Source: a virus. From it: DNA of 64,000 nucleotides. Of the stretch, positions 1 to 64,000 are shown piece after piece. Below the pieces are notes generated by a model. That model was not told the DNA's origin, did no database searches, and worked only from the letters and a program-made list of their open reading frames with translations. Location of the stretch: IMG/VR virus record IMGVR_UViG_3300017780_006957, positions 32,001 through 96,000 of that record, one strand, 5' to 3'. The position numbers were made by a program, and so were the translations under genes. Position 1 is the stretch's first letter, and the number at the start of each line of letters is the position of its first letter.

Positions 1-122
1 TCTTCAATCGTAAAATCTTCTTCATTTTGTTTTTGAAACCAAAATGAAAAACTATCTTCGTTCAAAGCGACAAAAACGCTTTCTACTCCGTGACCGCTAA
101 GTCTTACTGTGTATTTATTCAT
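1..122 (-). CDS. hypothetical protein, truncated by window edge
   Basis: ATG at 122, open frame (MNKYTVRLSGHG...) runs off the window; tightly packed with neighbours. Confidence 0.6.
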   Translation of the reverse strand, partial: MNKYTVRLSGHGVESVFVALNEDSFSFWFQKQNEEDFTIE

Positions 123-345
123 GATCTTTTGTAAAATATAATTCTTTTTCTTCAAATAACTCTTTGACGGTATCTTCGGGAAACGTCTGATGAATCAATA
201 TCGTCTTGAAAGCGCCAACCCAATCATCGATGGTTGCATCCCAGTTTAAGGTTAACTGTAAAGAATCATTGAGTCTATAGCCTTCAACTTTGATCGTAAT
301 TTTATTGTCTTTATTTGGTATCATAATCACGGTTTTGAATGCCAA
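115..345 (-). CDS. hypothetical protein
   Basis: ORF in densely packed minus-strand gene run; true start may be slightly downstream. Confidence 0.6.
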   Translation of the reverse strand: MAFKTVIMIPNKDNKITIKVEGYRLNDSLQLTLNWDATIDDWVGAFKTILIHQTFPEDTVKELFEEKELYFTKDHE

Positions 346-565
346 CTAGCTGGTCTACTAGATCGGCCAGTGATTGATCATCTAGTAATACCATATCGGT
401 ATATGGTTTTCCTTTTAAACATTCCCACGCAAGAATCAGCCGATTTTTGAATGAGCGATTTTGTGGATCGGTTTTAAACAATGAAATTTCTGTGCCGAAT
501 CCATGATCATGCTCGACCCATAGACCTTCACTACCGCACTCACATTTAAAAAATTTACCTTTCAT
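311..565 (-). CDS. hypothetical protein (N-terminal CxC)
   Basis: ORF track, abutting neighbours. Confidence 0.7.
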   Translation of the reverse strand: MKGKFFKCECGSEGLWVEHDHGFGTEISLFKTDPQNRSFKNRLILAWECLKGKPYTDMVLLDDQSLADLVDQLVGIQNRDYDTK

Positions 566-566
566 A

Positions 567-959
567 TTATTTCAATAATGCTTCGATGATTTTTTCGGCG
601 TTCTCCTGTATAGATGGATACTCAAGCGTGTTAAATTGCTCTCCATGTTTAGCGATAAATGCCTGCCAATCCGCGAGAGCTTCGGGAGTTAATGGACGTT
701 TAGATGGTCGAGCTTCGCTTGCTTCACGAATAATTTTAATCAATTCGTCTTCTTTGTCTCTTGCAGCGGCAGAGATTTCTGATCTACTTGGGTATACTTG
801 CTGTCTAATCGAAGTGCTTCCTGGAGCAACCTTGACAAGCCACCAACCTTCGCGCAATCCTTCGTAGGCCCAAATGTCACTTGCAGGAATATATCTACGG
901 CCTACCTTTTTGTAAAGCTGATTATCTTGTTTATCTAGTATTCTATTATATGCTGTCAT
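567..959 (-). CDS. hypothetical protein
   Basis: 130-aa ORF with its own upstream AGGAACT-N4-TATAAT element. Confidence 0.75.
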   Translation of the reverse strand: MTAYNRILDKQDNQLYKKVGRRYIPASDIWAYEGLREGWWLVKVAPGSTSIRQQVYPSRSEISAAARDKEDELIKIIREASEARPSKRPLTPEALADWQAFIAKHGEQFNTLEYPSIQENAEKIIEALLK

Positions 960-1033
960 ATTTTATATTATTATATTAAAGTTCCTTTTAAAAATTTCTG
1001 TGCGTATGATGGATTGAGTGTATAAATAATTAT

Positions 1034-1714
1034 ATGGAAAATGATATTGAATTTGTGGATTGCTGTTCTAACTCAGGTGTATATAAAATTTCGTCCGCAG
1101 ATGGTTATTTTTATATTGGATCTACAATTAACATAAGCAATAGATGGAAAGAACATAAAAATAAATTATTAAACGGTACACATGAAAACACTCATATAAG
1201 AAATAGATTTAAAAAATATATCCAATTATGGAGATTTGAATTACTTGAAGAAACAGCCGCAGATTATGAATATATATTACAAAGTGAACAGCATTATTTG
1301 GATTTACTGTTTCATGATAAAAAATGTATGAATATAAATCCGTCTGCTTTTAAACCACCTTCTCAACTTGGTAAATCAAAATCTATATTACATACTGCTA
1401 GGATAATTTTAAGTAAATTGCAACGAGGTATTTATAAGAATGCAAATATAGCAGATGCAACTCTACAGTTATTAATAGATGATGAGGCTACAGAATATAA
1501 TGTGAGGGATATTTGCATTAAGTTATTGAATAAAGAAGAATTAAATATAGAGTTTAAAGGTACGCGTCAACGAGGTATTCCAAGACCTGACACAAGTGAA
1601 CGAATGAAAGGTAATACATTGAGAAAAGGTTGTGTTGGCACATTTACAGGCAGAAAACATACAGAAGAAACAAAAGAAAAAATGCGTCAATCAAGATTAA
1701 ATAGAGACAAATAA
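1034..1714 (+). CDS. GIY-YIG homing endonuclease with NUMOD3 motif
   Basis: GVYKI...FYIGST...R...EH catalytic pattern; C-terminal HTEETKEKMRQ NUMOD3-like motif; antisense to neighbours. Confidence 0.85.
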   Translation: MENDIEFVDCCSNSGVYKISSADGYFYIGSTINISNRWKEHKNKLLNGTHENTHIRNRFKKYIQLWRFELLEETAADYEYILQSEQHYLDLLFHDKKCMNINPSAFKPPSQLGKSKSILHTARIILSKLQRGIYKNANIADATLQLLIDDEATEYNVRDICIKLLNKEELNIEFKGTRQRGIPRPDTSERMKGNTLRKGCVGTFTGRKHTEETKEKMRQSRLNRDK

Positions 1715-1782
1715 TATTTTCGACCGACCTTTTTATAGCGAATTTGATTCATCTTATCGTAAATTCTTGTTTCTGCGTTCAT
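1687..1782 (-). pseudogene. truncated duplicate of the 5' end of gene 567..959
   Basis: MNAETRIYDKMNQIRYKKVGRKY vs MTAYNRILDKQDNQLYKKVGRRY; both preceded by TATAAAAT; frame runs into the 3' end of the endonuclease gene. Confidence 0.7.
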
Positions 1783-2134
1783 ATTTTATATAAATTAATT
1801 CTCCCAGCGCCCAATATGCTCAATTTTCACACCCTTTGGTGGTAAAATAGATAACATATTTACTTTTTCAGTCAAATCATTTATTTCTTCTCTTAATTCA
1901 GAGATAAGCGCAAGTAAATGTTCGATTTCTGCTTCAAGTTGAATGTTTGTCATATTAATAACGATTTTTTAAACGAATAAAAACATTTTTATTTTGTTCC
2001 AAGATTTCATCGAGCATATTAAAACAATATTCTTTCCAAACTTCCTCTGAAATAATTCCACTTTGAACTTTAGCAAACATCTCGTAGTATTGGTCGTTTT
2101 CCATGTGAGGATTATGTCATTTATTGGTATTTTG

Positions 2135-2821
2135 TCAAGCTTTTCTGTGCTCTTTTATTTCCTCAATCGCCAAAATTGTAGAATAGCATTCAGCAAAGTC
2201 AACCCAATAACTCTCATGGAAATGTCCATGATATGCTTTCGACGGCTGGCAAAGTTTAATTAATTCGCTATGTTCAATACGCTCCTTATAGCATAAGTCC
2301 CAAAGCGTTGGATCTTTTTCGCACCAACCACTAATACCTTCTTTGTCAAAGGGTCCAATCCAACTTGGTGCAGAATGGGTAATAAGAACATCGCACTTTT
2401 CGACAAGTTCTGGTTTTAAAACAAACCCTTCATCGCTCCAATAGCTCAATCCTTCCTTACGCCAAGCTCGATCAATGCTTACTGCGCCACCAACAAACAA
2501 AAACTTTTCTCCGTTGATCGTTTCAGTATGATAATCGGGAAGTAGTTTAAAGTGGCTCAGGTCGATTCGTTCAGAACCATTGAAATACAGTGGATCATCG
2601 TGATTACCCCGAATCGACATAAAAACAATATGTCTCTCTTCAAAAAATTCATTCACACGAACGCATCCTTCACGTTCACCCTCTGGGGAATAGTGAAACC
2701 CCATACCTAAGTCACCAACACAAATCAATGTGCAGTCACGTAAATCGAGGTCAGTAACTTTTTTCATTAGGCGATTAAATGCGCCGTGAATGTCTCCGAT
2801 AATGTAAATTGGGTTGCTCAT
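2135..2821 (-). CDS. calcineurin-like metallophosphoesterase
   Basis: GDIHG, GDLG, GNHD, THS and GHFH motifs. Confidence 0.9.
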   Translation of the reverse strand: MSNPIYIIGDIHGAFNRLMKKVTDLDLRDCTLICVGDLGMGFHYSPEGEREGCVRVNEFFEERHIVFMSIRGNHDDPLYFNGSERIDLSHFKLLPDYHTETINGEKFLFVGGAVSIDRAWRKEGLSYWSDEGFVLKPELVEKCDVLITHSAPSWIGPFDKEGISGWCEKDPTLWDLCYKERIEHSELIKLCQPSKAYHGHFHESYWVDFAECYSTILAIEEIKEHRKA

Positions 2822-3010
2822 ATTGTAATGTATTTTTGCTCTTTTAAATAGTGAATGATGTCATTTTGTTGTGATTTTGTATAATACTTTTTGAGTTTGC
2901 GCCTTGTTTCTATTGTGGAATAATTCCTATATGCTTCTGCAAAGCTATAATGAAAAACAAAGCCATGTTTAGGAAAAATGACATTATCTCCATCAATACA
3001 ATAACACATT

Positions 3011-3718
3011 TTAACTGTCTTTAGTTGCAGAAAATCCCAATTGTTTTGCTGTTTTAGGTGATAGCGTTGCATACCACGATCCTTTCTTGCAAAGATCTCC
3101 TGCTTCACCTGTATGCTGACATGTCTTTGAAGTAAGATACTCAGCAAATCGAATCATACCTTCGACATAATCGTCTCCTCCATCGGCGTATACTCGTAGA
3201 GTTCCAAACTTTTCTTTGTATTGAGCGATCTTTGCTTGCTCGGGTTTGGTATGAATGTATAAGTCGCGCATGAACCAACAAGCGATTTTCGATGTAAGTC
3301 TTCGAACCTTCATTGAGAATTTTGCATCAATCTTTGCTCTTTGCTCTGGCGTCGGAGAAGCAAACTTACGAATCACAAATGTGCCTTTGTATGGATTAAA
3401 AATTGCGTTGACTTTCCAGTTAATAGGCTTCCACATTTTTTCATTGATCCAAGCTTTGATCTTTTTATTGGGATTAATTTTGCCCCGTTGAGTATTTTTA
3501 ATATAGTTATCAATACTGCCGAATAGATGATCTACGATTGTCTCCCATCCTTTAGGGCAATCATTCCAGCATCGATGCATTTGTGGTAGCAGTTCGCCAT
3601 CTTCTCCTGTATAGAAAAGGTTAGGATACTTTTTAAACAGATGTTGCTCAAAGTCATAATCTTCTTTGACTTCTGCTTCGATTTTTTCTTTTAGTTCTTT
3701 TACGGTTTTAGTTTTCAT
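3011..3718 (-). CDS. hypothetical phage protein (GWxxI...KEKFGTLRVY type)
   Basis: 235-aa ORF; motif recalled from phage hypotheticals. Confidence 0.75.
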   Translation of the reverse strand: MKTKTVKELKEKIEAEVKEDYDFEQHLFKKYPNLFYTGEDGELLPQMHRCWNDCPKGWETIVDHLFGSIDNYIKNTQRGKINPNKKIKAWINEKMWKPINWKVNAIFNPYKGTFVIRKFASPTPEQRAKIDAKFSMKVRRLTSKIACWFMRDLYIHTKPEQAKIAQYKEKFGTLRVYADGGDDYVEGMIRFAEYLTSKTCQHTGEAGDLCKKGSWYATLSPKTAKQLGFSATKDS

Positions 3719-3755
3719 ATGTTTTTTATGTTATTATTATTATATTAGTGTCGCC

Positions 3756-3965
3756 TTATTCGTAATCACTCAACCAATAGAAATCATAATTGCGATCATT
3801 TTTAATGACTTTGAATTGTGTGCATCCTTGTTCAAACCAATTCAATACCACTCTTTGAATATACGGCAAAGTTTCATCAAACCAACCCTCACTCAGCTTA
3901 CCTCCTTCATCTCTATATTCAATGATGGTTACAATATTTTCTGTGGTCATACTACTGCTTTTCAA
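3756..3965 (-). CDS. hypothetical protein
   Basis: ORF in packed run. Confidence 0.6.
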   Translation of the reverse strand: MKSSSMTTENIVTIIEYRDEGGKLSEGWFDETLPYIQRVVLNWFEQGCTQFKVIKNDRNYDFYWLSDYE

Positions 3966-4254
3966 ACAAAGCTTTTAATCTCTCGTATTCAGAATGATCT
4001 CTGGCAATTTTTTGCTCGGCACGTTCTTTGTCATACTTTAATCGATTTTCGTATTCTTGGTCAGTTTCAAAGCGTTTACCTTGAAGCTTAAGATGATAAC
4101 CGCCTTCATAGCAAGCATCTTCGTAGATTTTTAAATCTGTCCAATCCTTTGAATATTTTTCTTGTAACGATTGAAGATATTCAATCGCTTTATCAATACT
4201 CATCTCGTCTAGATCAAGATCAGTAGCGTCTCTTCTGTGAATTAATTTTTCCAT
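3952..4254 (-). CDS. hypothetical protein
   Basis: ORF in packed run. Confidence 0.75.
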   Translation of the reverse strand: MEKLIHRRDATDLDLDEMSIDKAIEYLQSLQEKYSKDWTDLKIYEDACYEGGYHLKLQGKRFETDQEYENRLKYDKERAEQKIARDHSEYERLKALFEKQ

Positions 4255-4378
4255 AGCGTTTCTTTAAGAATGTAGTATATCGGTAGTCCAATTATAATCA
4301 ACAACAAAATAAGCATTTCTGGATTTCTTTTGTGAAAGAACCATTCTTGCTTTAATTCATATTTAAAGTCTTCCCATT

Positions 4379-4717
4379 TCATAATTTATTTAAATCTTTA
4401 TCAAATAATCCAAGCACCCAATCCAATCTAAACTGAGCATTAAAACGATCACTGATGTAAAACAAATCAATAAGAATATCTTCTTCGCTCTTGTAGCCGT
4501 ATGTATCCAATGGACTTCTGTAATCTCCTCCAAAATAATCAGTAGCGGCAAGCCATTTAGATTGTGCAGCAATCACTCCAGCATAAGGATGAATAATCTC
4601 TTTTGCGTTTTCTAAAGTTATACCTTGACTATAAAAATTAGAAAACACATGCTTAGCCAAAAGTTTACAACGCACTTGTGCTTTCTTTTCGAGACGATTT
4701 TTAGTGCTATTCTTCAT
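4379..4717 (-). CDS. hypothetical protein
   Basis: ORF directly preceded by TTGACA-16-TAAAAT promoter. Confidence 0.75.
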   Translation of the reverse strand: MKNSTKNRLEKKAQVRCKLLAKHVFSNFYSQGITLENAKEIIHPYAGVIAAQSKWLAATDYFGGDYRSPLDTYGYKSEEDILIDLFYISDRFNAQFRLDWVLGLFDKDLNKL

Positions 4718-5622
4718 GGATACATTTTACTGTGTTTGTCGGCATTGTCAAGTACTTTTCCTTTGCAATATTCTTCGTGATGATACCCCCAATACTCACC
4801 ACAGTCTTGGCAGTGTGTTATAGGATTTCCCTCCCAATCTTTTAATGGAACATTTTCTAGGTTAAAAACCTTATCAATAGAATATTTAATAATCTTACTT
4901 TCAAGATCTTCTACTTGTATTCGCAGTTTAAGATTCTCTTCAATCAATAACTCTGGTTGATACTCACTATCATCCAATTCACCTAGAGCCTTTAGAGCAA
5001 TCATTCGGCATGTTTCTGCTTTACGATTCTTCTTGGTGATTTCCTCCAGTGCCTTGATGTAATGATCACAGTGACGCTTCATATCTTCCAGATCGTGCTC
5101 CTCTTTGGTCGGTTGATAGTTTGGCACGTTCTTCAAGATATGATTCAGCATTTGAGTAGTCGTAAGATCTTTCTTTGCTCCAAAGCCAGTATAATATCTA
5201 TAGGTCATTTCAATCTCACCTTGTAGAGTTTCCAATTCCATTTCCGAAATAGAACATGCGTCAACTAGTCGCTCGTTTATTTCTGATAGGCGTTTGATAT
5301 TATAGGCATCGCCATTAACTACTGCCTGAAGGTTGCTACAGCGAGATTCAAGTCGGTTAATTTCTTTTGCGAAATGAGCATTTGCTTCACGAAGGTTGGC
5401 TAGGTCGGCTGGCAGACATACCATATCTTTATGCTCTACAAGTCTATCGGCATAATCTTTTGCTTCTTGTAATTCAGTTTTTAGTTTTTTATTCTCAGCG
5501 GCGATCTCTTCAAGACGATCTGCCGCTTCTGCGATTGCTGCTGTAGCAACACCATCTTCGCAATAAATATCATGTAAAAGAATCTTCATCGCTCCAATAA
5601 TTGTTTCTGTGCTTGATCTCAT
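4714..5622 (-). CDS. hypothetical coiled-coil protein with C-terminal CxxC
   Basis: 302-aa ORF, heptad-rich. Confidence 0.75.
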   Translation of the reverse strand: MRSSTETIIGAMKILLHDIYCEDGVATAAIAEAADRLEEIAAENKKLKTELQEAKDYADRLVEHKDMVCLPADLANLREANAHFAKEINRLESRCSNLQAVVNGDAYNIKRLSEINERLVDACSISEMELETLQGEIEMTYRYYTGFGAKKDLTTTQMLNHILKNVPNYQPTKEEHDLEDMKRHCDHYIKALEEITKKNRKAETCRMIALKALGELDDSEYQPELLIEENLKLRIQVEDLESKIIKYSIDKVFNLENVPLKDWEGNPITHCQDCGEYWGYHHEEYCKGKVLDNADKHSKMYP

Positions 5623-5625
5623 ATT

Positions 5626-5826
5626 TTAATTACCGTCTTCTGGTCCTGTTTGAAAGAGTGTATCGATTTTCTTTAGATTAGCAAGGATTGTTTCTTGACT
5701 CATCGAAATATTTCGAGCGATATAAATCTGATGACAAATATGAGTGAGTAAGACAAGTTGCTCTTCTTGTGTATAGTTATGAATCTGGGTTAGTTTTCCA
5801 GTTGGAAGTTTTGTGTGCTTTTTCAT
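5626..5826 (-). CDS. hypothetical protein
   Basis: ORF with upstream AGGAACT-N4-TATAAT. Confidence 0.7.
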   Translation of the reverse strand: MKKHTKLPTGKLTQIHNYTQEEQLVLLTHICHQIYIARNISMSQETILANLKKIDTLFQTGPEDGN

Positions 5827-5846
5827 ACCTTATTATAACAGAGTTC

Positions 5847-6119
5847 CTAATTAATTTTACCTTCCCAATCAAAACTCCACATATTGAAAAATGGCATGTC
5901 ACGTTCAGCGTCATAAGCCTCAATCTCTTCTAGCCAAACATATGTCGAAGAGGAATTAAGTTGAGTTTTACGCACGGTATATTCCTGTCCAATGGCAAGA
6001 TACTTTTGATCGGTTATTACATTGGTATGCCATGCGTGTGTGCAAGGTTGAGTAAACGTAACTTTTTGCCCATCTTTCGGGAGTCCCATTCTTTCCTTAT
6101 CTTTTTCAAATATGCTCAT
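5847..6119 (-). CDS. hypothetical protein
   Basis: ORF in packed run. Confidence 0.7.
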   Translation of the reverse strand: MSIFEKDKERMGLPKDGQKVTFTQPCTHAWHTNVITDQKYLAIGQEYTVRKTQLNSSSTYVWLEEIEAYDAERDMPFFNMWSFDWEGKIN

Positions 6120-6130
6120 GCTTTTAATAG

Positions 6131-6535
6131 TTAGGGATTCTCAAAGATGTTGCCAAAGAAGATGCCGATTACCTCGATATCATCCTCGCCCCAAATTCCC
6201 CGAATATCATTTTTATTAATCCAAGTTAAAAAACACCCTTCATCAAAAATCACTTTACCAACAAAGTTTTCATTTACATATTGGTCGGATGTCGCTTTTA
6301 CAATATCTCCTTCGTAGATGTCTATACCATTCTTATCTTTTAGACCAGTGCATTGTTGAACGAGATATTCATTGTCAGGGACTCTAATCATATCATTTTC
6401 TACAATATCCAAAAAATATAAATGACCATCAAAATCAAAAAAACATTCATCTTTTGTAAAGAACTTCTCTGAGGTCTTTGACCATACTCTAAATTTTAGT
6501 TTTCTCATGCTTTTAATAGTTTCTCGGTTTGTCAT
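6131..6535 (-). CDS. YopX family protein
   Basis: KFRVW, QCTGLKDKNGIDIYEGDIV, EVIG...ENP signature; start may be 6508. Confidence 0.9.
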   Translation of the reverse strand: MTNRETIKSMRKLKFRVWSKTSEKFFTKDECFFDFDGHLYFLDIVENDMIRVPDNEYLVQQCTGLKDKNGIDIYEGDIVKATSDQYVNENFVGKVIFDEGCFLTWINKNDIRGIWGEDDIEVIGIFFGNIFENP

Positions 6536-6538
6536 AAT

Positions 6539-6757
6539 TTAATGAATATAAATTGCTTCACAATCAAACGGATCGTCATCACGGTCAGTCACTTCATGAT
6601 TACCATAATACCATTCAGTATACGCATTAAGTTTAATCTTAACTTCACCAGCTTGATGAGCTTCATCAACTCCTCCTTCATAACCACCAACAATAACCAT
6701 CGTTTCTGGATCGTAAGTGCTTAGTTTTTCAATTAATTGTTTTACGTTCATGCCCAC
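6539..6757 (-). CDS. hypothetical protein
   Basis: ORF (VKQLIEKL...GYEGG). Confidence 0.7.
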   Translation of the reverse strand: MGMNVKQLIEKLSTYDPETMVIVGGYEGGVDEAHQAGEVKIKLNAYTEWYYGNHEVTDRDDDPFDCEAIYIH

Positions 6758-7347
6758 AAATGTTGATGATATTTAACGATAGCGTTCATGGCCCACAAGT
6801 CTTTTTCTTCGATTAGTTTTTCGAGACGATTTGTTTCGGCGTATGCTTCTTCAAAACTCATACCATATAGCTCTTCGCATGAACGCATGCATGATGATTT
6901 GTTCCCTGCGGCATCAACCTTTGGTTCTCTAAACATTCCATGAACCCCAGGAAGCTCTTCTGGATAAGAATTGTCATGTTCTTTTTCAAGCATTGGCCGC
7001 TCAGTCTTAATATAGTTATAAACCGAACGAAGAAGAGTGTCTCTTGCTTTTAAAGTATTAATATATTCTTGAGACACGTGTCCCGCTTTAAGATCCTCGC
7101 TCCAGTCCATTTGATCCTGAAGCCCCTCTTCCTTTTCTATATAATGAATGAGGCACTCAAAAAGCAAATGTGGTATGAGTGATGTCTTATCACACCATGT
7201 ATTTGGAATGCTTTTAGTAAGCCACTTTTGTCGTGGATTAAACCATGCTGAAATTTGATATTTCAAATCCCACCAAAAGTAACTATTAAATAGCAGAGAT
7301 GGGTGCTTAAGCACTCTCAACGGATTGGTTTTATATGTGTTAATCAT
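6748..7347 (-). CDS. hypothetical protein
   Basis: ORF; ATG at 7347 overlaps the upstream stop. Confidence 0.75.
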   Translation of the reverse strand: MINTYKTNPLRVLKHPSLLFNSYFWWDLKYQISAWFNPRQKWLTKSIPNTWCDKTSLIPHLLFECLIHYIEKEEGLQDQMDWSEDLKAGHVSQEYINTLKARDTLLRSVYNYIKTERPMLEKEHDNSYPEELPGVHGMFREPKVDAAGNKSSCMRSCEELYGMSFEEAYAETNRLEKLIEEKDLWAMNAIVKYHQHLWA

Positions 7348-7652
7348 TAGTATTCTTCTTTCCAAGTATCGTGTAGATTATACCTTAACATACGGTGAGA
7401 TCCAATCAAAAAGTTTATAGGATCTTGGACACCAATATTTCCATTGCAACATTCTTCTACGATATATTGAGTAACCACTTCTTCCAGTGAAGACAGTCTA
7501 TTCGCTTCATTTACATATCGAGTGATTTTATCTGGCAATGCGGCATAGGACAAGTCTTCACCAGTGATTGGTACTCGCTCGTAGATATCAAACAGCAGTT
7601 GACGTACTTCTGCTTCAGTGAGTTCAGACACAAATTGAATTGTATGTTTCAT
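7347..7652 (-). CDS. hypothetical protein
   Basis: ORF in packed run. Confidence 0.7.
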   Translation of the reverse strand: MKHTIQFVSELTEAEVRQLLFDIYERVPITGEDLSYAALPDKITRYVNEANRLSSLEEVVTQYIVEECCNGNIGVQDPINFLIGSHRMLRYNLHDTWKEEY

Positions 7653-7824
7653 TTTTAATTTGTTTTAATTCTTGTAGTAAGCCTTTTGCTTTCTTTTCCA
7701 ACGCTTCACGGCAATAATTATAAGTGCCGTCTGGTCGTTTACCATTTGAAGCAAGTTCGACAAATTCGCGGAGTTTTGTTGCTTCGGTAATATTATAAAT
7801 TTCGAGCGGACTTAAGCTATTCAT
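7624..7824 (-). CDS. hypothetical protein
   Basis: ORF with upstream TTTACT-17-TATTAT containing AGGAACT. Confidence 0.7.
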   Translation of the reverse strand: MNSLSPLEIYNITEATKLREFVELASNGKRPDGTYNYCREALEKKAKGLLQELKQIKNETYNSICV

Positions 7825-7869
7825 ATGATTATAATACCAAAGTTCCTACGGAAAGTAAACAAGAAAATG

Positions 7870-8148
7870 TCAAATATTCCAAGTGGTTTCCGTCACAGAA
7901 TCGCCGCATGTCTCACAGTAACCATCCTCGGTTTCACAAGAGTCATATTGGAAACAACCAATTAAGTCATCGACTGAGACAGTATTTTGTCTCAGTTCTT
8001 CTTTAAACTTTTCACATAGGTAATCCACAAATTCATCGATCTGCTCTTGAGTCATTGGATTATATTCACCGTAAATATCCTGTCCATTTACTGTAGTGCC
8101 AAACGATCTACATCCCTCGCTTTTAACAATTTTATATTTGGTCTTCAT
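7870..8148 (-). CDS. hypothetical protein with C-terminal CxxCGD zinc-ribbon-like motif
   Basis: ORF track. Confidence 0.7.
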   Translation of the reverse strand: MKTKYKIVKSEGCRSFGTTVNGQDIYGEYNPMTQEQIDEFVDYLCEKFKEELRQNTVSVDDLIGCFQYDSCETEDGYCETCGDSVTETTWNI

Positions 8149-8663
8149 AGTCTGTCTTTGAGGAATTTCTTGATATTTTCAAAGAAATCTTCATCGTTTA
8201 GATTGTTACCATAATACTCTGGGGTCTGATGGTAATTTTTTGTGACGATACCCATCATATCCATTTTGTCGCAATTATAACGAGGTGGTAGGTTATCAAT
8301 AAGCACATTATCTTTATCTGCGATAGGCATCTTCATCACTCCTTCGCCACCATAACCAAAGGAAATTTTATATTGCTGAATGTCTTCGCGTGTAAAAATA
8401 TGAGCATAGTCTAAACCAAACTCACCCAGTCGATTTAATGCTTCGGCATATTCGCGTGTAGCGGTCGTGAGAATATAAACATTTTCTTTGCCAATGAGGT
8501 CGTTATAATATGCAAAGAGATCTTTCGCGCATGGTCGAATGATCGTACGATAAGTATGCACATCTTCGGGAAGCATAAATTCGACATGTGTTTGACCTGG
8601 ATCATTATTCACTGTTGTGTGCAAGATGCACTCATCGAGATCTTGAAATATTCTTTTTATCAT
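8145..8663 (-). CDS. HAD-superfamily (FCP1/NIF-like) phosphatase
   Basis: DLDECILHT motif I, RP, ILTTATREYA, VLIDN; start reassigned to MIKRIF. Confidence 0.8.
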   Translation of the reverse strand: MIKRIFQDLDECILHTTVNNDPGQTHVEFMLPEDVHTYRTIIRPCAKDLFAYYNDLIGKENVYILTTATREYAEALNRLGEFGLDYAHIFTREDIQQYKISFGYGGEGVMKMPIADKDNVLIDNLPPRYNCDKMDMMGIVTKNYHQTPEYYGNNLNDEDFFENIKKFLKDRL

Positions 8664-8664
8664 A

Positions 8665-8892
8665 TTATTGCTCCCAATTTTTAATAAAAAATGCTGGTGT
8701 AGAATCCCCAACCCACGCACCAAGTTGATTGAACTCATGAAATTCAACAGCATCTTCGTAAGTCATTCCTTCTGCCATCAACTTTTCGATTACCGCATCT
8801 TGATCATAAAGAAGAAAAGGTTCTGATCCGAATCTGACAACTGCGCCCATGATGCAATCATCATAACCATCCATTTTAATTAAGTTTTCCAT
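8665..8892 (-). CDS. hypothetical phage protein
   Basis: DGYDDCIMG...MTYEDAVEF...FN...GAWVG..TP pattern. Confidence 0.75.
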   Translation of the reverse strand: MENLIKMDGYDDCIMGAVVRFGSEPFLLYDQDAVIEKLMAEGMTYEDAVEFHEFNQLGAWVGDSTPAFFIKNWEQ

Positions 8893-9116
8893 TTATTTAT
8901 ATTTTAAATTTATAATCAGCGCCAACAAACAACAAAATAAAACAGCAATCAAAGGGTATAATTTTTCATCAGTCATCATTATCATTGTCGTTGTCATGAT
9001 CTTTTTCTTCGATAAAGCTCTCTATGAAAATTAATGTTATTGGAATAATCGACAATAGTATCATTATACCCAACAAATATTTAATAAACATAAAAGCCAT
9101 AAAATTAATTATACAT

Positions 9117-9449
9117 TTAAGAAATTTCACTTTTTATACGCTGCAAAATATCATCTGAACCGCTAACCTTATCAATTAACCCGTCACTATTGAAGACAAG
9201 CAGACATGGGACGCTTTTGATACTATGCAACTTAAAGAAATCCACCTCATCTTCCATTTGCTTAATCTCTACTGTTAAATTCTCTGCGACGATTCTAGAC
9301 TTGAGGACTTTGCAGGGTCCACAAAATCCAGCAGATGCCAAAATCAATTTATTCTTGGGGCTAAAAATATTATCCCAGTTTTCTCTTCCTTCTTTAGAGA
9401 GGGACTTTGATTTGATCAAATCATTTGTGATGTCGTTTCGTGCTGTCAT
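9117..9449 (-). CDS. thioredoxin/glutaredoxin-like protein
   Basis: CGPC active site and SVP cis-Pro motif. Confidence 0.8.
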   Translation of the reverse strand: MTARNDITNDLIKSKSLSKEGRENWDNIFSPKNKLILASAGFCGPCKVLKSRIVAENLTVEIKQMEDEVDFFKLHSIKSVPCLLVFNSDGLIDKVSGSDDILQRIKSEIS

Positions 9450-9455
9450 TTTTAT

Positions 9456-9971
9456 TTAATATTTGTTTCGGGCTTGCTCCCATTTTTCTCTTTTATTGTA
9501 TAATTCTTCGTCGCTTAATTCAATTGGCTTTTCGTTTTTTGTTAAATCCATAGAAATCAATGAGCCATTATGAAACAAAGCTTTATATTCAATCCATCCC
9601 AGTTCATATCTTTGCCAATCTTCACTATCTGATTGATTATGTTGTTGTTTATAATTTTCATGGTAATAGCATTCATAAAAATTAATACATCCACTAAAGT
9701 CTGTTTTGACCCAAGTTCGTGAAATGGTTTCCATATGTCCCATTCTATCAAAAAGAGATTCTGCGTTTGGAGTCGTAGATTCAATCCATTTTTTTTCCGT
9801 CAACTCTTCCCAAAGAATCCCATCATGATCTATTTTATATAAACACATGTATTGATTAGGAGTATCTTTTGTTTGGAAAGCGATATTTTCTGCGCTACCC
9901 CAAGCGTCAATTACTCTTTGAGGCAAATCAACAAGAGTATATTCACATTTTAAATAATCAAACATTCCCAA
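9456..9971 (-). CDS. hypothetical protein (MGMFD...FQTKD type)
   Basis: ORF track. Confidence 0.75.
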   Translation of the reverse strand: MGMFDYLKCEYTLVDLPQRVIDAWGSAENIAFQTKDTPNQYMCLYKIDHDGILWEELTEKKWIESTTPNAESLFDRMGHMETISRTWVKTDFSGCINFYECYYHENYKQQHNQSDSEDWQRYELGWIEYKALFHNGSLISMDLTKNEKPIELSDEELYNKREKWEQARNKY

Positions 9972-10009
9972 AATTACTTTTTCTTTCTATTTTTAAATTT
10001 TTAATAGTT

Positions 10010-10037
10010 ACAGGAGGGGTTCCCCAACCCCTCCTGT
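10010..10037. terminator. perfect 12-bp GC-rich hairpin downstream of rIIB (terminator or processing/stability signal)
   Basis: ACAGGAGGGGTT-cccc-AACCCCTCCTGT; no clear U-tract. Confidence 0.5.
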
Positions 10038-10063
10038 ATTATACTACCACTACAAACGAGTTA

Positions 10064-11059
10064 TCAAGCAAGAAAAACTATTTCTTCGCCATAATTATTC
10101 TTTCCCCAGAGATATCCAAGAGAATTCAAAGAATCAATCACTTTCTCTCTTGAGTAGGTATTTCCTGGAGTAAGAAGGACTTGAATATTCCTAATAAAAT
10201 ACTCTTGATATCCTTCTCCAATTTTTTGATCAATAAAATTATTCAAAAGATTTTCAAATTCTGTATATTCCACGTATTCTTCCGAATACATTTCATTACC
10301 ATCTTCATCACAAACAGACGATTCAATCTCTTCCGAAAAGATATCAATTACCTTATATGCGGATACCCTGCACTTCTGACAATTATAATCTTCAGGAACG
10401 CTAACCACATCTTTTGGATTAATCTTTACGACAACAACCATTCCTTGAGCAAAGTCTTCTGCGTAATTCAAAGATCCAACGTGAAGTCCATACGAGCAAT
10501 GATGTTGACGGTTGTCATCGACATCCCAGCGACGAACCTCAATCTCTTCACCAACTCCATTATAGATCTTTCCAGACGCATCTACCTTACCCTTGAGAAC
10601 CTTGGTTTTCTTATTTCCGCTAATCGACCATCCAGTCGAATTTAGCCCCTTGTAAGCAAGGAAGCATCCATCTTCAGTAATTGGAAGCTCCTTATAAGAC
10701 AAGAAATCATAGAGTTCACGAACAGAATTTGCAGAAGGATTGAGTTGAAGATTGTCCCAAAAATTGCCAAATAGTGATACAGGCAATCCTTCTTGAGCAA
10801 TCGCACGAACCTTATCTGCCAAGGCTTCTGGTAGTTCTTCTCCCTTGTAGATTACTTCTTCTGGAGTGATCTTGAAACCATCTCGTTCAAAGCTACCTGC
10901 GGATTGATCTAGGATCTCAAGAATCGCCGCCTCTTGTTCGCTTTTAGGCAAATCAAAAGCCTTGATGATGCGAACATATTGAACAGAGGATTTGTCAATC
11001 TTGATTGGTTTATTTTGGTGGAAAAATACGATTCCAGTTGCGTTAATGATGTACTTCAT
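10064..11059 (-). CDS. rIIB: RIIB-like protein
   Basis: NPS...ELYDFL...LPITEDGCFLAYK...CSYGLHVGS...INPKDVVSVP; adjacent to rIIA. Confidence 0.85.
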   Translation of the reverse strand: MKYIINATGIVFFHQNKPIKIDKSSVQYVRIIKAFDLPKSEQEAAILEILDQSAGSFERDGFKITPEEVIYKGEELPEALADKVRAIAQEGLPVSLFGNFWDNLQLNPSANSVRELYDFLSYKELPITEDGCFLAYKGLNSTGWSISGNKKTKVLKGKVDASGKIYNGVGEEIEVRRWDVDDNRQHHCSYGLHVGSLNYAEDFAQGMVVVVKINPKDVVSVPEDYNCQKCRVSAYKVIDIFSEEIESSVCDEDGNEMYSEEYVEYTEFENLLNNFIDQKIGEGYQEYFIRNIQVLLTPGNTYSREKVIDSLNSLGYLWGKNNYGEEIVFLA

Positions 11060-11098
11060 ACTGTTTATAATAATTTAGGTTAGCGTTTTTGTCAATGA

Positions 11099-12994
11099 TT
11101 ATTTCATTTTAAGAATCTTTCTCAGGTCTTCTCTTGAATATTTTTCAATATTGTAATGATAATTGCCCAACGAAGTGACAAGTTTAGATCTAATAGAATT
11201 TTCTTGTTGAAGTTTTTCCCAAAAGCAATTCAGCTTTTTGGCATTTTTATCTTTTTTAATTGCATCATGGGTTCTTGAATTAAAATTGACCCATCGTTTC
11301 ATACAGGAATTACGAGCGAATTCTTTTGCCCTTTCTTCTGATTCAATTTTGTCGAAAGATTCTTTTAGTTGTTTTGATTTAAGTGACTTGGCGTTATTCC
11401 AACCAAGTTTCTCCATATCTTTGACAAATACATGAGAGTTACTTTGATGACACTGATTTCGTCCTTCTTTAATACAAATAGAGAATTTCAAAACCTCTGA
11501 AAAATGTTTTGCGTTTTCAATTAGTTCTTTGTTTTGAGTCAATGCTTCTTCTTCATTATTTGCATTAGATAGGTTGTGATATGATCGAATATAATTGTGG
11601 AATTCCAATGCAGTCATTTGATTGGGGTATTTATATCCCCTCTGATCATAAACTGAATAAGTTTTTGGCAACTTATTATTTGAAGTTTTCGGCAACTTAA
11701 TAATCTTTACTGAAGCAATATGAAAATTCTCTTTAATCTTTTCGACATCAGTATTCTTATTATTTAAATCTGAATCAGCGACAAAGTAATAACTCTCTCC
11801 TGTCAGTTTGCAGTAGTTCGTAATTTTATTTAACCAGTAGTCATAATTACCAGTATTTGGTGCAATTAAAATAACTGATTTATTATTTTTCTTAGCAATA
11901 TTACCTTCTTTATTGATTTGAATTACGTTGTGTAAGGTGAAATAAACATCTTTAAACAATACAGACTTCCTTGCTTCAAAGATTTCTCCAGTATACAGGG
12001 AATTATCTAGTTGACTAAGGCAGTCGTCCAAAAGATCAAAAATAGATTTTGATTTAAATTGAGCCAAATCTTCTTCGTTTAATTCTTCAATTGTTTTATT
12101 GATTTTATCAAGCACCAACTTGTTGGCGGTAGTATTTTCAAAATTTTCGCGGCTAATTGGTATCGACATCATTCCAATTGGAATATCAATAACTAAAATA
12201 TGATTTCGTTTAATATTGAAATTTTTATCTTTAACAGAAGATCCATATGTTACTCCTCCCATTTGAAAAATGGTTTCCATATATGATGATGACCCGCCAT
12301 AGTTTAACAACCGAAATTTAAATCCATTTCTTTCGAAAGATTTAATTGTTTCGAATGGAGAAATAATGAGATTACCAATCGTGGCTTCTATTTTTGCTGG
12401 AGACAGGTGAATGAAATCTTGAATTTCTCGTTTGAAGTCAGAATAATCAGCAGAAAAAATAGGAACGGAAACTTCTAATCCTGTTTCGTTTGTATCGCAT
12501 TCATCGATCTTATAGATATGACCAACGGGAACTCCAGAATCTCCAGCACCCAAAACGCAAGTGTAGGTTGTGCATTTTCCATTGAAATAAGAAGTCACAA
12601 AGAAAGTGTCATTATAACAATGCCCAGCTTTCGATCCGACACCAAAGCCACCAATCGAATCATTTGATTTTGATTTTGTTGAGCGGAAATACATTCCAAA
12701 GATGTTGCGAACACCTTCTTCACTCAAACCCTTGGCAAAATCACGAACATAAAAAGTATGTTCGTTGTTTTCAAGACGCAAACCAGTTTGAACAGTTTCT
12801 TTAACGTCGAATTTATTGTGTTCGTCAATAGCATTACAAAGATATTCTCTTACGACGGCTTTGATTTTATTTGAATAAATCTTATCTCGCAAGTGCCATG
12901 TCGCTATTTCCATGCCTTTAAAATCCATACCCATGATAGAGTTTTGCATGTTGTCTGATGTTAAGAGCGGGGAGCAGGTAGCGTTCATTTTCAT
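11099..12994 (-). CDS. rIIA: RIIA-like protein (GHKL ATPase N-terminal domain)
   Basis: IYSNKIKAVVREYLCNAIDEH, RDFAKGL, STK, GGFGVGSKA. Confidence 0.85.
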   Translation of the reverse strand: MKMNATCSPLLTSDNMQNSIMGMDFKGMEIATWHLRDKIYSNKIKAVVREYLCNAIDEHNKFDVKETVQTGLRLENNEHTFYVRDFAKGLSEEGVRNIFGMYFRSTKSKSNDSIGGFGVGSKAGHCYNDTFFVTSYFNGKCTTYTCVLGAGDSGVPVGHIYKIDECDTNETGLEVSVPIFSADYSDFKREIQDFIHLSPAKIEATIGNLIISPFETIKSFERNGFKFRLLNYGGSSSYMETIFQMGGVTYGSSVKDKNFNIKRNHILVIDIPIGMMSIPISRENFENTTANKLVLDKINKTIEELNEEDLAQFKSKSIFDLLDDCLSQLDNSLYTGEIFEARKSVLFKDVYFTLHNVIQINKEGNIAKKNNKSVILIAPNTGNYDYWLNKITNYCKLTGESYYFVADSDLNNKNTDVEKIKENFHIASVKIIKLPKTSNNKLPKTYSVYDQRGYKYPNQMTALEFHNYIRSYHNLSNANNEEEALTQNKELIENAKHFSEVLKFSICIKEGRNQCHQSNSHVFVKDMEKLGWNNAKSLKSKQLKESFDKIESEERAKEFARNSCMKRWVNFNSRTHDAIKKDKNAKKLNCFWEKLQQENSIRSKLVTSLGNYHYNIEKYSREDLRKILKMK

Positions 12995-13070
12995 ATCCAA
13001 AATATATCTGGCATTGAGATTGTTTGCAAGAAAATTATTTGCAAGGGATAAAATAAGTGTAATTCATTTT

Positions 13071-13787
13071 ATGAAAAAATGTTCTAAATGCAGTATCAAA
13101 AAAAATGAAAACGAATTTGATCAATGTAAAAATGTCAAATCTGGCATATATCCTTCATGCAAAGAATGTCGTAAAAAATACAGAATTGAAAATAAAGAAT
13201 TTTTAAAACAAAAAAATAAAGATTATTATGATAAAATCAAAGAAAATGATGATTTTTTAAATAAGAGAAAAATATATTATCAAAAAAATAAAAATACAAT
13301 AATTGAACAATCTAAAATTAACTACAACAAAAATAGAAATTTATATAATAAAAAAAGAAATCTTCGAATAAAATTTCGTTTAAAAAACGAGCCAGAATTA
13401 AAATTAATTAAAAATATAAGAAGAATGATTAATAGAGTAATTACAACAAAAAATCAAAAATCTATTTATTATTTAGGGGTAAAGTCTGCGGAAGAATTTA
13501 TTGAGTTAATGAATCAAAAAACATCTAATAAAAATTGGATTCAAGATGATTATCATATCGACCATATCTGGCAAGTTCATTGGTTTTCGGAAGCTTTAAA
13601 AGAAAATGCAGAAAAAACATGCTTAATGATCAATCATCATAGTAATTTGCGCCCAATACGAGCGGAAGAAAATTTAATTAGATCCAAACAAGATTTTGAT
13701 ATTTTAAAATATGAAGATTTTGCAAAATACAAGAATTATTTAAATATAAGTATTTTAGAAGAAATTAAATTATATAAAAATTGGTAA
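13071..13787 (+). CDS. HNH-type homing endonuclease-like protein
   Basis: N-terminal CxxC...CxxC, YHIDHI...HSNLRP...ENL; start set at ATG 14 nt after GTGTAA. Confidence 0.7.
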   Translation: MKKCSKCSIKKNENEFDQCKNVKSGIYPSCKECRKKYRIENKEFLKQKNKDYYDKIKENDDFLNKRKIYYQKNKNTIIEQSKINYNKNRNLYNKKRNLRIKFRLKNEPELKLIKNIRRMINRVITTKNQKSIYYLGVKSAEEFIELMNQKTSNKNWIQDDYHIDHIWQVHWFSEALKENAEKTCLMINHHSNLRPIRAEENLIRSKQDFDILKYEDFAKYKNYLNISILEEIKLYKNW

Positions 13788-13997
13788 TTAAAAATTCATC
13801 ACAGATTGTCGAACATCTTCTGATTTGGCTACAATTTCTCTAATTGTCTGAACTTTATAAATATAATAATGTTTGCGGGGATTTTCTTCGCAAAGCTTTT
13901 GATATAAATCAAAAATAAGTTTTTTGTTTTCGCTGTAACGGATAATTTGATCTCCGAAATGCAAAAAATACTGGATCACAATGTTTTTATTCATCAT
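13788..13997 (-). CDS. hypothetical protein
   Basis: ORF track. Confidence 0.6.
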   Translation of the reverse strand: MMNKNIVIQYFLHFGDQIIRYSENKKLIFDLYQKLCEENPRKHYYIYKVQTIREIVAKSEDVRQSVMNF

Positions 13998-14034
13998 AAT
14001 CCAGTATTATATAGATCGAATTCTAAGTCAAGAA

Positions 14035-14235
14035 TTATTTGTCTTTTGCTTTTCCAACATTCAAAGCGAGAATATCAATTATTTTATAAGCCTTAGCTAA
14101 AAATGATCCTGCTTTTGGCGTTGGGGTGATAGCGGCGATAGCCGATGCGACTGAAATGACTGCTACAACAACACCAAACCAAGGGTATTGTCTAATTATT
14201 TCAACTACTAATTGAGTTATAGATGTAATGTCCAT
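14035..14235 (-). CDS. small membrane protein, holin-like
   Basis: TM segment, ASAIAAITPTP...LALNVGKAK; GTGTAA motif upstream. Confidence 0.6.
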   Translation of the reverse strand: MDITSITQLVVEIIRQYPWFGVVVAVISVASAIAAITPTPKAGSFLAKAYKIIDILALNVGKAKDK

Positions 14236-14261
14236 GTCAATTATTACACTTAATTTTGATT

Positions 14262-14483
14262 TTATTCAAAAATTGTGCTTTCAACCATTTTATAATAGTC
14301 ATCAGATAATTCGCCAGCATTATAAATAAAATCAAAAATCCAACCAATATCTGACTCATCTTCTATGAGTAAATCATTAATGAGATTATCAAATAACTCA
14401 TCCTGCTTCTTTTGTAAGGTTGAGATTTCGCGTTTAGCGCATTCAACCAAAACCCTTTGTTCTTCGTTTAGTTTTTTATTCAT
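14262..14483 (-). CDS. hypothetical protein
   Basis: ORF track. Confidence 0.65.
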   Translation of the reverse strand: MNKKLNEEQRVLVECAKREISTLQKKQDELFDNLINDLLIEDESDIGWIFDFIYNAGELSDDYYKMVESTIFE

Positions 14484-14639
14484 TTATTTTATTCTTGTTG
14501 CTAATATTAATCCTAGATTGGCCATTGCGTAACTTCCCCAAACAATAAACCACGGCCAGTTGCCTTTGAAGGCATAACTTGCCGCGACATAAGCATAGAG
14601 AAAGAAAACAATAAATACTATTTTTTCTTCTAAATTCAT
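14484..14639 (-). CDS. small membrane protein (51 aa)
   Basis: MNLEEKIVFIVFFLYAYVAASYAFKGNWPWFIVWGSYAMANLGLILATRIK; fills the gap exactly. Confidence 0.6.
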   Translation of the reverse strand: MNLEEKIVFIVFFLYAYVAASYAFKGNWPWFIVWGSYAMANLGLILATRIK

Positions 14640-15001
14640 TTTGTTACTTTTATTTCCATAAACATAGGATACTTTTTTATGTAAGACTCTGCTTCTTTTT
14701 TGCTCTTACAATAAATATCTACTACTATATTCGATTTACCAAGTTTACGAGATGCTCTACGGCTTTTAACTGCTGAACCTGTATCTTGCGCCAAAAATGT
14801 TTTGCCCATCTTTGGAATAAAAATCTTAGATTTATAAGGTATAATCTTAGGATCAACAGCAATAGTTTTATTGACTGTCGGTTTAGCCCCAGTAGAAGTT
14901 TGATATCCATCCCAGTAATAGGTTACTCTCGCCATATAAGTTTGTGCATGGCACAAATTACAAGCGAGCAATAACGCAAGTATTAATGTTTTAATTTTCA
15001 T
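14636..15001 (-). CDS. secreted 3D (three-Asp) domain protein, MltA-like cell-wall enzyme
   Basis: signal peptide; IAVDP..IP, AQDTGSA, VDIY motifs. Confidence 0.85.
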   Translation of the reverse strand: MKIKTLILALLLACNLCHAQTYMARVTYYWDGYQTSTGAKPTVNKTIAVDPKIIPYKSKIFIPKMGKTFLAQDTGSAVKSRRASRKLGKSNIVVDIYCKSKKEAESYIKKYPMFMEIKVTK

Positions 15002-15044
15002 GCTAAAATGATAGCATAAAAATTTTATCATGTAAAGAATTTAT

Positions 15045-15230
15045 TTAAATTTCTTTCTTAAAGATAGCTTTAGTATCTTCCCCAAAAAGAATAGCCTCTT
15101 TTTGAGCGTAGATGTCTGCTAATTCTCTATTATCTTCCCTAAAGGATACAGTCATGCCCTCAGTCAATGGGTTTTTGCCTTTGAGTGCATATACATACTT
15201 TTTTGCTTTCGGTGCTTGTTTTGTTTTCAT
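15045..15230 (-). CDS. hypothetical protein
   Basis: ORF from MKTKQ. Confidence 0.55.
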   Translation of the reverse strand: MKTKQAPKAKKYVYALKGKNPLTEGMTVSFREDNRELADIYAQKEAILFGEDTKAIFKKEI

Positions 15231-15259
15231 ATTAAAAATATTTTGTGTAATAAAGTCAG

Positions 15260-15502
15260 ATGCCAAGACATTTACAATCTCAGATCCATTCAGATTTTTC
15301 TCGTATTTCGGGAACTTGGACTGGCTATAGAGCGCAAATCACTGGCTTGTGGGGTTCTACCTCTAACCATGATGATTTTAATAATCATTTAATTAGAGAA
15401 TATAATCGAAAAATTAATTACCTTAATATGCCAAGTGGATTATATATTATTCCTTATAATGCAGGTTTCAGTTATACTACTGATATTAGTAAGCTTACTT
15501 AA
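15260..15502 (+). CDS. hypothetical protein (probably late)
   Basis: GTGTAA 15 nt upstream of ATG. Confidence 0.65.
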   Translation: MPRHLQSQIHSDFSRISGTWTGYRAQITGLWGSTSNHDDFNNHLIREYNRKINYLNMPSGLYIIPYNAGFSYTTDISKLT

Positions 15503-15506
15503 AAAA

Positions 15507-15525
15507 TGGAGCGGAATGTCAGAGT
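15507..15525 (-). pseudogene. tRNA 3'-end remnant (Gly-like acceptor strand, ...CTGACATTCCGCTCCA)
   Basis: 3' T-stem strand, acceptor strand and CCA with no matching 5' half; overlaps the endonuclease stop codon. Confidence 0.5.
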
Positions 15526-16175
15526 GAAATATAATATTTAATAAAAGTTATACATTTTTCAAGAAAAATTGGAAAATCATTTTTTTTCTTATAATTTAAA
15601 TCATTAGATGAAATTCTCATTATATTCCAACCATTTTTTATTAAATTTGAATCTCTAATAGCATCTTTTTCTTTGTCGTGCCATTTTATACCATCATATT
15701 CTATATTTATTTTATAATCTGGTAAAGCTATATCGAGATAAATATTATCGACTTTGTACTCTTGTTGTAATTCTGGAAATATCTTTTTTAATTCTTCAAA
15801 TAATATATTTTGCCAATAAGATTTTTTACCAGCACATTTCTTATTTGGATGTTTTTCTGGATTTAATTTAAAAAATTCTTTTTTTGATAAAGACATTTTT
15901 AATTTACTTTCATCGCTTCTTTTTGAACCAAGATTTTTTAAAGATAAAGCTTTTTTTCTTTCAAGAGTCCAACTTTCTTTAAGTTTTTGTTTTCTATCCT
16001 CAGTACAAGGTAAAGTTTTTTTGCCTTTTATTGGAGATATTCTACCAGTTGCTTTTTGACTTCTTATTGAATTAATTTCTTCAGTCCAAATTCTTGAATT
16101 AGCGCAAGATCTAGAACAAAAAATACCACTGCCAAATGTTCCATTATGATCTATATTGCATTTTTTACATTGCAT
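15519..16175 (-). CDS. homing endonuclease-like protein (NUMOD3 plus Vsr/DUF559-like nuclease)
   Basis: FCSRSC zinc motif, RSDESKLKMS repeat, LDIA....INIEYDG..WH, RD..L..GW. Confidence 0.8.
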   Translation of the reverse strand: MQCKKCNIDHNGTFGSGIFCSRSCANSRIWTEEINSIRSQKATGRISPIKGKKTLPCTEDRKQKLKESWTLERKKALSLKNLGSKRSDESKLKMSLSKKEFFKLNPEKHPNKKCAGKKSYWQNILFEELKKIFPELQQEYKVDNIYLDIALPDYKINIEYDGIKWHDKEKDAIRDSNLIKNGWNIMRISSNDLNYKKKNDFPIFLEKCITFIKYYISL

Positions 16176-16218
16176 ATAATTATTTACACAATCGAACTAA
16201 CTTTATGAATTAAAAAAA

Positions 16219-16292
16219 TGGTGCGTTATGTGGTAGTCGAAACCACGCTACTAGAGTGGAAGTCTAGTGTGCTACCGTAACACTTATAACGC
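16219..16292 (-). tRNA. tRNA-Gly(UCC)
   Basis: cloverleaf GCGTTAT/ATAACGC, anticodon arm CTAGA-CTTCCAC-TCTAG, encoded CCA. Confidence 0.9.
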
Positions 16293-16297
16293 AAAAT

Positions 16298-16369
16298 TGG
16301 TGGAGCATTTCGGAACTGCCCCGAAGTCCGCAATGCATATAGCATTACGTCGAAATCTATATATGCCCC
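16298..16369 (-). ncRNA. minimal tmRNA-like RNA (tRNA-like domain only, no tag ORF)
   Basis: GGGGCAU/AUGCUCC acceptor with G3.U70, ACCA end, stemless 14-nt D-loop ending UUCGAC, 7-bp P2 hairpin, GGAC linker, T-arm. Confidence 0.8.
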
Positions 16370-16852
16370 TTAACTTTCTTTATTAAACATTACATAATTA
16401 TGAACAGAAACAACATAATCTTCTGCTACAGCAAGTTTACCCTGCATCCATGTTTCTGTCAAGTTATCTTGCACTTTTAAATCATCTAAAGCTGCCAAAA
16501 TGTTTTCGGCGTGAGATTTGATTGAAGCAATAGATCCAATAGCCATTTCATAAAGATCTTTCTTGTATTCGGTCAACTCCTCTTCTGGACTTTCATCTTC
16601 CATTTCTGGAGCATTAAAATCCACTTCTTCAGCCTTGCTAACTTTTTTAAGTGGTTCTGCAAAATCAAGAAATTCATCATCGCCAGATCCGACGACAACA
16701 TCAGCAGAAGCTTTGGCTTGATCGAATTGAGTATAACAGATTGCAATGCGCTGTTGATTGTCTTTGAACTTAGGGTCTTTGGCTACTTCAGAGATGCAGC
16801 GGCCCACAAAATCCTTTTTCTTTTCTTTTTTCTCAGGAGTTGGTAAAGGCAT
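16370..16852 (-). CDS. hypothetical protein (MPLP.P...F..RC...QR.AIC type)
   Basis: start reassigned to MPLPTP; GTGTAA upstream. Confidence 0.75.
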   Translation of the reverse strand: MPLPTPEKKEKKKDFVGRCISEVAKDPKFKDNQQRIAICYTQFDQAKASADVVVGSGDDEFLDFAEPLKKVSKAEEVDFNAPEMEDESPEEELTEYKKDLYEMAIGSIASIKSHAENILAALDDLKVQDNLTETWMQGKLAVAEDYVVSVHNYVMFNKES

Positions 16853-16880
16853 AATTTTATATTTAAAATATATTACACTT

Positions 16881-17126
16881 TTAATGCATGAAGTTAATAA
16901 TTTTCTGAACAGCGACTTCAATGTCCGTTGCGTCTCTTATGATTTTATCTTCAGACCAACTATGGGCCGCATTATATGAGTGATTTTTCATCAATTTATT
17001 TGTTTTTAAATCTACCCAATGGAAAGACTGCCAATCGACAAGATCTTTTAGGTTTTTTATGGTGATTCTCTGTTCTTCATATTTGTTGATTTCGATTTCA
17101 ATAGTAGATGTTCCTTTGATTTTCAT
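16881..17126 (-). CDS. hypothetical protein
   Basis: ORF track. Confidence 0.65.
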   Translation of the reverse strand: MKIKGTSTIEIEINKYEEQRITIKNLKDLVDWQSFHWVDLKTNKLMKNHSYNAAHSWSEDKIIRDATDIEVAVQKIINFMH

Positions 17127-17139
17127 AATAAGAAAGGCA

Positions 17140-17227
17140 AGGACAGTGCGAGATTCGAACTCGCGGTGAGCTTAACGCCCACTTCAGTTTTCAAGACTGA
17201 CGTATTAATCCACTCTACCAACTGTCC
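17140..17227 (-). tRNA. tRNA-Ser(UGA)
   Basis: GGACAGT/ACTGTCC acceptor, TCAGT-CTTGAAA-ACTGA, long variable arm; CCA not encoded. Confidence 0.9.
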
Positions 17228-17233
17228 GTTTAA

Positions 17234-17359
17234 TTATCCTTGGCCGCGATACTTTTTTCTATAATTTTTTGAATTCTTTAGATGAGAGGTCTTGCTTTTA
17301 GCATGGATTCCCTTGCGCTTCTTAGACTTTACACCGTTTTTTTGGTTCTTCTTGTTCAT
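17234..17359 (-). CDS. small highly basic protein ending KKYRGQG (41 aa)
   Basis: MNKKNQKNGVKSKKRKGIHAKSKTSHLKNSKNYRKKYRGQG; below the ORF-track cutoff. Confidence 0.7.
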   Translation of the reverse strand: MNKKNQKNGVKSKKRKGIHAKSKTSHLKNSKNYRKKYRGQG

Positions 17360-17980
17360 TTATTTATTGTTTAGATAGAATTTTTTTAGCACTACTTTAT
17401 TTAAGCCTCTACGACTTTCGATTTCAGGAATGATTGTTTTACGAATCCAATTTCTTTCATACCTTTGATCTTCGTTGCTCTCATCAATTTGAAGATACTT
17501 GAAAAGATTGTTTTTGTCAACCCAATTTTCAAAATTCTTTTTAATGTTCAAGATGAATGGGCGATAGATAGAAAAAGAATTAAAATCAGTAAATTCTTGA
17601 ATTGGTTTGTGTTCTGGGCAACCTTTTAAAGTATTACTTATATAACTCTCTACAGCGTCTTGTAAATGCTGGCATTGAATAATTGACCCACCCACTTGAG
17701 AAAAGAATTTTAATCTTTCTTTCCTTAGTCCATCTTCAATATTTTTATCAATCTTAATAGAACATTTTTCTGTGATAAGATTAATTTTATAGTCAGAACA
17801 AAATCTTTCGCAAGCCTTTTGCATAAGGTTGTTTTGCGGTCTTTGATTATGATTATAGTGAATAGCTTGAAATTTTTGTCCAGATTTATGAAGAAAATGA
17901 GCGCAAGCTAGACTATCTATACCGCCAGAGATAGCAATACTATAAGTTTTTGGTAGGTATTTTTTATTTATTTTGATCAT
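17360..17980 (-). CDS. tilS: tRNA(Ile)-lysidine synthetase-like protein, PP-loop domain only
   Basis: AISGGIDS PP-loop, HYNH..R, R..FF, QHLQD..E, RP, DESN.....RN.IR. Confidence 0.85.
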   Translation of the reverse strand: MIKINKKYLPKTYSIAISGGIDSLACAHFLHKSGQKFQAIHYNHNQRPQNNLMQKACERFCSDYKINLITEKCSIKIDKNIEDGLRKERLKFFSQVGGSIIQCQHLQDAVESYISNTLKGCPEHKPIQEFTDFNSFSIYRPFILNIKKNFENWVDKNNLFKYLQIDESNEDQRYERNWIRKTIIPEIESRRGLNKVVLKKFYLNNK

Positions 17981-18028
17981 TTAATTAAAAGATTATGATA
18001 TTTATCATAATCAGTGTATAATAGTTAT

Positions 18029-18388
18029 ATGCAAAAATGTAATCATTGTCAAGCGAATTTATCTGGTAATCAAACTAAATGGTGTTCGGATAAATGCAAA
18101 CATTCTGTCGCAAATGCGAAACATCAAAATTATCAAGCTCAACAGGAAAGAGGCAAGTCTAGAAAAAGAGATTTAATTAAAATGAAAGGCGGCGGATGTG
18201 AAATTTGTGGTTATAAAAAATCTACAGCCGCTCTATGTTTCCATCATTTAGACCCTTCAATAAAAAAATTTGAATTAGATATAAGAAGCTTATCAAATAG
18301 AAGACTAGATTATATCTTGGATGAAGCCTCAAAATGTCAATTACTTTGCTCTAATTGTCATATGGAAGTTCATCATGGTTTAGTATAA
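18029..18388 (+). CDS. HNH endonuclease
   Basis: CEICGY...LCFHHLDP...KCQLLCSNCHMEVH; GTGTAT 15 nt upstream. Confidence 0.85.
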   Translation: MQKCNHCQANLSGNQTKWCSDKCKHSVANAKHQNYQAQQERGKSRKRDLIKMKGGGCEICGYKKSTAALCFHHLDPSIKKFELDIRSLSNRRLDYILDEASKCQLLCSNCHMEVHHGLV

Positions 18389-18396
18389 AATTAAAG

Positions 18397-18486
18397 TACA
18401 AAAGGTGAGACTCGAACTCACAAAGGACTTTCACGTCCATAACGGTTTATGAAACCGCGCCCTTAACCAATTCGGGTCACTTTTGC
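18397..18486 (-). tRNA. tRNA with CAU anticodon (Ile2/Met) and long variable arm
   Basis: GCAAAAG/CTTTTGT, GCGGT-TTCATAA-ACCGT, V-arm GGAC-GTGAAA-GTCC, T-arm GTGAG-TTCGAGT-CTCAC; no CCA. Confidence 0.85.
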
Positions 18487-18499
18487 ATTATTTAGAAAG

Positions 18500-18577
18500 T
18501 GGTAGTCACGGTGGAATTCGAATCCACACTGTAATGATTTTAAGTCATTTGTCTCCTACCAGTTGGACTACGTGACC
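18500..18577 (-). tRNA. tRNA-Leu(UAA), short variable loop
   Basis: GGTCACG/CGTGACT, AATGA-CTTAAAA-TCATT, encoded CCA. Confidence 0.9.
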
Positions 18578-18617
18578 TTTTTTATTTTATCTCACTGACT
18601 TACTCAGTGATGTCCTT

Positions 18618-18646
18618 ATCTTACTCTTAGTTGGCGGGATTGTCAA
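18618..18646 (-). promoter_or_regulatory. sigma70-type promoter for the tRNA-Leu/tRNA-CAU unit
   Basis: TTGACA-17-TAAGAT followed by hairpin TCACTGA-gtaag-TCAGTGA. Confidence 0.75.
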
Positions 18647-18692
18647 CTTTTTTCTGCAAAAAAAGTGTAATGAGATTAAACACATTAAAATT

Positions 18693-20003
18693 ATGTCCGC
18701 TCAATACACTTTTAATCACCTTGGGCAGCTGTCCCACAGTGCAGCCACAATGCCGTGTCTTTATGATAGCGCACAAGATGTATATAGACCAATAAATGAT
18801 TTAGATTTTGGTGGCCAAGGAAGCTATACATCAAAGGGAAGATTAAAAACTTCAAACGTCGAAACGTTCTTCTTTAATACATTTCAATATGGTAAAGAAA
18901 CCGATATTTGGGACGAATCAACTGCAAATGGTGGTTCAGGAATATACGATTCTAACATTAATCAAATTGATATGTCAGTCAGTAATATCTCTGGATCTGA
19001 ATGCGTTAGACAGACAAAAAATGTCCAAAGATATGTTCCTTCAAGAAATTCTAATTTAGCTTTTGCGGTTAAATTAGGAAATCCAACTCTTGGAATTAGA
19101 AGACGTTTTGGTTTGTTTGAGCCAAACGATGGAATCTTTTTCGAAGATGGCGGCGATAATAATTATTATTGTGTTATCCGTAGTTCTGTTAGCGGCTCAG
19201 TGAATGAAATTAAAGTCGCAAGAAACAATTGGAATGGTGACAAATTAGATGGAACTGGACCAAGTAAAATAATTGCAAATCCGCAAGCTCAACAATTAAT
19301 TGCCATTGATTATGAATGGTATGGTGCTGGTGAGATAGGATTTAATTATGTTATTAATGGATCTCCCGTGAGAATACACACATTTAATACAGCAAATAAT
19401 TTTACTGATCCTTGGTGCAAAACTCCATTCTTACCTATAAGAGTAGAAATAACAAACACTAGTGGCGGTCAATCTAGCGGTAGATATCATATTTATCAAG
19501 GATCAAATTCATTAACCTCAGAAGGAAATTCATTAAATCTTGGCGTTGCAGAGTCTATTTCTACATCAATAGATGGAAAAGAAATTCCTAAAGATATATT
19601 TTATCCGTTAATAAGCTTAAGATTAAAATCTAATTCACTTAAAGGAGTTGTTTTTCCAAGACATTTTCAAGTAGCAACTACTGAAAATAATGTCCATGTT
19701 TTTTATAAAATACTTAGAAATGCCGCTATATCTGGGGCTGTTTGGCAAAATCATCCAGATACTAATTCATTTGTTCAATATGATATTTCTGGAACAGCAT
19801 ATAGTAATGGGCAAACTGTTGATGATGGTTTTGTTGTATATGGATCTTCCGCAGGTCAAATAGAACTTGATGATGCATTAAATTATCAAATAGGTAGAAG
19901 CGGCATGGGTCTATACAGTGATACTTACACATTGGCCGTAGCTCATACGGCATCCACAAATAGAAGCGTCATAGGATCTATGTCTTGGATTGAACAGAGA
20001 TAA
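18693..20003 (+). CDS. putative virion structural protein
   Basis: 436 aa, Gly/Ser/Asn-rich, beta-rich composition; GTGTAA upstream; terminator downstream. Confidence 0.6.
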   Translation: MSAQYTFNHLGQLSHSAATMPCLYDSAQDVYRPINDLDFGGQGSYTSKGRLKTSNVETFFFNTFQYGKETDIWDESTANGGSGIYDSNINQIDMSVSNISGSECVRQTKNVQRYVPSRNSNLAFAVKLGNPTLGIRRRFGLFEPNDGIFFEDGGDNNYYCVIRSSVSGSVNEIKVARNNWNGDKLDGTGPSKIIANPQAQQLIAIDYEWYGAGEIGFNYVINGSPVRIHTFNTANNFTDPWCKTPFLPIRVEITNTSGGQSSGRYHIYQGSNSLTSEGNSLNLGVAESISTSIDGKEIPKDIFYPLISLRLKSNSLKGVVFPRHFQVATTENNVHVFYKILRNAAISGAVWQNHPDTNSFVQYDISGTAYSNGQTVDDGFVVYGSSAGQIELDDALNYQIGRSGMGLYSDTYTLAVAHTASTNRSVIGSMSWIEQR

Positions 20004-20004
20004 T

Positions 20005-20036
20005 AAAAAAGCCTATCTTTTGAAGATAGGCTTTTT
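20005..20036. terminator. bidirectional intrinsic terminator
   Basis: AAAAAAGCCTATCTT-ttg-AAGATAGGCTTTTT between convergent units. Confidence 0.85.
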
Positions 20037-20043
20037 AATGAAA

Positions 20044-20130
20044 TGGAGCTAAAGGTGAGATTCGAACTCACGGTGCGCTTTCGCATCTCGATTACAAATC
20101 GAGTCCTTTCGACCACTGAGGGACTTTAGC
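20044..20130 (-). tRNA. tRNA-Thr(UGU) with long variable arm
   Basis: GCTAAAG/CTTTAGC, CTCGA-TTTGTAA-TCGAG, V-arm TGCG-AAAG-CGCA, encoded CCA. Confidence 0.85.
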
Positions 20131-20166
20131 AAAATATTAATTAATAATGGTTATGAAGTAAAAAGG

Positions 20167-20238
20167 CTCCCAGTTTTGGCAACGATCCAAACTCACACTG
20201 CTTAACAGGCAGGTCGCACGCCCTGTGCGTTACTGGGA
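20167..20238 (-). tRNA. tRNA-Asn(GUU), atypical T-loop
   Basis: TCCCAGT/ACTGGGA-G, CTGC-CTGTTAA-GCAG, T-loop ATCGTTG. Confidence 0.8.
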
Positions 20239-20269
20239 TTTATATCTTATTATATAAGAATAAGAAAGT

Positions 20270-20438
20270 TTTTCTATCGCTGAAGAAGTCCCCCGTTTCC
20301 ACAGAGGTCAATGACCCTTCTTCACTTTTCTACAAGTACTAACTCGCTGGAGAGTTTGACCACGCGATGCGTAGCTACACTCATTTTCCTGTCCGTTTTC
20401 TCTGAATACTTCGGGCGATCAAAACGCACGATAGAAAA
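20270..20438 (-). ncRNA. structured ncRNA A (169 nt)
   Basis: 10-bp terminal stem UUUUCUAUCG/CGAUAGAAAA, several internal hairpins, GC-rich, no ORF. Confidence 0.65.
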
Positions 20439-20442
20439 TTGA

Positions 20443-20504
20443 CCAATTCCTGACCTGCCGCGCACTACTTTATCAGGTATAGCCGCTTGCAGTCAGGCAA
20501 TTGG
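20443..20504 (-). ncRNA. structured ncRNA B (62-nt bulged hairpin)
   Basis: CCAAUU-G-CCUGAC-UGC / GCA-G-GUCAGG-AAUUGG. Confidence 0.55.
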
Positions 20505-20507
20505 AAA

Positions 20508-20677
20508 TGGTTTTGCGGCTCAGGTCGCTATATCGTGCAATGTGTTCCCAACCGAATAATCGTCTCGAAAGACTCGATTTCTATCAACTGCATTAACCCA
20601 TCACTGAATCGTGCGTTTTATGTTGACTACCTTGCACAAACGTCTTAGTTGACGAATACCCCTCAATGACCGCAAAA
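20508..20677 (-). ncRNA. structured ncRNA C (170 nt, ends CCA)
   Basis: terminal stem UUUUGCGG/CCGCAAAA plus CCA; internal GUGCAA/UUGCAC and GUCU-UUCG-AGAC. Confidence 0.65.
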
Positions 20678-20681
20678 TTAG

Positions 20682-20838
20682 TTTATCTGTCAGACCTTAA
20701 CGCCTATGCCCCTCGCGCATAGACAGCATCTTCGCTGGTTCACGGATGGGCCACTTTGTAGTGCCGTAAGTGCAGCACCTCAGACGGATCTCCAGCATAG
20801 GTCTTCACAGCTGTGTGTAGATATTCTCGACAGATAAA
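20682..20838 (-). ncRNA. structured ncRNA D (157 nt)
   Basis: 10-bp terminal stem UUUAUCUGUC/GACAGAUAAA; internal GCUGG/CCAGC and CUAUGC/GCAUAG. Confidence 0.65.
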
Positions 20839-20841
20839 AAA

Positions 20842-20955
20842 TGCAGAAGAGATTGGATTCGAACCAATATTGTACCATACTGCCCTTGGGCATCCAAGGA
20901 ATCGAACCTTAACGAAATAACCGTCGCTATTGCATTGCCGTTATGCTACTCTTCT
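20842..20955 (-). ncRNA. tRNA-like RNA E with expanded anticodon region containing a second T-arm
   Basis: AGAAGAG/CUCUUCU acceptor, D-arm GCAU-AACGGCA-AUGC, T-arm AUUGG-UUCGAAU-CCAAU, extra AAGG-UUCGAUU-CCUU. Confidence 0.75.
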
Positions 20956-20963
20956 AAAAAAGG

Positions 20964-21036
20964 TGGCTAGAGTGTTTGTGGAATCTCAGGAATTGCATCC
21001 TGTTATACTAGTAACTTGCCAGATTCCCTCTAGCCA
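20964..21036 (-). ncRNA. structured ncRNA F (73 nt)
   Basis: UGGCUAGAG/CUCUAGCCA, GGAAUCU/AGAUUCC, apical CAGGA/UCCUG hairpin. Confidence 0.65.
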
Positions 21037-21048
21037 TTGAAAATTTGT

Positions 21049-21142
21049 CCATAGAGTATGCACTCTCAATGCGTTATGCAGGACTGGCACTAGCTATATG
21101 AATCCTTATAGCTGGAGAAGGAAGCCCGTAACCTTCATATGG
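21049..21142 (-). ncRNA. structured ncRNA G (multi-hairpin)
   Basis: CCAUA/UAUGG closing GAAGG/CCUUC, AGCUAUA/UAUAGCU and AGAGU/ACUCU hairpins. Confidence 0.55.
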
Positions 21143-21154
21143 CTTTTTATATTT

Positions 21155-21233
21155 ACAATGTATGGTTATTAACCCACACGGAATTTCAAGCATTAACCCA
21201 CTACGTATATGGTAACTCACCGATTTCCATTGC
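21155..21233 (-). ncRNA. putative ncRNA H with two GUGGGUUAAU repeats
   Basis: GCAAUG/CAUUGU closing stem, AU-rich flanks. Confidence 0.45.
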
Positions 21234-21242
21234 AAAAATTAA

Positions 21243-21357
21243 TATTCCTTTAATGGTAGGCGTTGTCGCATTCAAATCTCTACCCACCACAATCGCTTCA
21301 AGATTCTCGTTCGCTTACCGCACGGGGCATGAAGCCCCTTGTCCCATTAAGGGAATA
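21243..21357 (-). ncRNA. structured ncRNA I (115 nt)
   Basis: UAUUCCCUUAAUGG/CCAUUAAAGGAAUA terminal stem; GGGGC-UUCAU-GCCCC hairpin. Confidence 0.6.
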
Positions 21358-21376
21358 AAATTTTTAAAATTTTTAT

Positions 21377-21389
21377 TTATTAAAGAACA
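21377..21389 (-). promoter_or_regulatory. boxA-like antitermination element
   Basis: TGTTCTTTAATAA vs rrn boxA TGCTCTTTAACAA; preceded by leader hairpins. Confidence 0.6.
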
Positions 21390-21463
21390 GTATTTTATCT
21401 CTAATCGTTGACTAGAGAGGATCTTTCGAATCTGAGTGACTCCTATTCAATCGATCTATTTAG

Positions 21464-21492
21464 ATAATAACTTATGTTTTCGCTTATGTCAA
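21464..21492 (-). promoter_or_regulatory. sigma70-type promoter of the stable-RNA operon
   Basis: TTGACA-17-TATTAT. Confidence 0.8.
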
Positions 21493-21495
21493 CTT

Positions 21496-21714
21496 TTATC
21501 TTAGATTTAATTCACTCTCTACTTTTCGGAATCTGTCATCAGAATGCCAGATTTCATTTACTTGTGGAGTATAAACTCCATCAAGGGTTTGAATCGGGAC
21601 GTTCTTTTGCAGCTTTAAAGTAGAAGGTTGATAAATTTTCCAGTTCTTCACGTTCTCGTTTGAGTTCCATACGCAGGAGGTCTGCGCGATCAGCAGAAGA
21701 GCTGCCCCCATCAT
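21496..21714 (-). CDS. putative lipoprotein (o-spanin/Rz1-like), overlapping upstream gene
   Basis: hydrophobic MMGAALLLIAQTS-C lipobox-like segment; start embedded in 21581..21850 in another frame (exact start uncertain). Confidence 0.5.
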   Translation of the reverse strand: MMGAALLLIAQTSCVWNSNENVKNWKIYQPSTLKLQKNVPIQTLDGVYTPQVNEIWHSDDRFRKVESELNLR

Positions 21715-21850
21715 TACGCAGCTTTTCAATTTCGTCAAGTATTTCTTTTTGTCTATTTTTTGATTTGATTCTGATTTCATAATAAAATGATTTGTTTTTT
21801 AAGTTTAAATAAAGTTCCAGTGATTTAATTAAAGAAGTTAAAATTCCCAT
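21581..21850 (-). CDS. hypothetical coiled-coil protein (possible i-spanin partner)
   Basis: amphipathic N-terminus plus coiled coil; overlap geometry like Rz/Rz1. Confidence 0.5.
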   Translation of the reverse strand: MGILTSLIKSLELYLNLKNKSFYYEIRIKSKNRQKEILDEIEKLRNDGGSSSADRADLLRMELKREREELENLSTFYFKAAKERPDSNP

Positions 21851-21856
21851 ATTAAA

Positions 21857-22420
21857 TTATATAAAACTTTTCCACTCTTTTCTAATTTTGGACACCTGAA
21901 GAAAAAGATTAGGAATTACTGGAGCTTTTACTATTTCATTTTTAATATTAAAAAATGGAGAATGATCGGACTTCTTTTGATTGCAGTCAAGACAAGCCAA
22001 AGTCCTATTTTCGTGTTCATCAGTTCCGCCCTTACTTTTTGGTTTGATGTGATCAATAGTAAGATCTGCGATTTTAAATTTCTTTAAACAATACTGGCAA
22101 ATAGAATCATGAATTCTGCTTAATTCCGCCAAAGATAGTTTTTTCTTTTTGGGTTTTTTAAAAAATTTACTGGTTACAATAATAATTGTTGGAATTGGCC
22201 AAGAGCGTTTTGCGCTACGAAGAACGGGCTGATCTTCATGGAACTCCGCATAATCATTCCACTTCTCTATAGAATCAAACAAATTATTGTTTTTATCTAA
22301 AGCGGTGACATTTTGACTTAATAGATGCGCGAAAGCAGCCTTTGCTGTGATGGCAGTGATAGGTTGCCAAGCGTTATTAAGTAAGAGTGTGGTTCTAGTA
22401 TTGCAATCTACGATGTTCAT
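21857..22420 (-). CDS. HNH endonuclease (McrA-like)
   Basis: CQYC...LTIDHIKPKSKGG...N...AC..CN..K. Confidence 0.85.
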   Translation of the reverse strand: MNIVDCNTRTTLLLNNAWQPITAITAKAAFAHLLSQNVTALDKNNNLFDSIEKWNDYAEFHEDQPVLRSAKRSWPIPTIIIVTSKFFKKPKKKKLSLAELSRIHDSICQYCLKKFKIADLTIDHIKPKSKGGTDEHENRTLACLDCNQKKSDHSPFFNIKNEIVKAPVIPNLFLQVSKIRKEWKSFI

Positions 22421-23097
22421 TAATCAATAACTTGCCCCAAAAACATTGGGAAGATTTTAGATAAAGCTATAGCGCATTGTTTTGCAACTTCAATATGCTC
22501 TTTCTGAGTCCCATTGCCAGTGCGAACTTCAAGATAATGAATCCAACTACGAATAGTTCCGTTCATATATAAACGACTCATCATATTTCCTTCTGGAAGA
22601 ACTGATCGAGCTACTTCTTTTGCTATCCCATTTTCAATAGCCCAATCATAAGTTTCTTTTGCTTTTTCAATTAATTGTTTTTGTCTAACTTCCCAACGAT
22701 AAGAAAGAACTTCATTATTTGTTTCTACTGAATTTTGACGATTCTTTGTATCTTGAAGACGGGCTTCGCGGACTACCATTGGCAATACAGAAGTAGGATC
22801 TGCATAACGCTGAGAAAATTCTTGAAAAGCAAATGATCTGTGGCGAAGAATTTGGCGAGCAATATCTCTTGTCGTTTCGATTTCAAGAACAGCGTTACAC
22901 ATTTCAAATGGTGAAAAATGTTTGTGTTTAAGAAGATAATTAATCAACTTATCTGCCGTATCCATATTCATTTGATTAGAAGGATTAGACACTCTTCCGC
23001 AAAATGTGATTAGATCGGAAATGGTTTCCACTCCTGTTCCAGCAAAATAATCTTTATCAGGAATTGTATAGCCGACTAGTTTTACTTTATTACTCAT
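22420..23097 (-). CDS. thyX: FAD-dependent thymidylate synthase
   Basis: H.SPFE, RQILRHRSFAFQEFSQRY, E.AR.VLP, TQKEH. Confidence 0.95.
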   Translation of the reverse strand: MSNKVKLVGYTIPDKDYFAGTGVETISDLITFCGRVSNPSNQMNMDTADKLINYLLKHKHFSPFEMCNAVLEIETTRDIARQILRHRSFAFQEFSQRYADPTSVLPMVVREARLQDTKNRQNSVETNNEVLSYRWEVRQKQLIEKAKETYDWAIENGIAKEVARSVLPEGNMMSRLYMNGTIRSWIHYLEVRTGNGTQKEHIEVAKQCAIALSKIFPMFLGQVID

Positions 23098-23767
23098 TAG
23101 TTTTTAAATTGTATTGATTTTCATAAAAAGAACAAGACAAATCTCCATTATTATAATATTTTTTATCAGACTTTGGGTAATTCGAAATAATTTCATAGTT
23201 CAATGAAGCTTTCATTTGTTTCTTTTGCTTCTTTGAGCCAACAAAAAAGAAATATCTGTGCTTTGGCATAGGTTTTATCTTTTGTATATTATTTTCTTTG
23301 GCCCAAATAGCTGGCTTAGTAATGCCTAGCTTATCTCTAAGGGTCATTGGGTGGGTTGCCACTCCATCAATCAAATAAAGACTGTCATGAGATACTGTTG
23401 CGCCTGTATATAGCCAATTTGTTGCTTGATAAACTATACCACTATGTCCATGAGCCGAATCTGCATAGCTTATAATCGCACAGAACCGCTCTTTAAGCAT
23501 TTTAGTAGATTGACTAATCAAAAATGATGCGGCGTTTTTTACATCATTATCTACGACTAATCTAGTCAATTCATAAAGTCTAAAATCCCTATCTTTAAAT
23601 GCGTATTTTTGAATAGGTGCTGACGGTTGACCAAAGCAACATACTCCAATAAGTTTGTTATCATTAAAAAGACCAAAGCCTTCCCAGAAAATGCCAAGTC
23701 TTTTGGAGTAGTGTTTATTTGATATGATTAAATCAGCTATTGATTTATCAATTCTTTTGACGGTCAT
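23090..23767 (-). CDS. Mom-like DNA adenine modification protein
   Basis: HYS, ELTRL, AS.LIS, ISYAD...GH.G.VYQATNW.YTG. Confidence 0.75.
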   Translation of the reverse strand: MTVKRIDKSIADLIISNKHYSKRLGIFWEGFGLFNDNKLIGVCCFGQPSAPIQKYAFKDRDFRLYELTRLVVDNDVKNAASFLISQSTKMLKERFCAIISYADSAHGHSGIVYQATNWLYTGATVSHDSLYLIDGVATHPMTLRDKLGITKPAIWAKENNIQKIKPMPKHRYFFFVGSKKQKKQMKASLNYEIISNYPKSDKKYYNNGDLSCSFYENQYNLKTNE

Positions 23768-24099
23768 ACATTTTTGACGAATAGGCCATCAATGACACGC
23801 CCACGCCTATCCTTAATGACATCGTATGCACTGGCAAGGCATTCGATAAAATCAACATCAACTTTATGGCAAAGCATCATAAGAGTAACTCCCATGTCAC
23901 CAATACCGTCAATCACTTCTTCCATTGCTTTTTCTTTTGCTTTTTCTGTTTTTGCGTCTGCAAAAGCAACAAGAGCGTTCATTGTTTCATCCAACTCTTC
24001 TTGAGTTTTATGCAGCTGTTTAATTGGAGTAGAAAATTCAAAAATATTCCTATCCTTACCCCACTGCACAATCTTTTCTTTTAGTTCTTTGTATTCCAT
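23764..24099 (-). CDS. MazG-like nucleotide pyrophosphohydrolase
   Basis: W..DRN, Q..K..EE..E, DGIGD..V, CL..AY..IKDRRG..IDG.FVK. Confidence 0.85.
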   Translation of the reverse strand: MEYKELKEKIVQWGKDRNIFEFSTPIKQLHKTQEELDETMNALVAFADAKTEKAKEKAMEEVIDGIGDMGVTLMMLCHKVDVDFIECLASAYDVIKDRRGRVIDGLFVKNV

Positions 24100-24102
24100 A
24101 AA

Positions 24103-24396
24103 TTATCCGATATTAATTTCAGTAGGCGCGATAGATTCAAGTTCGCCGCAAATAGATTGAATCTCCTTCTGGTCCATTTCTTTGGCGATGGAGCGTAATT
24201 TACTTACTTCAGAACAGAAGAATTTAAATTTGTCATCTTGCTCTATGGTTTTTTTGTTTTGATTGTCATAAATGCCGAAATCAAAGACTTCAAAACGAGT
24301 AGGATCAATGCAGCGTTCAATTGGATCATAGTTGCTGTTTCCAACAACATAATCGAAAATGTCACCCACAGAGATCTTAATTTTAAACGAATTCAT
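24103..24396 (-). CDS. hypothetical protein
   Basis: ORF behind TTGACT-17-TAATCT promoter (24446-24474). Confidence 0.7.
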   Translation of the reverse strand: MNSFKIKISVGDIFDYVVGNSNYDPIERCIDPTRFEVFDFGIYDNQNKKTIEQDDKFKFFCSEVSKLRSIAKEMDQKEIQSICGELESIAPTEINIG

Positions 24397-24490
24397 TATT
24401 ATTTAGTTAATTATTTTTTTTATTTATTGCGTTCAACGCAAAAACAGATTACCAATAAATAGATCACCAGTCAAGATCTTTTTGAAGATT

Positions 24491-25258
24491 TTAAACGCAC
24501 GAAGCAATTAATGAGGCTTCATCATCTCTTCTTACCAAAAGACCATCAAGACCCTTGCCAATCCACAGCCTTTTCATCTTGCGGACTTCGTTGGCGATGG
24601 CTTCGTAATTTTTTGAATCAATTAAATTTCTGATATTAAGCATTTCAATCCTACTCGGACCAGAAACCGATGCGCCTCTATTAAAAACAAGACTGACTAA
24701 CGCTCCAAAAGCATCTGGGTGGAGTTTGTCGGAATTAGGAAAAGCTTTTTTTGTTTCGTTTATAAAGCGCGGCAATGTATTCTTTTTAAAAACAATTTCT
24801 GCGGCATCCCAAGATACTTCAATGTCTTTTACGCTTGAAATAGCGGCTTTCGCATTGGAAGATTTTTTTCCAAGGTGTTGAAGCAATCGAATATAAGATT
24901 GGGTATCCAAAATTCCCTTCCAATCTTCTGAGAATTGATATGATGTGTTATAGCCTAAATCGTAGCCTATGCCGATTGTTACGCCGCTTTCGCCTCCAGG
25001 ATAACAAGGATGTTTTAAGCATTTATTATAATAACTTGCGCCGCCGCCAACTTCATATTTAAGAATAAGCGCAAATGATTTTGCAGATAAAGGGTTGGAT
25101 TCATTATTTGAATTAACGACAGGAATTTCGGCAGGTTGCTCGCCAGTTATTTTAATAAGTATTTGTTTCCATGTGTTTGGGCCATCGATTCCATCAGCAT
25201 TTAAATTCAAAGCCTTTTGGACTTTGGTTATTAATTCTTTTTTATTTGCAAATTCCAT
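24491..25258 (-). CDS. endolysin (peptidoglycan-binding domain plus lysozyme-like domain)
   Basis: VQKAL...ADGIDGPNTW; EVGG...PGGESGVTIGIGYDLG; LVSLVFNRG; GL..RR..EA. Confidence 0.9.
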   Translation of the reverse strand: MEFANKKELITKVQKALNLNADGIDGPNTWKQILIKITGEQPAEIPVVNSNNESNPLSAKSFALILKYEVGGGASYYNKCLKHPCYPGGESGVTIGIGYDLGYNTSYQFSEDWKGILDTQSYIRLLQHLGKKSSNAKAAISSVKDIEVSWDAAEIVFKKNTLPRFINETKKAFPNSDKLHPDAFGALVSLVFNRGASVSGPSRIEMLNIRNLIDSKNYEAIANEVRKMKRLWIGKGLDGLLVRRDDEASLIASCV

Positions 25259-25265
25259 ATTTTTA

Positions 25266-25625
25266 TTAGTTAAAATCTTCTGATTGAACCTCATCCTCGT
25301 ATACAGGCAACAACGCTTGCATTTCTTCTGTAGTCAATTCTTGAACATCTGGGAATAATCCCTGATTAAAAACATCAACTAATTTTAACGACCAAAGGGC
25401 TGTGTAAGCTTTTCTTCCATCAGTAAGATCTGTAAGAGAAGCTGTTTCTGGGAATCTTAAAGCTCTAAGAGTTGTATGTTCACTATCATCCCAACCACAA
25501 GCAATAGTTTTGACTGTTAATAGTCCATCAGTTGCATCTTCTCCAAATTGTTCATTGAGAAGTGGAAGTTGTTCTACTAGTGCTTCTGGAAAAGCAAATG
25601 TTTTAAATTCTGTTGAGAAGTTCAT
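25266..25625 (-). CDS. hypothetical protein (possible tail-fibre chaperone)
   Basis: follows the fibre-like paralog cluster. Confidence 0.6.
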   Translation of the reverse strand: MNFSTEFKTFAFPEALVEQLPLLNEQFGEDATDGLLTVKTIACGWDDSEHTTLRALRFPETASLTDLTDGRKAYTALWSLKLVDVFNQGLFPDVQELTTEEMQALLPVYEDEVQSEDFN

Positions 25626-25654
25626 ATGTTATTTTAGTTTATTAATTGTATATT

Positions 25655-26509
25655 TCAATATGGCATATTCAGCCCTGAGCCTATAGTTTGTCTGAATAGT
25701 TGTTTAAATAAGTTTGAGATATTTAATCCTAAAGCCCTTTGGAATACTACAGCGAATGCTCCTGTATCGGCTCTAGTTGCTGATGTTCCATATGTATTGA
25801 ATAAGAAACTATTTGTGCCTGTTGCAAGATATGGTAATACACCTATACCTTCTTGAGTATTACCCGTGGAGTTATTTTGCTGAACAAAATAGTTTCCATT
25901 AACAGGGTCATATATATTATTAGTTTGACCAAAATAATAATTATAACCTGACGGTGTTGGACCTGGTGTTATTCTTGCATATTTTTGAGCAAAAGATGGG
26001 GTAAGAGCGCTACTTCTCATAAGTGTTTGTCCATTGGGTTGAAATATTGACAAAGCTAACTTGGCTGTAGCATCATTCGTCGTACCACTATTATCTAATG
26101 TAACTAATAAAGTAAATGGAAGTATATTTGTTGATCTAAAAACTCCACATAGAGAAGCTTGAGTCCATCCAGTTGTTCTCACAGGAATATCTATTCTTTT
26201 ATAGTTTACTACTTGATCAAAGAATATACCAGACCCATCGCTATTCCATACAGGGCTATTTGTCATAGTACCATTATAAGTGCCTAATCCACCTAGACTA
26301 TAAACAGTAGATCCAGTACCAGCATTATGAATACTTCTCATTGGCCAACAAACCATAGAATTCCATAATCCTAGTTTCTTTGTTCCTATTACAAATTTAT
26401 TAATTTGTTTTAAGTTTTCGGGCAATATAGTTTTACCACTACCCACTTTAACTCTAGTAGCAAAAGCAATAGTGTCTTTATCTAATCCAAATGTTCTTGT
26501 TCTTGGCAT
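25655..26509 (-). CDS. putative virion adhesin paralog 5
   Basis: shared F..G.K.LGLW..MVCWPMR...NAG.GSTVYSLGGLG block and T.G.GL.MP C-terminus. Confidence 0.65.
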   Translation of the reverse strand: MPRTRTFGLDKDTIAFATRVKVGSGKTILPENLKQINKFVIGTKKLGLWNSMVCWPMRSIHNAGTGSTVYSLGGLGTYNGTMTNSPVWNSDGSGIFFDQVVNYKRIDIPVRTTGWTQASLCGVFRSTNILPFTLLVTLDNSGTTNDATAKLALSIFQPNGQTLMRSSALTPSFAQKYARITPGPTPSGYNYYFGQTNNIYDPVNGNYFVQQNNSTGNTQEGIGVLPYLATGTNSFLFNTYGTSATRADTGAFAVVFQRALGLNISNLFKQLFRQTIGSGLNMPY

Positions 26510-26510
26510 A

Positions 26511-27326
26511 TTATGGTAATCCTAATGTTTTTCCGATTGTTGCTTTACATAGATTATAAAAACTTAATTGAGTGCTATCGTCAAGTGCTTTATCAAAGTC
26601 AGCCGCTAAAGACATTGTTCCATTAAGTCCTCTATCGTTCAAACCACCTCCTTGCATTGCCATGCATCTAATGTTATTTGTGTCTGCAATCGGAAAGGCT
26701 ACTCTCGTTGTCGTATTCTTGGAGGCTCCATTTCTGAAGGAATATGCTTGATTAAAATTTAATGCACTGGAAAGACAAACTCTTTGATTATTGTTGACGG
26801 TTTGGCTTAAAGTTGTTCTATTTAAAGAAACTCCCCACTGGAAAAGATTTGAAAAGAAAAATCCTTCCCCTGATGGGGATGCAAACCCAAGATTATAATT
26901 AGATGTTAATAGATAAACTTCCTCTAATGTGAGCGCATTTCGAATAAAAATGGATATTATATTTCTTGTAAAATAATTTGTTTTTTTGGTGTTTAAGAGT
27001 TGAATATAAGGTGGGGGATTTCCTAGACCAGTAGATCTAATACCATCAATTTCCCATACTATGTTGCCAACAGCTATGCCCATTTTTGTTGAATCAAGAA
27101 GACTGCATACGCTTTGTCCTGCGCCCACATTATATCTATTACTCATCAACCATATTTCTCCACTACCCCATATCCCCAAATCTTTTAATCCAATAATAAA
27201 ATTATCAATATCAACAGCATCAGCATTAGTTATCTTATCTAGACCATTTAATTGTCTATAAGTATTAACTCTATTGAGATAACGTTTAGTATCTATGTCG
27301 AAAGTGTATTTTCGTGTAGTAGGCAT
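26511..27326 (-). CDS. putative virion adhesin paralog 4
   Basis: DIDNFIIGLKDLG...TIGKTLGLP. Confidence 0.65.
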   Translation of the reverse strand: MPTTRKYTFDIDTKRYLNRVNTYRQLNGLDKITNADAVDIDNFIIGLKDLGIWGSGEIWLMSNRYNVGAGQSVCSLLDSTKMGIAVGNIVWEIDGIRSTGLGNPPPYIQLLNTKKTNYFTRNIISIFIRNALTLEEVYLLTSNYNLGFASPSGEGFFFSNLFQWGVSLNRTTLSQTVNNNQRVCLSSALNFNQAYSFRNGASKNTTTRVAFPIADTNNIRCMAMQGGGLNDRGLNGTMSLAADFDKALDDSTQLSFYNLCKATIGKTLGLP

Positions 27327-27327
27327 A

Positions 27328-28179
27328 TTAAGGTAATCCTAAGTTTTTGCCGATTGTTGTTTTTATTAAAGCGTATACATTTAAATATTCGGCAGGTGAT
27401 ATATATCTATTTGCTATCATCATTAAAGCCATCGCACCTTGAAAGTAATCTCCCGAACCTGTTTGACCATTTCTAGCTCCGATACCCATAGTATTAAATG
27501 TAGCATTACTAAAGAAACTCAATGCTTTAGTACCAGCGTTTGTAGTTGTGTTAATAGAAGCAGCTAGCCCTGTGGTTAAGCTTTCACCAAAGGATACATA
27601 ATTAACATGCATTGCTGCTGTGTTGTAAGGTGAATAAAATCTAGATCCTGCACTTGTACCATCAGAAGGTGATGAACCAAAGGTTACAAAAAGACCACCG
27701 ACGTTAATGCCAACATACGAATGAGATTGTACATTTATACGAAATCCTCTTGTAGTAGCAGTGACTCCATCATTAGCTAGTAATGCTCTAGCTGCTGTAG
27801 TGTAATCTGGTTGATGTAAACATATCATACTAAACCCAGCAACAACAGGACTATTTAAAAAATTAGGTATTCTTATATACTGTGAATTAGCGGCAGTAAA
27901 ATTAATACCAGATGATCCCCACGAAGGACCGTTTATCATAACACCATCAAACTTTCCTATGCCTCCAAATGATAATATGTTAGCTCCAGAACCCAAGTTA
28001 TGCTGGCTTCTAAAAGGATAAACAATAATGTTTTGTAGTAAATTTAATTGTTTTAATCCCGCTATGAAATTATCTATGTCTGCGATATCAGACAAATTTA
28101 ATTCTCTACCATAAGAATATAATCTTCTTAGATATTGTCTTGTCTCAGTTTGGAGACCATATGATTTAGAATTTACCAT
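27328..28179 (-). CDS. putative virion adhesin paralog 3 (LamG-like core)
   Basis: DIDNFIAGLKQL...IGAR...YFQG...TIGKNLGLP. Confidence 0.65.
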   Translation of the reverse strand: MVNSKSYGLQTETRQYLRRLYSYGRELNLSDIADIDNFIAGLKQLNLLQNIIVYPFRSQHNLGSGANILSFGGIGKFDGVMINGPSWGSSGINFTAANSQYIRIPNFLNSPVVAGFSMICLHQPDYTTAARALLANDGVTATTRGFRINVQSHSYVGINVGGLFVTFGSSPSDGTSAGSRFYSPYNTAAMHVNYVSFGESLTTGLAASINTTTNAGTKALSFFSNATFNTMGIGARNGQTGSGDYFQGAMALMMIANRYISPAEYLNVYALIKTTIGKNLGLP

Positions 28180-29009
28180 TATAAAATTTCTTCTATTATT
28201 CCTGTTGTAACAGTAGGCTTATTCTTAGCTATTAGAGTATTTGTGCCGTATAAATCTCTACCATCTGATGTGCCTGATCTTTCATTCAATGGCCAATATG
28301 AAACTAGACCATTTACTAGTGATGGTGTGTAATATATAGCTTCTAAAAATGATCTACCACTACCTGAATTATATAACGATGTTCTCTCTGCCGCTGTTAA
28401 TACTCTTGACCATTGCCAAATTCTTGCTGCTTGACCATTTAATGACACATCAACAGGATTCCAAGCGGCAGCTATTCTTAAATCTCCAACATTAGAAGTG
28501 AACCCTCCAGCTAAAACAGCAGATACTATAGCTCCATCATCAACTTGAATATAATAAGAAGATCCATCATACCAACCATTGACTAATTGCCAATTATTTG
28601 ATGGTGCTATATTACTAGATATATTTGTTGTGCCATATTTAGCAAAATAGATATATGTTCCAAAATATAATGCTGGCCCTCCTTGACCCTTGCCTATTAT
28701 AGTTCCATTATTTGACCCTTTAAACCAAGCAACAAAAGTAAAAGGTGAAGTTGTAAAGTTAATGGTAGAATTGGTTGGACAACTCATATGTTGAGATGCA
28801 GCTCCTCCTGTGCTTCCTGAACCACCAGCAAAACTTCTAGTTGTTGTACTAGTAGAATTTGGTAATGATAAATTATTTGTTTTCCTGAGAATAAAATAAT
28901 CATTAACTGCTTTTACTCCAGCAGTATTAAGAGAAAATCCACTATTACCTTCCATTCTCTTAAGGAAGGCTTTTGTTTCTTTTTCTAAATTGTAATATCT
29001 TTTTGCCAT
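28179..29009 (-). CDS. LamG/concanavalin A-like virion protein (paralog 2)
   Basis: FTFVAWFK, W.LV...YDG, WSRVLTAAER..LYN, GLVSYWPLNE. Confidence 0.75.
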   Translation of the reverse strand: MAKRYYNLEKETKAFLKRMEGNSGFSLNTAGVKAVNDYFILRKTNNLSLPNSTSTTTRSFAGGSGSTGGAASQHMSCPTNSTINFTTSPFTFVAWFKGSNNGTIIGKGQGGPALYFGTYIYFAKYGTTNISSNIAPSNNWQLVNGWYDGSSYYIQVDDGAIVSAVLAGGFTSNVGDLRIAAAWNPVDVSLNGQAARIWQWSRVLTAAERTSLYNSGSGRSFLEAIYYTPSLVNGLVSYWPLNERSGTSDGRDLYGTNTLIAKNKPTVTTGIIEEIL

Positions 29010-29010
29010 A

Positions 29011-29904
29011 TTATGGTAATCCTAAGCCGTTTCCGAGGGTGTTTTTATAGAGATCTGTAAACTGAATGCCTTGATCGTAAATATCTATGTTAGCGTGTAA
29101 TAAAAATGGAAGATTCCATGTTTGATTGTTAGTGCTGGTATACGTATATCTAAAATCAACTGTTGTTACTCCTCCATTCCAATCGAAGCTTGCATTGGAC
29201 GCAGATTTAGGCGTTTTGTTATAATATCCTCTTGCTGAGGATATTGAATTAACCGACATGATTACACTCTTGAATGTCGAGCTTGTGAAAGAGCCGAAGT
29301 TTAATTGCTGCGTTCTCCATGCCAAATATTCTCTATTGCCTCCTGGTAGGTAAAAAAGTTTACCATTAAACATGCTATGCCCTACTACACTATTTGATGT
29401 ATATCCAGAAGTATTAGAGTTATCAACTGTCACCATAGCACATGGAACATTTGACAATTTTAAAGACGGTACATTCAAATAACTATTATTAACTGACCAA
29501 AAAATTCCTAAACTACTCCAACTAACAGCATTAACAAGCGTTCCGTTATGAACACCTAACCCACCTAAACTATACACTGTTGATCCAGCTCCAGCATTCT
29601 GATAATTTCTCATTGGCCAACAAACCATATTCTGCCAAAGACCCAATGTCTTCATTCCTCTAGTAAACCAAAGCACTTCACATCTCCCCAAAGGATCTGT
29701 GACTCCTGCTCTACTGAGATATGCATCACCATCTACATCATTAAAGCCTAAGCTAAGCCTAGACCAATCACCAGACTTCTTTAGACTTTCTACTCTATCA
29801 TTAATGGCTTTTATTGCAGAAGAAGACACAACGATACCTTGTTCGCTCTGTAAGCGATTTATATAGGATTTTACTTCGTTTTGTATTCCGTAGAATTTCA
29901 TCAA
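29011..29904 (-). CDS. putative virion adhesin paralog 1
   Basis: LGLWQNMVCWPMR...NAGAGSTVYSLGGLG; TLGNGLGLP end. Confidence 0.65.
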   Translation of the reverse strand: MMKFYGIQNEVKSYINRLQSEQGIVVSSSAIKAINDRVESLKKSGDWSRLSLGFNDVDGDAYLSRAGVTDPLGRCEVLWFTRGMKTLGLWQNMVCWPMRNYQNAGAGSTVYSLGGLGVHNGTLVNAVSWSSLGIFWSVNNSYLNVPSLKLSNVPCAMVTVDNSNTSGYTSNSVVGHSMFNGKLFYLPGGNREYLAWRTQQLNFGSFTSSTFKSVIMSVNSISSARGYYNKTPKSASNASFDWNGGVTTVDFRYTYTSTNNQTWNLPFLLHANIDIYDQGIQFTDLYKNTLGNGLGLP

Positions 29905-30728
29905 ACTCCCTCCCAGAAAATATAACGACCAGTTGATCCAGATATGGTATTTACGGAGACATCTCCTTTGTATCTGTCATCAAAGAATTTTTCTCCTCTA
30001 GCGTCGAATTCAGCTGTTCCAGGATATAACATAAAATTAAATGAACTAGTATTACAGCCTAAACCATATTTCACATACAACGGAACTGTCCCGAAATTTT
30101 GCCCAACTAAAGTAATTCTATTGGAATTACCAGATACCACTTGAGTGCCGACTCCAGATGAAGAAGTTCCACTAATTAACCCAGTAATATAATTTGACAC
30201 AGATCCATATCCAATATCAAAATTAGTAACACTATCAATATCTTTATCCAAATCGGCCTGATATGCTAATGCTCCGCCATTATCTTTGTCGAAGTTGAAT
30301 GATACAGCATCATTGCGGCCATAATTTGGATAGAATCCACTGCCCATATCTACTGCTCTTCCTCCAACATTTTGAATTTCAATAGGAACTACTGCGGAAT
30401 ATAAACCAGTAGATGTTCCTGATCCAGTAAGATAACCAGTAAGATAACCAGATGCTAAGTCTACTCTTTCGTTTGGAGCGTCATAGAAAATCTGAAGGCG
30501 ATTTGTATCTGCCATCACTCCGCTCGTAGTATAATTTAATTTTAAAGAATTATTTCCTACGCCTGTAATGTATCCACCAGCAGTTGGATCTGCAAAATTA
30601 TAAATAATTTTATTTTGAGTAACATTGGTAACTAAAAGAAAATTCTCTAAAACTAATCCAGAATATTGGGTAAGCTGAACTATTCCTGAGTTTGAATTAA
30701 AATTATAACCTGTAATTAATTTTTTCAT
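29901..30728 (-). CDS. putative tail/baseplate structural protein
   Basis: LL.TNVT.N.IIYNFADP...LQIFYD N-terminal module typical of fibre-associated proteins. Confidence 0.65.
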   Translation of the reverse strand: MKKLITGYNFNSNSGIVQLTQYSGLVLENFLLVTNVTQNKIIYNFADPTAGGYITGVGNNSLKLNYTTSGVMADTNRLQIFYDAPNERVDLASGYLTGYLTGSGTSTGLYSAVVPIEIQNVGGRAVDMGSGFYPNYGRNDAVSFNFDKDNGGALAYQADLDKDIDSVTNFDIGYGSVSNYITGLISGTSSSGVGTQVVSGNSNRITLVGQNFGTVPLYVKYGLGCNTSSFNFMLYPGTAEFDARGEKFFDDRYKGDVSVNTISGSTGRYIFWEGV

Positions 30729-30734
30729 ATTTTA

Positions 30735-32249
30735 TTATAAAGCTATTGCGTAAGCGATAGATAAAATTTTTGCACTTTCTATCTGTTGATATATATTATA
30801 TACCCCACTTATTGTTAAATTTCCACTAATATTTATGTTACCACTTATGCTTTGGTCGCCAGTTGTATATACAAGATTGTTAATTCCTGTGATAAAGCCG
30901 CTTGGGTTTGAACTAGCATAAAACTGACCAGTTTGAGTGTTTAAAACATAAGAGCCAGTAGAATTAGATAAGCTGGTGATTTGGGTCTGAAGACCCCCAC
31001 TGATACCAGTAACATAAACTTGAGTTGCGTAAGAAGAAAGATCAACCCCAGTGATAAAACCAGAGGGATTTGATGAAGCGTAAAATTGACCAGTTTCTAT
31101 TTTTAAAACATAACTTCCTGTTTGGCTATTTAATGTAGAGATTTGAGTTTGTAATCCGCCACTAATCGTAGCCACCTCTTCTAAAGAAGCAATAGTATCT
31201 AAAGTACTTAAATCACTTGCTCTAGTCGATATTCCAAATTTAAATTTATCGGAATGGTCAAAGCCAATAATTGCGCCCGAATCATTTATTCCAGTTAAAC
31301 CAGATCCAGTAACAAAGAATATGCCGCCATCAACTGCACCACCAGTCAAATTCAGCATTATATAATTACTTGAAACGTTTGTATTGGTTGTATTGATTAT
31401 GGTTTCAACGCCAGTTACATATAGATTATTAATGTAAACATTGTCGTGGAATGTTTTAGTCCCGAGGATTGTTTCTGCGCCAGTTGCATTTACATACCTA
31501 GATTCAGATTCATTTTTTGTATAATAATTACCAGAAAATGATAAATCGACTCCAGTAATATATCCCGAAGGGTTAGTGTTTAGATAATAGGAGCCTGTTT
31601 TATTATTAAGAGCGGTTATTTGATGCTGTAGCCCACCGCTTATTCCTGTAACGTAACCAGTTGGCGCGTATTGGTTTGGATTATTAGATGAATAAAACTG
31701 ACCAGTTTGGCTGTTCGTGATGAAGTTTCCAGTTTCTGATTTTAATGCGTAAGAACCTGTTTGATTATTTAAAACAGTAATTTGCCCTTGTAAATATCCA
31801 CTAACACCAGTTACTTCTGGTTGAGCAGTAATATCACCACTTAATAAAATTCCAGTGCCATTAACTGTTGGGCGAGAATAGAAATTTTTAATTCCAGAAA
31901 TATTTTGATTTCCAAAATCATAAACAATATTATTAATTCCAGTAATAAATCCAGATGGATTTGATGAAGCGTAGAATGCGCCCGTTTCTGAATGAAGAGT
32001 ATAAGTTCCTGTTGAATTGATTATACTATTTAAATTAGTATATTGCCCCGAAGTTAAATGATAATATTGATTACTTTGGCCACCTTGTAAGCCCAAAAGA
32101 TAATTATGATCAATGGCATCAATGCCGCCACTAATGTGAGTATTAGCGTGTAAAGTATAACCCTGTGGTGATAAATTTAATAAATTACCACTATTGCCAA
32201 CTAATATGTTAATATTAGGAATGGGGGATACTTGAACATTGATACTCAT
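30735..32249 (-). CDS. tail fibre protein with internal repeats
   Basis: repeats TG.FY.S.NPSG(F/Y)ITG, TG(I/V)SG.LQ.QI..L, G.Q.ISG. Confidence 0.75.
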   Translation of the reverse strand: MSINVQVSPIPNINILVGNSGNLLNLSPQGYTLHANTHISGGIDAIDHNYLLGLQGGQSNQYYHLTSGQYTNLNSIINSTGTYTLHSETGAFYASSNPSGFITGINNIVYDFGNQNISGIKNFYSRPTVNGTGILLSGDITAQPEVTGVSGYLQGQITVLNNQTGSYALKSETGNFITNSQTGQFYSSNNPNQYAPTGYVTGISGGLQHQITALNNKTGSYYLNTNPSGYITGVDLSFSGNYYTKNESESRYVNATGAETILGTKTFHDNVYINNLYVTGVETIINTTNTNVSSNYIMLNLTGGAVDGGIFFVTGSGLTGINDSGAIIGFDHSDKFKFGISTRASDLSTLDTIASLEEVATISGGLQTQISTLNSQTGSYVLKIETGQFYASSNPSGFITGVDLSSYATQVYVTGISGGLQTQITSLSNSTGSYVLNTQTGQFYASSNPSGFITGINNLVYTTGDQSISGNINISGNLTISGVYNIYQQIESAKILSIAYAIAL

Positions 32250-32581
32250 TGTGTTTTATTATCAATATTAATTACAGATCCATACATCAATTTGTCTGGG
32301 CAACCATCTAATCTATCGGCAAAAAGATCATAAGAGCTTGGTGCGACATCAAGAAGTAGCGTTTGGTCAGAAGTTAAAGAGATAATGGCTGTCCCACTTC
32401 CAGTATTTAATATCTGAGTATTAAATACTGCTTGTAATTCATCATCAAAATCTCTTCGTATTTGACCAGTTAAAGTTATCCCAGAAAGATTATAGGGAGA
32501 GCCATCTGTATTGGTAAATGTCAACCCCAAACTAAAACAAGCTCGTTTCTCAACGGAAATATTATACAGCGCAGCACTCAT
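32246..32581 (-). CDS. putative structural/adaptor protein
   Basis: DG.PYNLSG......QIR...G...ISL....T...YD; GTGTAA upstream. Confidence 0.6.
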   Translation of the reverse strand: MSAALYNISVEKRACFSLGLTFTNTDGSPYNLSGITLTGQIRRDFDDELQAVFNTQILNTGSGTAIISLTSDQTLLLDVAPSSYDLFADRLDGCPDKLMYGSVINIDNKTQ

Positions 32582-32612
32582 CAAATGCTTTTACACTTAT
32601 CGTTTAAATTAT

Positions 32613-32948
32613 TTACTTATTGACAAACTTTTCTGGACTCTTTTCAAACTTTTTCGCTAAATTGACAATTCCGTTAATGATTTCTGGAGAAACAACGCCA
32701 ATAGTTCCATAAATTATGGCTTTATATAGCGAAGAAATCTCTAACGAATTAATAACCGTACCTGAGTCAATGATTATCCAAGCCACACCCGATAACATTG
32801 AAGCTGCACAAACTTTTTTTAATTGTTGCAAAATTGTCAACTTTACTGGACTAGAAATTAATCTTGTAGCCATTGTTAACGCTCCAATAAAAGGAATGAT
32901 CCAACCACCATTTATAAATTCTTTTAAGAGAGACTTCTCAGGTTCCAT
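32613..32948 (-). CDS. multi-TM membrane protein, holin-like
   Basis: three hydrophobic segments, basic C-terminus; GTGTAA upstream. Confidence 0.6.
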   Translation of the reverse strand: MEPEKSLLKEFINGGWIIPFIGALTMATRLISSPVKLTILQQLKKVCAASMLSGVAWIIIDSGTVINSLEISSLYKAIIYGTIGVVSPEIINGIVNLAKKFEKSPEKFVNK

Positions 32949-32975
32949 GATAAACATAATTACACAGTGAACACA

Positions 32976-33007
32976 AAAAAAACCTCATAAAAATATGAGG
33001 TTTTTTT
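32976..33007. terminator. intrinsic terminator
   Basis: A8-CCTCATA-aaaa-TATGAGG-T tract. Confidence 0.75.
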
Positions 33008-33018
33008 AAAAAAATTAT

Positions 33019-33219
33019 TTACTTTTTTAAGGAAACACTAAATATTGTTAGTGCCGTTTCCCCAGTGTCTGATTTTGTAATCTCATCGACCCTTCCATTC
33101 ATTCTTGACGCGCAATCCTTTGCCCACCTAAACCCTTCTGAAATTTCGCTAGTGTAGGTTTGAATATAATTGTTTTTGTAGTCATAGACTCGATATAGAT
33201 TATGTTGTTTTTCGCTCAT
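33019..33219 (-). CDS. hypothetical protein
   Basis: TTGACT-17-TAATCT promoter 8 nt upstream of ATG. Confidence 0.7.
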   Translation of the reverse strand: MSEKQHNLYRVYDYKNNYIQTYTSEISEGFRWAKDCASRMNGRVDEITKSDTGETALTIFSVSLKK

Positions 33220-33239
33220 GTGTTTATAGATTACTGTTT

Positions 33240-33533
33240 TTAATCAACAAAGTCAAGATTTTTTTCCGCAAGGCTATTTGAATTTGCGGTTTTTTCTGGA
33301 TAAAACTCTAAAGCAATATTCCCAACAAATTTAGCATCGTCGCTAATAATCCCAAAAATTAATACAAAATTATGATTAAAATGGCTTTCTTTAATATCCA
33401 AGAAATGTTTTTTATTATTTAAAAAAAGTGAATGGACTTTTCCTTCGCTTTGTAGAGTGCAGTTTTCAAAAATTTGATCTTGAAAATGTTTTGTGATGCT
33501 GTTTGTGCCGATTATTTTAATTGAGCCTTTCAT
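33240..33533 (-). CDS. hypothetical protein
   Basis: ORF track. Confidence 0.6.
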   Translation of the reverse strand: MKGSIKIIGTNSITKHFQDQIFENCTLQSEGKVHSLFLNNKKHFLDIKESHFNHNFVLIFGIISDDAKFVGNIALEFYPEKTANSNSLAEKNLDFVD

Positions 33534-33987
33534 GTTTCCAAGTGATTTGTATATTATTTTCTTTTATATTTAATTCGCCAATATGATCGTATCGTTTTAG
33601 CCAATTTAAGAATTTATTTAATTTATGTTTCCTAGTTATACTAGCTGAAATTGAAGATTTATCAAATTTATTCATAGCAAAAAATACTGTTTCATGAATC
33701 ATTTGCATGGATAATTTTTGATCTTTAGAAAAACCACCAAAAGAAAACTCAAGAGCAATTTCAGAATTTTGCCAAGAAAAAAATGTATATCTATCAATTT
33801 TGGGTTTTGAAGACTTAACAATAAAACACTCTTTGCTTAAAAAATCAAAATATTCTTTGATTTTCAAAGACCTTAAAGATGGCGATCTTAGAGAACAAAA
33901 ATCATAAGGTTTAGATTTGATACAAAAATCATAGAACAGATCAAATAATTCTTTATTATCGTAATCTACCTGTTTAATTTCCGTCAT
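33517..33987 (-). CDS. hypothetical protein
   Basis: ORF track. Confidence 0.65.
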   Translation of the reverse strand: MTEIKQVDYDNKELFDLFYDFCIKSKPYDFCSLRSPSLRSLKIKEYFDFLSKECFIVKSSKPKIDRYTFFSWQNSEIALEFSFGGFSKDQKLSMQMIHETVFFAMNKFDKSSISASITRKHKLNKFLNWLKRYDHIGELNIKENNIQITWKHERLN

Positions 33988-34024
33988 TACTGTTTATAAT
34001 AACAATAATAGTGTAAATTTAAAT

Positions 34025-35002
34025 ATGGGTCAAGGTCAAAATAAAATAGCAAGCAGTTTGTTGGATATCCAACCGACAGCAGTGCTAGAATTTTTTAGAA
34101 TATATCCAGATACAGTCAATAAGCCAACCGCCTTCATTCCAATTCATGGCGGATCTATATTCGGAGGAAATGTTACTTGGCAGTCTATTGAATATATTCC
34201 CGTGCCAGTAGAGGGTGAAGGTTTTGAAATCAATGGCAATGGTCAATTATCAAGGCCAAAAATTAGAATTGCCAATAAAGATTATTTAATAAGCAGTTTA
34301 CTTCAAAATAATTTTGATTTTAAAAATGCTAAAATAGTCAGAAAAAGAACATTCTTAAAATATTTAGATGATGTTAACTTCGAAGGTGGCAATCCTTTTG
34401 GACCTCAAGATTTTACGGCAGAAATAAATAACGAAACATTTTTAATTGGTCAAAAAACGGCTGAAAATAAAGTATATGTAGAGTTTGAACTCACTTCGCC
34501 GCTTGATTTAGAAAATTTTGAAATCACTAATAGACAAATATTAGCAAAGTATTGTTATTGGATGTATAGAGGCGCAGGCTGTAATTATGTTAATAAACCA
34601 ATAGAAATGGAAAACGGAGATCCATTTTTAGATGCAAATGGAGATGCTGTAATTCCAAATTCTCCAGAAAATGGATTTTTGACTAATTCTAATTATCAAT
34701 GGATCGATACTACTACTTATAATCAAAGTGGTATAGCGTATTTAGAAAATCCAAAAGTAATTATCAATAAAAACCCTAATGACAAAGAAAGTTATTCAGG
34801 ACCGCTAAGAACTTGGTATGTTTCCATTACTGGCGGTAATTTAAATAATCATCCAGAATCAAATCCAACTTATTGGCTAAAAGATGGATGCTCAAAAAAA
34901 TTAAATGCTTGTAAAAAAAGATTTATTAGTAGCCCCAAAATACAAGGAGAAAGTCTGCCATTTGGAGGCTTTCCTGGAACAGATGGATTCCCTTATGGTT
35001 AA
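34025..35002 (+). CDS. minor tail protein L (lambda gpL-like)
   Basis: P..GEGFE..G.G.L.RP, RKRT..KYLD.VNF, C.W.YRG.GC, D.C.K....CK.RF, LPFGGFPG. Confidence 0.9.
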   Translation: MGQGQNKIASSLLDIQPTAVLEFFRIYPDTVNKPTAFIPIHGGSIFGGNVTWQSIEYIPVPVEGEGFEINGNGQLSRPKIRIANKDYLISSLLQNNFDFKNAKIVRKRTFLKYLDDVNFEGGNPFGPQDFTAEINNETFLIGQKTAENKVYVEFELTSPLDLENFEITNRQILAKYCYWMYRGAGCNYVNKPIEMENGDPFLDANGDAVIPNSPENGFLTNSNYQWIDTTTYNQSGIAYLENPKVIINKNPNDKESYSGPLRTWYVSITGGNLNNHPESNPTYWLKDGCSKKLNACKKRFISSPKIQGESLPFGGFPGTDGFPYG

Positions 35003-35396
35003 TATTTGTAAAAATATAAAAGATGCATTAGCGGTAATTAAAAATCACTGCTGTTCAAATCCGTATACTGAAGTATGTGGATTTATAGGCTATGATGAAA
35101 GTTTAAAAAAACACATAGTGCAGCTAGAAAAAAATTGCTCCACTGATCCTCAAAACTTTTTTGCTATTGACGCTTTGAAATATTTGCTTTTTAAGCAGAA
35201 GTATTTATTTGGCGCAATCTTCCATAGTCATATTATTGGCGACGAAAAAGCTTCTGAGTTCGATATTAAAATGTCAGAAAATTGCTGTATTCCATTTTTG
35301 ATTTACGGGTTAAACACTGATGAGTTCGAAATTTATCAGCCTAAAAATATCGAATGTGATGTAAAGATACTAAAGAGAATTAAATCCAACATATGA
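34995..35396 (+). CDS. tail assembly protein K-like (JAB/MPN domain)
   Basis: EVCG...FHSH......S..D JAMM motif; lies between L and I. Confidence 0.85.
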   Translation: MVNICKNIKDALAVIKNHCCSNPYTEVCGFIGYDESLKKHIVQLEKNCSTDPQNFFAIDALKYLLFKQKYLFGAIFHSHIIGDEKASEFDIKMSENCCIPFLIYGLNTDEFEIYQPKNIECDVKILKRIKSNI

Positions 35397-36055
35397 CAAA
35401 TATAATTTTACATGGAATTCTTGCTAAAGAATTTGGCGGAAACTTTAGAATGAAAATTCATAAGGCTATAAATGTTATTAAAGCTATAGATGTCAATAGA
35501 AGAACTTTTAATAAAAGAATATTCGAACTTTCGAGAGAAGGATTAAATTATACAATGATTGTTGATGGTAAAAAAATTACTGAATTAGAGGAATTAAATA
35601 TACAAAAAGAACCACAGGAGATTCATTTAGTTCCTTTGATTATGGGATCTGGGGGGGTTGCTTTGGTGACTGCGCTTGGATTTGCAACCTCCGCAGGAAC
35701 TCTTATAGGTGGTGCTGCTTTTGCTGCGGCAGCAATAAACGCAGTCATTCTTACTGTTGTATCCGTTGGTCTTCAAATGTTATTGGCCCCAAAACCTGAT
35801 GCTGGTCCAGCAATATCTGCGACTACAAAAGCTTTGTCAGAATCTTTTGCTTTCTCTAATAAAGGAAACGTAGCTGCTCAAGGCTCTGCGGTCCCAGTTG
35901 GCTATGGACGACTCAAAGTTGGATCGAAATTAATACAAATGAGCGTAAAATCATTTCCTCAAAATCAAAATGCAACTAGCATTATGCGTCAAAATCCTTA
36001 TTCTTCCCCCAATACAACCGAACAGATTATTGAGACTGTATCTAATAAATCTTAA
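35393..36055 (+). CDS. tail assembly protein I
   Basis: LHG.L...FG, IHLVP..GSGG, Ala-rich segment, QG.AVPVGYG...VGS. Confidence 0.85.
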   Translation: MTNIILHGILAKEFGGNFRMKIHKAINVIKAIDVNRRTFNKRIFELSREGLNYTMIVDGKKITELEELNIQKEPQEIHLVPLIMGSGGVALVTALGFATSAGTLIGGAAFAAAAINAVILTVVSVGLQMLLAPKPDAGPAISATTKALSESFAFSNKGNVAAQGSAVPVGYGRLKVGSKLIQMSVKSFPQNQNATSIMRQNPYSSPNTTEQIIETVSNKS

Positions 36056-36063
36056 TAAATAAT

Positions 36064-39000
36064 ATGAAACACTTATTAAAGAAAATGTCTTTTGGCGGCG
36101 GTGGAATTTTTTCAAAGAAAAAACCAAAACCAAAACCAGCACAATTAAAGCCTCCCGTTCTTGGCACAATTCAATTAGCCGCTTCATTTAGTTATGTAGA
36201 GCTTTTGGATTTAGTGAGTGATGGGCCTATCCTTGGATTAGTTAATGAAAATGGCCTTGTATTATCAAGTAAAGATATGTTGCAGGGTATATATTTAGAT
36301 GATACAGCTGTCGCTGTGTCTGATGATAAAATTGTTCAAGAAATTCCCAAATTGGGTCTATCGAAAGATGTTAAAAGTACGGCTCTCGTAACGACCCTTT
36401 CTCAAGTATTCAAGAATATACAAAAATCAAATGTTTATTATACGCAAGGTATACCGCAAAATTATAAAGCAATTAATTCGTTAATTAAGTATAGCCTTTT
36501 GGCAGTTTATATGAATAAACTTATTAATTATACAACTTATGATTACATTTATACAGAAAATACAAATTTAACTAGACTGGGCCAAAGATGGTTTTTTGAA
36601 AATAAAAATAATCAATTACATACTCTTGCAGATAGTGCTTGGTGGTCAGCTAATCTTTCTCCAAAAAACGAACCACGATATACTCGTACTTTAATTCATG
36701 ACCAATTGCTGAATTTGTTTACTATTTATGACGCAAATACAAACCCCTATGAAAGATCATATCTTAAAAATATATTTGATAATAACTTTTCATCGGGATG
36801 GGAAAGCTTACATAGAGCAACGATAATCTCTAATTTTATAGATCTTATAGAGGGTCCAGGTGGGGATATGAGATATATAATTAAGGTAAACCCAACCGAC
36901 ACGGAACTCTTTTTTAAAGCTGGAGAAGCTATTTCAAAAGACAAAAAATATAAATTTTCCATGTTCAATGTCGGTGGCGATCCTATCGAATTAAGTACAG
37001 ACGTAAAAATTTATGATTTATTATTGCCGAGAATAGATGGTACTGGCAAGACCACTGGACGCGCAGTGGGATTTAGTGTTGTGTGGATCTACGCCCTCAC
37101 TCAAAGCTACAGTAAGGATGGCTATGGATATGCGGCTTTCACTATTCCACAATTTGCTATTAATGCATTATCTAATGTTTCGTATTTAGGTTTAAATGAA
37201 ATATCAATTCCTATTGAAAATAATAATACAGTTCAAAAATACAATTATAGTAACATACTTGCAGAACATAGATTAGGAGAAGAATATCAAACTCCATTCA
37301 GATATTTTAATAATGTTTTAATCGATAAAGATTATTCATCACCACTAGTTGGCCCATTTAGGGTAAATTCTTCGGTTCAGAGAATTAATGAAAATGCAAG
37401 CATGATTAATGTAGAAGGCTCCACATTAACTACTTATGATATAGATGAAGAAGGAAGTAATGATCAAAGAGGAGGTTATAACTTTAGTAATTGGGATAAA
37501 AATATAAATTCATATAATGAAAATGCTATGCCTACAACTCATGTCATTAATAACCCAAACGTTACAAGTGTTTTTATTACCATTCAAGTAGATTCTCTTG
37601 CGGACACTCTCAGCTTAGAATTAAATTCAACATTCCAAGCTGGTATGAATTATGCCAGTATTCTTAATATACAAGTAGAAACTGGATCAATAAATGAAAA
37701 GGGCGAAGAGGGGAATAAAGTTATTAGAAAATTTAAAATTTTAGCTCTAATACAAAGTTCCACTTATATTGATATAGGTAATCCAGATTTAAATGCATTT
37801 AACTCTGCTGATTATAAATTTATTAGTGAATATCCTGGTCAATCCAATACTGGAGACAATATCTTTCAACCATTTATTTTACAAGAAATAAGTGATACGG
37901 TAGTAAAAAGATATGTTAGAGTCACAAAGCTTTCTGCCGAAACAAATTCCTCCCTATTACAAAAAGAATGCTCTCTTTCAAAAGTAACAGAGATTATTCC
38001 ACAAAATTTTAGTTATCCAAATTCGGCAATAATCGCTACAAAAATTGATTCTAGGAGTTTTGGCAGCATACCAACAAGGGTATTTGATTGTAAATTAAAA
38101 AAAGTTCGTGTTCCAAGCAATTATTATCCTATTCTTTCAAATGGAAAAGATAAAAGATATTATTCATCAGAACTTAGTTTCAATCAAACACAATCATTAG
38201 ATAAAATAGTTTATGATGGAGACTGGGATGGTGAATTTAAAATAGATCCCAAAACTAATCAATATCTTTTAGAGTGGACAGATAATCCTGCTTGGATTCT
38301 TTTAGATTTAATTACAAACTCAAGATATGGTCTTGGTCAATATATGGATGATAGTCAGATTGATATTTTTGATTTATATAAAATAGCTAGATTCTGTGAT
38401 GCCGTAGATGACTTTGGATATTTTCAAGGAGTTCCAGATGGACAAGGAGGTTTAGAGCCTAGATTCTCTTGTAATATTTTATTTGAAGAAAACACAAAAG
38501 TGTTTGACGCTTTGAATGTTATTGCTTCTCTTTTTAGAGGTATTATTTATTATAGTAATTCTCAAATTAATTTTGTTGATGATAGGCCCAAAGATGCAAT
38601 CGCTTTATTCTCAAATACAAATGTCAAAGATGGTATTTTTAACTATAGTAATTATCGTCGTGACGAACAATTTAATTCTATAGAAGTAGTTTATATTGAT
38701 AGATTTGAAAATTATTTAACAAAGATTGAATACATTGAAGATGAAGAAGATATTAGAAAGAGGGGCATTTTCAAAAAAACAATAAATGCCAATGGAGTAA
38801 CTTCAAGAGCAATGGCAAGAAGATTAGGCAAGCATTTGATCTTTCAAACTATTAAAGAAAATCAGAGTGTAAGTTTTTCCACTGGTCTTGAAGCTTTATT
38901 CTGTAAGCCTGGAGATTTGATCATAGTCGAAGATGAACTCAAAAATTTAAAAAGTAATTTTGGTAAAGTTTTATCTACTAACACTCAATCTGGATCAATT

Positions 39001-40272
39001 AGACTAAATGAAAAATTCATTAGTGGAGAATTTGATAATAGATTAACTGTTTATACTCCTACTGGATATTCAACTAATGATGAAATTTTAGAGATAGCTA
39101 ATTTACAAAGATCTAGAGTTCATGGTTCTGGATTTTATTTAAATTCGGGCAATTTACCTTCGACTTATTATGCCTACCTTACGGGAGATTATATATTTTC
39201 TAAATATACAGATGGGTATGCTGGAGAAGTTGCACCTCCGAAACAAAACCAATACGCTTTCTATACTGGTTCAAATTCAAAATTTTGTTATTATTCAACA
39301 GGATTTACTGGTTGGGTTTTAGGGACAGGGGTTTCGTTCTCTGACAATAATACATATAGTAAGATTATTTTTGGAACTGGTGATTCTGAATTTACTGAAG
39401 TTAATAGGGGAAAATATAATATTTATAATACTGCCAGCGGAGATAGAAGAAGCGGTATCGCTGCTGATACTAATTCAGCAAATGCAATTACTGGAGTTAA
39501 TTCATTATTTAAAGATGTTAGCGGAAGTTTACAACCAACTCACGGATTACTAGATTCAGATATTATCTTAAGCAGCCCGTCCCAGATAACAACATTTAAT
39601 ATTTCAGGAATAGTTCAATATGATTACGGTTGCGAGGCTTTTGTCGATTCTTCTGATATAAATTATTCTCTAGTTCCATTCGTCAAGGAGGGTTCTGTAT
39701 ATAGATTCCAAAGGACACTTTCAGACGATCAACTTTATAAAGTAATTTCAATAAAAGAAGAAAATATTAATGAATATTCTCTTATATGTACTAAATTTGA
39801 TACTGGCAAATATGCCCTTATTGAAAATGATAAAAGTATTGAATATCAATCAAATACTTATAGTTATACTGTAAGTCAAAAGATTGGAAATATTAATTAT
39901 CAAGTATTAAGCACACCTAATATCCAGCAATTAACGACGGGTTTGAATGAGTCTAGTCAATTTTATATAAGTGGGAGCTGGAAACAGGTTTTAAATAATC
40001 AAGGATATAATGTTAATATTAAAAACTCACAAGGAGTAGTTGAAAGTCAAGTTTTAGCAACAAATATAACTGGCGCTGAATTTTATGTGGATGGTATTGG
40101 CAACTATTCATTTAGAGTAAACGCAATTGGTTCTGTCCCAAATCCCGCCCAAAATAATGCAAATTTCTATACCGACTCGGATTATTCTGAATCTGGCTTA
40201 TTTTTAATATATGAAGAAGGAAACCTTCTTAATTATGATAGACCTTATTTATCATCAGTAACAATTTTATAA
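36064..40272 (+). CDS. central tail fibre / host-specificity protein J
   Basis: LVSDGPI.GLV, YP.SA, V.VPSNY, WDG.FK, WTDNPAW...D...N.RYGLG, EPRFSCN, PGD.I.V.D. Confidence 0.9.
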   Translation: MKHLLKKMSFGGGGIFSKKKPKPKPAQLKPPVLGTIQLAASFSYVELLDLVSDGPILGLVNENGLVLSSKDMLQGIYLDDTAVAVSDDKIVQEIPKLGLSKDVKSTALVTTLSQVFKNIQKSNVYYTQGIPQNYKAINSLIKYSLLAVYMNKLINYTTYDYIYTENTNLTRLGQRWFFENKNNQLHTLADSAWWSANLSPKNEPRYTRTLIHDQLLNLFTIYDANTNPYERSYLKNIFDNNFSSGWESLHRATIISNFIDLIEGPGGDMRYIIKVNPTDTELFFKAGEAISKDKKYKFSMFNVGGDPIELSTDVKIYDLLLPRIDGTGKTTGRAVGFSVVWIYALTQSYSKDGYGYAAFTIPQFAINALSNVSYLGLNEISIPIENNNTVQKYNYSNILAEHRLGEEYQTPFRYFNNVLIDKDYSSPLVGPFRVNSSVQRINENASMINVEGSTLTTYDIDEEGSNDQRGGYNFSNWDKNINSYNENAMPTTHVINNPNVTSVFITIQVDSLADTLSLELNSTFQAGMNYASILNIQVETGSINEKGEEGNKVIRKFKILALIQSSTYIDIGNPDLNAFNSADYKFISEYPGQSNTGDNIFQPFILQEISDTVVKRYVRVTKLSAETNSSLLQKECSLSKVTEIIPQNFSYPNSAIIATKIDSRSFGSIPTRVFDCKLKKVRVPSNYYPILSNGKDKRYYSSELSFNQTQSLDKIVYDGDWDGEFKIDPKTNQYLLEWTDNPAWILLDLITNSRYGLGQYMDDSQIDIFDLYKIARFCDAVDDFGYFQGVPDGQGGLEPRFSCNILFEENTKVFDALNVIASLFRGIIYYSNSQINFVDDRPKDAIALFSNTNVKDGIFNYSNYRRDEQFNSIEVVYIDRFENYLTKIEYIEDEEDIRKRGIFKKTINANGVTSRAMARRLGKHLIFQTIKENQSVSFSTGLEALFCKPGDLIIVEDELKNLKSNFGKVLSTNTQSGSIRLNEKFISGEFDNRLTVYTPTGYSTNDEILEIANLQRSRVHGSGFYLNSGNLPSTYYAYLTGDYIFSKYTDGYAGEVAPPKQNQYAFYTGSNSKFCYYSTGFTGWVLGTGVSFSDNNTYSKIIFGTGDSEFTEVNRGKYNIYNTASGDRRSGIAADTNSANAITGVNSLFKDVSGSLQPTHGLLDSDIILSSPSQITTFNISGIVQYDYGCEAFVDSSDINYSLVPFVKEGSVYRFQRTLSDDQLYKVISIKEENINEYSLICTKFDTGKYALIENDKSIEYQSNTYSYTVSQKIGNINYQVLSTPNIQQLTTGLNESSQFYISGSWKQVLNNQGYNVNIKNSQGVVESQVLATNITGAEFYVDGIGNYSFRVNAIGSVPNPAQNNANFYTDSDYSESGLFLIYEEGNLLNYDRPYLSSVTIL

Positions 40273-40273
40273 A

Positions 40274-42289
40274 ATGTATAAATCTAACTTACAAATAATA
40301 TATTCTTGGCCTGAGGGTCAAGATGATCTTGATTCAGTGACTTCTTTTTTGGGTTACTCTGTAGGCTATGGTTATGTAGATGGAGACATTCCGCCATACA
40401 TCACATTTTCTACTGACGATACAAATGCTGGTCCAGAAATTGTTACAATAGATTTGCAGCAAGCCTATTTGGATGGCGCAATTGGTCCTTTTGTTAATAT
40501 TCCTTGTCATGCTGATTGGTTTCCCTCGGCAGGTGGGTCTGGGCCAGCTACTATTACATGGATTTATGATGGACAATCTTATAGCGAGACTATATATCCA
40601 AATAGTATAAATCATGCAGGAAGCATATTTAAAACATTAGTTAAAAATCTTGGAATTGGTGGCGGAAAAATTGCTCCATATAGTAATAATATTATTTATG
40701 AATTCGAACCAATATTCGATTTAAATACTGGTGATTTATCTATTACCGCAACTGGTTATGCTGTTCATCGCGCAAAAGACGTGTCTTTTGTTTTTAATGT
40801 AACAGATAGACAATTAAATATTTTAAATTCTCCTAGTGCTTTATTGGAGAATCCATTCGTAAGAAGCGTAGATATTGATATTTTAGATATATCTGGAAAT
40901 ACTGTATATGATAATTATATCACAGGCTCTTTCAACAACTCTTTTACTTTAACTGAGGCAGAAAATACTGGAATATTTGGAATTTATACTAAAGATTTTG
41001 GAATTGGAATTTCTACCGTAGGCGAAAACGCAAATATACACTCTAGTAGATATTTTGTTTATGGTAATGCTTTAGAAATAGAATCCATTTCTATTACTGA
41101 TTCTAGTGGCGCTTGGCTTAATAATAATCCCAATCAGTATCAATCTTATATTCCATATTCGACATCAGGAAACGACATGAATGCTCAAAATGTCACAAAT
41201 AATGCTTTATATATAGATGAATATAAAGATTATGTTAGTGGTTATTTTGCAGAGATATCGGGATTGATTCCGTTTGCAATTCTTAGCGGCGAATCTTTGA
41301 AAATTGATTGGGGTACTGGCCAAATTGATACAATTTTTACTCAAACTGGAGCGAGCGGATTTTCATCAATTTCTGGAGTTAGTGATTTCAATACTTATAC
41401 AGGCGATGCCTTACTGACATCTTTAATTGATCCTACTGGAATTGATGGACAAACTTATAGTTTCATAACTGGATGTAATTATCCAACTGGGGTAACTGGT
41501 GTCTATGATATAAAATTTTATTATAGTGGAATAGGAAGCACGGGAAATGAGCTTATTAAAACTACTCAATATAGAATCCCAGATGAACTAAAGAGCCAAG
41601 GAAAGCCTCAGATTGGAGATTCAGCTACTGGACAAATTGATTTTAATATTGAATTTGAAAATAACCCATTATATACTAATTCAAATAAACTAAGCTTATA
41701 TCTAAATACTGGAAGTGGTATAGAATTAAATACTGGAAATTTAGTTTCAACTATCCCTATATTAACAAATTTAAAAAATTATTCATTCACTCTTAATAAT
41801 TCATTAATTAAACCAAATATTCCACAATGGTTTAAAGTCGCGCCATCTAGCGAAATAACAACTGGATACGCTTGGGAAATTGGACCTTATAATATATATC
41901 AGGCCCCCGCTCCCAAAACAAATATTAGTTCAGAATCATTCTCATTATTAAATGGAGACTCAGAAGCTAATATAGATTTCCTTACTGGATCGGTTAAGAC
42001 TAGTTCTATAACTACTATTGATACTTTATTAAAGGGGGCAAGATATAGTTATGAATATCTTACTCAATTTAGAGATCAATCTGGATGTTATTGCTCTTCC
42101 AAGATCCTTATTGTTGATAATACATCGGGAATAGATCTATCAAGAACGGGTTTATCGTTTTCTGAGTATTCAATAAGCGATGATTCGTTTGTTAATTATT
42201 CCATTAGCGGAGATAATCAAAATATCTACTTGAATGCTCAGTTAAATACTCCAACTGGAATTTATAAACTTTATAAAACGTCTATCTGA
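40274..42289 (+). CDS. putative tail-associated protein
   Basis: 671 aa, immediately after J, S/T/G-rich. Confidence 0.65.
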   Translation: MYKSNLQIIYSWPEGQDDLDSVTSFLGYSVGYGYVDGDIPPYITFSTDDTNAGPEIVTIDLQQAYLDGAIGPFVNIPCHADWFPSAGGSGPATITWIYDGQSYSETIYPNSINHAGSIFKTLVKNLGIGGGKIAPYSNNIIYEFEPIFDLNTGDLSITATGYAVHRAKDVSFVFNVTDRQLNILNSPSALLENPFVRSVDIDILDISGNTVYDNYITGSFNNSFTLTEAENTGIFGIYTKDFGIGISTVGENANIHSSRYFVYGNALEIESISITDSSGAWLNNNPNQYQSYIPYSTSGNDMNAQNVTNNALYIDEYKDYVSGYFAEISGLIPFAILSGESLKIDWGTGQIDTIFTQTGASGFSSISGVSDFNTYTGDALLTSLIDPTGIDGQTYSFITGCNYPTGVTGVYDIKFYYSGIGSTGNELIKTTQYRIPDELKSQGKPQIGDSATGQIDFNIEFENNPLYTNSNKLSLYLNTGSGIELNTGNLVSTIPILTNLKNYSFTLNNSLIKPNIPQWFKVAPSSEITTGYAWEIGPYNIYQAPAPKTNISSESFSLLNGDSEANIDFLTGSVKTSSITTIDTLLKGARYSYEYLTQFRDQSGCYCSSKILIVDNTSGIDLSRTGLSFSEYSISDDSFVNYSISGDNQNIYLNAQLNTPTGIYKLYKTSI

Positions 42290-42474
42290 TAAGCATTGAA
42301 ATCTGGATTATTATCTTTTTTGAAATCATTTTTATAAATTGATAGAATTACTTTTTGAGTAGTTCCATCTTTTAATTTTATTTCAATAGTTCCAGAAAGA
42401 TATTGTCGGTCAGCTTTTGTTTTTTTAATCCAAAAGCCTCCGACTTTTTTGTTGCTCCAATTATTTTTTTCCAT
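42271..42474 (-). CDS. hypothetical protein (DUF736-like)
   Basis: VGGFW.K......YLSG...K...PD. Confidence 0.6.
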   Translation of the reverse strand: MEKNNWSNKKVGGFWIKKTKADRQYLSGTIEIKLKDGTTQKVILSIYKNDFKKDNNPDFNAYQIDVL

Positions 42475-42628
42475 TTAGAGTCTCTCTCGTCATCTCAATA
42501 AAGATGCCTCGACTGTCTTGTGGAATTTTATTATACTGTTTCTTAACTCTCCTATAAACTCTTCGCGTAATAGGATTTGTAATATCTCCAATAGCTTTTC
42601 TTAGTTTTTTTGCTGTTCTGTTGTTCAT
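42461..42628 (-). CDS. small basic hypothetical protein (55 aa)
   Basis: MNNRTAKKLRK...TRRVYRRVKKQY; fills the gap with overlapping start/stop. Confidence 0.6.
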   Translation of the reverse strand: MNNRTAKKLRKAIGDITNPITRRVYRRVKKQYNKIPQDSRGIFIEMTRETLNGKK

Positions 42629-43080
42629 AATTCTGTAATAAATGTTTCTGTATCTTTTATAAAACCCATCTTTTCATAAAAACTCATTACTCCGTGGGAA
42701 TGGGGATGTTTCATTACCCTATTCATTGTAACATATTTAAATTTATTTTGTTTAGCAAAATTTATAGCTTCTTTAAATAATTTATAACCCATTTTAGGAT
42801 TCTTTGATAACCAAAGATATTCAGAAAAAATTCTTTCATTAAATTTCGCATTTTTATCATTAAAAAACATAATAATACAATCGTAATTGTTCCCATTGTG
42901 GTTTGCCCATACAAACATATCCCATGCTAAAATATGCTTATTGCCGAAACAGTTTATAATTGTTTCTTTACTGTGTTTTAAAAAATGATGACCTTGATTT
43001 TCGTTTTCAAATTCGAAAAGAGTCGAGATGTCCGAAATTAATGATTCGAAATCTTTGGGATCTAAGATTCTTTTAATCAT
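42625..43080 (-). CDS. GNAT-like acetyltransferase
   Basis: G.KL...AINFAK...SFYEKMGF motif B. Confidence 0.65.
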   Translation of the reverse strand: MIKRILDPKDFESLISDISTLFEFENENQGHHFLKHSKETIINCFGNKHILAWDMFVWANHNGNNYDCIIMFFNDKNAKFNERIFSEYLWLSKNPKMGYKLFKEAINFAKQNKFKYVTMNRVMKHPHSHGVMSFYEKMGFIKDTETFITEL

Positions 43081-43901
43081 TTTTTATTGATCAAAGGAAG
43101 AAGAATTCGGGCTTCTTTAGCTGGAATATCTTCAAATTGTTTCCAGTCTTTAATTCCTTCATAACGATACTTTTCTAATGACCAGAGATCTCTTAAAATG
43201 ATCCTGAAGCCTTCGAAATCTGCAACACCGTGTTTCTCTCGCAAAGTCTTTTCAAGGATGCCCGTTGGAGTTACAGGGATGATAGAACTGTCGTGTCCAG
43301 AAGATTCAACTGATGGGCCGAATGAATTCTTGGATTTATCAATTTCATCTGCTCCGACAATATGAATATTAAGGAAATTACGAACACAACGAACAAATGC
43401 TCGATTACATGCTATAGTCTCAAGAAACTTCGCGCAGAAATCATCTGTATTAGCGAGTGTGGCATTGGCTACATCTTCATAACAAACATGAAAGTCAGCA
43501 GTATGCTCATAATTAGTAATCCAAGAAATCCTACATTTTGCTACAACATAATTCTCATTAACATGATTAATATCGTATGAAACAGAGTGAAACCCGCGAA
43601 GCTTTGCAATTTCCTTGATGCCCCCAAGCATAATAAGAAGTTGATTGTCCTTTAATCCTTCAACAGAAGACGGCGCTTCTTTCTTGCGAATATCAAACCA
43701 CCCTTTATTTGGATAAAGGAATTCGTCTTTAATCATCTTGCGCCAATTAACTGAACCGTCGTCATTAAACACATATGATTGAGACTCAATCAGTCCATAT
43801 TCATTTCTTTTATATTTTTCATGAAACGCTAACGGAGGAATAGAAGATGGTTCTATTTCCTGTGTGATTTCTTCTTCTTGTTTTGATTTAATTTTGCTCA
43901 T
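43077..43901 (-). CDS. hypothetical protein, possibly ssDNA-annealing (Rad52/Sak-like)
   Basis: GIKEIA..RG...ETIACNRAFVRCVR; weak resemblance only. Confidence 0.5.
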   Translation of the reverse strand: MSKIKSKQEEEITQEIEPSSIPPLAFHEKYKRNEYGLIESQSYVFNDDGSVNWRKMIKDEFLYPNKGWFDIRKKEAPSSVEGLKDNQLLIMLGGIKEIAKLRGFHSVSYDINHVNENYVVAKCRISWITNYEHTADFHVCYEDVANATLANTDDFCAKFLETIACNRAFVRCVRNFLNIHIVGADEIDKSKNSFGPSVESSGHDSSIIPVTPTGILEKTLREKHGVADFEGFRIILRDLWSLEKYRYEGIKDWKQFEDIPAKEARILLPLINKK

Positions 43902-45042
43902 AGATATAAAAGTGTTCTTGCTCTTCCCAGTATTTAGGAGTATCCAACACATTCATTCTTTGGTCAACACTTTTTTCTTTAATTCTACAATGAGCTAAAC
44001 TTGGATATTCAACACCATTCTCAAAAACTCTTTTGCCAGAAAGAAAAAGATTTTTGGATGAAATGTTTTCTGGTTTTTCTTTATTTTGAGAATAAAAATT
44101 TACCGAATGATCAAAATATTTATTTTTTAAATATGAAAAATCCTCTTCTATTTTCGTCATTAATTGCAACTCAATGCCCCAAAGTTTTAAGATTTCAAAA
44201 TACTTTTCTGGTATTTCTCCAAAACTTTTGTCGATAAAAACTGATATTTTTTTAATATTATGTCTATTTTTTTCCAATCCAGATAGTTGGATGAGCTGAT
44301 TAGCAACTATACAAACTTTATAATTTTCACAATATTTTATAAAAGCTTCTTGATCATATCCTTCGTCAACCCTTAAAAATAATAGTTCATTTTGATTAAT
44401 GGGTATTGGAGTGAAAGACGTAGGAACGACTTCGGTAATCCCATTATTGAATAATTCACCAACTTTAATTGTTTTAAAATTTATTCTTTTATTAATTTTT
44501 AATAGATCTAAAATAGATTGAGCAATTTGTTCTACTTTTATTTTATTAATTTCTGATTTTGGATCTTGTAAATTTAAACATGGTTTAACATCCCAAATTG
44601 GAGCAATATCTTTTTTCTTATCATTTTTTGACCAATAGCCATTACTAATGCTTGGATATGTATTGCCAAATAAATTAACCAACGGGGCGTTTTTGCTACT
44701 CACATAATGCGAATAAACATTATCTACCCCAATATGTAATAATGAATTAGATAAGATGTTTGCATACTGCTTAAATGATAACCCACCTAAAACTTTATTA
44801 ACACCATTTAGAGCGCGACCCTTGCAATCAATTTGAATAATTTTTATATTTTGTTGCTGAAGGATTGGGTTTATTAAATCCAGCATTAAATTAAAATGTT
44901 TATAGTTTTTAGATTGTATATTTTCTTCAGAATAAATAGTAATATATTTGTTTTCTGGAATGGGAAAATAATGTTCTGAAATTATTGGTTTTGATATTAA
45001 AACTCCTAAATTTTTTGCGTATTCTTCTAAAATGTGAGACAT
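43888..45042 (-). CDS. GT9 (heptosyltransferase)-like glycosyltransferase
   Basis: K.Y..F, LS..Q.A.I..S.LHIGVD....H.......V.LFG.T. Confidence 0.65.
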   Translation of the reverse strand: MSHILEEYAKNLGVLISKPIISEHYFPIPENKYITIYSEENIQSKNYKHFNLMLDLINPILQQQNIKIIQIDCKGRALNGVNKVLGGLSFKQYANILSNSLLHIGVDNVYSHYVSSKNAPLVNLFGNTYPSISNGYWSKNDKKKDIAPIWDVKPCLNLQDPKSEINKIKVEQIAQSILDLLKINKRINFKTIKVGELFNNGITEVVPTSFTPIPINQNELLFLRVDEGYDQEAFIKYCENYKVCIVANQLIQLSGLEKNRHNIKKISVFIDKSFGEIPEKYFEILKLWGIELQLMTKIEEDFSYLKNKYFDHSVNFYSQNKEKPENISSKNLFLSGKRVFENGVEYPSLAHCRIKEKSVDQRMNVLDTPKYWEEQEHFYIYEQN

Positions 45043-45043
45043 A

Positions 45044-46948
45044 TTATTCTGATAATGAAAATTGATGTTTGTTTACCCCGTTATGTAAATAACAGATATT
45101 TTTCTGAGTTGTTGTATGGGGATAGAAAGCCATTTCAAAAAATCCTTTATGATCGCCGCCGCCCTCTAGAATTAAAATATTTTCTAATAATTCTGAATAT
45201 TCCATGCATTTATATATATACGGGTTATCTTCGATAAAATTAAAATATTCTGGTCTAGTGAATATATAGATATTGTATTGGGGATACTGTTTTTTTAAAT
45301 TTTTCATCAACGAATTAATTAATAAAACATCAGTATCTGATTGTGGGATAATTACTGCAATTCTTTTGCCCTCATCTTTGGAGTCGAACAAAGAGCCAAA
45401 ATCAATTTTTATATTTTTAGAATTTAATTGTTTTGAAATATTTCTAAAATGTTCGATAATTTGATTACCATTTATTTCATTGCTTTCAATTTTATTTATC
45501 CAAAATTTAAATGCGCTTGAGTTAACATCTACATCTTCATTTGCAAAATTCTTATGTAAATCAATTATGAATTCATGAGCGTTCATGTTTTCTTTTGGAT
45601 TGTAATTTTCATTTAAAACAATTGGTGTGTTTTCAAAGTCATAATCTACAGTAGGCATATTATCAATAATATCCTCTAATTGTTTACCTATAACTTCTAT
45701 TGAAAAATTATCTATAGCCCACTGGCGAGAAATCTTTTCAATTTCGCGTTTAGTGGTTTGATCCATTTTATAAACATTCTCAATTTCTGAACATATGCTA
45801 TCAGAATCAGTCGATGCTTTAATGAATTGAGTTCCAGGTTCTCGATATTCGCTCCACTTCAATGGGACTCCCCCACTTTCTATTGAGCAATTGTCCTCCC
45901 CACAAGAATAATCTGTGACAAGTGTTATTAGTTCTGTTAACTTGGCTTCTTGGATTGGTATTTCTTGACCGCCGCTAGTGAATGGGTGGCAGTATAAATC
46001 CATTAAGTTGTATATTTCGTTCAGCTGTGTTTCGGAAACTCCTTGACTAACATTGGTTGTATTAACGGATTTTGCAGTATTGCATTTTGGGCAATTTTGT
46101 TCTTGACCAGTGAATGGCCTCACTTCATATGAATTACATTTTGAACAAAAATAAGTTGTTAAAATATCATTTGAATTTATATTCTTTTCTCTCAAAAATT
46201 CTGGAATATTCCAACCTTCACTCCAATGGGTATGTAAAAGTAATTTAGCTTTAACTTGTGGATTTTTATTTTGAAACTTTTTAAATCCATCTAAAATGTT
46301 AGGGACTGATTTTCTTAATTGGTTTCTAAATACAAATCCAATTATAAAATTATCTTTTGGTATATTGTTTTTCTCTCTTAGCGCAGACCTTTCTTCATCG
46401 CTAAATCTAAAAAAGTTTTTAGTATCCAAAGATCCTCTTAGAGTTTTAATATGATTATATCCAATTTTATTGAATGCTTTTTCTGCAAATGATGCCCAAA
46501 CAAAATAGTTTTTAATTTTGGGTGCAAAATCAATAGCTTGTTGCAGAATTGGCAAACTATCTAAAGTCGTCCATACCATACAATTGACTTTATTCCACCA
46601 AGGCTTTTTATCAAAATCGTTAAAAGCCCAGATATCTTCTATTCCAATGTATACGTCTGGCTTAACTTTTTTGATAATATCGTCAATCATTAATGCCCCA
46701 TATCCAGCAGATCTTTGCTGTTCTTGATTTAATGATTGTAGTGTTTGGGCGGGAGGTAGGGTTCCGTAGCATTCCCACGGAACCGTTTTCGTTATTGGGT
46801 CTTGAAAACCAATTCCATTTGCAGCTTCTACTATAGTATATTTTCCAGTAGAAAATAAATAACGTAAAATATTTTTTTTATTTTTACCAAAACCTGTAAA
46901 AGCTTTGCAAAAATTAGAATGAATTAATACAGTTTTTTTATTTGTCAT
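45044..46948 (-). CDS. GT4-family glycosyltransferase with Zn-ribbon insert
   Basis: TGFG, GFVFRNQLRK, L.EIYN.MD....P..GGQEIPIQEA. Confidence 0.8.
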   Translation of the reverse strand: MTNKKTVLIHSNFCKAFTGFGKNKKNILRYLFSTGKYTIVEAANGIGFQDPITKTVPWECYGTLPPAQTLQSLNQEQQRSAGYGALMIDDIIKKVKPDVYIGIEDIWAFNDFDKKPWWNKVNCMVWTTLDSLPILQQAIDFAPKIKNYFVWASFAEKAFNKIGYNHIKTLRGSLDTKNFFRFSDEERSALREKNNIPKDNFIIGFVFRNQLRKSVPNILDGFKKFQNKNPQVKAKLLLHTHWSEGWNIPEFLREKNINSNDILTTYFCSKCNSYEVRPFTGQEQNCPKCNTAKSVNTTNVSQGVSETQLNEIYNLMDLYCHPFTSGGQEIPIQEAKLTELITLVTDYSCGEDNCSIESGGVPLKWSEYREPGTQFIKASTDSDSICSEIENVYKMDQTTKREIEKISRQWAIDNFSIEVIGKQLEDIIDNMPTVDYDFENTPIVLNENYNPKENMNAHEFIIDLHKNFANEDVDVNSSAFKFWINKIESNEINGNQIIEHFRNISKQLNSKNIKIDFGSLFDSKDEGKRIAVIIPQSDTDVLLINSLMKNLKKQYPQYNIYIFTRPEYFNFIEDNPYIYKCMEYSELLENILILEGGGDHKGFFEMAFYPHTTTQKNICYLHNGVNKHQFSLSE

Positions 46949-47402
46949 TTGCTGCTTGTCTTGCGTAATAAATTTCATTTAATGCAAATTTGAAAAATTG
47001 GCACAAAGCATAAGCCTCTGACATCTCTACCCCCATACCAAATTTATTTGCGGAATTTCTAATAATAGAAAATGAAAAAGCTTTTTGTCCATTCTTTTTC
47101 GTATAAGGCTTGAAAGATATTGCAGTTTTATTTTCCTCATATGTATGAAAAGCAGAAAATTCTGTATACTGTTCAATGGCGTAAATAAATCCACCTAGTT
47201 CGTTCTCGTTTAATTTGAGAGAAATTGATTTTTCTGGATTTTTGGAATTTTCAGAAAATGAGCCATTTTTTGTTTTTTCATTCCAAGAAAATTGCTGAAT
47301 GGCTGTTATAAAAATTGACGGCTCTTTATTTTTATTGCCAGTTCCTAATTGGAATCCAAAAGCAGATCCAGTATTGCTGGAGTTTGGTTTGTATAATTTC
47401 AT
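46938..47402 (-). CDS. hypothetical protein
   Basis: ORF with TATAAT 5 nt upstream of ATG. Confidence 0.7.
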   Translation of the reverse strand: MKLYKPNSSNTGSAFGFQLGTGNKNKEPSIFITAIQQFSWNEKTKNGSFSENSKNPEKSISLKLNENELGGFIYAIEQYTEFSAFHTYEENKTAISFKPYTKKNGQKAFSFSIIRNSANKFGMGVEMSEAYALCQFFKFALNEIYYARQAANDK

Positions 47403-47435
47403 GCAAGATTATATCAAATTTATTTAAAAAATCTA

Positions 47436-48509
47436 TTAAGCTTTTTGATCTAAAATAGGCTCAGTAAGCGTTTTAAATATAAAGTCTTTATTATCTTTGA
47501 AATATTTAATACTCATATATCTATCATAAGAATCGTAAAATTTATCAGATATATTGATAATCATATCAATTCTTTCTGAGCTATAGAGATAAACTTCTTT
47601 TAAATAATTAGTCATTAATTCTATTGCTTTTTTAATCAAACTTATTTTATAACATTTTTTATATAGACTAAGAGTATTTGAATTAAATTCAATTTTTAAA
47701 TTTGAGCAAAATTTTTCTAATAACACGTATTCAAGGTTTTCTGGAACTCCAAGTTCTATAAAAAGCTCGTTTAGATCAAAAAAACAATGAGAACTATAAC
47801 AATTATCAAAATTAATAAATTTAAATACGCCATTTCTAGAGATAATATTTTTTGCGCTTAAAGATCCATGACATATAAATGTCTTATCCTCGAAAGATTC
47901 ATCGTATAATACTAATAATTCATTTTTCATATCATCCATTATTTTTTTTAATAAATTAAAATTAGTATAATTTTTAATGGCATTAATACTGTCTTCCGTT
48001 AAAAGTTCAGAAATATTTGATGTCTGAAAGTATTCGGATATATTCTGTTTATATGATATATTAATTTTTTTAGAATCTTGCATTAAAGCGTATGTTTTAC
48101 AAAAACTATTGAAGTTTTCTAGCAAAAATGACCTTCCTAATTCTTCAAGAGATTCTGATTCCTCATATGAAGTAATAATATATCTTAAATCGTCTCCGAT
48201 TTTAATTGCTCCATCTTTTATATATTTAGGGCAAATTAAATTATTAATTTTATTTAAACAACTGGCTTCATGTTGTATTTTTTTGCAATCTTTATCAAGG
48301 GAGATTTTTATGCAATAAAATGAATCTCTATATGTATATCTATATACGTCATAATCTTCGGTTGTTTCTATAAATTTTATATCTATGGGGAAGATAGGTT
48401 CATCTAGTGAATTTAATAAGCATTTCACTAACTCTGTTTCGCTATCACTAGATTCGACATGAATAGGCAAAACATAAGCTTTATTTTTGAGTAAATTGCC
48501 AATAGACAT
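47436..48509 (-). CDS. aminoglycoside-phosphotransferase/choline-kinase-like protein, catalytic Asp residues substituted
   Basis: C.K, HEA..L, ICHGSL...NII, FINFD. Confidence 0.6.
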   Translation of the reverse strand: MSIGNLLKNKAYVLPIHVESSDSETELVKCLLNSLDEPIFPIDIKFIETTEDYDVYRYTYRDSFYCIKISLDKDCKKIQHEASCLNKINNLICPKYIKDGAIKIGDDLRYIITSYEESESLEELGRSFLLENFNSFCKTYALMQDSKKINISYKQNISEYFQTSNISELLTEDSINAIKNYTNFNLLKKIMDDMKNELLVLYDESFEDKTFICHGSLSAKNIISRNGVFKFINFDNCYSSHCFFDLNELFIELGVPENLEYVLLEKFCSNLKIEFNSNTLSLYKKCYKISLIKKAIELMTNYLKEVYLYSSERIDMIINISDKFYDSYDRYMSIKYFKDNKDFIFKTLTEPILDQKA

Positions 48510-48522
48510 TATTAGATAATAT

Positions 48523-48556
48523 AAAAAAGACTCTATTTTTCAATAGAGTCTTTTTT
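48523..48556. terminator. intrinsic terminator
   Basis: AAAAAAGACTCTATT...AATAGAGTCTTTTTT. Confidence 0.8.
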
Positions 48557-48576
48557 ATTGTTAATGATTATTTGAA

Positions 48577-48807
48577 TTAATAAGCCTTTCCGACAACTCG
48601 ACCAGAGATTGTTACCCCAATAATGCTTGACTTGGCAAGCTTTACGTTTGAGCGTGAATTACGATCATAGATCATAACATACGCTGGAGTTTCACTCTGA
48701 AACTGTGCATTAATTGCAGGACGGTTATTGGTGTAGAGTCCAAAGAAACGTCCTCGGCTATTGCGGATTTCATTGATTACGCTGTTTTGCTGTTTTGTGT
48801 TATTCAT
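48577..48807 (-). CDS. hypothetical protein
   Basis: own TTGACA-17-TAATAT promoter and terminator (monocistronic). Confidence 0.8.
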   Translation of the reverse strand: MNNTKQQNSVINEIRNSRGRFFGLYTNNRPAINAQFQSETPAYVMIYDRNSRSNVKLAKSSIIGVTISGRVVGKAY

Positions 48808-48818
48808 ATATAGTGATA

Positions 48819-51245
48819 TTAACCGATATTAATTGAGTTGTCAATGATTTTTACTGAGATTTGTGATTTTTTTGAATTTTGAATAATAAACTTCGAAATT
48901 GGCACTTGCAGTTTGTTGCGAACAAAATCTTTAATGCTTCTGGCGTGAAGTTTTTCTTTTTTTAATGAATTTAAAATGAATTCCGAGATGGCTTTATTAA
49001 AAGTCATTTTAATATTTTGTTGTTTGAGTTTATTTTGAATAGTTGAAATTTCAAAATTAATGATTGATTCGAATTCTTTATCTCCAAGTTCATTAAAAAC
49101 TAAAATATTATTAAGTCTTGCGACAAATTCTGGTTTCAAATATTTTTTTACTGAATCTTTGTATATTTCTTGAGCTGGGGGCGAGTCATTAATAAAACCC
49201 ATCGATACAGCTTCTTTTTTATCATGCCCAATATTACTAGTCAGGATGACGATTGATTTGGCGAATGATATTTTATTATTTAAATTATCATTGACATATC
49301 CTTCATCTAATAAATGAAGCAATAGATTGAGAATCTCAGGATCACATTTCTCTACCTCATCGAAGAGAACCACGCAATTGGGGTTGTTCCTTACAAATTC
49401 GGTTAAAAGCCCTCCTTGGTCAAATCCTACATAGCCAGCATTAGCGCCAATCAATTTACTGATGCCAGTTTTCTCTTGGTACTCGCTCATATTGATTTGG
49501 ATAAATGCTTTTTCATTACCATAAAAATGTTTGGCGATTTTTTTGGCTGTATAGGTTTTGCCTACACTGGTTGGGCCAACAAAAAATAAACTAGCTAATG
49601 GTTTGTCGTTATCATTAAGCCCGACTTTGGCGCAAGACAAAATATCAGTAATCTCTTCAATGTTTTTGGATTGACCAAAAACCTCTTTTTCTATATTGTT
49701 TTGAAAATTAGAAAATTCATTATTATTAACCGCAATTGAGCCTTCTGATAAACCAGTTTTTTCCGAAATAACTTTAATAACATCTGATAATTTAATTTTA
49801 AACCTTTTATTCTTAATTGTCTCATTAAATTCTCCAACACACAAAACATACTGCATTAAAAGATCTTCACAATATGCCTGTTCATCTATATCTTGATCTA
49901 CTTTAACATCATTTAATTTTTCGATTAGATATTTTTGCAAGTTTTTAATATCTTCTGGAAGTTGAAGGTTTTTAATTTTAACTTTAGCGCCAACTAAATC
50001 CATAATATCAAAGGCTTTATCTGGGAAGTTTTTATGAGGAATATATTTCTCACAAAGATTGACGATTGTATCGATAATTTGTGGAGTATAGCTTACATGG
50101 TGGAAGTCTTCATAATCGCTCACGCAATTTTTAATAATTTCCATAGTCTGTTCTTTGGGCGGTGCTTCGATTTTTACGGGATCAAATCTCCTTTTCATTG
50201 CCCCGTCTTTTTCAAAATATTTTTTATATTCTGCGTTGGTGGTCGCGCCAATACATTTAAAATTGCCTCTAGCTAATGCTGGTTTTAAAATATTTGCTGC
50301 ATCCAAAGAACCCTCTGAACTGCCAGTTCCTACAATATTGTGAATTTCATCAAAAAATAAAATAATATTTTCTTTTTCAGAAGCAGCCTCAATTAATTGT
50401 TTTAATTTTTCTTCGAAATCTCCCCTATAGCGAGTGCCAGCGACCATAGATGCCAAATCTACGCTATAAATACGAAGATCGAGTAAATTCGATGGGACAT
50501 CTTGAGAGATAATTCTTTGGGCTAACCCTTCAACAATCGCAGTCTTGCCAACCCCGCCTTCACCAATTAAAATTGCGTTACTTTTTATTTTTTTAGAAAG
50601 GATTTCGATGACTTCATTAATTTCTTTATCGCGTCCAGAGATAAAATTAAATTTACCGTCGATAGCCTCTTGATTTAAGAATGAACAATATAATTCTAAA
50701 GATTTATTTTTTTTCTTTTCACTAAATTTTGTTTGAGTAGTTTTTTCTTCTGTTGATTTTTCTGAAGTTTCGACTGGAGTATTTGAGAACGACTCTATGT
50801 GTTCTTTGACAACTTGTTTTAAACTATCAATATCAATTTTTTTAAATTTTAAAAATTCACATAAATTTTTTGAGTTTTCTAAAATAGAATAAAAAATATG
50901 TTCAATTCCAATATAATCATGCTCGTAAACTTCAGATAGTTTTTGAGCGTACGAGATCGTTTCTGCCGTTTCTTCGTGCCATGATTCAACAGAAAAATCG
51001 CTAATAAAATCTTTTGGATATTTTTTGAAATAACTCGACATTAAATGTTCACAATTAATTAGGGAAACATCAATATCATTAATTTCCAACATCATTGTTA
51101 AATCTTCAGATAGATTTTTAAAACAACCATAATATAGGTGGGTGTTATTGATTATATTGTGAGCATTTTCAACGGCAAATTCTTTTGCGTGTTTATAGGC
51201 TTTTTTTGCTCTTGGTGTCAAATTAAAATTATTGATTGCCATCAT
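48819..51245 (-). CDS. ClpA/B/C-family AAA+ chaperone
   Basis: Clp N-domain, [39 protein letters not shown]. Confidence 0.95.
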
Positions 51246-51256
51246 ATTTTTTACAC

Positions 51257-53818
51257 TTATTTAAGTTGTGAAAGTTTCATATAGATTTTTTCTTTTAAGA
51301 TATTAATTTTTTCGATAAAGATAATATCATCGCCCTTTGTTCCGTAGATGATAACCATATCACCTTTGACGGGAAGCTTTTTACCAGAATTTACATACTC
51401 AGTCAATCTTTCTTTGTTCGCGCTATCCATAAATAAACCAGATACTGTTCCAAGCTCGTCTTGAAGATCGAGTCTAGCGTATTTATTTCCATTAGCACTC
51501 GTTCTTTTCGTTATGTCAGAAATAGTGCCAACAAATTTAATTTGACCTCTTGGCTCTGCCTGTTTGAGTTCTTGAGACGACATCAAACCACTGCCATCTT
51601 GATCTTTGAAAATTTGCCTAATATTATAAGAGTAACTATAACCCAAAAGTTCTGTTTCAAAAAACCAGTTAGCAAATTTAAAATGTTGCTTGTTCATTTC
51701 ATAAATACCCTTATATGGATCATACTTCTTTTTAAATGTCTCAAATCTTTTTGCAGTAAATAAAGGCTTGTTATCATCTGCTGGCAAAGAGTTAACATGA
51801 TAATCATGGATACATTTTAAAATATCAAAATTATATTTTGGACCAAGCTCAATCATGTTTCTTTTTTCACGGTCACTAAGGACATTGAAGGTTTGTGCTT
51901 CTAGCACTAATCTACAGCGGTCTTTTGCTACGAACGAATCAAGAAGCCCAGCTTGGATCAACGCTGAAAAACAACCAATATTTAAACCAGATTGTTTTGC
52001 GGACGAAAACGCTTCGTATTTATTGGCGAATGATTCTTCTCTGAATTCCAAAAGAGATTCCAAAGATTTGTCCGATACGCCTTTAATGCAGTTTAAACCA
52101 TAGCGGATATCCTTGCCCTCAATTTTAAAATCAATATCTGATTTGTTTAAATCGGGAGGAAGGAGCTTAATGTCAAAAAAAGATAGTTCTTGAGAGATTT
52201 TACGAATCTCATCTAAGGAGTCTGGCTCAAACCTAGCAAATTTCAACAAGCTCAAAAAGAATTCTTGAGGATAATTAAATTTAAGATAAACAGTGATAGC
52301 TGCCAAATTAGCATATGAAATAGAGTGGCTTTTATTAAAGCTATAATTAGCTGAATCTTCCGCAACTTTCCAAAGAACTTCTCCAATTTCAAAATCAAGA
52401 CTCTTTTCTGTAATTTTTTCTGCGATCTTATCTTTCCATGCTGCCATTTGATCAATCTTCTTTTTACCGACAATACGACGAAGCTGTTCTGATTCATCAA
52501 GAGAGAATCCGACCTTTACCGCCATCTTCATTAGCTGCTCTTGATATAAAGGGATGCCGCCTGTATAACTAAGCACATCATCAAAGAATGGATGAACGGA
52601 TTGGAAGTCTCCAGTTCTGACGTAATCTGCATAACGATCTTTGAAATCTAATGCTCCAGGTCTTGCAATAGCGACGACCGCAGAAAGCTCCTCTAAGCTT
52701 CGTGGAGCGATTAGCTTGCACACTTTGAAGTTGGTGTCGGCTTCGATCTGGAAGAGTCCTTGTGGCTGTTCTAAGCAAGCCAAAGCGGCGTAGATAGATG
52801 GGTGTTGAACATCGATATCATCAACGTTGATTCCAATATTTTTACATACAGCATGAACAACTGATAATGTGCGAAGACCAAGAATATCAAACTTAACACT
52901 AAGGCTTGCGACATCATTCATATCATAACCAGAAACCAAAGAATCATCATTAGTTTTTTGTAATGGCATGATATCTTCAACATCATAATAACTAATACAA
53001 ATACCTGATGGATGAACACCAGTATTCTTATTTAGACCTTCAAGTTTTTTTGCAATATCATAAGATTTAGGATATTGATCAGCATATTTTTTGAAAGTTT
53101 CACTCTCTTCGTATGCAATACCAAGCTTTGCGACTTTTCCGAATTTTTTTGGAATTGAATCGCTGATTTCATTAACTTGAGTTTCTGAAAGCTCATCAAC
53201 GATTTTGCCGCACTCTTTGATACAAAGCTTGCCGCTGAGTGTATTCAAAGTAAGAATTTTACAAGTCCTGCCTTTGTATTTTTGATTAATATAATCGATC
53301 ACTTCTGCACGTCGATCATAGGAAATATCATTATCTACGTCAGCAAGAAGTCCGCCATCAAGATAGGTTTCACCATTATGTTCGATCTTTCTCGCACGAC
53401 TTTTAGAAACAAATCGCTCAAAGAATAAATCGTATTGGATAGGATCAATATTAGTTACGCCAATAACATAAAGAACAAGTGATCCTGCCGCAGATCCACG
53501 ACCTGCCCCAGTAGGGATTCCATTCTCTTTGCAATAGTTAAGAATATCCCAGTTAAGAAGAATATAATCAATAAAGCCAAGATCCTCCAAAACAGAAAGT
53601 TCTTCTTTTAGGCGATCATAATATTTTTGGACATTATCTTTCTTATCAATTCCCCTGCCGATAAGACCTTTGTGACAGAGCCTACGAAGAAAGTTGAAAT
53701 TTGACTGATTTTCAGAACATCCTACGTAATCATAATATTTTTTTTCAATTTTGATTTGTGGCAGTTTTACTCCGACAGGAAATGGAGTTTCATATTTTTG
53801 ATAGTTAGAAAAATTCAT
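51257..53818 (-). CDS. dnaE: DNA polymerase III alpha subunit, core without N-terminal PHP
   Basis: GAGRGSAAGSLV, FERF, DVDND, HPSG, KFDILGL, YQEQ, YSFNKSH, C-terminal OB fold. Confidence 0.95.
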   Translation of the reverse strand: MNFSNYQKYETPFPVGVKLPQIKIEKKYYDYVGCSENQSNFNFLRRLCHKGLIGRGIDKKDNVQKYYDRLKEELSVLEDLGFIDYILLNWDILNYCKENGIPTGAGRGSAAGSLVLYVIGVTNIDPIQYDLFFERFVSKSRARKIEHNGETYLDGGLLADVDNDISYDRRAEVIDYINQKYKGRTCKILTLNTLSGKLCIKECGKIVDELSETQVNEISDSIPKKFGKVAKLGIAYEESETFKKYADQYPKSYDIAKKLEGLNKNTGVHPSGICISYYDVEDIMPLQKTNDDSLVSGYDMNDVASLSVKFDILGLRTLSVVHAVCKNIGINVDDIDVQHPSIYAALACLEQPQGLFQIEADTNFKVCKLIAPRSLEELSAVVAIARPGALDFKDRYADYVRTGDFQSVHPFFDDVLSYTGGIPLYQEQLMKMAVKVGFSLDESEQLRRIVGKKKIDQMAAWKDKIAEKITEKSLDFEIGEVLWKVAEDSANYSFNKSHSISYANLAAITVYLKFNYPQEFFLSLLKFARFEPDSLDEIRKISQELSFFDIKLLPPDLNKSDIDFKIEGKDIRYGLNCIKGVSDKSLESLLEFREESFANKYEAFSSAKQSGLNIGCFSALIQAGLLDSFVAKDRCRLVLEAQTFNVLSDREKRNMIELGPKYNFDILKCIHDYHVNSLPADDNKPLFTAKRFETFKKKYDPYKGIYEMNKQHFKFANWFFETELLGYSYSYNIRQIFKDQDGSGLMSSQELKQAEPRGQIKFVGTISDITKRTSANGNKYARLDLQDELGTVSGLFMDSANKERLTEYVNSGKKLPVKGDMVIIYGTKGDDIIFIEKINILKEKIYMKLSQLK

Positions 53819-54447
53819 AGTTCAATTTCAAATAATTGTTTTTTAAAGATCTTATAAGTCATTTCGCAGTCATAGATAGCGTCATGCAAGCGTTTCTCAT
53901 CAAAGGGGATTTCATATTTCTTCAACAAAGCCAACTGAGAAGCTTTGACCTTCTTATCTCTATGATTAAGAAGTCTATATTGCCAACTAATTAAATCATC
54001 TTTTTGCGCTGGAATCTGTTTCGCAATCGCCATTGCAAGACAACGAGTATCAATGATTCTATCGACAAACGAATAATCAGATTTTAATCCAATTAGCTTG
54101 CGCCAGATATTTAACATATAAACATCAAATCCTAAAATATTTTGTCCAATCAATTTATATTGTGGATCATAAAGGTATTTGCCAAATAGATTAAAAGCCT
54201 CTATAGGGTCTATGGCTTTTCTTTCATAATGCTCATAAGAAAAACCAGTTACCTTAGCCGCCCCTTCGGACACTTTGAGATCGCTCCATTTAATATAAAT
54301 ATCAAATTTTTCAAGAGTCTTTTCTCCTTGAGAGACAGTCCAAGCTATCTGCCAAGGTTTAGAATGCACAAGATTTAAACCTTCTGTTTCAAAATCCCAA
54401 GTGACGTATTTTTGTTGCTTATCAAATCTAAGTAAATCAGTTTGCAT
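53815..54447 (-). CDS. DEDDh 3'-5' exonuclease (DnaQ/epsilon-like)
   Basis: WDFETEG, QN..GFD, DT, HDA.YD. Confidence 0.9.
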   Translation of the reverse strand: MQTDLLRFDKQQKYVTWDFETEGLNLVHSKPWQIAWTVSQGEKTLEKFDIYIKWSDLKVSEGAAKVTGFSYEHYERKAIDPIEAFNLFGKYLYDPQYKLIGQNILGFDVYMLNIWRKLIGLKSDYSFVDRIIDTRCLAMAIAKQIPAQKDDLISWQYRLLNHRDKKVKASQLALLKKYEIPFDEKRLHDAIYDCEMTYKIFKKQLFEIEL

Positions 54448-55201
54448 TTTGTTCTAAGTAGCTTTCGAAGCAAAATTCATCGCTTCCAAAGTGATTAAGG
54501 TTTGGACTAGAAAGGGAAGATGCTTTTCCAAAACTTCGATTACAAAGAATCTTATAGGTTTGAAGTGCTGCATAATCTTTTTTGTCTTTATAATAAATAG
54601 ATTTTACTATTTTTGTCTTAAAGTCATATCCACCGCAAGTGAATTTATCAATATGTCTATCTATAATCATATCGAATGGCAGATTATTATTCTCTACAAA
54701 AAAAGATGGTTTAATCCTTGAGAAATCGGGAACGCAATTTGATAAATACATATGATTATTAAAAATAAATGAATCATAGAACGGAATTGCTAAATTAATA
54801 TTTTGTTTTTGCCAAATTGAATTTAGATATTTGAAGTCAACTCTATCATTACAGTTTAGTGCTGAGTGCGATGAAATCTTGTTGAGTAATCTACATCCAT
54901 CATCATTTTTTGCGAAGATAATAATTTTATGATTAGAAGTCACAGATTCATCTAATACATCATTACAGCATGTTATTCTTAGGCCGAAGATCAATTGGAT
55001 ATCATTATCCAAACAAGTATTATGCGCTTTGATGAAACCTGTCATGCGGTCCTCAACTAAAACAAGAGTTTTAATATTATTATCATTACAAATTGTAATG
55101 ATACTATCTGGTCCATCAGATTCTTCTGAATCATCTAAAGTCAAAATTGATTTCCCAATAGAAAAAGTACTTTTCCATATTGGTATAATATTATTGCTCA
55201 T
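54437..55201 (-). CDS. stand-alone PHP-like domain of DnaE
   Basis: S.FSIGKSIL, L.ED.M.GF, I.L.FGL, IIFAKN..G...L.KISS. Confidence 0.75.
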   Translation of the reverse strand: MSNNIIPIWKSTFSIGKSILTLDDSEESDGPDSIITICNDNNIKTLVLVEDRMTGFIKAHNTCLDNDIQLIFGLRITCCNDVLDESVTSNHKIIIFAKNDDGCRLLNKISSHSALNCNDRVDFKYLNSIWQKQNINLAIPFYDSFIFNNHMYLSNCVPDFSRIKPSFFVENNNLPFDMIIDRHIDKFTCGGYDFKTKIVKSIYYKDKKDYAALQTYKILCNRSFGKASSLSSPNLNHFGSDEFCFESYLEQNAN

Positions 55202-55280
55202 GATAATTTTTATCATTAATTTAAAATAATGTCAAATAGAAAAGCATCTAATCGAACTTTAATGTGTAAATATACCACAT

Positions 55281-56051
55281 ATGAAAAGATTTTCACAAGA
55301 AGAAAAAATATGGATTAAAGACAACTACAAGCACAAATCAATTAATGAAATGTGTTCTTTCTTAGAAAGAACCGAAGCTTCTGTAAAAGGATTTCTAAAT
55401 AAAAATAAATTAAAAAATAGCTTTGATTATTCTAGACCTAATAATATTGGATTAGAAAATGAAAAATTATGTTATCTTTTGGGATTTATTTGGGCAGATG
55501 GCTATATTAGTGAAAAAGGATATATAGAATTAACTATTTTAAATTCAGATGGACAACAAATATTACCCGTAATCCAATATATTGAAGGATTTAAAATTAG
55601 ATTAAATAATAGAAAAAATAAAAAAACTACTATATCTTTTATATCTAGAAATAAAGATTTTGTTTCTATGTTATTGAATTTAAAATTTAATAACAAAAGT
55701 TATTGCGAACCAACTGAACTTTTACAGATTATGCCAAAAAATAATCATTATCTTTTTTGGAGAGGTTTATTCGATGGTGATGGTTGTATTTATGATCAAA
55801 AGACTTCAGCTACAAAAGTATCAAAAAGAATAGAAATTTCAGGTCAATATGATTATCAATGGACAGAGCTTTCTAAATTATTAGAAAATCTTAATTGTTC
55901 TTTTTGTATAAAAAAGTCAGATACTCTTTATGGAAAAAATTCTTTGATTAAGATTTGGAGAAAGGCTGATGTCATAAAATTTAGTGAATATATTTACGCC
56001 GACGGAGGAATTAATGGGTGCTTAACTAGAAAAAAAATTAAGTTTTATTGA
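55281..56051 (+). CDS. LAGLIDADG-type homing endonuclease
   Basis: YLLGFIWADG and FWRGLFDGDG motifs; GTGTAA upstream. Confidence 0.85.
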   Translation: MKRFSQEEKIWIKDNYKHKSINEMCSFLERTEASVKGFLNKNKLKNSFDYSRPNNIGLENEKLCYLLGFIWADGYISEKGYIELTILNSDGQQILPVIQYIEGFKIRLNNRKNKKTTISFISRNKDFVSMLLNLKFNNKSYCEPTELLQIMPKNNHYLFWRGLFDGDGCIYDQKTSATKVSKRIEISGQYDYQWTELSKLLENLNCSFCIKKSDTLYGKNSLIKIWRKADVIKFSEYIYADGGINGCLTRKKIKFY

Positions 56052-57057
56052 AGCGGGGGCATCCTTCATAGTATTTCATTTCATGGCTTCCGCCCTCTGG
56101 AATCATCTCTTCAGAAAACTCTTCTTCTCTAATAGAGACAATAAATTCTTTATTTTTATCAAAAATATGATGATAGAAAAACGGAAGCTTAGAAGAGCAT
56201 TTCCACATAAGTGACCCATCTTTTTTAAGATGCCCTTCGTGATCAGCCCTACCACAAACTAGTTTGCCAGCAAATCCTTCGTCCTTTGCGGGATAACCTT
56301 TATCATAAGCGAAATTAGATTTAGCAGTATTCTCATCGAACTTGTTGATGGTTTCTTGAATTCCAGTAAGAAAGTATTCAAAGCCTTCAAGTTCATCATC
56401 TGAAAGCTGATCCATTTTTAAATGACCCTTACCTCTACAATCAAATTTAATAAATAAAAATTCAGAATTTCTCTTAATGTATTCTGGATACAAATACTTT
56501 ACTGCAAGACTATACATTAAATCTTGCATATTGTCTTTCGCTTCTTTACCCTCAAAGACTCCTTTGGATGTTTTGAAGTCTCTAATAAGAATTCTGCTTT
56601 GTTTCTTAAAAAGAAACAGCTTATCAATAAATCCTAAGATTCTATAATTCTTGCCATCTTGATTGATATTTAAATCAAATTTTTCTTCGCTGAGAGCTTG
56701 GGTTAGTCCCTTGTCTTCTTCTCCGAAGAAGTCAAAGTTTAATCCTTCTACTGTCATTGAATTAATTAGATCAATATTTTCTTGATCAGCAATATTGTAT
56801 TTTTTTGCATAAGCCATTACCATTCTTTTGATTGGCTTAGATACAAAAATATCTTGCGCTTTTATAATTGAATCATAATGATGCTTGTGTTTTGGGTTGC
56901 CTAGATTTTCAAAGATCGCGTGACAAATGCTGCCCCTTAAATTACCATGATTATTTTTATTAGGTAATTTAAGTTTATAGTTTGTCCAGTAAAGCCAACT
57001 ACAAGTTTGTAGCGTTTTGATTCTGGATGCTGATAGTGGAGTATTAGGCTCGGTCAT
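56038..57057 (-). CDS. PD-(D/E)XK RecB/Cas4-like exonuclease
   Basis: LSASRI...CS, G...H...E, GFIDK, RDFKTSK, Q...Y, C-terminal Cys. Confidence 0.85.
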   Translation of the reverse strand: MTEPNTPLSASRIKTLQTCSWLYWTNYKLKLPNKNNHGNLRGSICHAIFENLGNPKHKHHYDSIIKAQDIFVSKPIKRMVMAYAKKYNIADQENIDLINSMTVEGLNFDFFGEEDKGLTQALSEEKFDLNINQDGKNYRILGFIDKLFLFKKQSRILIRDFKTSKGVFEGKEAKDNMQDLMYSLAVKYLYPEYIKRNSEFLFIKFDCRGKGHLKMDQLSDDELEGFEYFLTGIQETINKFDENTAKSNFAYDKGYPAKDEGFAGKLVCGRADHEGHLKKDGSLMWKCSSKLPFFYHHIFDKNKEFIVSIREEEFSEEMIPEGGSHEMKYYEGCPRFNKT

Positions 57058-58129
57058 TACAAAGTTTTGAAAATTTAGTTACGTCTTTGGCGTTGAAAAA
57101 TGTAGGATTCTTTTCAATAAAGCTTAGAATAGCTTTGATTTGCTTATCTTTATCGATCTCTTGTGAGAGCCAGTCTTTAAGATTATACTCGCTTTCATGG
57201 GCAATTCCAAAATCATTATGAGGCTTTGGAGGAAGTTTAATGACTAGCTGATTAAGATCAAAGAATTTACTAAGATTCATAAAAATCTTAATAGATGAAA
57301 TAAGTCCATGATTCTTTTCGGACTCGGCATCATTGTTATTGGAAATAATGATTCGATTAATCTCTTTGCCGCTAAGATATGAAATGATTTTTGGATTGAT
57401 ACCAAGCCCAAAAGTGACTAGGGAGTTCTTAATTCCTTGATCGAATAACGCCATACTATCGCCAATGCTCTCCACAAGAATGACTTCTTTGGCTTGATCA
57501 ATATATTCATCTACTGTTGTAGGAGCTGGAACATATGCTGGATAAACCCAATTCTTTCTTTTGCCAAGATGCTTCCATTTAGCGAAATCATTTTCATTAT
57601 CTACTTTTCGCCCAGAGAATCCAATAATTTGTTTATTCTCATCATAGATCGGGAAAACCATTCTACGATACATCTGTCCTACGCCAGCAAGACCGACTTT
57701 GAAAAACTTTTGAGTAGTTTCTGAAATTGATTTATTTTTATAAAAATTATAATTTGGAAATAATCTTTCTAGTGCTGATTCTGGGTAAATTTTTTCCATT
57801 TCAATTAATTCTTTATTTTCTGTATAAACATATGTTTCACCTTTTTGAATTCCATCTAAGATTGTTTTTAATCTAGATCTATCATCTCTAAGAGTAAGCT
57901 GTATTAAGGCTTCTAAAGGTTTTGAGCCTTTGTTTTCAATATAGTCATTCCATACTCCTGTATTTTTATATATCTGAACTGCTGTTCTGTTATCACCATT
58001 TCTATAAATGGCGCTAGTTCTCCAGTGGTTTCCGCAATCAATAAGATTATAGCCTATTGACTCAAGAACTTCTTTGATCTTATTAGAATCTATCGAAATT
58101 GGGGATTTGGTCGTTGCTGTCTGTGTCAT
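57044..58129 (-). CDS. DNA primase (TOPRIM)
   Basis: RMVFPI.......GFSGR, KW, VILVES..D; start uncertain. Confidence 0.85.
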   Translation of the reverse strand: MTQTATTKSPISIDSNKIKEVLESIGYNLIDCGNHWRTSAIYRNGDNRTAVQIYKNTGVWNDYIENKGSKPLEALIQLTLRDDRSRLKTILDGIQKGETYVYTENKELIEMEKIYPESALERLFPNYNFYKNKSISETTQKFFKVGLAGVGQMYRRMVFPIYDENKQIIGFSGRKVDNENDFAKWKHLGKRKNWVYPAYVPAPTTVDEYIDQAKEVILVESIGDSMALFDQGIKNSLVTFGLGINPKIISYLSGKEINRIIISNNNDAESEKNHGLISSIKIFMNLSKFFDLNQLVIKLPPKPHNDFGIAHESEYNLKDWLSQEIDKDKQIKAILSFIEKNPTFFNAKDVTKFSKLCNDRA

Positions 58130-59600
58130 CTAGTTCTTCGTCTCCTTCTAGTGTTCTTGAAATATCCCTCAGATCTCCCCGCTCTGCAATGTTAAAATTA
58201 GCGAATTCCAAATTAACAAAATTCTTACGAAGCGTATCGCCAATTCGAACTGGTTCGATTGCGCCAGCAATATCCTTGCCAAGATGTCTTGCTTTGACGT
58301 TGATTAATTTATGAGTTCCGAATCTTACCCCCTCTGTTTGGATTTCATCGGCGGTTTTGTTTCTAAGGATAAACATGTGAGAACAGAATTGGGTAATGCG
58401 GTCTGAAAGAGATACAACGCTCTCATCGTCAATAACATTTGCTGACATTCTATTGTTCGTAATACCGCTCCTATTCGATTGAACCGAAGTTATCATGGGG
58501 ATTACTGGATTACCATCTTCAAGAATCTCTTTTTGGATACACTTCTTAAATTTATCAACCATCTCACCAACAGTTTGCCACTCACTTTTTCCAGCACTAG
58601 ATTCTGAAGTTGTTTTAATGTAATCAAAAGAAAAAATCATTTGATTACCACGGCCAACCTTAGAATAATAAAATCTTTTTAATGTATCAACCATTGAATC
58701 TACATCCATGCCGCCGACATTATAATAATAGAACTGAAGATGTTTAATCTTCGTCCAAACGCTACGGACCTTATCCACGATATCTTGCCCCGCTCTACGC
58801 CAGTTTCCACTCTCAATAAGATGCATTGGAACGCCCGAAAGAGCAGCGCACTGGCGCATTACCAATTCTTCCTTGCTCATCTCTCCATTGTCAAAATGTA
58901 ATACTGGAACATTGTATTTTTCGCTAACTCTTGTTGCATAATGCATACAAAATTGGGTTTTACCAACTCCAGAACGAGCAACAATAACTGTGATGTTTCC
59001 TGGCCTCAGTAGAGATCCATAAATTTCATTAACTTTTGGATGCGGACCCATCATACCGAACTCCGTAATGGGATTATTGCCCCTCTCTTCAATGATGTCT
59101 TCCATGTCAGCGTAGATATTCTCTGGAACGTCCTTGCCAATCTCATAGAGATTAATCTTGGAGTTATAAATGCCATCTGCACACTCGACAATTTGTTGAT
59201 ATGAAGATTCTGGTGATATGGATTTCATCGCCTTTGCCATCTCCTGAGAGGAGTTGAAAATTTCCCTGCGAATAGAAAATTTCTTTAGTTCTTTTGCTGT
59301 CTTAACCAGATTTCCCGCTGGAACTTTTCTCAATGCGAGCGACTTAATGTAATCAGACGGATTTAAGTTGTCCTCAAAAGATAACCCAATAGAATTAATT
59401 CTTTGGGCAATAATGATCTCATCAATCTCGTCGCCAGCATCAATAGCTTGCTTAATAATAGTAAAGATTGCACTATGAAGATTGCTCTGTTCTGAATAAA
59501 AATCAGATGCTCCAATAAAATTGGAGATCTGTGAAAAATGCTGCGACTCTTTAATGAGTCCAGCAAGTAATTGTTTTTCTATTTCAAAGTTATAAATCAT
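58083..59600 (-). CDS. DnaB-like replicative helicase
   Basis: E..LL..L, VARSGVGKT, GEMS, FDYI, Q.NR. Confidence 0.9.
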   Translation of the reverse strand: MIYNFEIEKQLLAGLIKESQHFSQISNFIGASDFYSEQSNLHSAIFTIIKQAIDAGDEIDEIIIAQRINSIGLSFEDNLNPSDYIKSLALRKVPAGNLVKTAKELKKFSIRREIFNSSQEMAKAMKSISPESSYQQIVECADGIYNSKINLYEIGKDVPENIYADMEDIIEERGNNPITEFGMMGPHPKVNEIYGSLLRPGNITVIVARSGVGKTQFCMHYATRVSEKYNVPVLHFDNGEMSKEELVMRQCAALSGVPMHLIESGNWRRAGQDIVDKVRSVWTKIKHLQFYYYNVGGMDVDSMVDTLKRFYYSKVGRGNQMIFSFDYIKTTSESSAGKSEWQTVGEMVDKFKKCIQKEILEDGNPVIPMITSVQSNRSGITNNRMSANVIDDESVVSLSDRITQFCSHMFILRNKTADEIQTEGVRFGTHKLINVKARHLGKDIAGAIEPVRIGDTLRKNFVNLEFANFNIAERGDLRDISRTLEGDEELDDTDSNDQIPNFDRF

Positions 59601-59636
59601 ATGTATATATAGCACCCTTAATTAACGAATGCAAGA

Positions 59637-59882
59637 TCATTCATCAATCATTTCGGGATCATTATCTGTCCTATTAAGATAATCAGTCAAAGCTTTTTTC
59701 AAACCTAATTCGGTGATAACGGATTCAAAGCGAGAATAGATCATTGGATATCCCTTTTCGCTTACACACGCAATTATTAATCCTTTATATTTATCCGAAT
59801 CTCCGCTTAATTCATAGAGTTTATTAACTAAACTTTCTGGAATGTTAAATTCTGGCTGTTCTTCTGGTTCAAATTCTTCCAT
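59637..59882 (-). CDS. hypothetical protein
   Basis: ORF from MEEFEP. Confidence 0.65.
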   Translation of the reverse strand: MEEFEPEEQPEFNIPESLVNKLYELSGDSDKYKGLIIACVSEKGYPMIYSRFESVITELGLKKALTDYLNRTDNDPEMIDE

Positions 59883-59883
59883 A

Positions 59884-60291
59884 TTATAAGTATATTTGTT
59901 GATTCTCAAAAAATTCCAAACAGATTTTATCTGTTGGGTAAATTTCCACTAATTTTAGATTGTTTTTTTGACAAAATTCATATTTTTTGTCGTCTCTTTT
60001 TAATTGTTGTAAATATTTAAGTCTATTCCCATGAAAAAATTTTACAAATTTTGTATGTTGCGCTCCTTGGACTTCTATCATGATTTTTTTATTTGCATTA
60101 TAAAAATCAAAACTTAGCCTTGTTCCAACTAATCTAAATTCTTCAAAAACAATATCATGTTGCCAATATGGCTTTAAGAAGTTTTTAGTTTCTAATTGGA
60201 ATTTACTTCTGCTTTTTTTGTTCCAATCAATTAAATATTTTTTAGGATTTTTAAGGGTTAATTCTCTATCGTTTAATCCAATGAATTTCAT
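59884..60291 (-). CDS. Vsr/DUF559-like PD-(D/E)XK nuclease
   Basis: EEF, DFY, IEVQG.QH, Q..RD..K. Confidence 0.7.
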   Translation of the reverse strand: MKFIGLNDRELTLKNPKKYLIDWNKKSRSKFQLETKNFLKPYWQHDIVFEEFRLVGTRLSFDFYNANKKIMIEVQGAQHTKFVKFFHGNRLKYLQQLKRDDKKYEFCQKNNLKLVEIYPTDKICLEFFENQQIYL

Positions 60292-61436
60292 TAATTTAAA
60301 TCTGAGATTGATCGCTTAAAATAACCAATCAAAAAGTCGCATAGTTTTTCATCATCTTCGATTAATTTAAATAGGTTGGCATCACCGTGAACTTTTTCTG
60401 GAAACTCTAAACCATTTTCATTAAGAAGCTCTTTGAATTCATCTACAGGATTAATCCATGCTCCTTTCTTTTCTAAGAATTCCCAAGCATATAGCAGATC
60501 TACAATTTCTTTTTGAACCCAAATAGAAGTCCCATTCTTTCGACCATAACGAATTGGATAAGTAATTGTCATGTTGGTTTTTTCATTTGGAGATTTTTTG
60601 ATTGTCGCTTTGGCGAAATGACCAATGATTGGATTTTTTTTCAAATCAATTGTTTTATTTGCTGGATCTTGCAGAATGAGATCTCCTTTATATCGAGGCT
60701 CAAATTCTACAATATAATTTGCAAAGTGCAAAAGGGCATTACCTCCTGTCGCGCTTGTTTGGCGAATTGGGGCTTTGGAATATGGGTCGAGCTTAATGTC
60801 TGCTCTAACTTGGCTGATAAAAATTGCCATATGGCCGCGCTTTGTGAGAGCGATTGAAAGACGCTTCATGAAATTAGCAGCAATGACTGCGCCGCCAGCT
60901 ACTTTATTGCTGTCTTCGAAAGACTTATCAAGATCTCCTTTAGTAATAAGACCGTCTACAGAGTCGAGAAGAAAACAATACTTTGTCTTCTGTTCATTTT
61001 TGGCGACGAGTTCCCGCATTACTTCAACTACCGTTTCATAGATGTTACTTTCGAATACGAAACAAGTGCCATCCACCCATTCATCCGCTGAAAATACAAA
61101 CCGAACGCCCGACCTTTCTCTCATTTCTGGAGAGAGTCTTCCTTCTGCTTTAATATAAAAACCTTTGGCGTTTGGAAGGCTATTGCAAAAATTCTTCATA
61201 ACCTCCAACGATTCTGAAGTTTTTCCTCCCTCATTCATTCCAACAAAACGGTGAAGCCCTGGGCCAAATCCACCGCCCAATTGCAGGTCAAATTGCAAAG
61301 ACCCGCTTGATACCTTATAATCAATTTCATCTTCAAAATTATAATGATCTTCTTTATTTGTCTTTAAGAAAGATCCTAAAACATTTTGGGATGAAATTGG
61401 ATCTTTTGCTTCTTTGATTTCTTTAATTTTACTCAT
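60291..61436 (-). CDS. RecA/UvsX-like recombinase
   Basis: SSGS...D..LGGG, G.NEGGKT, LDSV, ISQVR, GG.AL.H, KKGAW. Confidence 0.9.
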   Translation of the reverse strand: MSKIKEIKEAKDPISSQNVLGSFLKTNKEDHYNFEDEIDYKVSSGSLQFDLQLGGGFGPGLHRFVGMNEGGKTSESLEVMKNFCNSLPNAKGFYIKAEGRLSPEMRERSGVRFVFSADEWVDGTCFVFESNIYETVVEVMRELVAKNEQKTKYCFLLDSVDGLITKGDLDKSFEDSNKVAGGAVIAANFMKRLSIALTKRGHMAIFISQVRADIKLDPYSKAPIRQTSATGGNALLHFANYIVEFEPRYKGDLILQDPANKTIDLKKNPIIGHFAKATIKKSPNEKTNMTITYPIRYGRKNGTSIWVQKEIVDLLYAWEFLEKKGAWINPVDEFKELLNENGLEFPEKVHGDANLFKLIEDDEKLCDFLIGYFKRSISDLN

Positions 61437-61803
61437 TTAAAAATTGTTTTGCTGTTTTTGGTTTGTTAATGATTTTAACGTCTTCTCCTTCTTTATCTCC
61501 AATAGAATAATTGATATACTTGCTTTCGTCAATCTTAAAGTTAAATGCTCTAAATTTAAGATCAAGCGTCATTTTCAATTTATCACAAACGATGTATGCC
61601 AACGAATCAAATTTCTTATCAAATGAAATAATATTCATAAAATCTTCAGAATATCTTTCGCATAGATCATTAAGAATCTTCATTTCTCGCATATAAAAAA
61701 GACGCTTATCCTTCGTGGGAACAAGCGTCAGTCTAGAAAGAATATCTTTCTTATTGATTTTTTTCTTTGCTTTCTTTTTAGCCACACCCGAGTATAGCAT
61801 CAT
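61429..61803 (-). CDS. hypothetical protein
   Basis: ORF track; start may be internal GTG. Confidence 0.65.
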   Translation of the reverse strand: MMLYSGVAKKKAKKKINKKDILSRLTLVPTKDKRLFYMREMKILNDLCERYSEDFMNIISFDKKFDSLAYIVCDKLKMTLDLKFRAFNFKIDESKYINYSIGDKEGEDVKIINKPKTAKQFLNE

Positions 61804-62986
61804 TTATGTCTTTGGCAACCATTTTTTTAACTAGACCTTTAAAATCTGTTTTAGGACTCCAATTTAACTCTTCTCTGGCTTTTGTAGAATCTCCCCAAAG
61901 AAGTTCGACTTCTGCTGGTCTATAAAATTTGGGATTAATTTTCATTACAATTTCATTATTAACAATAAATTCTTCATCTTCTGGGTGTCCAGTAGTATTT
62001 CTCCATGATCCACTCAAACCTGCATACCAAAAAGCTAGCTCTACAAACTCTCTAATTGTGTGCGTTTCATTTGAGGACAATACATATTCTTTAATATTTT
62101 TAGAATAATTGTGAATTATCTCTTGCTCTTCCGTAAGATTTACTATAATAATTGGAAAATTTTTATTATGCTTTTCTTGATTAAGCATAAGCCAGATTCC
62201 TTCGACAAAATCTTCTGCGTCACTCCAATCTCTTTTGGCATCAAGATTTCCTAATTCAAGAGGGTTAAACTCATTATTATTATCAATAGCATTTTTTATA
62301 TGAGCAACCGCCTTTGTGATCTTACGAGTAACGAATTCTTCACCACGACGAGTTCCTTCGTGATTAAAAAGCCAACCCTGTATAGCGTAAAGACCATAAG
62401 ATTCTCTCCATACTTTAACTAACTGTCTAGAAGCGGCTTTGGAAGCTCCGTAGGGGCTTCTTGGTCTCAATGGATGATGTTCATCTTGTGGAACGTAAGA
62501 TACATCTCCAAACTCCTCTGAAGAACCAGCTTGATAAAATCTGCAAGTTGGATGGTATAGTCTAATAGCTTCAAGAATATGAAGTGCTGAAGTTGAATTG
62601 GTTTCCCAAGTTTGATGAGCAAAATCCCAACTGCTTCCAACAAAACTTTGGGCAGCTAAATTAATAAAATAATCAGGTTTTATTTTTTCAACAACTCTTG
62701 AAATAGAATGGCTATCAGTAAGATCGAAATTAATTAAATGAAAACGTTTATTATCAATATGAGAAATATTTTTATGATTATAAACACTAAGCCTACGAAC
62801 ACATCCAAAAATTTCATAATCTGTATTTGCCAAAAGATAATCAACCATATGACTGCCATCTTGACCTGTTACCCCAGTGACAATAATGGATTTCTTTCCT
62901 GAAGAAAGTTTTGCCGCATCTTCAATGTTTAAAATATCCATGTGATCTATTTTTTTTCCTATGTATTTTTCTTTAAGATTGTTCAT
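61778..62986 (-). CDS. gmd: GDP-mannose 4,6-dehydratase
   Basis: TGVTGQDGS, LAAQSFV, QAGSSE, SPYGASK, FNHE..RRGEEFVTRKI, LGNLDAKRDW, RPAEV. Confidence 0.95.
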   Translation of the reverse strand: MNNLKEKYIGKKIDHMDILNIEDAAKLSSGKKSIIVTGVTGQDGSHMVDYLLANTDYEIFGCVRRLSVYNHKNISHIDNKRFHLINFDLTDSHSISRVVEKIKPDYFINLAAQSFVGSSWDFAHQTWETNSTSALHILEAIRLYHPTCRFYQAGSSEEFGDVSYVPQDEHHPLRPRSPYGASKAASRQLVKVWRESYGLYAIQGWLFNHEGTRRGEEFVTRKITKAVAHIKNAIDNNNEFNPLELGNLDAKRDWSDAEDFVEGIWLMLNQEKHNKNFPIIIVNLTEEQEIIHNYSKNIKEYVLSSNETHTIREFVELAFWYAGLSGSWRNTTGHPEDEEFIVNNEIVMKINPKFYRPAEVELLWGDSTKAREELNWSPKTDFKGLVKKMVAKDINDAILGCG

Positions 62987-63569
62987 TTTCTTTGTTTGGA
63001 ACAAATATTAATTTTGGAAGCCCATCTCCAATTATTTTTTCAGATAATTTATAATTTACATCATTAAAAAAAGATACATGCATATCTATCTCTTCTTCTA
63101 ATGACATATCTAAAAATGGATAATGACATTCTACTTCAATATTATAAAATAATACTTTATTAAAGTCAATACCATTTAAAACGTTTTTTTCATAACCTTC
63201 AGTATCTAAATAAAAATTTTCAACAATCAATATATTATTTTCATCTAAAATAGATTGCAAGGTTCTCGCTGGAACACTAATTGTATCTACATAGTTTTGG
63301 TTAGATGGTTTAACTATTGAATTCATAGCTGTATATTCTGAATGAATTCCAAGTTGAATTTCCGTAGATTCAAAATCAAATGAAACTAAAGCTGCATTAT
63401 AAATTTTACAAAATCCATCGTCTCTGTTTACAATACATTGTTTGTAAGTTTCAAAATGAGGCTCTATTAATAAGCCGAAATATTCATTATTATTTTTAAA
63501 TTGTATTGATCTTGATTGAAAAACACCGTCATGTGCGCCAGCTTCTATATAGATTTTTTTGTTGTTCAT
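62973..63569 (-). CDS. FkbM-family methyltransferase
   Basis: IEAGAHDG...S, GLLIEP, LDTEGYE..VL.G. Confidence 0.85.
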   Translation of the reverse strand: MNNKKIYIEAGAHDGVFQSRSIQFKNNNEYFGLLIEPHFETYKQCIVNRDDGFCKIYNAALVSFDFESTEIQLGIHSEYTAMNSIVKPSNQNYVDTISVPARTLQSILDENNILIVENFYLDTEGYEKNVLNGIDFNKVLFYNIEVECHYPFLDMSLEEEIDMHVSFFNDVNYKLSEKIIGDGLPKLIFVPNKENEQS

Positions 63570-63571
63570 AT

Positions 63572-64000
63572 TTAAATTTGATTATATATATTTAGTATTC
63601 CTTCAGTTAATGAAGTTTTAGGTTTCCAGAAATTTAAAATGTATGAATCTGGAGGGTTCATAGCATTCATTTGAGTCTGATCTTTCTTGTCTCCAGAAAT
63701 TATTTTACAATCAGTAATTTTAGAAATGATTGAAGCTATTTCTTTTATACTAATCCATTCAAAACTTGTTATATGGTAATTTTGATTTTTATCTAATTGA
63801 TGGTATTGATTTGTTAAATTCAATAAACATTCGGCGCAATCTTCTGCAAACAAAAATTGTCTATATTCTTCACCATCTGTTCTCATTTTAATAACATTTT
63901 CAAATTTTGCCATCTTAATAAAATCTGTTATTACATGAGCTTTTTCTTCATTCTTTTCATGTCCATAAACATTCCATAGCCTTACGACTAACCCACCAAT
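63572..64000 (-). CDS. NAD-dependent epimerase/dehydratase, 5'-truncated by window edge
   Basis: RLWNVYG, HVITDF, DGEEYRQFLFAEDC, W.PKTSL.EG. Confidence 0.8.
   Translation of the reverse strand: MGGLVVRLWNVYGHEKNEEKAHVITDFIKMAKFENVIKMRTDGEEYRQFLFAEDCAECLLNLTNQYHQLDKNQNYHITSFEWISIKEIASIISKITDCKIISGDKKDQTQMNAMNPPDSYILNFWKPKTSLTEGILNIYNQI

Follow-up and report, generated by a model that had tools for sequence, protein, structure and literature searches.

Does an uncultured freshwater phage encode a tmRNA which has been reduced to its tRNA-like domain (TLD), and if so, what might such an RNA do during infection? This question is raised by a 72-nt element on the minus strand at positions 16298-16369 of the window, by which we mean the whole 64,000-nt stretch of viral DNA which was analysed. 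An earlier, sequence-only reading of this DNA had claimed a complete TLD layout here; its transcription matches the minus-strand letters exactly, and the layout was borne out element for element by the sequence, the fold and comparison to E. coli ssrA. Window coordinates are obtained as 16370 minus the RNA position, and all of the following elements lie on the minus strand. From its 5′ end the RNA consists of the 5′ strand of the acceptor stem, GGGGCAU (RNA 1-7, window 16363-16369), which includes the G3 of G3:U70 and forms 7/7 pairs with 16302-16308; a stemless 14-nt D-loop (RNA 8-21, window 16349-16362) which ends in UUCGAC, as does the D-loop of the same length in E. coli ssrA, and contains the AG that partners the T-loop; a helix 2 stub of 7 bp, GUAAUGC/GCAUUGC (RNA 22-28:34-40), with the loop UAUAU at 29-33 (window 16330-16348); a GGAC linker between helix 2 and the T-arm (RNA 41-44, window 16326-16329); a T-arm with the 5-bp stem UUCGG/CCGAA (RNA 45-49:57-61) and the 7-nt loop GGCAGUU (RNA 50-56, window 16309-16325); and the 3′ acceptor strand AUGCUCC, which contains U70 (RNA 62-68), followed by A73 and an encoded CCA (ACCA, RNA 69-72, window 16298-16308). 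The minimum-energy structure from RNAfold is this same layout (−26.3 kcal/mol, z = −3.3), and 0/200 shuffled sequences folded as well.

The helix 2 stub occupies the site where full tmRNAs run on into pseudoknots and the tag reading frame. Between UUCGAC and GGAC there are 19 nt alone, which make up the 7-bp hairpin with its 5-nt loop, and as this loop is too small there is no room for a coding piece. The RNA has no resume codon, tag reading frame, stop codon or pseudoknots PK1-PK4. All of the alanine identity elements are present (G1:C72, G2:C71, G3:U70, G4:C69 and A73), and the T-loop lacks the usual U54 and U55. The gene order is standard and unpermuted, with both acceptor strands within one 72-nt hairpin-closed unit. 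The element is a real gene, which encodes a complete, unpermuted tmRNA TLD and no mRNA-like domain.

We compared this RNA to the known forms of tmRNA. It shares with E. coli ssrA the 7-nt acceptor strands, the D-loop described above, GGAC, a 5-7-5 T-arm and ACCA, whereas canonical tmRNA (ssrA, RF00023) also has pseudoknots, a resume codon, a tag frame and a stop codon. In the permuted two-piece tmRNAs (RF01849, RF04321) the 3′ half ending in CCA comes first and is followed by the 5′ half, an arrangement which differs from that of the window RNA. The position of GGAC is shared with E. coli ssrA and with the Rfam consensus sequences of alpha_tmRNA and tmRNA_permuted. Tested for membership of each class, the window RNA came out as TLD-only and not as a complete tmRNA, a permuted tmRNA or a tRNA. 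The Rfam alpha_tmRNA consensus has the same D-loop/T-loop type (AUAG with GGCRG), and the AG/GGCRG pair was also found in permuted tmRNAs of marine phages (L124-L126). A scan of bacterial genomes for mini-tmRNAs with a GGCRG T-loop gave 12 matches, of which 10 are permuted tmRNAs of the usual sort from Sphingomonadales (acceptor stem paired at 4-6 of 7 positions, with the real 5′ strand downstream) and 2 are true minis on contigs of Clostridia MAGs. An alphaproteobacterial host had been considered on the grounds of the alpha-type D-loop/T-loop pair; this was dropped because minis of the same type occur on the Clostridia MAG contigs.

The sequence-only reading had also proposed a check with ARAGORN and with cmsearch models of tmRNA. 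Neither ARAGORN nor Rfam calls the element, but a purpose-built covariance model does. In the 64-kb window ARAGORN called six tRNAs and missed the mini-tmRNA, and at gathering thresholds Rfam matched tRNAs only, with no match to a tmRNA family. At E up to 10 a single related match appeared, a partial one to tmRNA_permuted, scoring 15.8 bits where the gathering score is 47 and borrowing the T-loop of the neighbouring tRNA-Gly; the Rfam mitochondrial tmRNA model had no match in the window even at E up to 10. The covariance model, R1, was built from an alignment of 53 other viral sequences (A2) from which the window RNA was left out. It nevertheless scored the window RNA at 57.3 bits (E 7.8e-11) over its full length, a match which lies far beyond chance given that the RNA was not in the training set, and it gave no second full match across the 64-kb window. 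Rfam tmRNA calls were likewise absent for L021 (a related virus discussed below), L122 and L123, and ARAGORN tmRNA calls were found at 3/119 family loci among the matches listed. Annotation pipelines for phages which rely on ARAGORN or Rfam would miss such genes.

We scanned IMG/VR for the pattern GGGG, UUCGAC, 10-40 nt, GGAC, a T-arm and UCCACCA, with three acceptor pairs fixed, and found a family of at least 119 contigs (at least 90 distinct sequences). All 119 contigs listed have 7/7 acceptor pairs and 5/5 T-stem pairs. In the A2 alignment (n = 53), 98.2% of stem cells were paired, compared to 72% after shuffling and at most 63% with the partners slid, and double-sided (compensatory) changes were seen at 12/17 pairs, giving a covariation score of 0.725 against 0.18 in shuffles. 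Family-wide covariation is seen at all five helix 2 pairs of the model, and the T-stem is 100% paired, with covariation at 4/5 pairs. The D-loop dinucleotide which corresponds to G18-G19 also covaries with T-loop positions 55-56, in the combinations GG-UC/CC (36), AG-GC (27) and GA-UU (10), with zero exceptions among sequences in common register. Such covariation (a 19:56-type tertiary pair) is what marks a tRNA-like elbow. In length the helix 2 cap ranges from ~10 to 34 nt, its sequence is variable too, and there is no anticodon-like loop which is conserved family-wide.

As the first pattern forced G3:U70, we ran a second scan in which the acceptor stem and discriminator were left free and only UUCGAC, GGAC, a UUCRANU T-loop and CCA were fixed. 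G3:U70, A73, G1:C72 and G2:C71 were invariant in 81/81 distinct well-formed members, while pairs 5:68 and 6:67 varied freely by compensation among those same members. The 13 further matches were either due to chance (2/5 of the T-stem paired) or were a U70/A73 3′ end without a 5′ acceptor strand (none pairing ≥ 6/7 at the usual distance), and an alternative 3:70 pair was found in none of them. Invariance of the alanine identity elements alongside free compensation at 5:68 and 6:67 points to selection for alanylation, and suggests that the function is selected and charging-dependent and that the RNA is not an oddity.

Most members of the family stand alone, with any tRNA nearby at only 16/119 of the loci listed. 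Members of ~80 nt (L003, L028, L047, L070 and others) keep a conserved interior, a module which is lacking from the window RNA: UAA follows ~6 nt after UUCGAC and lies opposite GAN on the returning strand, around a CC...GG hairpin. This interior resembles what we take to be a UAA/GAN-type internal loop. ARAGORN called tmRNAs of ~330 nt at L009 2976-3318, L051 4100-4442 and L087 5905-6228, each with its 3′ end where the mini form also ends. A mini-like unit may be nested within a full-length tmRNA at these loci, or ARAGORN may have extended its calls too far.

It should be noted that the kind of molecule is already known. The novelty implied by the sequence-only reading was overrated, as a phage precedent has been published and plastid examples are now listed. 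In the list given by Hudson, Lau and Williams (2014), after Mao et al. 2009, there is an entry ‘Mycobacterium phage DS6A (TLD only)’ (PMC4131195). According to that paper and the 2025 tmRNA database paper, the DS6A RNA amounts to little more than a TLD, and tmRNA of E. coli is strongly inhibited by a molecule like it (PMC4131195; PMC11915505). Hudson et al. found the E. coli inhibitor to be active whether or not it could be charged, and SmpB titration was suggested as a possible cause of the inhibition (PMC4131195). The 2025 database contains 9 ‘standard, no CDS’ sequences and names DS6A and two plastid genes of ~65 bp; its paper ascribes to the DS6A form an inhibition of the endogenous tmRNA of E. 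coli (PMC11915505). In the tmRNA Website the DS6A TLD-only tmRNA has tmID 11587. Within the literature on mini, minimal, truncated or tagless tmRNA, we found no paper which describes the breadth of the family in phages.

R1 finds the DS6A RNA at 28478-28560 of JN698994 (L120) with 52.9 bits, and as the model defines it, the window RNA and the published DS6A RNA are one family. Both are phage-encoded, in standard order, and have a complete TLD with G3:U70, A73, a UCGAC-type D-loop, a T-arm and a short hairpin in the interior. The DS6A RNA differs in its length of 83 nt, longer interior, GGCAC linker, canonical UUCGAUU T-loop and lack of an encoded CCA, whereas the 72-nt window RNA has the AG/GGCAGUU D-loop/T-loop pair, an encoded CCA and a place in a tRNA cluster. 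The phages differ too, DS6A being a GC-rich temperate actinophage and the window phage an AT-rich freshwater phage with no cultured relative. In GenBank the DS6A RNA sits in an unannotated gap between gp33 and gp34, and this phage also encodes an RtcB-like RNA ligase (gp76).

The CDS-less tmRNAs of jakobid and oomycete mitochondria and of Mallomonadaceae plastids (~65 bp in the plastids) are also TLDs without a tag frame (PMC11915505). The 2025 database lists 72 ‘permuted, no CDS’ sequences beside 73 mitochondrial ones (PMC11915505), and from our own reading of its tables the mitochondrial CDS-less forms appear to be permuted. These organelle RNAs use the organelle-targeted SmpB of the same organism, whereas the window RNA comes from a virus, is not permuted and would have to rely on SmpB of the host. 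Laboratory TLD constructs are essentially the same molecule (acceptor stem, T-arm, D-loop and a loop-closed helix 2 stub), but they are engineered, while the window RNA is a natural gene under selection. With reference to Shimizu and Ueda 2006, PMC3895274 states that tmRNA truncated to its TLD accepts the peptide in vitro with SmpB and EF-Tu.

We also examined the neighbourhood of the gene. In 5′ to 3′ order on the minus strand, the locus contains a TilS-like PP-loop ATPase gene (17360-17980; PF01171, E 2e-30), a tRNA-Ser, two small ORFs, the mini-tmRNA, a tRNA-Gly and a homing-endonuclease-like ORF. The tRNA-Gly(UCC) (16219-16292, minus strand; called by ARAGORN and Rfam) follows the 3′ end of the mini-tmRNA after a 5-nt spacer. 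On the other side lies a 183-aa ORF from the ORF list (16370-16921, minus strand), whose TAA stop codon abuts nt 1 of the mini-tmRNA and which had no Pfam or PHROG match. We rejected this ORF as a partner protein: it matched no family, it stands beside no other member of the mini-tmRNA family, and it is mostly missing in one strain, with 483 nt (16389-16871) absent from one contig of run X22. A sigma-70-like site (TTGACA, 17 nt, TAAACT) 65 nt upstream of the mini-tmRNA was set aside as promoter evidence, since the scan gave 22 such sites where ~14 were expected and this one lies inside the stretch missing in X22.

The syntenic relative L021, from IMG/VR, has a TilS-like protein which is 99% identical to that of the window phage, an HNH protein which is 90% identical and an orthologue of the 183-aa ORF which is 76% identical; in the C-terminal stretch of this ORF that was read, the changes are for the most part synonymous. 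Its tRNA order is much alike, with a tRNA-Lys in place of the window tRNA-Leu and an extra tRNA-Gln. A full-length tmRNA in relatives would, according to the sequence-only reading, have marked the element as the relic of a recent deletion; L021, the sole relative found, instead has an orthologue of the mini form at the same place, followed by a tRNA-Gly. The two mini-tmRNAs differ at 10/72 positions (14%), which comprise three compensatory pairs and four loop changes. The acceptor pair 5:64 changes from C-G in the window to U-A in L021, and in helix 2 pair 24:38 changes from A-U to G-C and pair 27:35 from G-C to A-U. The four unpaired differences are in the D-loop, the helix 2 loop and the T-loop, and no pairs are broken. 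As the differences are only compensatory or in loops, a recent-deletion relic is disfavoured.

This stretch of DNA recurs in lake-water metagenomes of some twenty studies, and the window phage is a widespread lake phage. Contigs from other lakes keep the mini-tmRNA and tRNA-Gly together while the sequence below tRNA-Gly differs, and strains which lack the flanking ORFs retain the pair. Run X22, for example, skips 15500-16213, which contains the homing-endonuclease ORF (15519-16175), along with the 483 nt of the upstream ORF. X22 is a metatranscriptome, and we rejected the cover of 16213-16388 by its contig as evidence of transcription, because DNA can occur in such libraries; all four of the sequencing runs compared are assembled contigs, which carry no RNA ends, strand or level. 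Among GenBank phages, neither the locus nor the 72-nt RNA was matched at the DNA level (megablast and blastn, E up to 1). The window phage has ~33% G+C, its DnaE-type polymerase has at most 33% identity to that of any cultured phage, and in the nearest record (G001, 27.7 kb) the mini-tmRNA is absent.

Several other features of this region are worthy of note in their own right. Homing-endonuclease-like genes are dense, being found at 15519-16175, 18014-18388, 21857-22420, 55281-56051 and elsewhere (HNH, DUF559/REase-like, LAGLIDADG and GIY-YIG), and L021 has a group I intron match at 6637-6838. Two tRNAs have a long, type-II-style variable arm: a 91-nt tRNA with anticodon CAU at 18396-18486, near the TilS-like gene, and an 87-nt tRNA with anticodon UGU at 20044-20130, both on the minus strand and labelled Met and Thr, respectively, by ARAGORN; another is present in L021 (6316-6406). 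Long-arm tRNAs with anticodons CAU or UGU are unusual. A 112-nt tRNA-like RNA at 20844-20955 (minus strand), within an ORF-poor stretch (20270-21490), was missed by ARAGORN and reached 40.4 bits with the Rfam tRNA model under permissive filters only; it has a large insertion at the anticodon arm, and R1 picks out its T-arm (20852-20868). The window also encodes an 808-aa ClpA/ClpB/ClpC-like AAA+ unfoldase (48819-51245, minus strand) with Clp_N, two AAA modules and ClpB_D2-small, which matches the PHROG ‘ATP-dependent protease’ (E 4e-203). A Clp-like unfoldase of the phage may matter to any phage tampering with ssrA tagging. Finally, seven consecutive ORFs of ~270-300 aa (24491-30728, minus strand) have no Pfam family. 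One pair of these was compared and showed 34% identity over the N-terminal 109 residues (E 1e-18), and on this basis the seven may be a tandem paralogue array.

A separate coding piece or an smpB gene elsewhere in the genome had been suggested as a further check, and neither was found within the 64 kb. No match to PF01668 (SmpB) was listed among the ~65 window ORFs scanned, tblastn of E. coli SmpB against the window gave nothing better than E 2.1, and the SmpB family was absent from two related virus fragments. Within the 64-kb window there was also no tmRNA family match, second (coding) piece or permuted form, and no arfB, pth or release-factor domains were found among the window ORFs scanned.

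By analogy with known TLD molecules, we propose with moderate confidence that the RNA is charged with alanine, binds SmpB and EF-Tu of the host and competes with host tmRNA, so that tagging is suppressed. The gene would be transcribed together with the neighbouring tRNAs, and its ends are presumably made by tRNA-processing enzymes of the host, with RNase P cutting at G1, right after the upstream stop codon, and the CCA being already encoded. As every alanine identity element is present, host AlaRS should charge the RNA. The D-loop, GGAC linker and helix 2 stub make up the surface which is bound by SmpB in tmRNA, and SmpB would be expected to bind here also. Ala-mini-tmRNA with SmpB and EF-Tu would then enter ribosomes which have stalled on broken or non-stop mRNAs, replacing host tmRNA. 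As there is no resume codon, tag frame or stop codon, the nascent chain would be extended by a single alanine at most and would remain without a degradation tag. Host tmRNA would in sum face a competitor both for SmpB and for stalled ribosomes, and ssrA tagging would thereby be suppressed during infection. The earlier functional proposal, which offered SmpB sequestration or tag-free rescue, agrees with the literature.

It should also be noted that a ribosome holding peptidyl-Ala-mini-tmRNA without a stop codon would hurt phage translation too, unless it were released. Full tmRNAs are found in 2.3% of phage genomes (PMC9004378), which suggests that supplying rescue, and not blocking it, often benefits the phage. 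The T-loop without the usual U54 and U55 is a further point against our reading. A productive, tag-free form of rescue is the alternative closest to competition, although we think it rather unlikely. Here the charged mini-tmRNA, with host SmpB, would free ribosomes, add one alanine and have the non-stop mRNA ejected, after which drop-off and Pth, ArfB-type factors or a splitting of the ribosome would set the peptidyl-mini-tmRNA free, so that the phage would gain translation capacity without losing its products to proteolysis. The invariant alanine identity fits a function which needs both charging and ribosome entry. In addition, the mitochondrial CDS-less tmRNAs are conserved with SmpB, their proposed role being to deal with incomplete mRNAs (PMC11915505), the TLD alone accepts the peptide in vitro (PMC3895274), and the many phages with full tmRNAs imply that rescue capacity is useful (PMC9004378). 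However, none of the rescue-factor domains searched for (arfB, pth or release factor) is among the window ORFs scanned. We know of no release mechanism for a peptidyl-TLD which lacks a stop codon, and this counts against productive rescue. The sole experimental datum on such an RNA is also inhibition of tmRNA (PMC4131195; PMC11915505). An RNA which takes no action on the ribosome, as a pure SmpB sponge or as a decoy for other TLD-binding host proteins, is in our judgement improbable. SmpB titration was suggested for the E. coli inhibitor, for which charging is unnecessary (PMC4131195), and the CoCoNuT defence proteins, with SmpB-like OB folds, are predicted to bind tmRNA (PMC11090510). A sponge, however, would not need invariant G3:U70, A73, G1:C72 and G2:C71 or an encoded CCA in a family which is otherwise highly diverged. 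Given that the inhibitor works even if unchargeable, simple titration leaves this invariance unexplained, and it argues for charging-dependent action, hence on the ribosome rather than as a pure sponge. Against a decoy, the locus has no linked gene for defence or counter-defence, and its neighbours are common to L021 only.

The position of the gene within a tRNA cluster, 5 nt from tRNA-Gly, could also indicate an odd decoding tRNA, or an alanine donor for a non-ribosomal process such as cell-wall or lipid aminoacylation. Opening the closing pair of helix 2 would indeed give a 7-nt loop with U at the U33 position. We regard this as very unlikely, as ARAGORN and the Rfam tRNA model (RF00005) are silent here yet call the neighbouring tRNAs, the RNA has no D-stem, a 5-nt loop and a helix 2 cap which is variable across the family, UUCGAC and GGAC are hallmarks of tmRNA, and tRNAs are close to so few of the family loci listed. 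Some phages carry full and permuted tmRNAs, certain of which have the same T-loop type (L124-L126), and the element could in principle be a functionless, decaying relic of a full-length phage tmRNA after a recent internal deletion. This is scarcely credible given that the L021 orthologue is 14% diverged with compensatory or loop changes only, that strains in other lakes keep the mini-tmRNA and tRNA-Gly where the flanking ORFs differ or are missing, and that the family is large and covarying. Competition with host tmRNA by a charged mini-tmRNA remains the reading we prefer.

Bacteria rely on trans-translation as their main pathway of ribosome rescue and quality control, and it is a target for drugs. 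As a ready-made probe, a natural viral RNA with the TLD alone allows one to ask whether A-site entry, peptidyl transfer and translocation can proceed apart from tagging, and what advantage a phage would draw from this. Published examples amount to one phage (DS6A) and nine ‘standard, no CDS’ sequences (PMC4131195, PMC11915505), compared to at least 119 viral contigs here; the kind is known though barely documented, but the size of the family, its tertiary covariation and its invariant alanine identity exceed the single published phage example, and with them the effects of phages on trans-translation become directly testable. It is possible, and we put this forward tentatively, that TLD-only tmRNAs of phages are widespread and selected host-takeover RNAs, charged with alanine, which make trans-translation tag-free by adding one alanine and no degron. 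If so, AlaRS, SmpB and EF-Tu of the host would be co-opted to capture ribosomes stalled on cleaved mRNAs, phage products would be protected and the fate of stalled ribosomes would be altered during infection. In that case the 72-nt freshwater form would lie near the natural minimum for codon-free entry into the A-site.

Follow-up and report, generated by a model that had tools for sequence, protein, structure and literature searches.

A large uncultured phage encodes, side by side, a tRNA with a CAU anticodon and a long, class II variable arm, and a TilS reduced to its catalytic domain. These two genes most probably form a phage-private, lysidine-dependent tRNA-Ile2/TilS pair that would decode AUA, a reading to which, based on comparative sequence analysis, we give a probability of about 0.78. 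In bacteria, a long variable arm is the textbook mark of Leu, Ser and Tyr (and Sec) tRNAs, and the tRNA described here carries such an arm without a Leu, Ser or Tyr anticodon. Two routes to AUA are relevant in what follows: once it carries lysidine, E. coli tRNA-Ile2 is charged by IleRS and reads AUA instead of being a MetRS substrate that reads AUG, and a UAU anticodon reads AUA with no need for lysidine.

The locus and its setting

The window (the whole 64,000-nt stretch of DNA that was analysed) has a G+C content of 28-37% and encodes rIIA/rIIB-like proteins, a DnaE-type polymerase, a Lon-like protease and a lambda-J-like tail protein, as well as a virion protein that cyanomyophages also have. 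Near-identical DNA is found mainly in freshwater metagenomes. The closest record, a fragment of 27.7 kb (G001), does not include the tRNA(CAU)/tilS region, and when the ORFs of the window were compared by tblastn with the tilS loci and with the complete relatives G002-G004, few genes proved to be in common. Six tRNA genes, all on the minus strand, were located by ARAGORN between 16.2 and 20.3 kb of the window, and the features of interest are the following:

17140..17227, minus strand: tRNA-Ser(UGA), ordinary class II, downstream of tilS (ARAGORN; Rfam 59.8 bits)
17234..17359, minus strand: very basic ORF of 41 aa, abutting the tilS stop, status uncertain (ORF list)
17360..17980, minus strand: putative TilS of 206 aa, PP-loop catalytic domain only (PF01171, E 2e-30; TIGR02432, 103.6 bits; AF2 model; Foldseek)
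18014..18388, plus strand: HNH homing-type endonuclease gene, antisense, between tRNA(CAU) and tilS (phrog_2255, E 1.9e-22)
18397..18486, minus strand: class II-shaped tRNA(CAU), 90 nt to A73, proposed lysidine-dependent tRNA-Ile2 (ARAGORN; Rfam 45.1 bits; family covariation; chassis table)
18500..18577, minus strand: neighbour of tRNA(CAU), a tRNA of class I shape (short variable region) although its anticodon is UAA (Leu), A73, CCA encoded (ARAGORN; Rfam 58.6 bits)
20044..20130, minus strand: tRNA-Thr(UGU), the second in the cluster to be class II-shaped; G1:C72, C2:G71 and U73 (ARAGORN; Rfam 54.8 bits)

The first-pass annotation of this DNA had described a 90-nt CAU tRNA with a class II variable arm and A73, which is borne out by ARAGORN, Rfam and the sequence itself, and a 206-aa, catalytic-domain-only TilS beyond one antisense HNH gene, which agrees with the matches to PF01171, TIGR02432 and phrog_2255. 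In one relative (L020) no HNH gene stands at this position and the long-armed tRNA ends 13 nt before tilS, so that in the window the HNH gene seems to have been inserted between two closely spaced partners. The 41-aa basic ORF was considered as a detached RNA-binding tail of TilS, an idea that we rejected because, over the nine tilS loci checked, it is kept in L003 only. In this same relative, which has a 99% TilS, the slot of the UAA tRNA holds a tRNA-Lys(UUU). The Thr(UGU) tRNA resembles tRNA(CAU) in its acceptor and T arm and differs from it in the D arm; its class II type recurs in two other loci (L008 and L130).

A genuine tRNA with a long variable arm

ARAGORN places a tRNA with anticodon CAT, labelled Met, at 18396-18486 on the minus strand, and finds no other CAU tRNA in the window. 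The Rfam tRNA model RF00005 matches 18397-18486 on the same strand with 45.1 bits (gathering score 29, E 1.9e-07), and in the alignment to this model the variable region is longer by an inserted 19 nt, with one additional base between U8 and the D stem. The acceptor stem (GCAAAAG/CUUUUGU) has seven base pairs, including G1.U72, and is followed by discriminator A73, with no encoded CCA; the D loop is AAUUGGUU. The variable region, of about 20 nt, folds into a 4-bp stem (GGAC/GUCC) with a 6-nt loop and is not of class I size (4-5 nt). The anticodon loop (UUCAUAA, 7 nt) contains U33, C34 and A37, given as the loop determinants of tRNA-Ile2 in the available part of PMC12069591. The stem determinants listed there (G27.U43, C4:G69 and C5:G68) are valid for gamma-proteobacteria only; by this E. 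coli-type standard, the phage tRNA has G27.U43, and A4:U69 and A5:U68 replace the other two pairs. The 17-nt anticodon stem-loop of the window tRNA, G27.U43 included, recurs unchanged in one class II tRNA (that of L022) and in two class I tRNAs adjacent to tilS (those of L004 and L023); across alignment A2, G27.U43 occurs in 3/14.

The minimum free energy fold of the single sequence gave no cloverleaf (z -2.19), and the structure therefore rests on family covariation. In an alignment of 14 tRNAs sharing this body (the "chassis" described below), 97.6% of the pair cells are paired and 17 of the 24 pairs have changed on both sides. None of 500 shuffles came up to the observed values, and sliding the partners by one to three columns lowers the pairing to 38-46%. 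The alignment keeps both the cloverleaf and the variable-arm helix: RNAalifold, unaided, recovered the four standard stems, and the variable-arm helix, which it did not call because MAFFT had aligned the arm out of register, is 89% paired when drawn by hand. These results confirm that 18397-18486 is a genuine tRNA, beyond what chance would produce.

The same alignment bears on a resemblance to the allo-tRNAs, which, according to the accessible text of PMC5389517, share with the chassis a long variable arm and non-Ser/Leu anticodons (UAU among them), are in some cases phage-borne, and have an 8/4 or 9/3 acceptor/T branch. In the 14 tRNAs, helix 1 has seven pairs (100% paired) and helix 5 has five (98.6% paired), giving the canonical 7/5 branch; the chassis tRNAs are therefore not allo-tRNAs, and this identity was rejected.

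A phage-only body whose discriminator follows the anticodon

The D-arm motif common to the long-armed CAU tRNAs was scanned in viral contigs, cellular genomes and metagenome contigs. All 19 matches in viral contigs lie inside tRNA genes. Across 185,579 cellular genomes there were 90 matches, and none of the 80 that were fetched overlaps a tRNA; 31 of the 80 fetched metagenome matches do. The tRNA body is thus a phage-only chassis, with the D arm GUGACC-N-GAAU(U)GGU(U)AA-N'-GGC, which has an extra pair, and usually also a variable arm with a conserved UAUGG...CCUUUG base. After pooling and de-duplication, the set comprises 36 distinct tRNAs (lengths counted to N73):

CAU: 15 distinct; N73 is A in 14 and C in 1; 89-91 nt
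UAU: 4 distinct; N73 is A in 4/4; 85-90 nt
GAU: 2 distinct; N73 is A in 2/2; 87-88 nt
GUU (Asn): 6 distinct; N73 is G in 6/6; 73-88 nt
UGU (Thr): 4 distinct; N73 is U in 4/4; 73-88 nt
GCA (Cys): 3 distinct; N73 is U in 3/3; 73-78 nt
GCU and CGA (Ser): 2 distinct; N73 is G in 2/2; 85 and 87 nt

The discriminator tracks the amino acid of the anticodon and not the shape of the body. Since the chassis serves Ile, Asn, Thr and Cys, whose synthetases read anticodon and discriminator, the long arm does not set the amino acid; in some Thr, Asn and Cys versions it is missing altogether. CCA is encoded by most relatives. At position 3:70, which is A3:U70 in the window tRNA, the 15 distinct CAU versions have G:C (12) or A:U (3) and never C:G, the pair that, in the part of Silva et al. 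(PMC1635315) available to us, is typical of Met and fMet genes, with G3, A3, C70 or T70 marking Ile(CAT) genes.

Linkage of tilS with the CAU versions

A profile search of viral contigs yielded 73 tilS loci, forming 49 clusters at 90% identity, of which 40 have some tRNA within the fetched flanks. The tRNA nearest to tilS is a CAU tRNA in 19 of these 40 clusters, even though the loci contain 207 tRNAs in total and just 37 of them are CAU. In 22/49 clusters, tilS has a CAU tRNA at most 1 kb away, always on its own strand. Most of these partner tRNAs are of ordinary length (75-78 nt), and a subset is long-armed (89-94 nt, these being ARAGORN lengths with trailing bases counted).

Seen from the chassis tRNAs, the linkage is confined to one anticodon: 8 of the 15 distinct CAU versions have tilS at a distance of 2.5 kb or less, as against 0/21 of those with other anticodons. 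Some of the seven CAU versions with no tilS inside this distance are on short contigs, and for two of them tilS is found farther off (at 4.7 kb in L017, and on the contig of L118, at the contig end). A whole-contig search found no tilS in five contigs with Asn, Thr, Cys or Ser chassis tRNAs (three of them at least 90% complete), nor in any of the seven searchable contigs when those with UAU and GAU versions are counted in. Additionally, the complete relative G003 has two CAU tRNAs, the class II one linked to tilS and a second of ordinary length; in L003, too, there is a further CAU tRNA, which is initiator-like.

A TilS predicted to consist of the catalytic domain alone

The tilS ORF matches PF01171 (E 2e-30) and TIGR02432, lysidine_TilS_N (103.6 bits, above the curated cut-off of 93.6), and scores 71.2 bits against the full-length TilS model NF007942, below its cut-off of 606. 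A PP loop, SGGIDS, occupies residues 18-23. Its 35 homologues (37-94% identity) are all 201-230 aa long, in a search restricted to proteins of 113-361 aa. Invariant in the family alignment are S18, G20 and D22 of the PP loop together with N43, H44, E82, R86, R89, H105, D108, E111, D166, N169, R176, N177 and R180; no cysteine is invariant. The SGGxDS, HHL-D, ED-sN and RN--R motifs are common, in the HMM alignment, to the phage family and the TilS of E. coli, A. aeolicus and G. kaustophilus, and the family profile spans residues 5-202 of 433 in 1ni5 (E. coli), 26-225 of 317 in 1wy5 (A. aeolicus) and 13-213 of 464 in 3a2k (G. kaustophilus). By these alignments, the predicted phage enzyme covers the catalytic domain alone, CTD1 and CTD2 being absent. 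An AlphaFold (AF2) model of the protein has a pLDDT of 93.5, and a Foldseek search with this model ranks TilS structures in places 1-6 (TMq 0.82 to 1ni5), followed by TtuA-type thiolases; with TilS structures ranking first and no invariant cysteine in the family, a TtuA/TtcA-type thiolase identity was rejected.

The TilS enzymes described in the available portion of PMC11947777 carry tRNA-binding domains at the C-terminus, one in type II and two in type I, and deletion of CTD2 from a type I enzyme removes most of the activity. For this reason a TilS made of the catalytic domain alone should be regarded as a putative working enzyme. The same source calls open the question of how type II TilS separates tRNA-Ile2 from tRNA-Met. 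As the phage protein has none of the domains that read the anticodon stem, the elbow and the acceptor, its choice of substrate would have to come from the anticodon arm alone or from some other contact; the acceptor stems of the TilS-partner tRNAs vary freely in the 14-tRNA alignment.

AUA codons behave mostly like isoleucine codons

AUA is used at 20.4 per 1000 codons and makes up 24% of the Ile codons. This share is 0-10% in the rII genes and in those for the polymerase, helicase, exonuclease and recombinase (11% in the primase gene) and 30-67% in most virion, tail (structural) and neighbouring genes. The other tRNAs of the cluster also match A-ending codons (GGA, UCA, UUA and ACA).

In order to see which residues correspond to AUA, 23 such sites from three proteins were aligned with homologues, 120 for the virion protein, 150 for the Lon-like protease and 35 for TilS; with a single AUA site, the Pol III alpha gene was of no use here. 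The homologue residues at AUA sites are I 0.34, L 0.24 and V 0.17. The corresponding values are I 0.41, L 0.16 and V 0.17 for AUU/AUC sites, and I 0.14, L 0.48 and V 0.06 for Leu codons. Over the 23 sites, the log-likelihood is best for Ile (-46.4), followed by Val (-49.5), Leu (-52.2), Met (-58.9) and Ser (-80.7). The difference between I and L at AUA sites (0.10) falls short of the 95% range of random AUU/AUC samples (0.13-0.38) and is well clear of that of Leu codons (-0.50 to -0.19), far above it, and 14/23 AUA sites are classed as Ile, against 88/111 AUU/AUC and 23/102 Leu sites. AUA tends toward poorly conserved positions, such as the sites in Lon, which may be why its signal is weaker than that of AUU/AUC. 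Serine is thus excluded at the AUA sites and leucine is disfavoured; the sites are somewhat intermediate, with the Ile profile fitting best. Codon exchanges were also counted for 323 AUA codons aligned with four close relatives, counts that are inflated by two near-duplicates (L110 and L111): 240 are unchanged, 26 are replaced by AUU/AUC, 26 by Val codons and 7 by UUA. In this comparison, UUA codons change to UUG or CUA 64 times and to AUA 5 times.

A probable private tRNA-Ile2/TilS pair and the readings weighed against it

According to the mechanism that we propose, tRNA(CAU) would be transcribed along with the minus-strand tRNA cluster, then processed and provided with CCA (which its gene lacks) by host enzymes. 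The 206-aa phage TilS would, judging from its homology, turn C34 into lysidine, and the lysidinylated tRNA would be charged by IleRS and read AUA, a decoding capacity that may be supplied to the AUA-rich structural (late) genes. We favour an Ile identity because the chassis also bears the other Ile-box anticodons, UAU and GAU, with A73 throughout, because the tilS linkage is confined to the CAU versions, because C3:G70 occurs in none of the 15 CAU versions and because AUA codons behave like Ile codons. Between the two options left by the first-pass annotation, this evidence (linkage, UAU and GAU sisters, the 3:70 rule and AUA behaviour) supports the phage-private pair, and Leu/Ser charging with recoding of AUA or AUG is disfavoured, given that the discriminator follows the anticodon, Ser is excluded and Leu fits worse. 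Of the checks that it had suggested, the co-occurrence of tRNA and tilS across relatives came out as expected for the pair (8/15 CAU against 0/21 other chassis tRNAs), and the alignment of AUA codons with homologue residues did so in part: the Ile profile fits best, with a signal weaker than that of AUU/AUC.

If the class II body were instead charged by the host LeuRS (or SerRS), AUA (after lysidine formation) or AUG would be read partly as Leu or Ser. The tRNA has the shape, and its A73, A15, the U before the T stem and G18G19 correspond to the E. coli LeuRS determinants (A73, A15:U48, G18G19 and A20a; PMC9976931), except that position 20a is U, so that A20a is absent by the numbering used, which is uncertain owing to the extra D-arm base. 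A precedent also exists in the nematode class II tRNA-Ile(UAU), which takes only Leu in vitro (PMC3333845, available in part); moreover, UAU is frequent among the allo-tRNAs (PMC5389517, in the text accessible), and homologue Leu is more frequent at AUA than at AUU/AUC sites (0.24 against 0.16). Against this stand the 36 chassis tRNAs, whose discriminator follows the anticodon's amino acid, which would be unexpected of a body that by itself imposed Leu (A73) or Ser (G73), as well as the fits at AUA sites (Ser -80.7 and Leu -52.2, to be compared with -46.4 for Ile) and the exchange of AUA with AUU/AUC 26 times against 7 with UUA. For Ser in particular, the window tRNA carries C2:G71, a pair to which E. 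coli SerRS responds as an anti-determinant (PMC9976931), and for a Leu- or Ser-charged tRNA reading AUG the linkage with tilS would be purposeless. From the discriminator pattern and the AUA-site fits we therefore consider Leu/Ser recoding very unlikely.

Only slightly less unlikely is an elongator tRNA-Met with an extra arm, the phage TilS acting on another tRNA, for example the host tRNA-Ile2. ARAGORN's Met label would then be right, an unmodified CAU anticodon does confer Met identity (PMC9976931), the window has no other CAU tRNA and 7/15 chassis CAU tRNAs have no tilS nearby. Nevertheless, the 3:70 rule (PMC1635315, in the part available) speaks against Met in all 15 versions, the body has UAU and GAU sisters with tilS near the CAU ones only, G003 and L003 possess a further CAU tRNA (of ordinary length and initiator-like, respectively), and AUG needs no supplementing. 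The least probable of these readings, which we would hardly expect to hold, is that the gene serves no translation at all, being either in decay or kept as a decoy or sponge that occupies a host defence aimed at tRNAs. Phage tRNAs are known to counter such defences (PMC10264068 and PMC11464382, both available in part), the body is unusual and the gene lies beside homing endonuclease genes; on the other hand, compensatory changes keep all five helices, G18G19, the T-loop consensus and the anticodon loop are conserved, most relatives encode CCA and the discriminator is tuned to the anticodon.

Comparison with known systems

The proposed tRNA-Ile2/TilS pair shares with the E. coli-type system the CAU anticodon, U33, A37, G27.U43 (in the window copy), A73, a 3:70 pair other than C:G and a PP-loop lysidine synthetase domain, here encoded by a linked gene. 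It differs from that system in the long variable arm, the extra D-arm pair or base and the absence of C4:G69 and C5:G68 on the tRNA side, and, on the enzyme side, in the predicted lack of CTD1 and CTD2; additionally, the phage genes are adjacent. Two Pseudomonas phages, PA5oct and MIJ3, encode a TilS that is 33% identical to that of the window (residues 8-200), and the 612-nt tilS CDS of PA5oct likewise appears to encode the catalytic domain only. In the portion of the MIJ3 paper (PMC6892783) at hand, this gene is called a putative TilS of unknown role, with no function or partner tRNA proposed, and, unlike in the window, no tRNA is annotated within 3 kb of the PA5oct tilS. A phage-encoded tRNA(CAU) from a T4-like vibriophage carries k2C34 and decodes AUA; the part of PMC13191261 reporting it mentions neither a phage tilS nor a long arm. 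The nematode nev-tRNA-Ile(UAU) combines, as the chassis does, a class II body with an Ile-box anticodon, and differs in being eukaryotic, derived from tRNA-Leu and charged with Leu (as stated in the part of PMC3333845 available), whereas the chassis discriminators track the anticodon and AUA is Ile-like.

Phage tRNA(CAU) with lysidine and phage TilS genes are thus already known from the accessible parts of PMC13191261 and PMC6892783. The literature searched, to which subscription journals are external, contained no class II-shaped tRNA-Ile2 or Ile tRNA in phages, no phage-only chassis common to Ile, Asn, Thr, Cys and Ser tRNAs and no consistent pairing of a CAU chassis with a catalytic-domain-only TilS; the class II Ile2, the chassis and the TilS pairing are equally unmentioned in the available part of a review on non-canonical tRNAs (PMC7609411).

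Implications

Why phages would keep such a body is a matter on which we can offer a tentative and rather doubtful suggestion. The chassis might be a mark of "self", through which phage Ile, Asn, Thr and Cys tRNAs would be spared by tRNA-cleaving defences of the host or when the phage itself attacks host tRNAs, or it might be a handle for phage enzymes such as the domain-poor TilS, with host synthetases still reading anticodon and discriminator only.

In contrast with the textbook view, one long-armed phage body is used for Ile (CAU, UAU and GAU), Asn, Thr and sometimes Cys, with a discriminator tuned to each. Annotation pipelines will mislabel such genes as Met or recoding tRNAs. The chassis is also a natural test of how far a class II core is tolerated by IleRS, AsnRS, ThrRS and TilS, and a minimal phage TilS of 200 aa, if it is a working enzyme, bears on how tRNA-Ile2 can be discriminated from tRNA-Met without C-terminal domains. 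Finally, the split in AUA usage between replication and structural genes fits phage tRNAs that serve late translation.

tRNA genes and small ORFs around the CAU tRNA and tilS

Besides the CAU tRNA and tilS, several other genes of this region of the window were identified, which are listed here in window coordinates:

15519-16175 (-), endonuclease gene
17234-17359 (-), 41-aa ORF with 36% Lys+Arg, beginning at the tilS stop codon
18014-18388 (+), endonuclease gene
18500-18577 (-), class I-shaped tRNA with a UAA (Leu) anticodon, its variable region being short; it has A73, and its CCA is encoded
20044-20130 (-), class II-shaped tRNA-Thr(UGU), 87 nt long, with G1:C72, C2:G71 and U73
20844-20955 (-), tRNA-like gene (Rfam score of 40.4 bits)
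21857-22420 (-), endonuclease gene

Leucine-anticodon tRNAs lacking the long arm, such as the UAA tRNA, were also found in five of the viral contig loci compared with the window (L026, L027, L036, L054 and L063) and in the complete genome of a relative (G003). In L003, the relative with a 99%-identical TilS, the slot of the window's UAA tRNA is occupied by a tRNA-Lys(UUU). When the tRNA-Thr(UGU) is compared with the CAU chassis (the phage-only tRNA body), its D arm is different, and its acceptor and T arm are similar to those of the CAU tRNA; two other loci, L008 and L130, carry a tRNA-Thr(UGU) of this same type. In the tRNA-like gene, the anticodon arm is replaced by approximately 50 extra bases (a second T-arm-like hairpin among them), and this gene may be a hybrid or a broken tRNA.

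The basic ORF that follows tilS is retained in L003 with two changes; eight further relatives were checked, and all of them lack it at this position.

Translation-related RNA genes in the relatives

In three loci (L122, L126 and L128), an 84-nt CAU tRNA and a 92-nt UAU tRNA built on the chassis form a tandem pair (2393-2476 and 2495-2586), with the D arm of the former being related to the chassis D arm but different from it; tilS was not found within 2.5 kb of this tandem. A tmRNA gene is present on several of the phage contigs that have tilS (L008, 3468-3848; L045, 11053-11417; L064 and L069), and tilS-carrying relatives also have a CUA-anticodon tRNA, of the amber suppressor type (G003, 196159-196232; G004, another complete genome, 91899-91973; L066, 10117-10191). 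The long ORFs of the window are intact under table 11.

Endonuclease genes and codon usage

The three endonuclease genes, of which two are HNH and one is of the DUF559/MTES type, lie scattered among the tRNA genes of the window. At these junctions, L003 and the window differ in the presence or absence of tRNA genes, as exemplified by an initiator-like tRNA (L003, 4099-4176) with no counterpart in the window. Codon usage across the window is bimodal, with AUA and UUA being rare in the replication genes and common in the structural and tail genes. In the polymerase gene (51257-53818), for example, AUA accounts for one of the 67 Ile codons. The endonuclease gene at 15519-16175 resembles the structural and tail genes in that both codons are common.

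Follow-up and report, generated by a model that had tools for sequence, protein, structure and literature searches.

Why should an uncultivated lake phage place some 1.45 kb of untranslated sequence, bounded by one promoter and one terminator, at the head of just two tRNA genes? A preliminary description of the 64-kb stretch of phage DNA analysed here (the window) had read the locus as about nine structured RNAs of 60–170 nt, with no credible ORF and a GC content above that of its surroundings. The last two traits were borne out: the GC content is 0.42–0.47 over positions 20100–21150 versus 0.27–0.38 in the flanks, no ORF on the RNA strand exceeds 53 aa, and the 90-aa ORF on the opposite strand (21139–21411, plus), which overlaps units U1 and U2, cannot be conserved because tRNAs separate these two units in related phages. 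The division into discrete units stands as well, but its count and size range had to be changed to ten units (U1, U2, U3a, U3b and U4–U9; 21355–20274) of 29–168 nt. The locus is probably a polycistronic operon of stable RNAs, in which independent, exchangeable cassettes are protected by boxA and arranged in the manner of tRNAs within the tRNA island of a freshwater tailed phage. All parts of the operon, as well as all six tRNAs called by ARAGORN in the window, lie on the minus strand, which has the better folding energy, by 43 kcal/mol; the assignment is further supported by G-U pairs of U6 (columns 54–86 and 60–79) that never vary and would be C-A mismatches on the opposite strand.

The operon begins with a sigma-70-type promoter, TTGACA-17-TATTAT (21464–21492; minus strand, as for all features below unless stated), in which 11 of 12 positions match and which is the best site between 15000 and 23000; a promoter occupies the corresponding place in three relatives. 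The following leader (21397–21456) forms two hairpins (21456–21420 and 21419–21397) with a folding z-score of −2.1, and among its 7 distinct homologs 10 of the 22 pairs show compensatory change, the observed pairing being reached by 0 of 300 shuffles. Behind the hairpins, 68–79 nt downstream of the inferred transcription start, lies the boxA-like motif UGUUCUUUAAUA (21378–21389), the sole match to YGYTCTTTNATA in the window and identical, by an eye count, at 11 of 13 positions to what we take to be the boxA consensus of the Escherichia coli rrn operons. Because at least one match to this pattern arose by chance in 39 of 100 shuffles of the 64 kb, the match alone is non-significant and the weight lies in its position and conservation, the motif being kept behind the two leader hairpins in 7 relatives with diverging flanks. 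At the other end, the last unit is followed by tRNA-Asn (GUU; 20165–20238, ARAGORN), which comes after U9 in many relatives, by tRNA-Thr (UGU; 20044–20130) with a long variable arm (ARAGORN; 54.8 bits in Rfam), and by an intrinsic terminator with a 14-bp stem and a U run (20005–20036), common to the operon and a convergent ORF (18693–20003, plus) that encodes a virion structural protein. The preliminary description had thus recognized promoter, boxA-like element, both tRNAs and the strong terminator correctly. A second promoter-like site (20276–20249) ahead of tRNA-Asn could render the tRNAs partly independent.

Each of the ten units between leader and tRNAs possesses its own closing helix and is set off by A/U-rich, G-poor spacers like those of tRNAs, as had been proposed, and none is a repeat of another. 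U1 (111 nt; 21245–21355) is a multi-helix RNA with a closing helix of about 10 bp, full-length homologs at 13 loci, compensatory changes in 9 of 28 pairs and a z-score of −2.1. U2 (83 nt; 21153–21235) is branched (P1, a 3-bp CGG/CCG helix, P2 and P3) with invariant junction strands; across 31 loci, P1 and the CGG/CCG helix covary, with 9 compensatory pairs. The motif UGGGUUAAU is conserved at two places only, the P3 loop of U2 and an insert that is optional in U7. U3a (29 nt; 21117–21145) is a candidate H-type pseudoknot that has 15 distinct copies and stands alone at three loci; stem 2 has 3 compensatory pairs and stem 1 is nearly invariant. U3b (67 nt; 21047–21113; 23 distinct copies, at most three per locus) consists of three hairpins and a 3′ GGAC. 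The first hairpin is variable, the second (97% paired, 2 compensatory pairs) presents the 7-nt loop CAGUCCU, which is invariant, and the GGAC, behind the third hairpin, may pair with that loop, the resulting helix being 100% paired with 1 compensatory pair.

U4 (74 nt; 20962–21035) is Y-shaped: two closing stems, of 8 and 7 bp, are stacked, a hairpin resembles a T arm, and the 3′ tail reads ACC; 99.5% of cells are paired across 14 loci, with 4 compensatory pairs and a z-score of −3.95. U5 (114 nt; 20842–20955; 10 compensatory pairs) is derived from a tRNA and retains the acceptor, D arm and T arm, but has no anticodon loop, a tetraloop capping the anticodon stem; its inserts form two more hairpins, one of them again T-arm-like. 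U6 (153 nt; 20684–20836), present in a single copy in the window, is pseudoknotted with long invariant junctions; among 24 distinct sequences from 37 loci it is 98% paired, compared with 30%–41% in slid controls, with 11 compensatory pairs, and the pseudoknot, which joins a hairpin loop to a strand downstream, is 100% paired, two of its three pairs being compensatory. U7 (168 nt; 20508–20675; 24 loci, 10 compensatory pairs) has a closing helix and a 3′ tail ending in ACCA, and is shortened in two relatives by the central domain. U8 (62 nt; 20443–20504; 18 loci) folds into one long hairpin whose 10-nt apical loop never varies; 5 of its pairs show compensatory and 6 one-sided change, and its z-score is −3.76. 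U9 (161 nt; 20274–20434; 25 loci, z-score −2.69) is a multi-helix RNA closed by CUAUCG/CGAUAG, with 5 compensatory pairs and a covarying long-range helix, UGAUC/GAUCA. A small ORF within U9 (20 codons, preceded by an SD-like AGGA) was rejected as a gene, its start being missing in one relative and the region being deleted in three others.

Each unit is an independently folding RNA maintained by compensatory evolution. Homologs display 3–13 compensatory pairs per unit, and the observed pairing was attained by none of 300 column shuffles in any unit, nor by any of 500 for U3b and U6, figures that overstate significance because the alignments hold just 6–24 distinct, mutually related sequences. 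Tool-based controls on U6 and its pseudoknot, on U3b and on U1 point the same way. Whereas the comparative support is strong for every unit, the z-scores of single-sequence folding convince only for the leader and for U1, U4, U5, U8 and U9 (−2.1 to −3.95) and are unremarkable for U2, U3, U6 and U7. Every unit keeps 95%–99% of cells paired in sequences down to 59%–72% identity, and long stretches are invariant.

The preliminary description had assigned no unit to a known family, which proved right for nine but wrong for U5. Covariance searches with Rfam 15 of the window and 14 relatives matched nothing but tRNAs, group I introns that interrupt tRNAs and a single tmRNA, the detection of this true tmRNA in a relative indicating that the search works. 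Within the operon, the matches were confined to tRNA, namely the true tRNAs and U5, whereas self-cleaving ribozymes, 6S, SRP, RNase P, tmRNA and Y RNA (including YrlA) gave no match there at E ≤ 10. U5 aligns to the tRNA model (RF00005) with 40.4 bits (E = 1.2e−06; gathering score 29) and a 50-nt insert in the anticodon region, a match that is absent from the filtered gathering-score run. All of its homologs carry a 4-nt loop on the anticodon stem instead of the 7-nt loop of tRNA, and ARAGORN calls them as Ser(cga), Gln(ttg) or Ser(act) with differing ‘introns’, so that the anticodon is not stable. Could the array then be transcribed yet functionless debris, left behind by tRNA genes that decayed, by introns and by homing endonucleases? 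U5, and perhaps U4, are clearly derived from tRNAs, and in the relatives group I introns do interrupt tRNA genes, while genes of the HNH and GIY-YIG types are numerous. However, decay is hard to reconcile with helices upheld by compensatory substitution in all units and with the long invariant stretches, and eight of the ten units have neither tRNA features nor an Rfam match to tRNA or intron, which makes this explanation highly improbable.

The distribution of the units is that of cassettes. End-to-end nhmmer matches to each were found in 8–37 contigs or loci of uncultivated freshwater phages, always within large tRNA islands and on the same strand as the tRNAs, with HNH and GIY-YIG genes interspersed. 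Units are present or absent as wholes and true tRNAs stand between them, as in the orders tRNA-Thr–U6–tRNA-Ser, U5–tRNA-Arg–U6, U3a–tRNA-Glu–U2 and U6–tRNA-Asn; one relative, 96% identical, is without exactly U5, and there are loci with U6 and without U7–U9, or with U7 and without U6. Five motif matches located in coding DNA were dropped as chance occurrences. In these islands, recurrence alone also reveals 43 more clusters of non-coding segments. Beyond the islands, a blastn search with 1.6 kb against 50 697 phage records yielded a 68-nt tRNA as its sole match and thus no cultured relative, a synteny search via the virion protein returned one, non-syntenic, locus, and in a scan of 185 579 species genomes neither the U2 nor the U6 motif had a single match, hence no host or prophage homolog for these motifs and no host clue.

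This modularity bears on whether the array is one large RNA. GOLLD (RF01998) and ROOL (RF03087) are elaborate, pseudoknotted, phage-borne RNAs encoded near tRNA islands (PMC12286853), and the units might be domains of such a molecule, joined by flexible linkers able to hold tRNAs and working as an RNA-only particle, perhaps a multimeric one. Lake metagenomes yielded the first GOLLD RNAs and this phage is likewise from lakes, the unit order is roughly colinear among the relatives, and in the window 12 nt of U9 (20421–20432) are complementary to U7 (20608–20619). Yet in three relatives one-sided changes have abolished this complementarity, the well-supported helices are all internal to units, and there is no obligatory core, since U6, U7, U9, U2 and U3b can each be found in the absence of the rest, directly between tRNAs. 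Furthermore, GOLLD and ROOL are single RNAs of ~580 to >800 nt with a conserved core, as opposed to independent cassettes of 29–168 nt, and neither model matched positions 19900–21700 even at E ≤ 10, nor the window and 14 relatives at the gathering score. We therefore regard a single RNA of this type as quite unlikely, and the earlier suggestion that the units are subunits of one RNA assembly is weakened likewise, because they occur without each other and complementarity between them is not maintained.

The same islands invite another explanation, namely that the units are spacers acting in cis on the island tRNAs, raising tRNA yield as platforms for processing, barriers to nucleases or insulators of transcription, and have no independent role once processed. 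Their constant location in tRNA islands, their strand, their stable closing helices and their spacers would all fit: at upstream positions −1 to −5 of the 299 tRNAs in these islands, G accounts for at most 3%, and the unit flanks are similarly A/U-rich, although only this general, G-poor character was used for the units, whose flank positions are fuzzy because the predicted closing helices run into A/U stretches. On the other hand, 1.2 kb and ten different elements would serve just two tRNAs, particular unit families are not tied to particular tRNAs, and the long invariant junctions and pseudoknots (U6, U3b, the U8 loop) exceed what a barrier hairpin needs. We consider a purely cis-acting role unlikely. 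Homologs of U2–U9 with junctions at unit borders are also found in metatranscriptome contigs from four libraries of three studies, a weak hint that the units are expressed; these are contigs assembled from relatives, possibly with DNA, in which RNA ends are not readable, and neither the coverage gaps nor the high U7 depth in one run can be read as expression levels.

How such an operon of independent stable RNAs might work can be proposed by analogy with rRNA operons. Its transcript would consist, in order, of the conserved leader with two hairpins and the boxA-like motif, the ten RNA units and the two tRNAs. As in the boxB-boxA-boxC leader of rRNA operons, a promoter-proximal hairpin is followed by a boxA-like sequence and a long structured untranslated transcript; that leader heads rRNA, whereas the one described here is carried by a phage and precedes small RNAs and tRNAs. 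A complex of Nus factors assembled on boxA may make the host RNA polymerase resistant to Rho and to pausing, which would permit read-through of 1.2 kb of hairpin-rich untranslated RNA and could aid co-transcriptional folding. The tRNA maturation enzymes of the host (RNase E, RNase P and 3′ exonucleases) would presumably then cleave the precursor in its spacers, which are rich in A/U and poor in G, and trim the pieces back to their closing helices, leaving stable products of 29–168 nt; we infer this discrete processing from the cassette behaviour and the tRNA-like spacing.

The most speculative steps concern what follows. In trans, the products may target host proteins or RNAs that take part in translation, in the turnover of RNA or in defence directed at tRNAs; U5 and U4, with their tRNA ancestry, would display the elbow and acceptor surfaces of a tRNA without decoding, and the homing endonuclease genes across the islands probably carry cassettes from phage to phage. 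Taken further, the operon might be a kit for counter-defence and host take-over, with U5 and U4 (perhaps also U7, given its ACCA tail) as non-decoding mimics that titrate out tRNA-directed nucleases of host defence or toxins that modify tRNAs, U6 and U3b as compact pseudoknotted RNAs with a new protein-sequestering or catalytic role, and phages trading cassettes, aided by homing endonucleases, as their arms race with hosts proceeds; we put this forward as a tentative possibility. YrlA-type RNAs mimic tRNAs and are found in phages (PMC4201824). U5 and U4 resemble Y RNAs and other tRNA mimics in combining acceptor and T-arm elements with no decoding loop, whereas the ends of U5 form an acceptor stem rather than a Ro-binding stem, and no Ro60 gene was present among the neighbours scanned. 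The neighbouring genes, which encode a PP-loop ATPase, Mom, thymidylate synthase, HNH and GIY-YIG proteins, a ClpP-like protein, Hc1 and small ORFs without assignment, included no evident protein partner for the RNAs.

To our knowledge, the stable RNAs of the T4 and T5 tRNA clusters have been without an ascribed function for about half a century, with few relatives for comparison. The lake-phage islands supply alignments, structures and natural presence/absence variants for ten unrelated, covariation-supported RNA families that are joined in one operon and recur across dozens of contigs. Questions thereby become testable as to the binding partners of these RNAs, the decoy action of the tRNA-shaped units and the use of rRNA-type antitermination for batteries of untranslated phage RNAs; U6, with its 153 nt, pseudoknot and long invariant junctions, is a good candidate for structural study.

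We know of no function for the six stable RNAs of T5 (RNAI, RNAIII, RNAIV, RNA1, rna2 and RNA2H), which, like the units other than U5, are absent from Rfam. They are annotated as misc_RNA genes of 103–172 nt among the tRNAs (AY692264), on the tRNA strand and partly in tandem (RNA1–RNAI–RNAIII–tRNA-His), with HNH genes and short promoters interspersed, whereas the operon described here has ten units in an uninterrupted row behind one promoter and a leader of the boxA type. Profile searches (nhmmer) with all units against the T5 tRNA region gave a best E-value of 0.007, from merely T-arm-like matches of U5, and the covariance model of U6, the only unit so tested, had no match in the T5 and T4 loci. 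Judged by its polymerase, which is DnaE-like, the lake phage is not a T5 relative. In T4, rnaC and rnaD are co-transcribed and processed together with the tRNAs, and we are aware of no function for either. These two RNAs (species 1 and species 2; 139 and 119 nt; NC_000866) lie on the tRNA strand at the end of the tRNA cluster and adjoin segB, a homing endonuclease gene (PMC2330249); they number two, compared with ten here, and no leader of the boxA type is annotated in T4. Non-tRNA RNAs of ~100–170 nt, oriented with the tRNAs of a phage tRNA cluster, are thus common to this clade, T5 and T4, and the lake-phage operon is a much richer relative of the stable RNAs of the T4 and T5 clusters.

The window derives from a tailed phage whose genes include RIIA/RIIB, thymidylate synthase, Mom, a J-like tail protein, a DnaE-like polymerase, a UvsX-like recombinase and HNH endonucleases. 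Its DNA was found in lake-water metagenomes from about 20 studies, and our searches, including blastn of 1.6 kb against 50,697 phage records, found no close cultured relative. Because all six tRNA genes of the window lie on the minus strand, the operon must be read on that strand. It starts with the promoter TTGACA-17-TATTAT (21492–21464; 11 of 12 positions matched, the top site within 8 kb), followed by a leader, an ORF-poor stretch of ~1.1 kb with a GC content of 0.42–0.47 versus 0.27–0.38 in the surroundings, tRNA-Asn (20238–20165), tRNA-Thr(UGU) (20130–20044; 87 nt, with a long variable arm) and a terminator with a 14-bp stem (20036–20006), common to the operon and a convergent virion-protein gene. 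Division of the region at closing helices yielded the leader (U0) and ten units, denoted U1, U2, U3a, U3b and U4–U9. A second promoter-like site, TAGAAA-16-TATAAT (10/12; 20249–20276, minus strand), lies between U9 and tRNA-Asn and may allow the two tRNAs to be transcribed separately. Upstream of the operon is the gene for the Mom-family protein (PF25680, E = 3e-38; 23090–23767, minus strand). Six consecutive ORFs of 271–297 aa each (25655–30728, minus strand) look like a tandem paralogue array: two compared ORFs share 34% identity over the first 109 residues (E = 1e-18), and the one ORF scanned matched no Pfam family.

Searched against Rfam 15 at the gathering score, the whole window yielded tRNAs only. 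When E values up to 10 were allowed, region 19900–21700 produced no GOLLD, ROOL, Y RNA, 6S, SRP, RNase P, tmRNA or ribozyme match, the sole real addition being a tRNA match at 20955–20844 (40.4 bits), which corresponds to U5 and contains a 50-nt insert. Thus, the preliminary description, which had assigned none of the RNAs to a known family, stands for the other units and needs correction for U5. Fourteen related loci returned only tRNAs, group I introns within tRNA genes and one tmRNA, the recovery of which shows that such RNAs, where they exist, are detectable by the search.

Motif scans of IMG/VR and JGI metagenomes provided 47 usable loci (442 kb in total), and profile searches recovered every unit end to end in 8–37 of them. 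The nearest relative on record, 96% identical, lacks exactly 20954–20842 and diverges beyond 20435. In the relatives, the units always reside within tRNA islands, some with 20 or more tRNAs, and on the same strand as the tRNAs, in part interleaved with them (tThr-U6-tSer, U5-tArg-U6, U3a-tGlu-U2, U6-tAsn). U6 occurs without U7–U9, U7 occurs without U6, and a locus can hold as many as three diverged copies of U3b; the order of units is approximately colinear across loci, no set of units is obligatory, and homing endonuclease genes (HNH, GIY-YIG) are interspersed. Collectively, the locus maps show that the units behave as cassettes. The 47 loci (L004–L054) further contain, between tRNAs and units, 43 clusters of recurring ORF-free gap segments (50–300 nt), at least 13 of which are present in 4–24 loci each; judging from these sequences, the cassette repertoire of the clade is probably several-fold larger than U0–U9. 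A 73-aa ORF that matches no Pfam family separates U6 from U7 in ten loci (e.g., L013, 2360–2581, plus strand) and is missing from the window, where U6 adjoins U7. The islands of relatives also harbour a full tmRNA gene (93.8 bits; L008, 4565–4884, plus strand), group I introns interrupting tRNA genes (L005, 355–618, and L006, 6637–6838, both minus strand) and a gene for an Hc1 histone-H1-like protein (PF07432, E = 2e-12; L022, 7005–7202, minus strand).

Single-sequence folding clearly beats shuffles for only some units, with z-scores of −3.95 for U4, −3.76 for U8, −2.7 for both U5 and U9, −2.1 for both U1 and the leader, −1.45 for U2, −1.06 for U7, −0.63 for U6 and −0.17 for U3, and the case for folded units rests on comparative evidence. 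In alignments of 6–24 distinct sequences each, 95%–100% of paired cells are complementary in every unit, and the structured RNAs proposed from the single sequence are borne out by 3–13 compensatory double-change pairs per unit. The observed pairing was reached by 0/300 column shuffles in every unit, counts that are not probabilities because the alignments are small and the sequences related; when partners were slid by 1–2 columns, pairing was mostly 30%–54% (higher in the 5-pair U3a). Given the fall in the slid controls and the covariation of many independent helices, a chance origin of the pairing is unlikely. U6 is 98% paired, with 11 compensatory pairs (0/500 shuffles; slid controls 30%–41%), and includes a pseudoknot between a hairpin loop and a downstream strand that is 100% paired, with compensatory changes in two of three pairs; its invariant G-U pairs assign the strand. 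U3b includes a hairpin (97% paired) whose 7-nt loop is invariant and can pair with a 3' GGAC (100% paired, one compensatory change), and nine of the 28 pairs of U1 are compensatory.

U5 is derived from a tRNA, and U4 perhaps is too. In U5, the acceptor stem (7 bp), the D arm and a T arm of canonical form are retained; a tetraloop caps the anticodon stem, after which come another T-arm-like hairpin and then a third hairpin. ARAGORN anticodon calls for U5 homologs disagree with one another. U5 cannot decode. U4 combines stacked closing stems of 8 and 7 bp, a T-arm-like hairpin and an ACC tail at the 3' end. Elsewhere in the window, a 91-nt tRNA-Met/Ile(CAU) (18396–18486, minus strand) has a long variable arm, as does tRNA-Thr(UGU), and near it an ORF (17360–17980, minus strand) encodes a PP-loop ATPase of 206 aa (PF01171, E = 2e-30), apparently a minimal TilS-like enzyme. 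Neither ARAGORN nor Rfam called a candidate 72-nt tag-less tmRNA-like domain at 16298–16369 (minus strand). Between U1 and tRNA-Pro, L005 carries three compact tRNA-like genes (1738–2034, minus strand) whose CCA ends are encoded and whose T loops are unusual; ARAGORN called none of them and Rfam one.

Two leader hairpins 3' of the promoter covary (10 compensatory pairs) and are followed by UGUUCUUUAAUA (21389–21378). The E. coli rrn boxA is UGCUCUUUAACAA, with which the leader motif agrees at 11 of 13 positions. The degenerate motif has a single match within the 64-kb window, and a match anywhere in it is alone not significant; the boxA reading stems instead from the position and conservation of the motif, which recurs at the same place in seven relatives with different downstream cassettes. 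We infer that rRNA-type antitermination may operate at the operon head; it would suit an untranslated RNA of 1.2 kb with U runs after several of its closing helices.

Homologs of U2–U9 are present in contigs of four metatranscriptome libraries, which stem from three studies, with units joined to other sequence exactly at unit borders; being assembled contigs of relatives, which may include DNA and are blind to ends and levels, they give only a hint of expression. Among possible functions, we rank first the binding of proteins or RNAs in trans, U5 and U4 acting as tRNA mimics, because single-stranded junctions or loops are invariant in U6, U2, U8 and U3b, the cassettes are independent and no coding genes lie downstream. 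A purely cis-acting role in tRNA expression, under which the constant association with tRNA islands would be expected, ranks next, and neutral debris, which would have to accommodate the compensatory changes, ranks lower still. Exact-pattern scans, which diverged homologs escape, found no homologs of the U2 and U6 motifs in the genomes of 185,579 species of bacteria and archaea, and these units thus show no near-identical counterpart in host genomes.

Among known RNAs, GOLLD and ROOL are phage RNAs located near tRNA islands (PMC12286853), but they are single large RNAs, unlike the separate units described here, and a single GOLLD-like particle is likewise ranked below the cis-acting role. Closer parallels are the stable RNAs of T5, the record of which lists six misc_RNA genes (103–172 nt) amid tRNAs and HNH genes, and of T4, in which rnaC and rnaD are annotated after tRNA-Arg. 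The stable RNAs of both phages are absent from Rfam (looked up for T5), a profile search detected no likeness of the units to the T5 RNAs, and a U6 covariance model had no match at the T5 and T4 loci. Homing endonuclease genes lie around the tRNA genes of T4 and T5 as they lie among the present cassettes. The operon therefore belongs to one kind with the stable RNAs of T4 and T5, from which it differs in comprising new and many more families, arranged in one uninterrupted row behind a boxA-type leader.

Follow-up and report, generated by a model that had tools for sequence, protein, structure and literature searches.

A lake phage carries a gene for an anticodon-less, tRNA-shaped RNA from a conserved two-T-arm family

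Genomic setting of the element

The DNA analysed here (the window) is a stretch of 64,000 nucleotides of viral origin with a GC content of about 33%, and the sequencing runs that contain its sequence are freshwater or lake metagenomes. Its genes are those of a phage and include a DnaE-type polymerase, a DnaB-like helicase, RIIA, a J-like tail protein, and ThyX, together with Mom, a lysozyme, an HNH endonuclease, and a TilS-like PP-loop protein. No close cultured relative of this phage was found. On the minus strand, from 20955 to 20842, lies a gene of 114 bases for a tRNA-shaped RNA without an anticodon (the element), 606 nt upstream of a six-tRNA array on the same strand. ARAGORN called six ordinary tRNAs nearby and made no call for the element.

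Several neighbouring genes deserve mention in their own right. A gene for a TilS-type PP-loop ATPase (PF01171, E 2e-30) at 17360-17980 on the minus strand lies inside the tRNA cluster and adjoins tRNA(CAU), which suggests a phage-made lysidine tRNA-Ile2. Two minus-strand tRNAs have long variable arms, one with anticodon CAU (90 nt, A73, 18397-18486) and one with anticodon UGU (84 nt, U73, 20047-20130); both anticodons normally belong to class I tRNAs. No long arm is present in the tRNA that reads as Leu by its anticodon UAA (18503-18577). The long-arm CAU and UGU molecules may be re-identified or 'extra-arm' phage tRNAs. Genes for the HNH endonuclease, ThyX, and a Mom-family protein stand in a row (21857-23767, minus strand) just upstream of the non-coding region that holds the element, and the pair of Mom and ThyX hints that the DNA of the window phage is modified.

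The non-coding region itself is an ORF-poor, GC-richer stretch of about 1.2 kb (20240-21460, minus strand), and a putative promoter stands upstream of its cassettes (Table 1). The region resembles a succession of small structured-RNA cassettes, in each of which a closing stem is followed by ACC or GCA and a U-run. Relatives (L183 at 1140-1700, L184, and L186) differ by whole cassettes, joined at T-runs. Rfam searches of 20230-21870 with lax filters and E values up to 10, GOLLD and ROOL included, returned nothing beyond the generic tRNA match of the element. Within its closing stem, the conserved cassette of about 80 nt that neighbours the element has the inner stems GGAAUC/GAUUCC and CAGGA/UCCUG, and in L183 to L185 the inner hairpin shows a compensatory change to CGGGG/CCCCG. 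The 3' end of this cassette resembles a tRNA acceptor end minus the last A.

Table 1. Features of the element and its immediate surroundings, in window coordinates, listed from upstream to downstream on the minus strand
Feature	RNA positions	Coordinates	Strand	Basis
Sigma-70-like promoter, TTGACA-17-TATTAT		21464..21492	-	11/12 consensus matches; consensus match only
Neighbouring structured-RNA cassette, 8-bp closing stem GGCUAGAG/CUCUAGCC, then ACC and U6		20962..21040	-	88 nt identical in L181 despite 84%-alike downstream flank
TTTTTTA direct repeat, upstream copy (its A is RNA position 1)		20955..20961	-	Indel comparison
Acceptor 5' strand, AGAAGAG	1-7	20949..20955	-	Perfect pairing with 20845-20851; family-wide covariation at each of the 7 acceptor pairs
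U8 A9 and D-arm, GCAU-AACGGCA-AUGC	8-24	20932..20948	-	High-posterior alignment to the tRNA model and to family model R2
Hairpin A, AAUAGC-GACG-GUUAUU, in the anticodon-arm place	25-40	20916..20931	-	MFE fold (whole RNA and sub-segment) and R2 alignment
T-arm 1 (second T-arm), UAAGG-UUCGAUU-CCUUG	45-61	20895..20911	-	3/5 pairs covary in the family
Hairpin B, UGCC-CAAG-GGCA	64-75	20881..20892	-	Hairpin at this position in 32/32 folded members; both modelled pairs covary
D-loop-like mini-hairpin, G-UAUGGUA-C	76-84	20872..20880	-	Closing pair covaries
T-arm 2 (canonical), AUUGG-UUCGAAU-CCAAU	88-104	20852..20868	-	tRNA model and R2; family cells 100% paired, 3/5 pairs covary
Acceptor 3' strand, CUCUUCU, discriminator G (20844), then CA		20842..20851	-	Read from the sequence
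TTTTTTA direct repeat, downstream copy (U-run after the RNA)		20835..20841	-	Indel boundary ambiguous by exactly 7 nt

Structure of the RNA

The outer frame of the molecule is that of a tRNA. As the original prediction had it, the acceptor stem is perfect, with seven Watson-Crick pairs, and the canonical U8 and A9, the D-arm, and the T-arm are all present (sequences in Table 1); the D-arm has the equivalents of G18 and G19. Acceptor, D-arm, and T-arm occur with their conserved tertiary nucleotides, and a 5-bp anticodon stem with a 7-nt loop (U33, R37) is absent. The Rfam tRNA model (RF00005) matches 20844-20955 on the minus strand with 40.4 bits (gathering score 29) and spans all 71 model positions, skipping 13 of them and placing a 50-nt insertion where the anticodon arm would stand. 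Generic tRNA is the sole Rfam match for the element, both at the gathering score and at E values up to 10. The element, which has A3-U70, shows no match to tmRNA (RF00023), and no Rfam intron family and no group I or bulge-helix-bulge motif was seen in it. The z-score of its minimum free energy (MFE) is -2.65.

The insert is an ordered set of four small structures (hairpin A, T-arm 1, hairpin B, and the D-loop-like mini-hairpin). Hairpin A has a 6-bp stem capped by a GACG tetraloop. Short linkers join it to T-arm 1 (UCGU), join T-arm 1 to hairpin B (GA), and precede T-arm 2 (AAU), and six U residues follow the 3' CA. The second T-arm was predicted correctly, as (U)AAGG-UUCGAUU-CCUU(G), and the proposed UGCCC/GGGCA hairpin is found in the slightly shorter form of hairpin B. 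The one helix that must be redrawn is GACGG/UUCGUU, in place of which both the MFE fold and the family model give hairpin A. The absence of a 7-nt anticodon loop is seen in the RF00005 alignment that skips the arm and in a family without a conserved 7-nt loop. Since no segment of the element carries an anticodon loop, removal of the insert would not restore a tRNA; with no intron family matching either, the sequence gives no sign of the splicing to an ordinary tRNA that had been named as a way for the original prediction to fail. The minus-strand location, the UAUGGUA mini-hairpin, and the presence/absence polymorphism described below are additions to that prediction.

A conserved family of two-T-arm RNAs

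When IMG/VR was first scanned for pairs of T-loops separated by 20-50 nt, more than 120 contigs of mixed kinds were returned. These hits were heterogeneous, with tRNAs followed by 3'-half duplicates and other tRNA-like classes among them, and such units were not pooled with the family. A strict pattern, in which two T-loops are combined with the UAUGGUA motif, gave 53 IMG/VR contigs, most of which have a 7-bp acceptor stem closing a unit of 109-124 nt and share an order of parts. Covariance model R1 separated true members (at least 55 bits) from ordinary tRNAs and other tRNA-like units (at most 52 bits). Covariance model R2 (46 hits, 33 distinct), from which the window sequence was excluded, matches the window element over the full length of the model with 67.1 bits (E 1.7e-14), compared with at most 29 bits for the tRNAs of the window. 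The family holds at least 34 distinct sequences from IMG/VR phage contigs, with units of the same 109-124 nt. Their common order is acceptor, D-arm, capped hairpin A, T-arm 1, hairpin B, UAUGGUA mini-hairpin, T-arm 2, and acceptor 3' strand, and the window copy has all of these parts in this order.

Covariation supports the fold throughout. In alignment A5, which is itself fitted to the family model, 93% of cells are paired compared with 67% in shuffles, none of 500 shuffles reaches the observed values, 23 of 28 pairs change on both sides, and controls with slid partners pair at 50% at most. All seven helices covary (acceptor, D-arm, hairpin A, T-arm 1, hairpin B, the UAUGGUA closing pair, and T-arm 2). 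The closing pair of the UAUGGUA loop, for example, is G-C in 24 of 33 sequences, A-U in three, C-G in three, and G-U in one. RNAalifold, run on a plain MAFFT alignment, arrived independently at the acceptor, the two T-arms, and the mini-hairpin and showed compensatory changes in them. The MAFFT-only alignment misaligned hairpins A and B, so per-sequence folds and the model-based alignment were used. Single-sequence folding places hairpins A and B in 32 of 32 members, with stem sequences that are unrelated. The loops of hairpin A range from 4 to 10 nt (GGCA in 17 of the 34 distinct members) and those of hairpin B are mostly tetraloops. In the per-sequence folds, no part of the family has a conserved 7-nt loop with U33.

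The T-loop and UAUGGUA motifs were demanded by the search patterns, and their invariance therefore holds by construction. The homolog comparison called for by the original prediction shows both T-arms kept in the sampled homologs, with the caveat that the scan patterns required the T-loop cores. A pattern without T-arm 1 returned 74 contigs and only three new true members; the remaining hits fall below the family cut-off and look like adjacent ordinary tRNAs. The unbiased test of T-loop 1 comes from two distinct sequences, both of which keep UUCGAAU.

U8 is present in 33 of 34 members, and acceptor stems vary so widely that they do not point to one particular aminoacyl-tRNA synthetase or binding partner. 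No covariation with the discriminator was found for a pairing of the loop's UGGU with ACCA 3' ends. The window copy is an outlying member: it departs from the family's A73 and its class II-like D-stem of 2-3 bp with loop AAAUGGUAAA, and has instead G73, a 4-bp D-stem, and a 7-nt loop. It is nevertheless an intact member of a conserved, essentially phage-restricted family. The conserved and covarying insert of the homologs lends support to the anticodon-less, tRNA-shaped RNA of the original prediction and is the opposite of the unconserved insert expected of a decayed fusion. Overall, we are highly confident that the family and its fold are real, and only a little less so that its members do not decode.

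Cassette polymorphism at the locus

The window copy, the only one that R2 finds in the window, is a gain/loss cassette bounded by T-runs. In the nearest relative found (G001, the same contig as L182), both flanks are 96-97% identical and exactly 120 nt are missing, which correspond to the 113-nt unit plus one TTTTTTA. The empty site is also found in L186 and in L181, a metagenome contig that matches the window at 84% identity in the downstream flank. The empty joint (120 nt skipped, 7 nt ambiguous) recurs in DNA contigs from two further lake studies, and filled and empty forms coexist in one sample of these studies. Given that three relatives are empty, one of them more distant, gain in the window lineage is the simpler history, although repeated loss may have occurred instead. 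The polymorphism provides near-identical natural phage populations with and without the element for comparison.

Other relatives carry more at this site. In L183 and L185, an extra structured module of 95 nt, with ACC-U6 at its end, precedes a variant of the element that is 100 nt long. This variant retains the acceptor, both T-arms, and the trailing GCA-U5, with a compensatory A-U to G-C change in T-arm 1 of L183, and reaches 41 bits with R2. Its hairpin B is replaced by UUGUUG-GAAA-CAACAA, and its D-arm has merged with hairpin A into one structure that bears a GGCA loop. In L184 the whole L183-type block is absent and a T-run stands at the joint. The L183-type arrangement also appears with high word depth in RNA-library contigs X15 and X16 from one estuary study; as DNA carry-over is possible and assembled contigs do not display ends and strand, these were not counted as proof of expression. 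With a window copy that is dispensable in nature and an interior that is remodelled in L183, the relative closest to this copy, constraint in this lineage may be loose.

Transposition or retroposition was considered, as the inserted unit reads from RNA position 1 to the end of the U-run. It is not the preferred reading, given that the adjacent cassettes likewise have T-runs at their ends and are exchanged there; recombination at these runs would explain the 7-nt 'duplication'. A contig from DNA run X2, of another lake sample, shares the downstream flank (with a loose end at 20839) and runs on, upstream of the T-run, into dissimilar sequence that ends in ...GCUUGCUCCA-A, which suggests another tRNA-like cargo at the same site (20835-20961).

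Distribution and genomic context

Among 185,579 prokaryote species genomes (one for each species), the strict pattern found only seven contigs, each belonging to a metagenome-assembled genome, two of which score strongly with R2. A blastn search of the locus and two family members against 50,697 cultured-phage records gave no match, and an exact 29-mer of the element had no match in IMG/VR. Family members matched only generic tRNA or, below threshold, tmRNA in Rfam 15, and no description of phage RNAs with two T-arms or without an anticodon was found in the searched literature. The part of a 2023 survey of phage structured RNAs that was consulted mentions tRNA-like candidates and describes no two-T-arm architecture (PMC10690425). 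AcrIIIA1, which binds host tRNA fragments, is unrelated to the element (PMC11662646).

Where tRNAs occur within 3 kb of a member, all lie on the member's strand. Of the 24 loci that have tRNAs close by, 14, the window among them, place the element at the head of the array, and seven members are solitary, with no tRNA within 3 kb. Pfam searches of the genes that flank solitary members found no shared partner gene. ARAGORN called none of the family members; consequently, phage tRNA complements compiled with such finders may omit the family.

Proposed function and alternative explanations

Phage tRNA arrays are now viewed as tools of codon supply and of counter-defence. A conserved array member that is unable to decode indicates that some phage 'tRNA genes' do something else. 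Given that the element cannot decode, it is most likely a mimic of the tRNA body, matured like a tRNA. The explanation that we favour as a whole, with modest confidence, is that the element is a conserved tRNA-like RNA that would be transcribed, matured by the tRNA pathway, and act off the ribosome as a mimic. A transcript started at the promoter near 21490 would include it along with the small-RNA cassettes that lie upstream, RNase P and 3' processing enzymes would excise it, and CCA would be added as it is to tRNAs. Established tRNA biology makes a molecule with this outer frame an expected substrate for RNase P, 3' trimming, and CCA addition, and the same frame would form the coaxial stack of acceptor and T-arm and the elbow between D-loop and T-loop. 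A second elbow may be built by the second T-arm and the UAUGGUA loop, which bears the GG of a D-loop; the original suggestion of two elbow-like surfaces is plausible in the light of this conserved D-loop-like hairpin beside the normal D-loop. The two roles put forward in the original prediction, a decoy and a tRNA scaffold that shields an RNA module placed within it, are conjectures.

Away from the ribosome, such a mimic of the tRNA body could occupy a factor that recognises the acceptor, T-arm, or elbow, the candidates being a host tRNA-targeting defence enzyme or a tRNA-handling enzyme. Action as a mimic or sponge is a tentative proposal for the mechanism, to which we give less than even weight. 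Were the RNA a decoy or sponge, its existence would point to host factors that read the body of the tRNA. A broader reading, which we regard as speculative and on the whole improbable, would make the family a widespread and so far unrecognised class of non-decoding 'double-elbow' mimics, matured and perhaps also charged as tRNAs are, that serve as counter-defence decoys or sponges against host factors indifferent to the anticodon and pass from phage to phage as self-contained cassettes. The topology that belongs to this reading, equally speculative, would be two interlocked tRNA top halves, one formed by the acceptor and T-arm 2 and the other by hairpin B and T-arm 1, with each of the D-type loops tethered to both.

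Of the alternatives to a mimic, the one that survives best, although we hold it to be unlikely, is a non-ribosomal amino-acid carrier or tmRNA-like decoy. The RNA would be charged by a synthetase that ignores the anticodon and would donate to a transferase or engage EF-Tu/SmpB; if charged, it would be a new non-ribosomal aminoacyl carrier. Under identity rules based on the E. coli Leu, Ala, and Ser sets, the synthetase might be LeuRS, which would recognise A73 together with the class II-type D-arm, AlaRS, which would recognise G3.U70, or SerRS in the case of the window copy with its G73, and this assignment is as unlikely as the reading that it belongs to. The case is built on A73 (32 of 34 members), G3.U70 (10 of 34), an encoded CCA (5 of 34), the weak tmRNA-clan matches of two members other than the window copy (16.5 and 18.9 bits, compared with a gathering score of 47), and a family D-arm that is nearest to that of tRNA-Leu (mean score 6.8 compared with at most 5.8 for other isotypes, in a set of 1,464 ARAGORN tRNA calls from the fetched loci with duplicate sequences removed). 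The D-arm likeness is weak, however, and its margin small; acceptor stems are very diverse, G3.U70 is absent from most members, and the window copy combines G73 with a class I-type D-arm. Moreover, neither the genes of the window nor Pfam searches of the flanks of solitary members revealed a linked transferase, SmpB, or synthetase gene.

Next in probability, and quite unlikely, is a module that acts in cis on processing or termination, in which the tRNA shape would recruit RNase P or RNase Z to separate the tRNA array from the small-RNA cassettes upstream of it, or the acceptor stem and U-run would terminate transcription, and the free RNA would have no role. tRNA-like punctuation of this kind occurs in organelles and in viral TMERs. 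The frequent position of the element at the head of tRNA arrays would fit, as would its place in the window between structured cassettes that end in a stem, ACC or GCA, and a U-run. However, a plain tRNA or hairpin would suffice for this purpose, the conserved and covarying second T-arm, hairpin B, and UAUGGUA loop are left unexplained, and several members are solitary.

The two readings that follow are very improbable. In the first, the element would be cargo in the variable linker of a structured non-coding RNA of about 1.2 kb, as tRNAs at times are in the GOLLD linker, and would work only within that assembly. The ORF-poor, GC-richer region of this size near the tRNA island of a lake phage and the variable cargo at the site among relatives agree with it; the GOLLD and ROOL searches (E up to 10, lax filters) that found no match and the many members that lie in plain tRNA arrays or alone, which are the majority, do not. 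In the second, by a shade the more doubtful, the element would be a decayed tRNA fusion or the remnant of a duplication, functionless in the window phage. Natural populations often have the site empty, so that the element is dispensable, the L183 interior is remodelled, and the order of its parts could stem from tandem duplication of a tRNA; yet every helix of the window copy is intact, with 67 bits on an independent family model, and compensatory changes are found in all helices across diverse contigs. A decoding tRNA is a negligible prospect and largely refuted by the family comparison: an alternative fold GACG-GUUAUUU-CGUU with a 4-bp stem, a 7-nt loop, U33, and anticodon UAU can be drawn in the window sequence, or the insert might be a spliced intron, but the family has no conserved 7-nt loop and shows a GGCA tetraloop there in half of its members, the MFE and family models prefer the tetraloop hairpin, and no group I or bulge-helix-bulge motif was seen in an insert whose removal leaves no anticodon.

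Relation to known tRNA-like RNAs

The non-decoding mimic proposed here can be placed beside several known systems. With canonical tRNAs (RF00005), the family shares the 7-bp acceptor, U8, a D-arm with GG, a 5-bp T-stem with the loop UUCGAAU, a discriminator, and the location and strand of a phage tRNA array. With class II tRNAs (Leu, Ser, Tyr), it shares an extra domain in the place of the long variable arm. Unlike these, it has no anticodon loop, and its 'variable arm' is a three-part domain of about 40 nt composed of a T-arm, a hairpin, and a D-loop-like hairpin. The tRNA-like domain of tmRNA (RF00023) is likewise a tRNA top half without an anticodon, and one clade of the family shares its G3.U70 and A73. 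In contrast to tmRNA, which measures 300 nt or more, the family has no mRNA-like frame and no pseudoknots, is 109-124 nt long, and has a full D-stem, a hairpin in the anticodon place, and two T-arms.

mascRNA and the plant-virus tRNA-like structures are non-decoding mimics of the acceptor, T-arm, and D-arm architecture and are handled by tRNA enzymes. YrlA is another non-decoding RNA that copies tRNA architecture and is handled by tRNA enzymes (PMC4201824). Unlike all of these, to which its members show no Rfam match, the family has a second T-arm and a second D-loop-like loop, and in YrlA, moreover, the tRNA-like module forms part of a longer RNA that has a Ro-binding stem. The interdigitated two-T-loop module resembles the family in combining two T-loop-type motifs in one RNA, and the family loop UGGUA fits the UGNNA half of that module. 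However, the family has complete tRNA-type T-arms 28-50 nt apart, and neither a conserved AGNNA partner nor any sign of interdigitation was found in it. The tRNAs of the GOLLD linker are also variable, tRNA-shaped cargo in a structured non-coding region, beside a phage tRNA island in lake samples (PMC12286853); the element differs from them in that it is not a normal tRNA and stands in a region without a GOLLD or ROOL match. An acceptor-closed molecule that unites two T-arms with two D-type loops is a fold that was found neither in Rfam 15 nor in the searched papers. With the element, phage tRNA mimicry gains a new architectural variant, and a conserved one.

Other phage tRNA-like classes with a second T-arm were seen in contigs L202, L015, L020, L024, L087, L098, and L120. 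A different class of 89-92 nt has the form AGUCAGG...T-arm...T-arm...CCUGACUAC and lacks a D-arm. On the minus strand of L202, positions 3101-3256 hold a 156-nt tRNA-like unit with a second T-arm and a D-arm of the tRNA-Leu type, the acceptor of which (AGUCAGG/CCUGACU-A) is the same as that of a family member 730 nt away.
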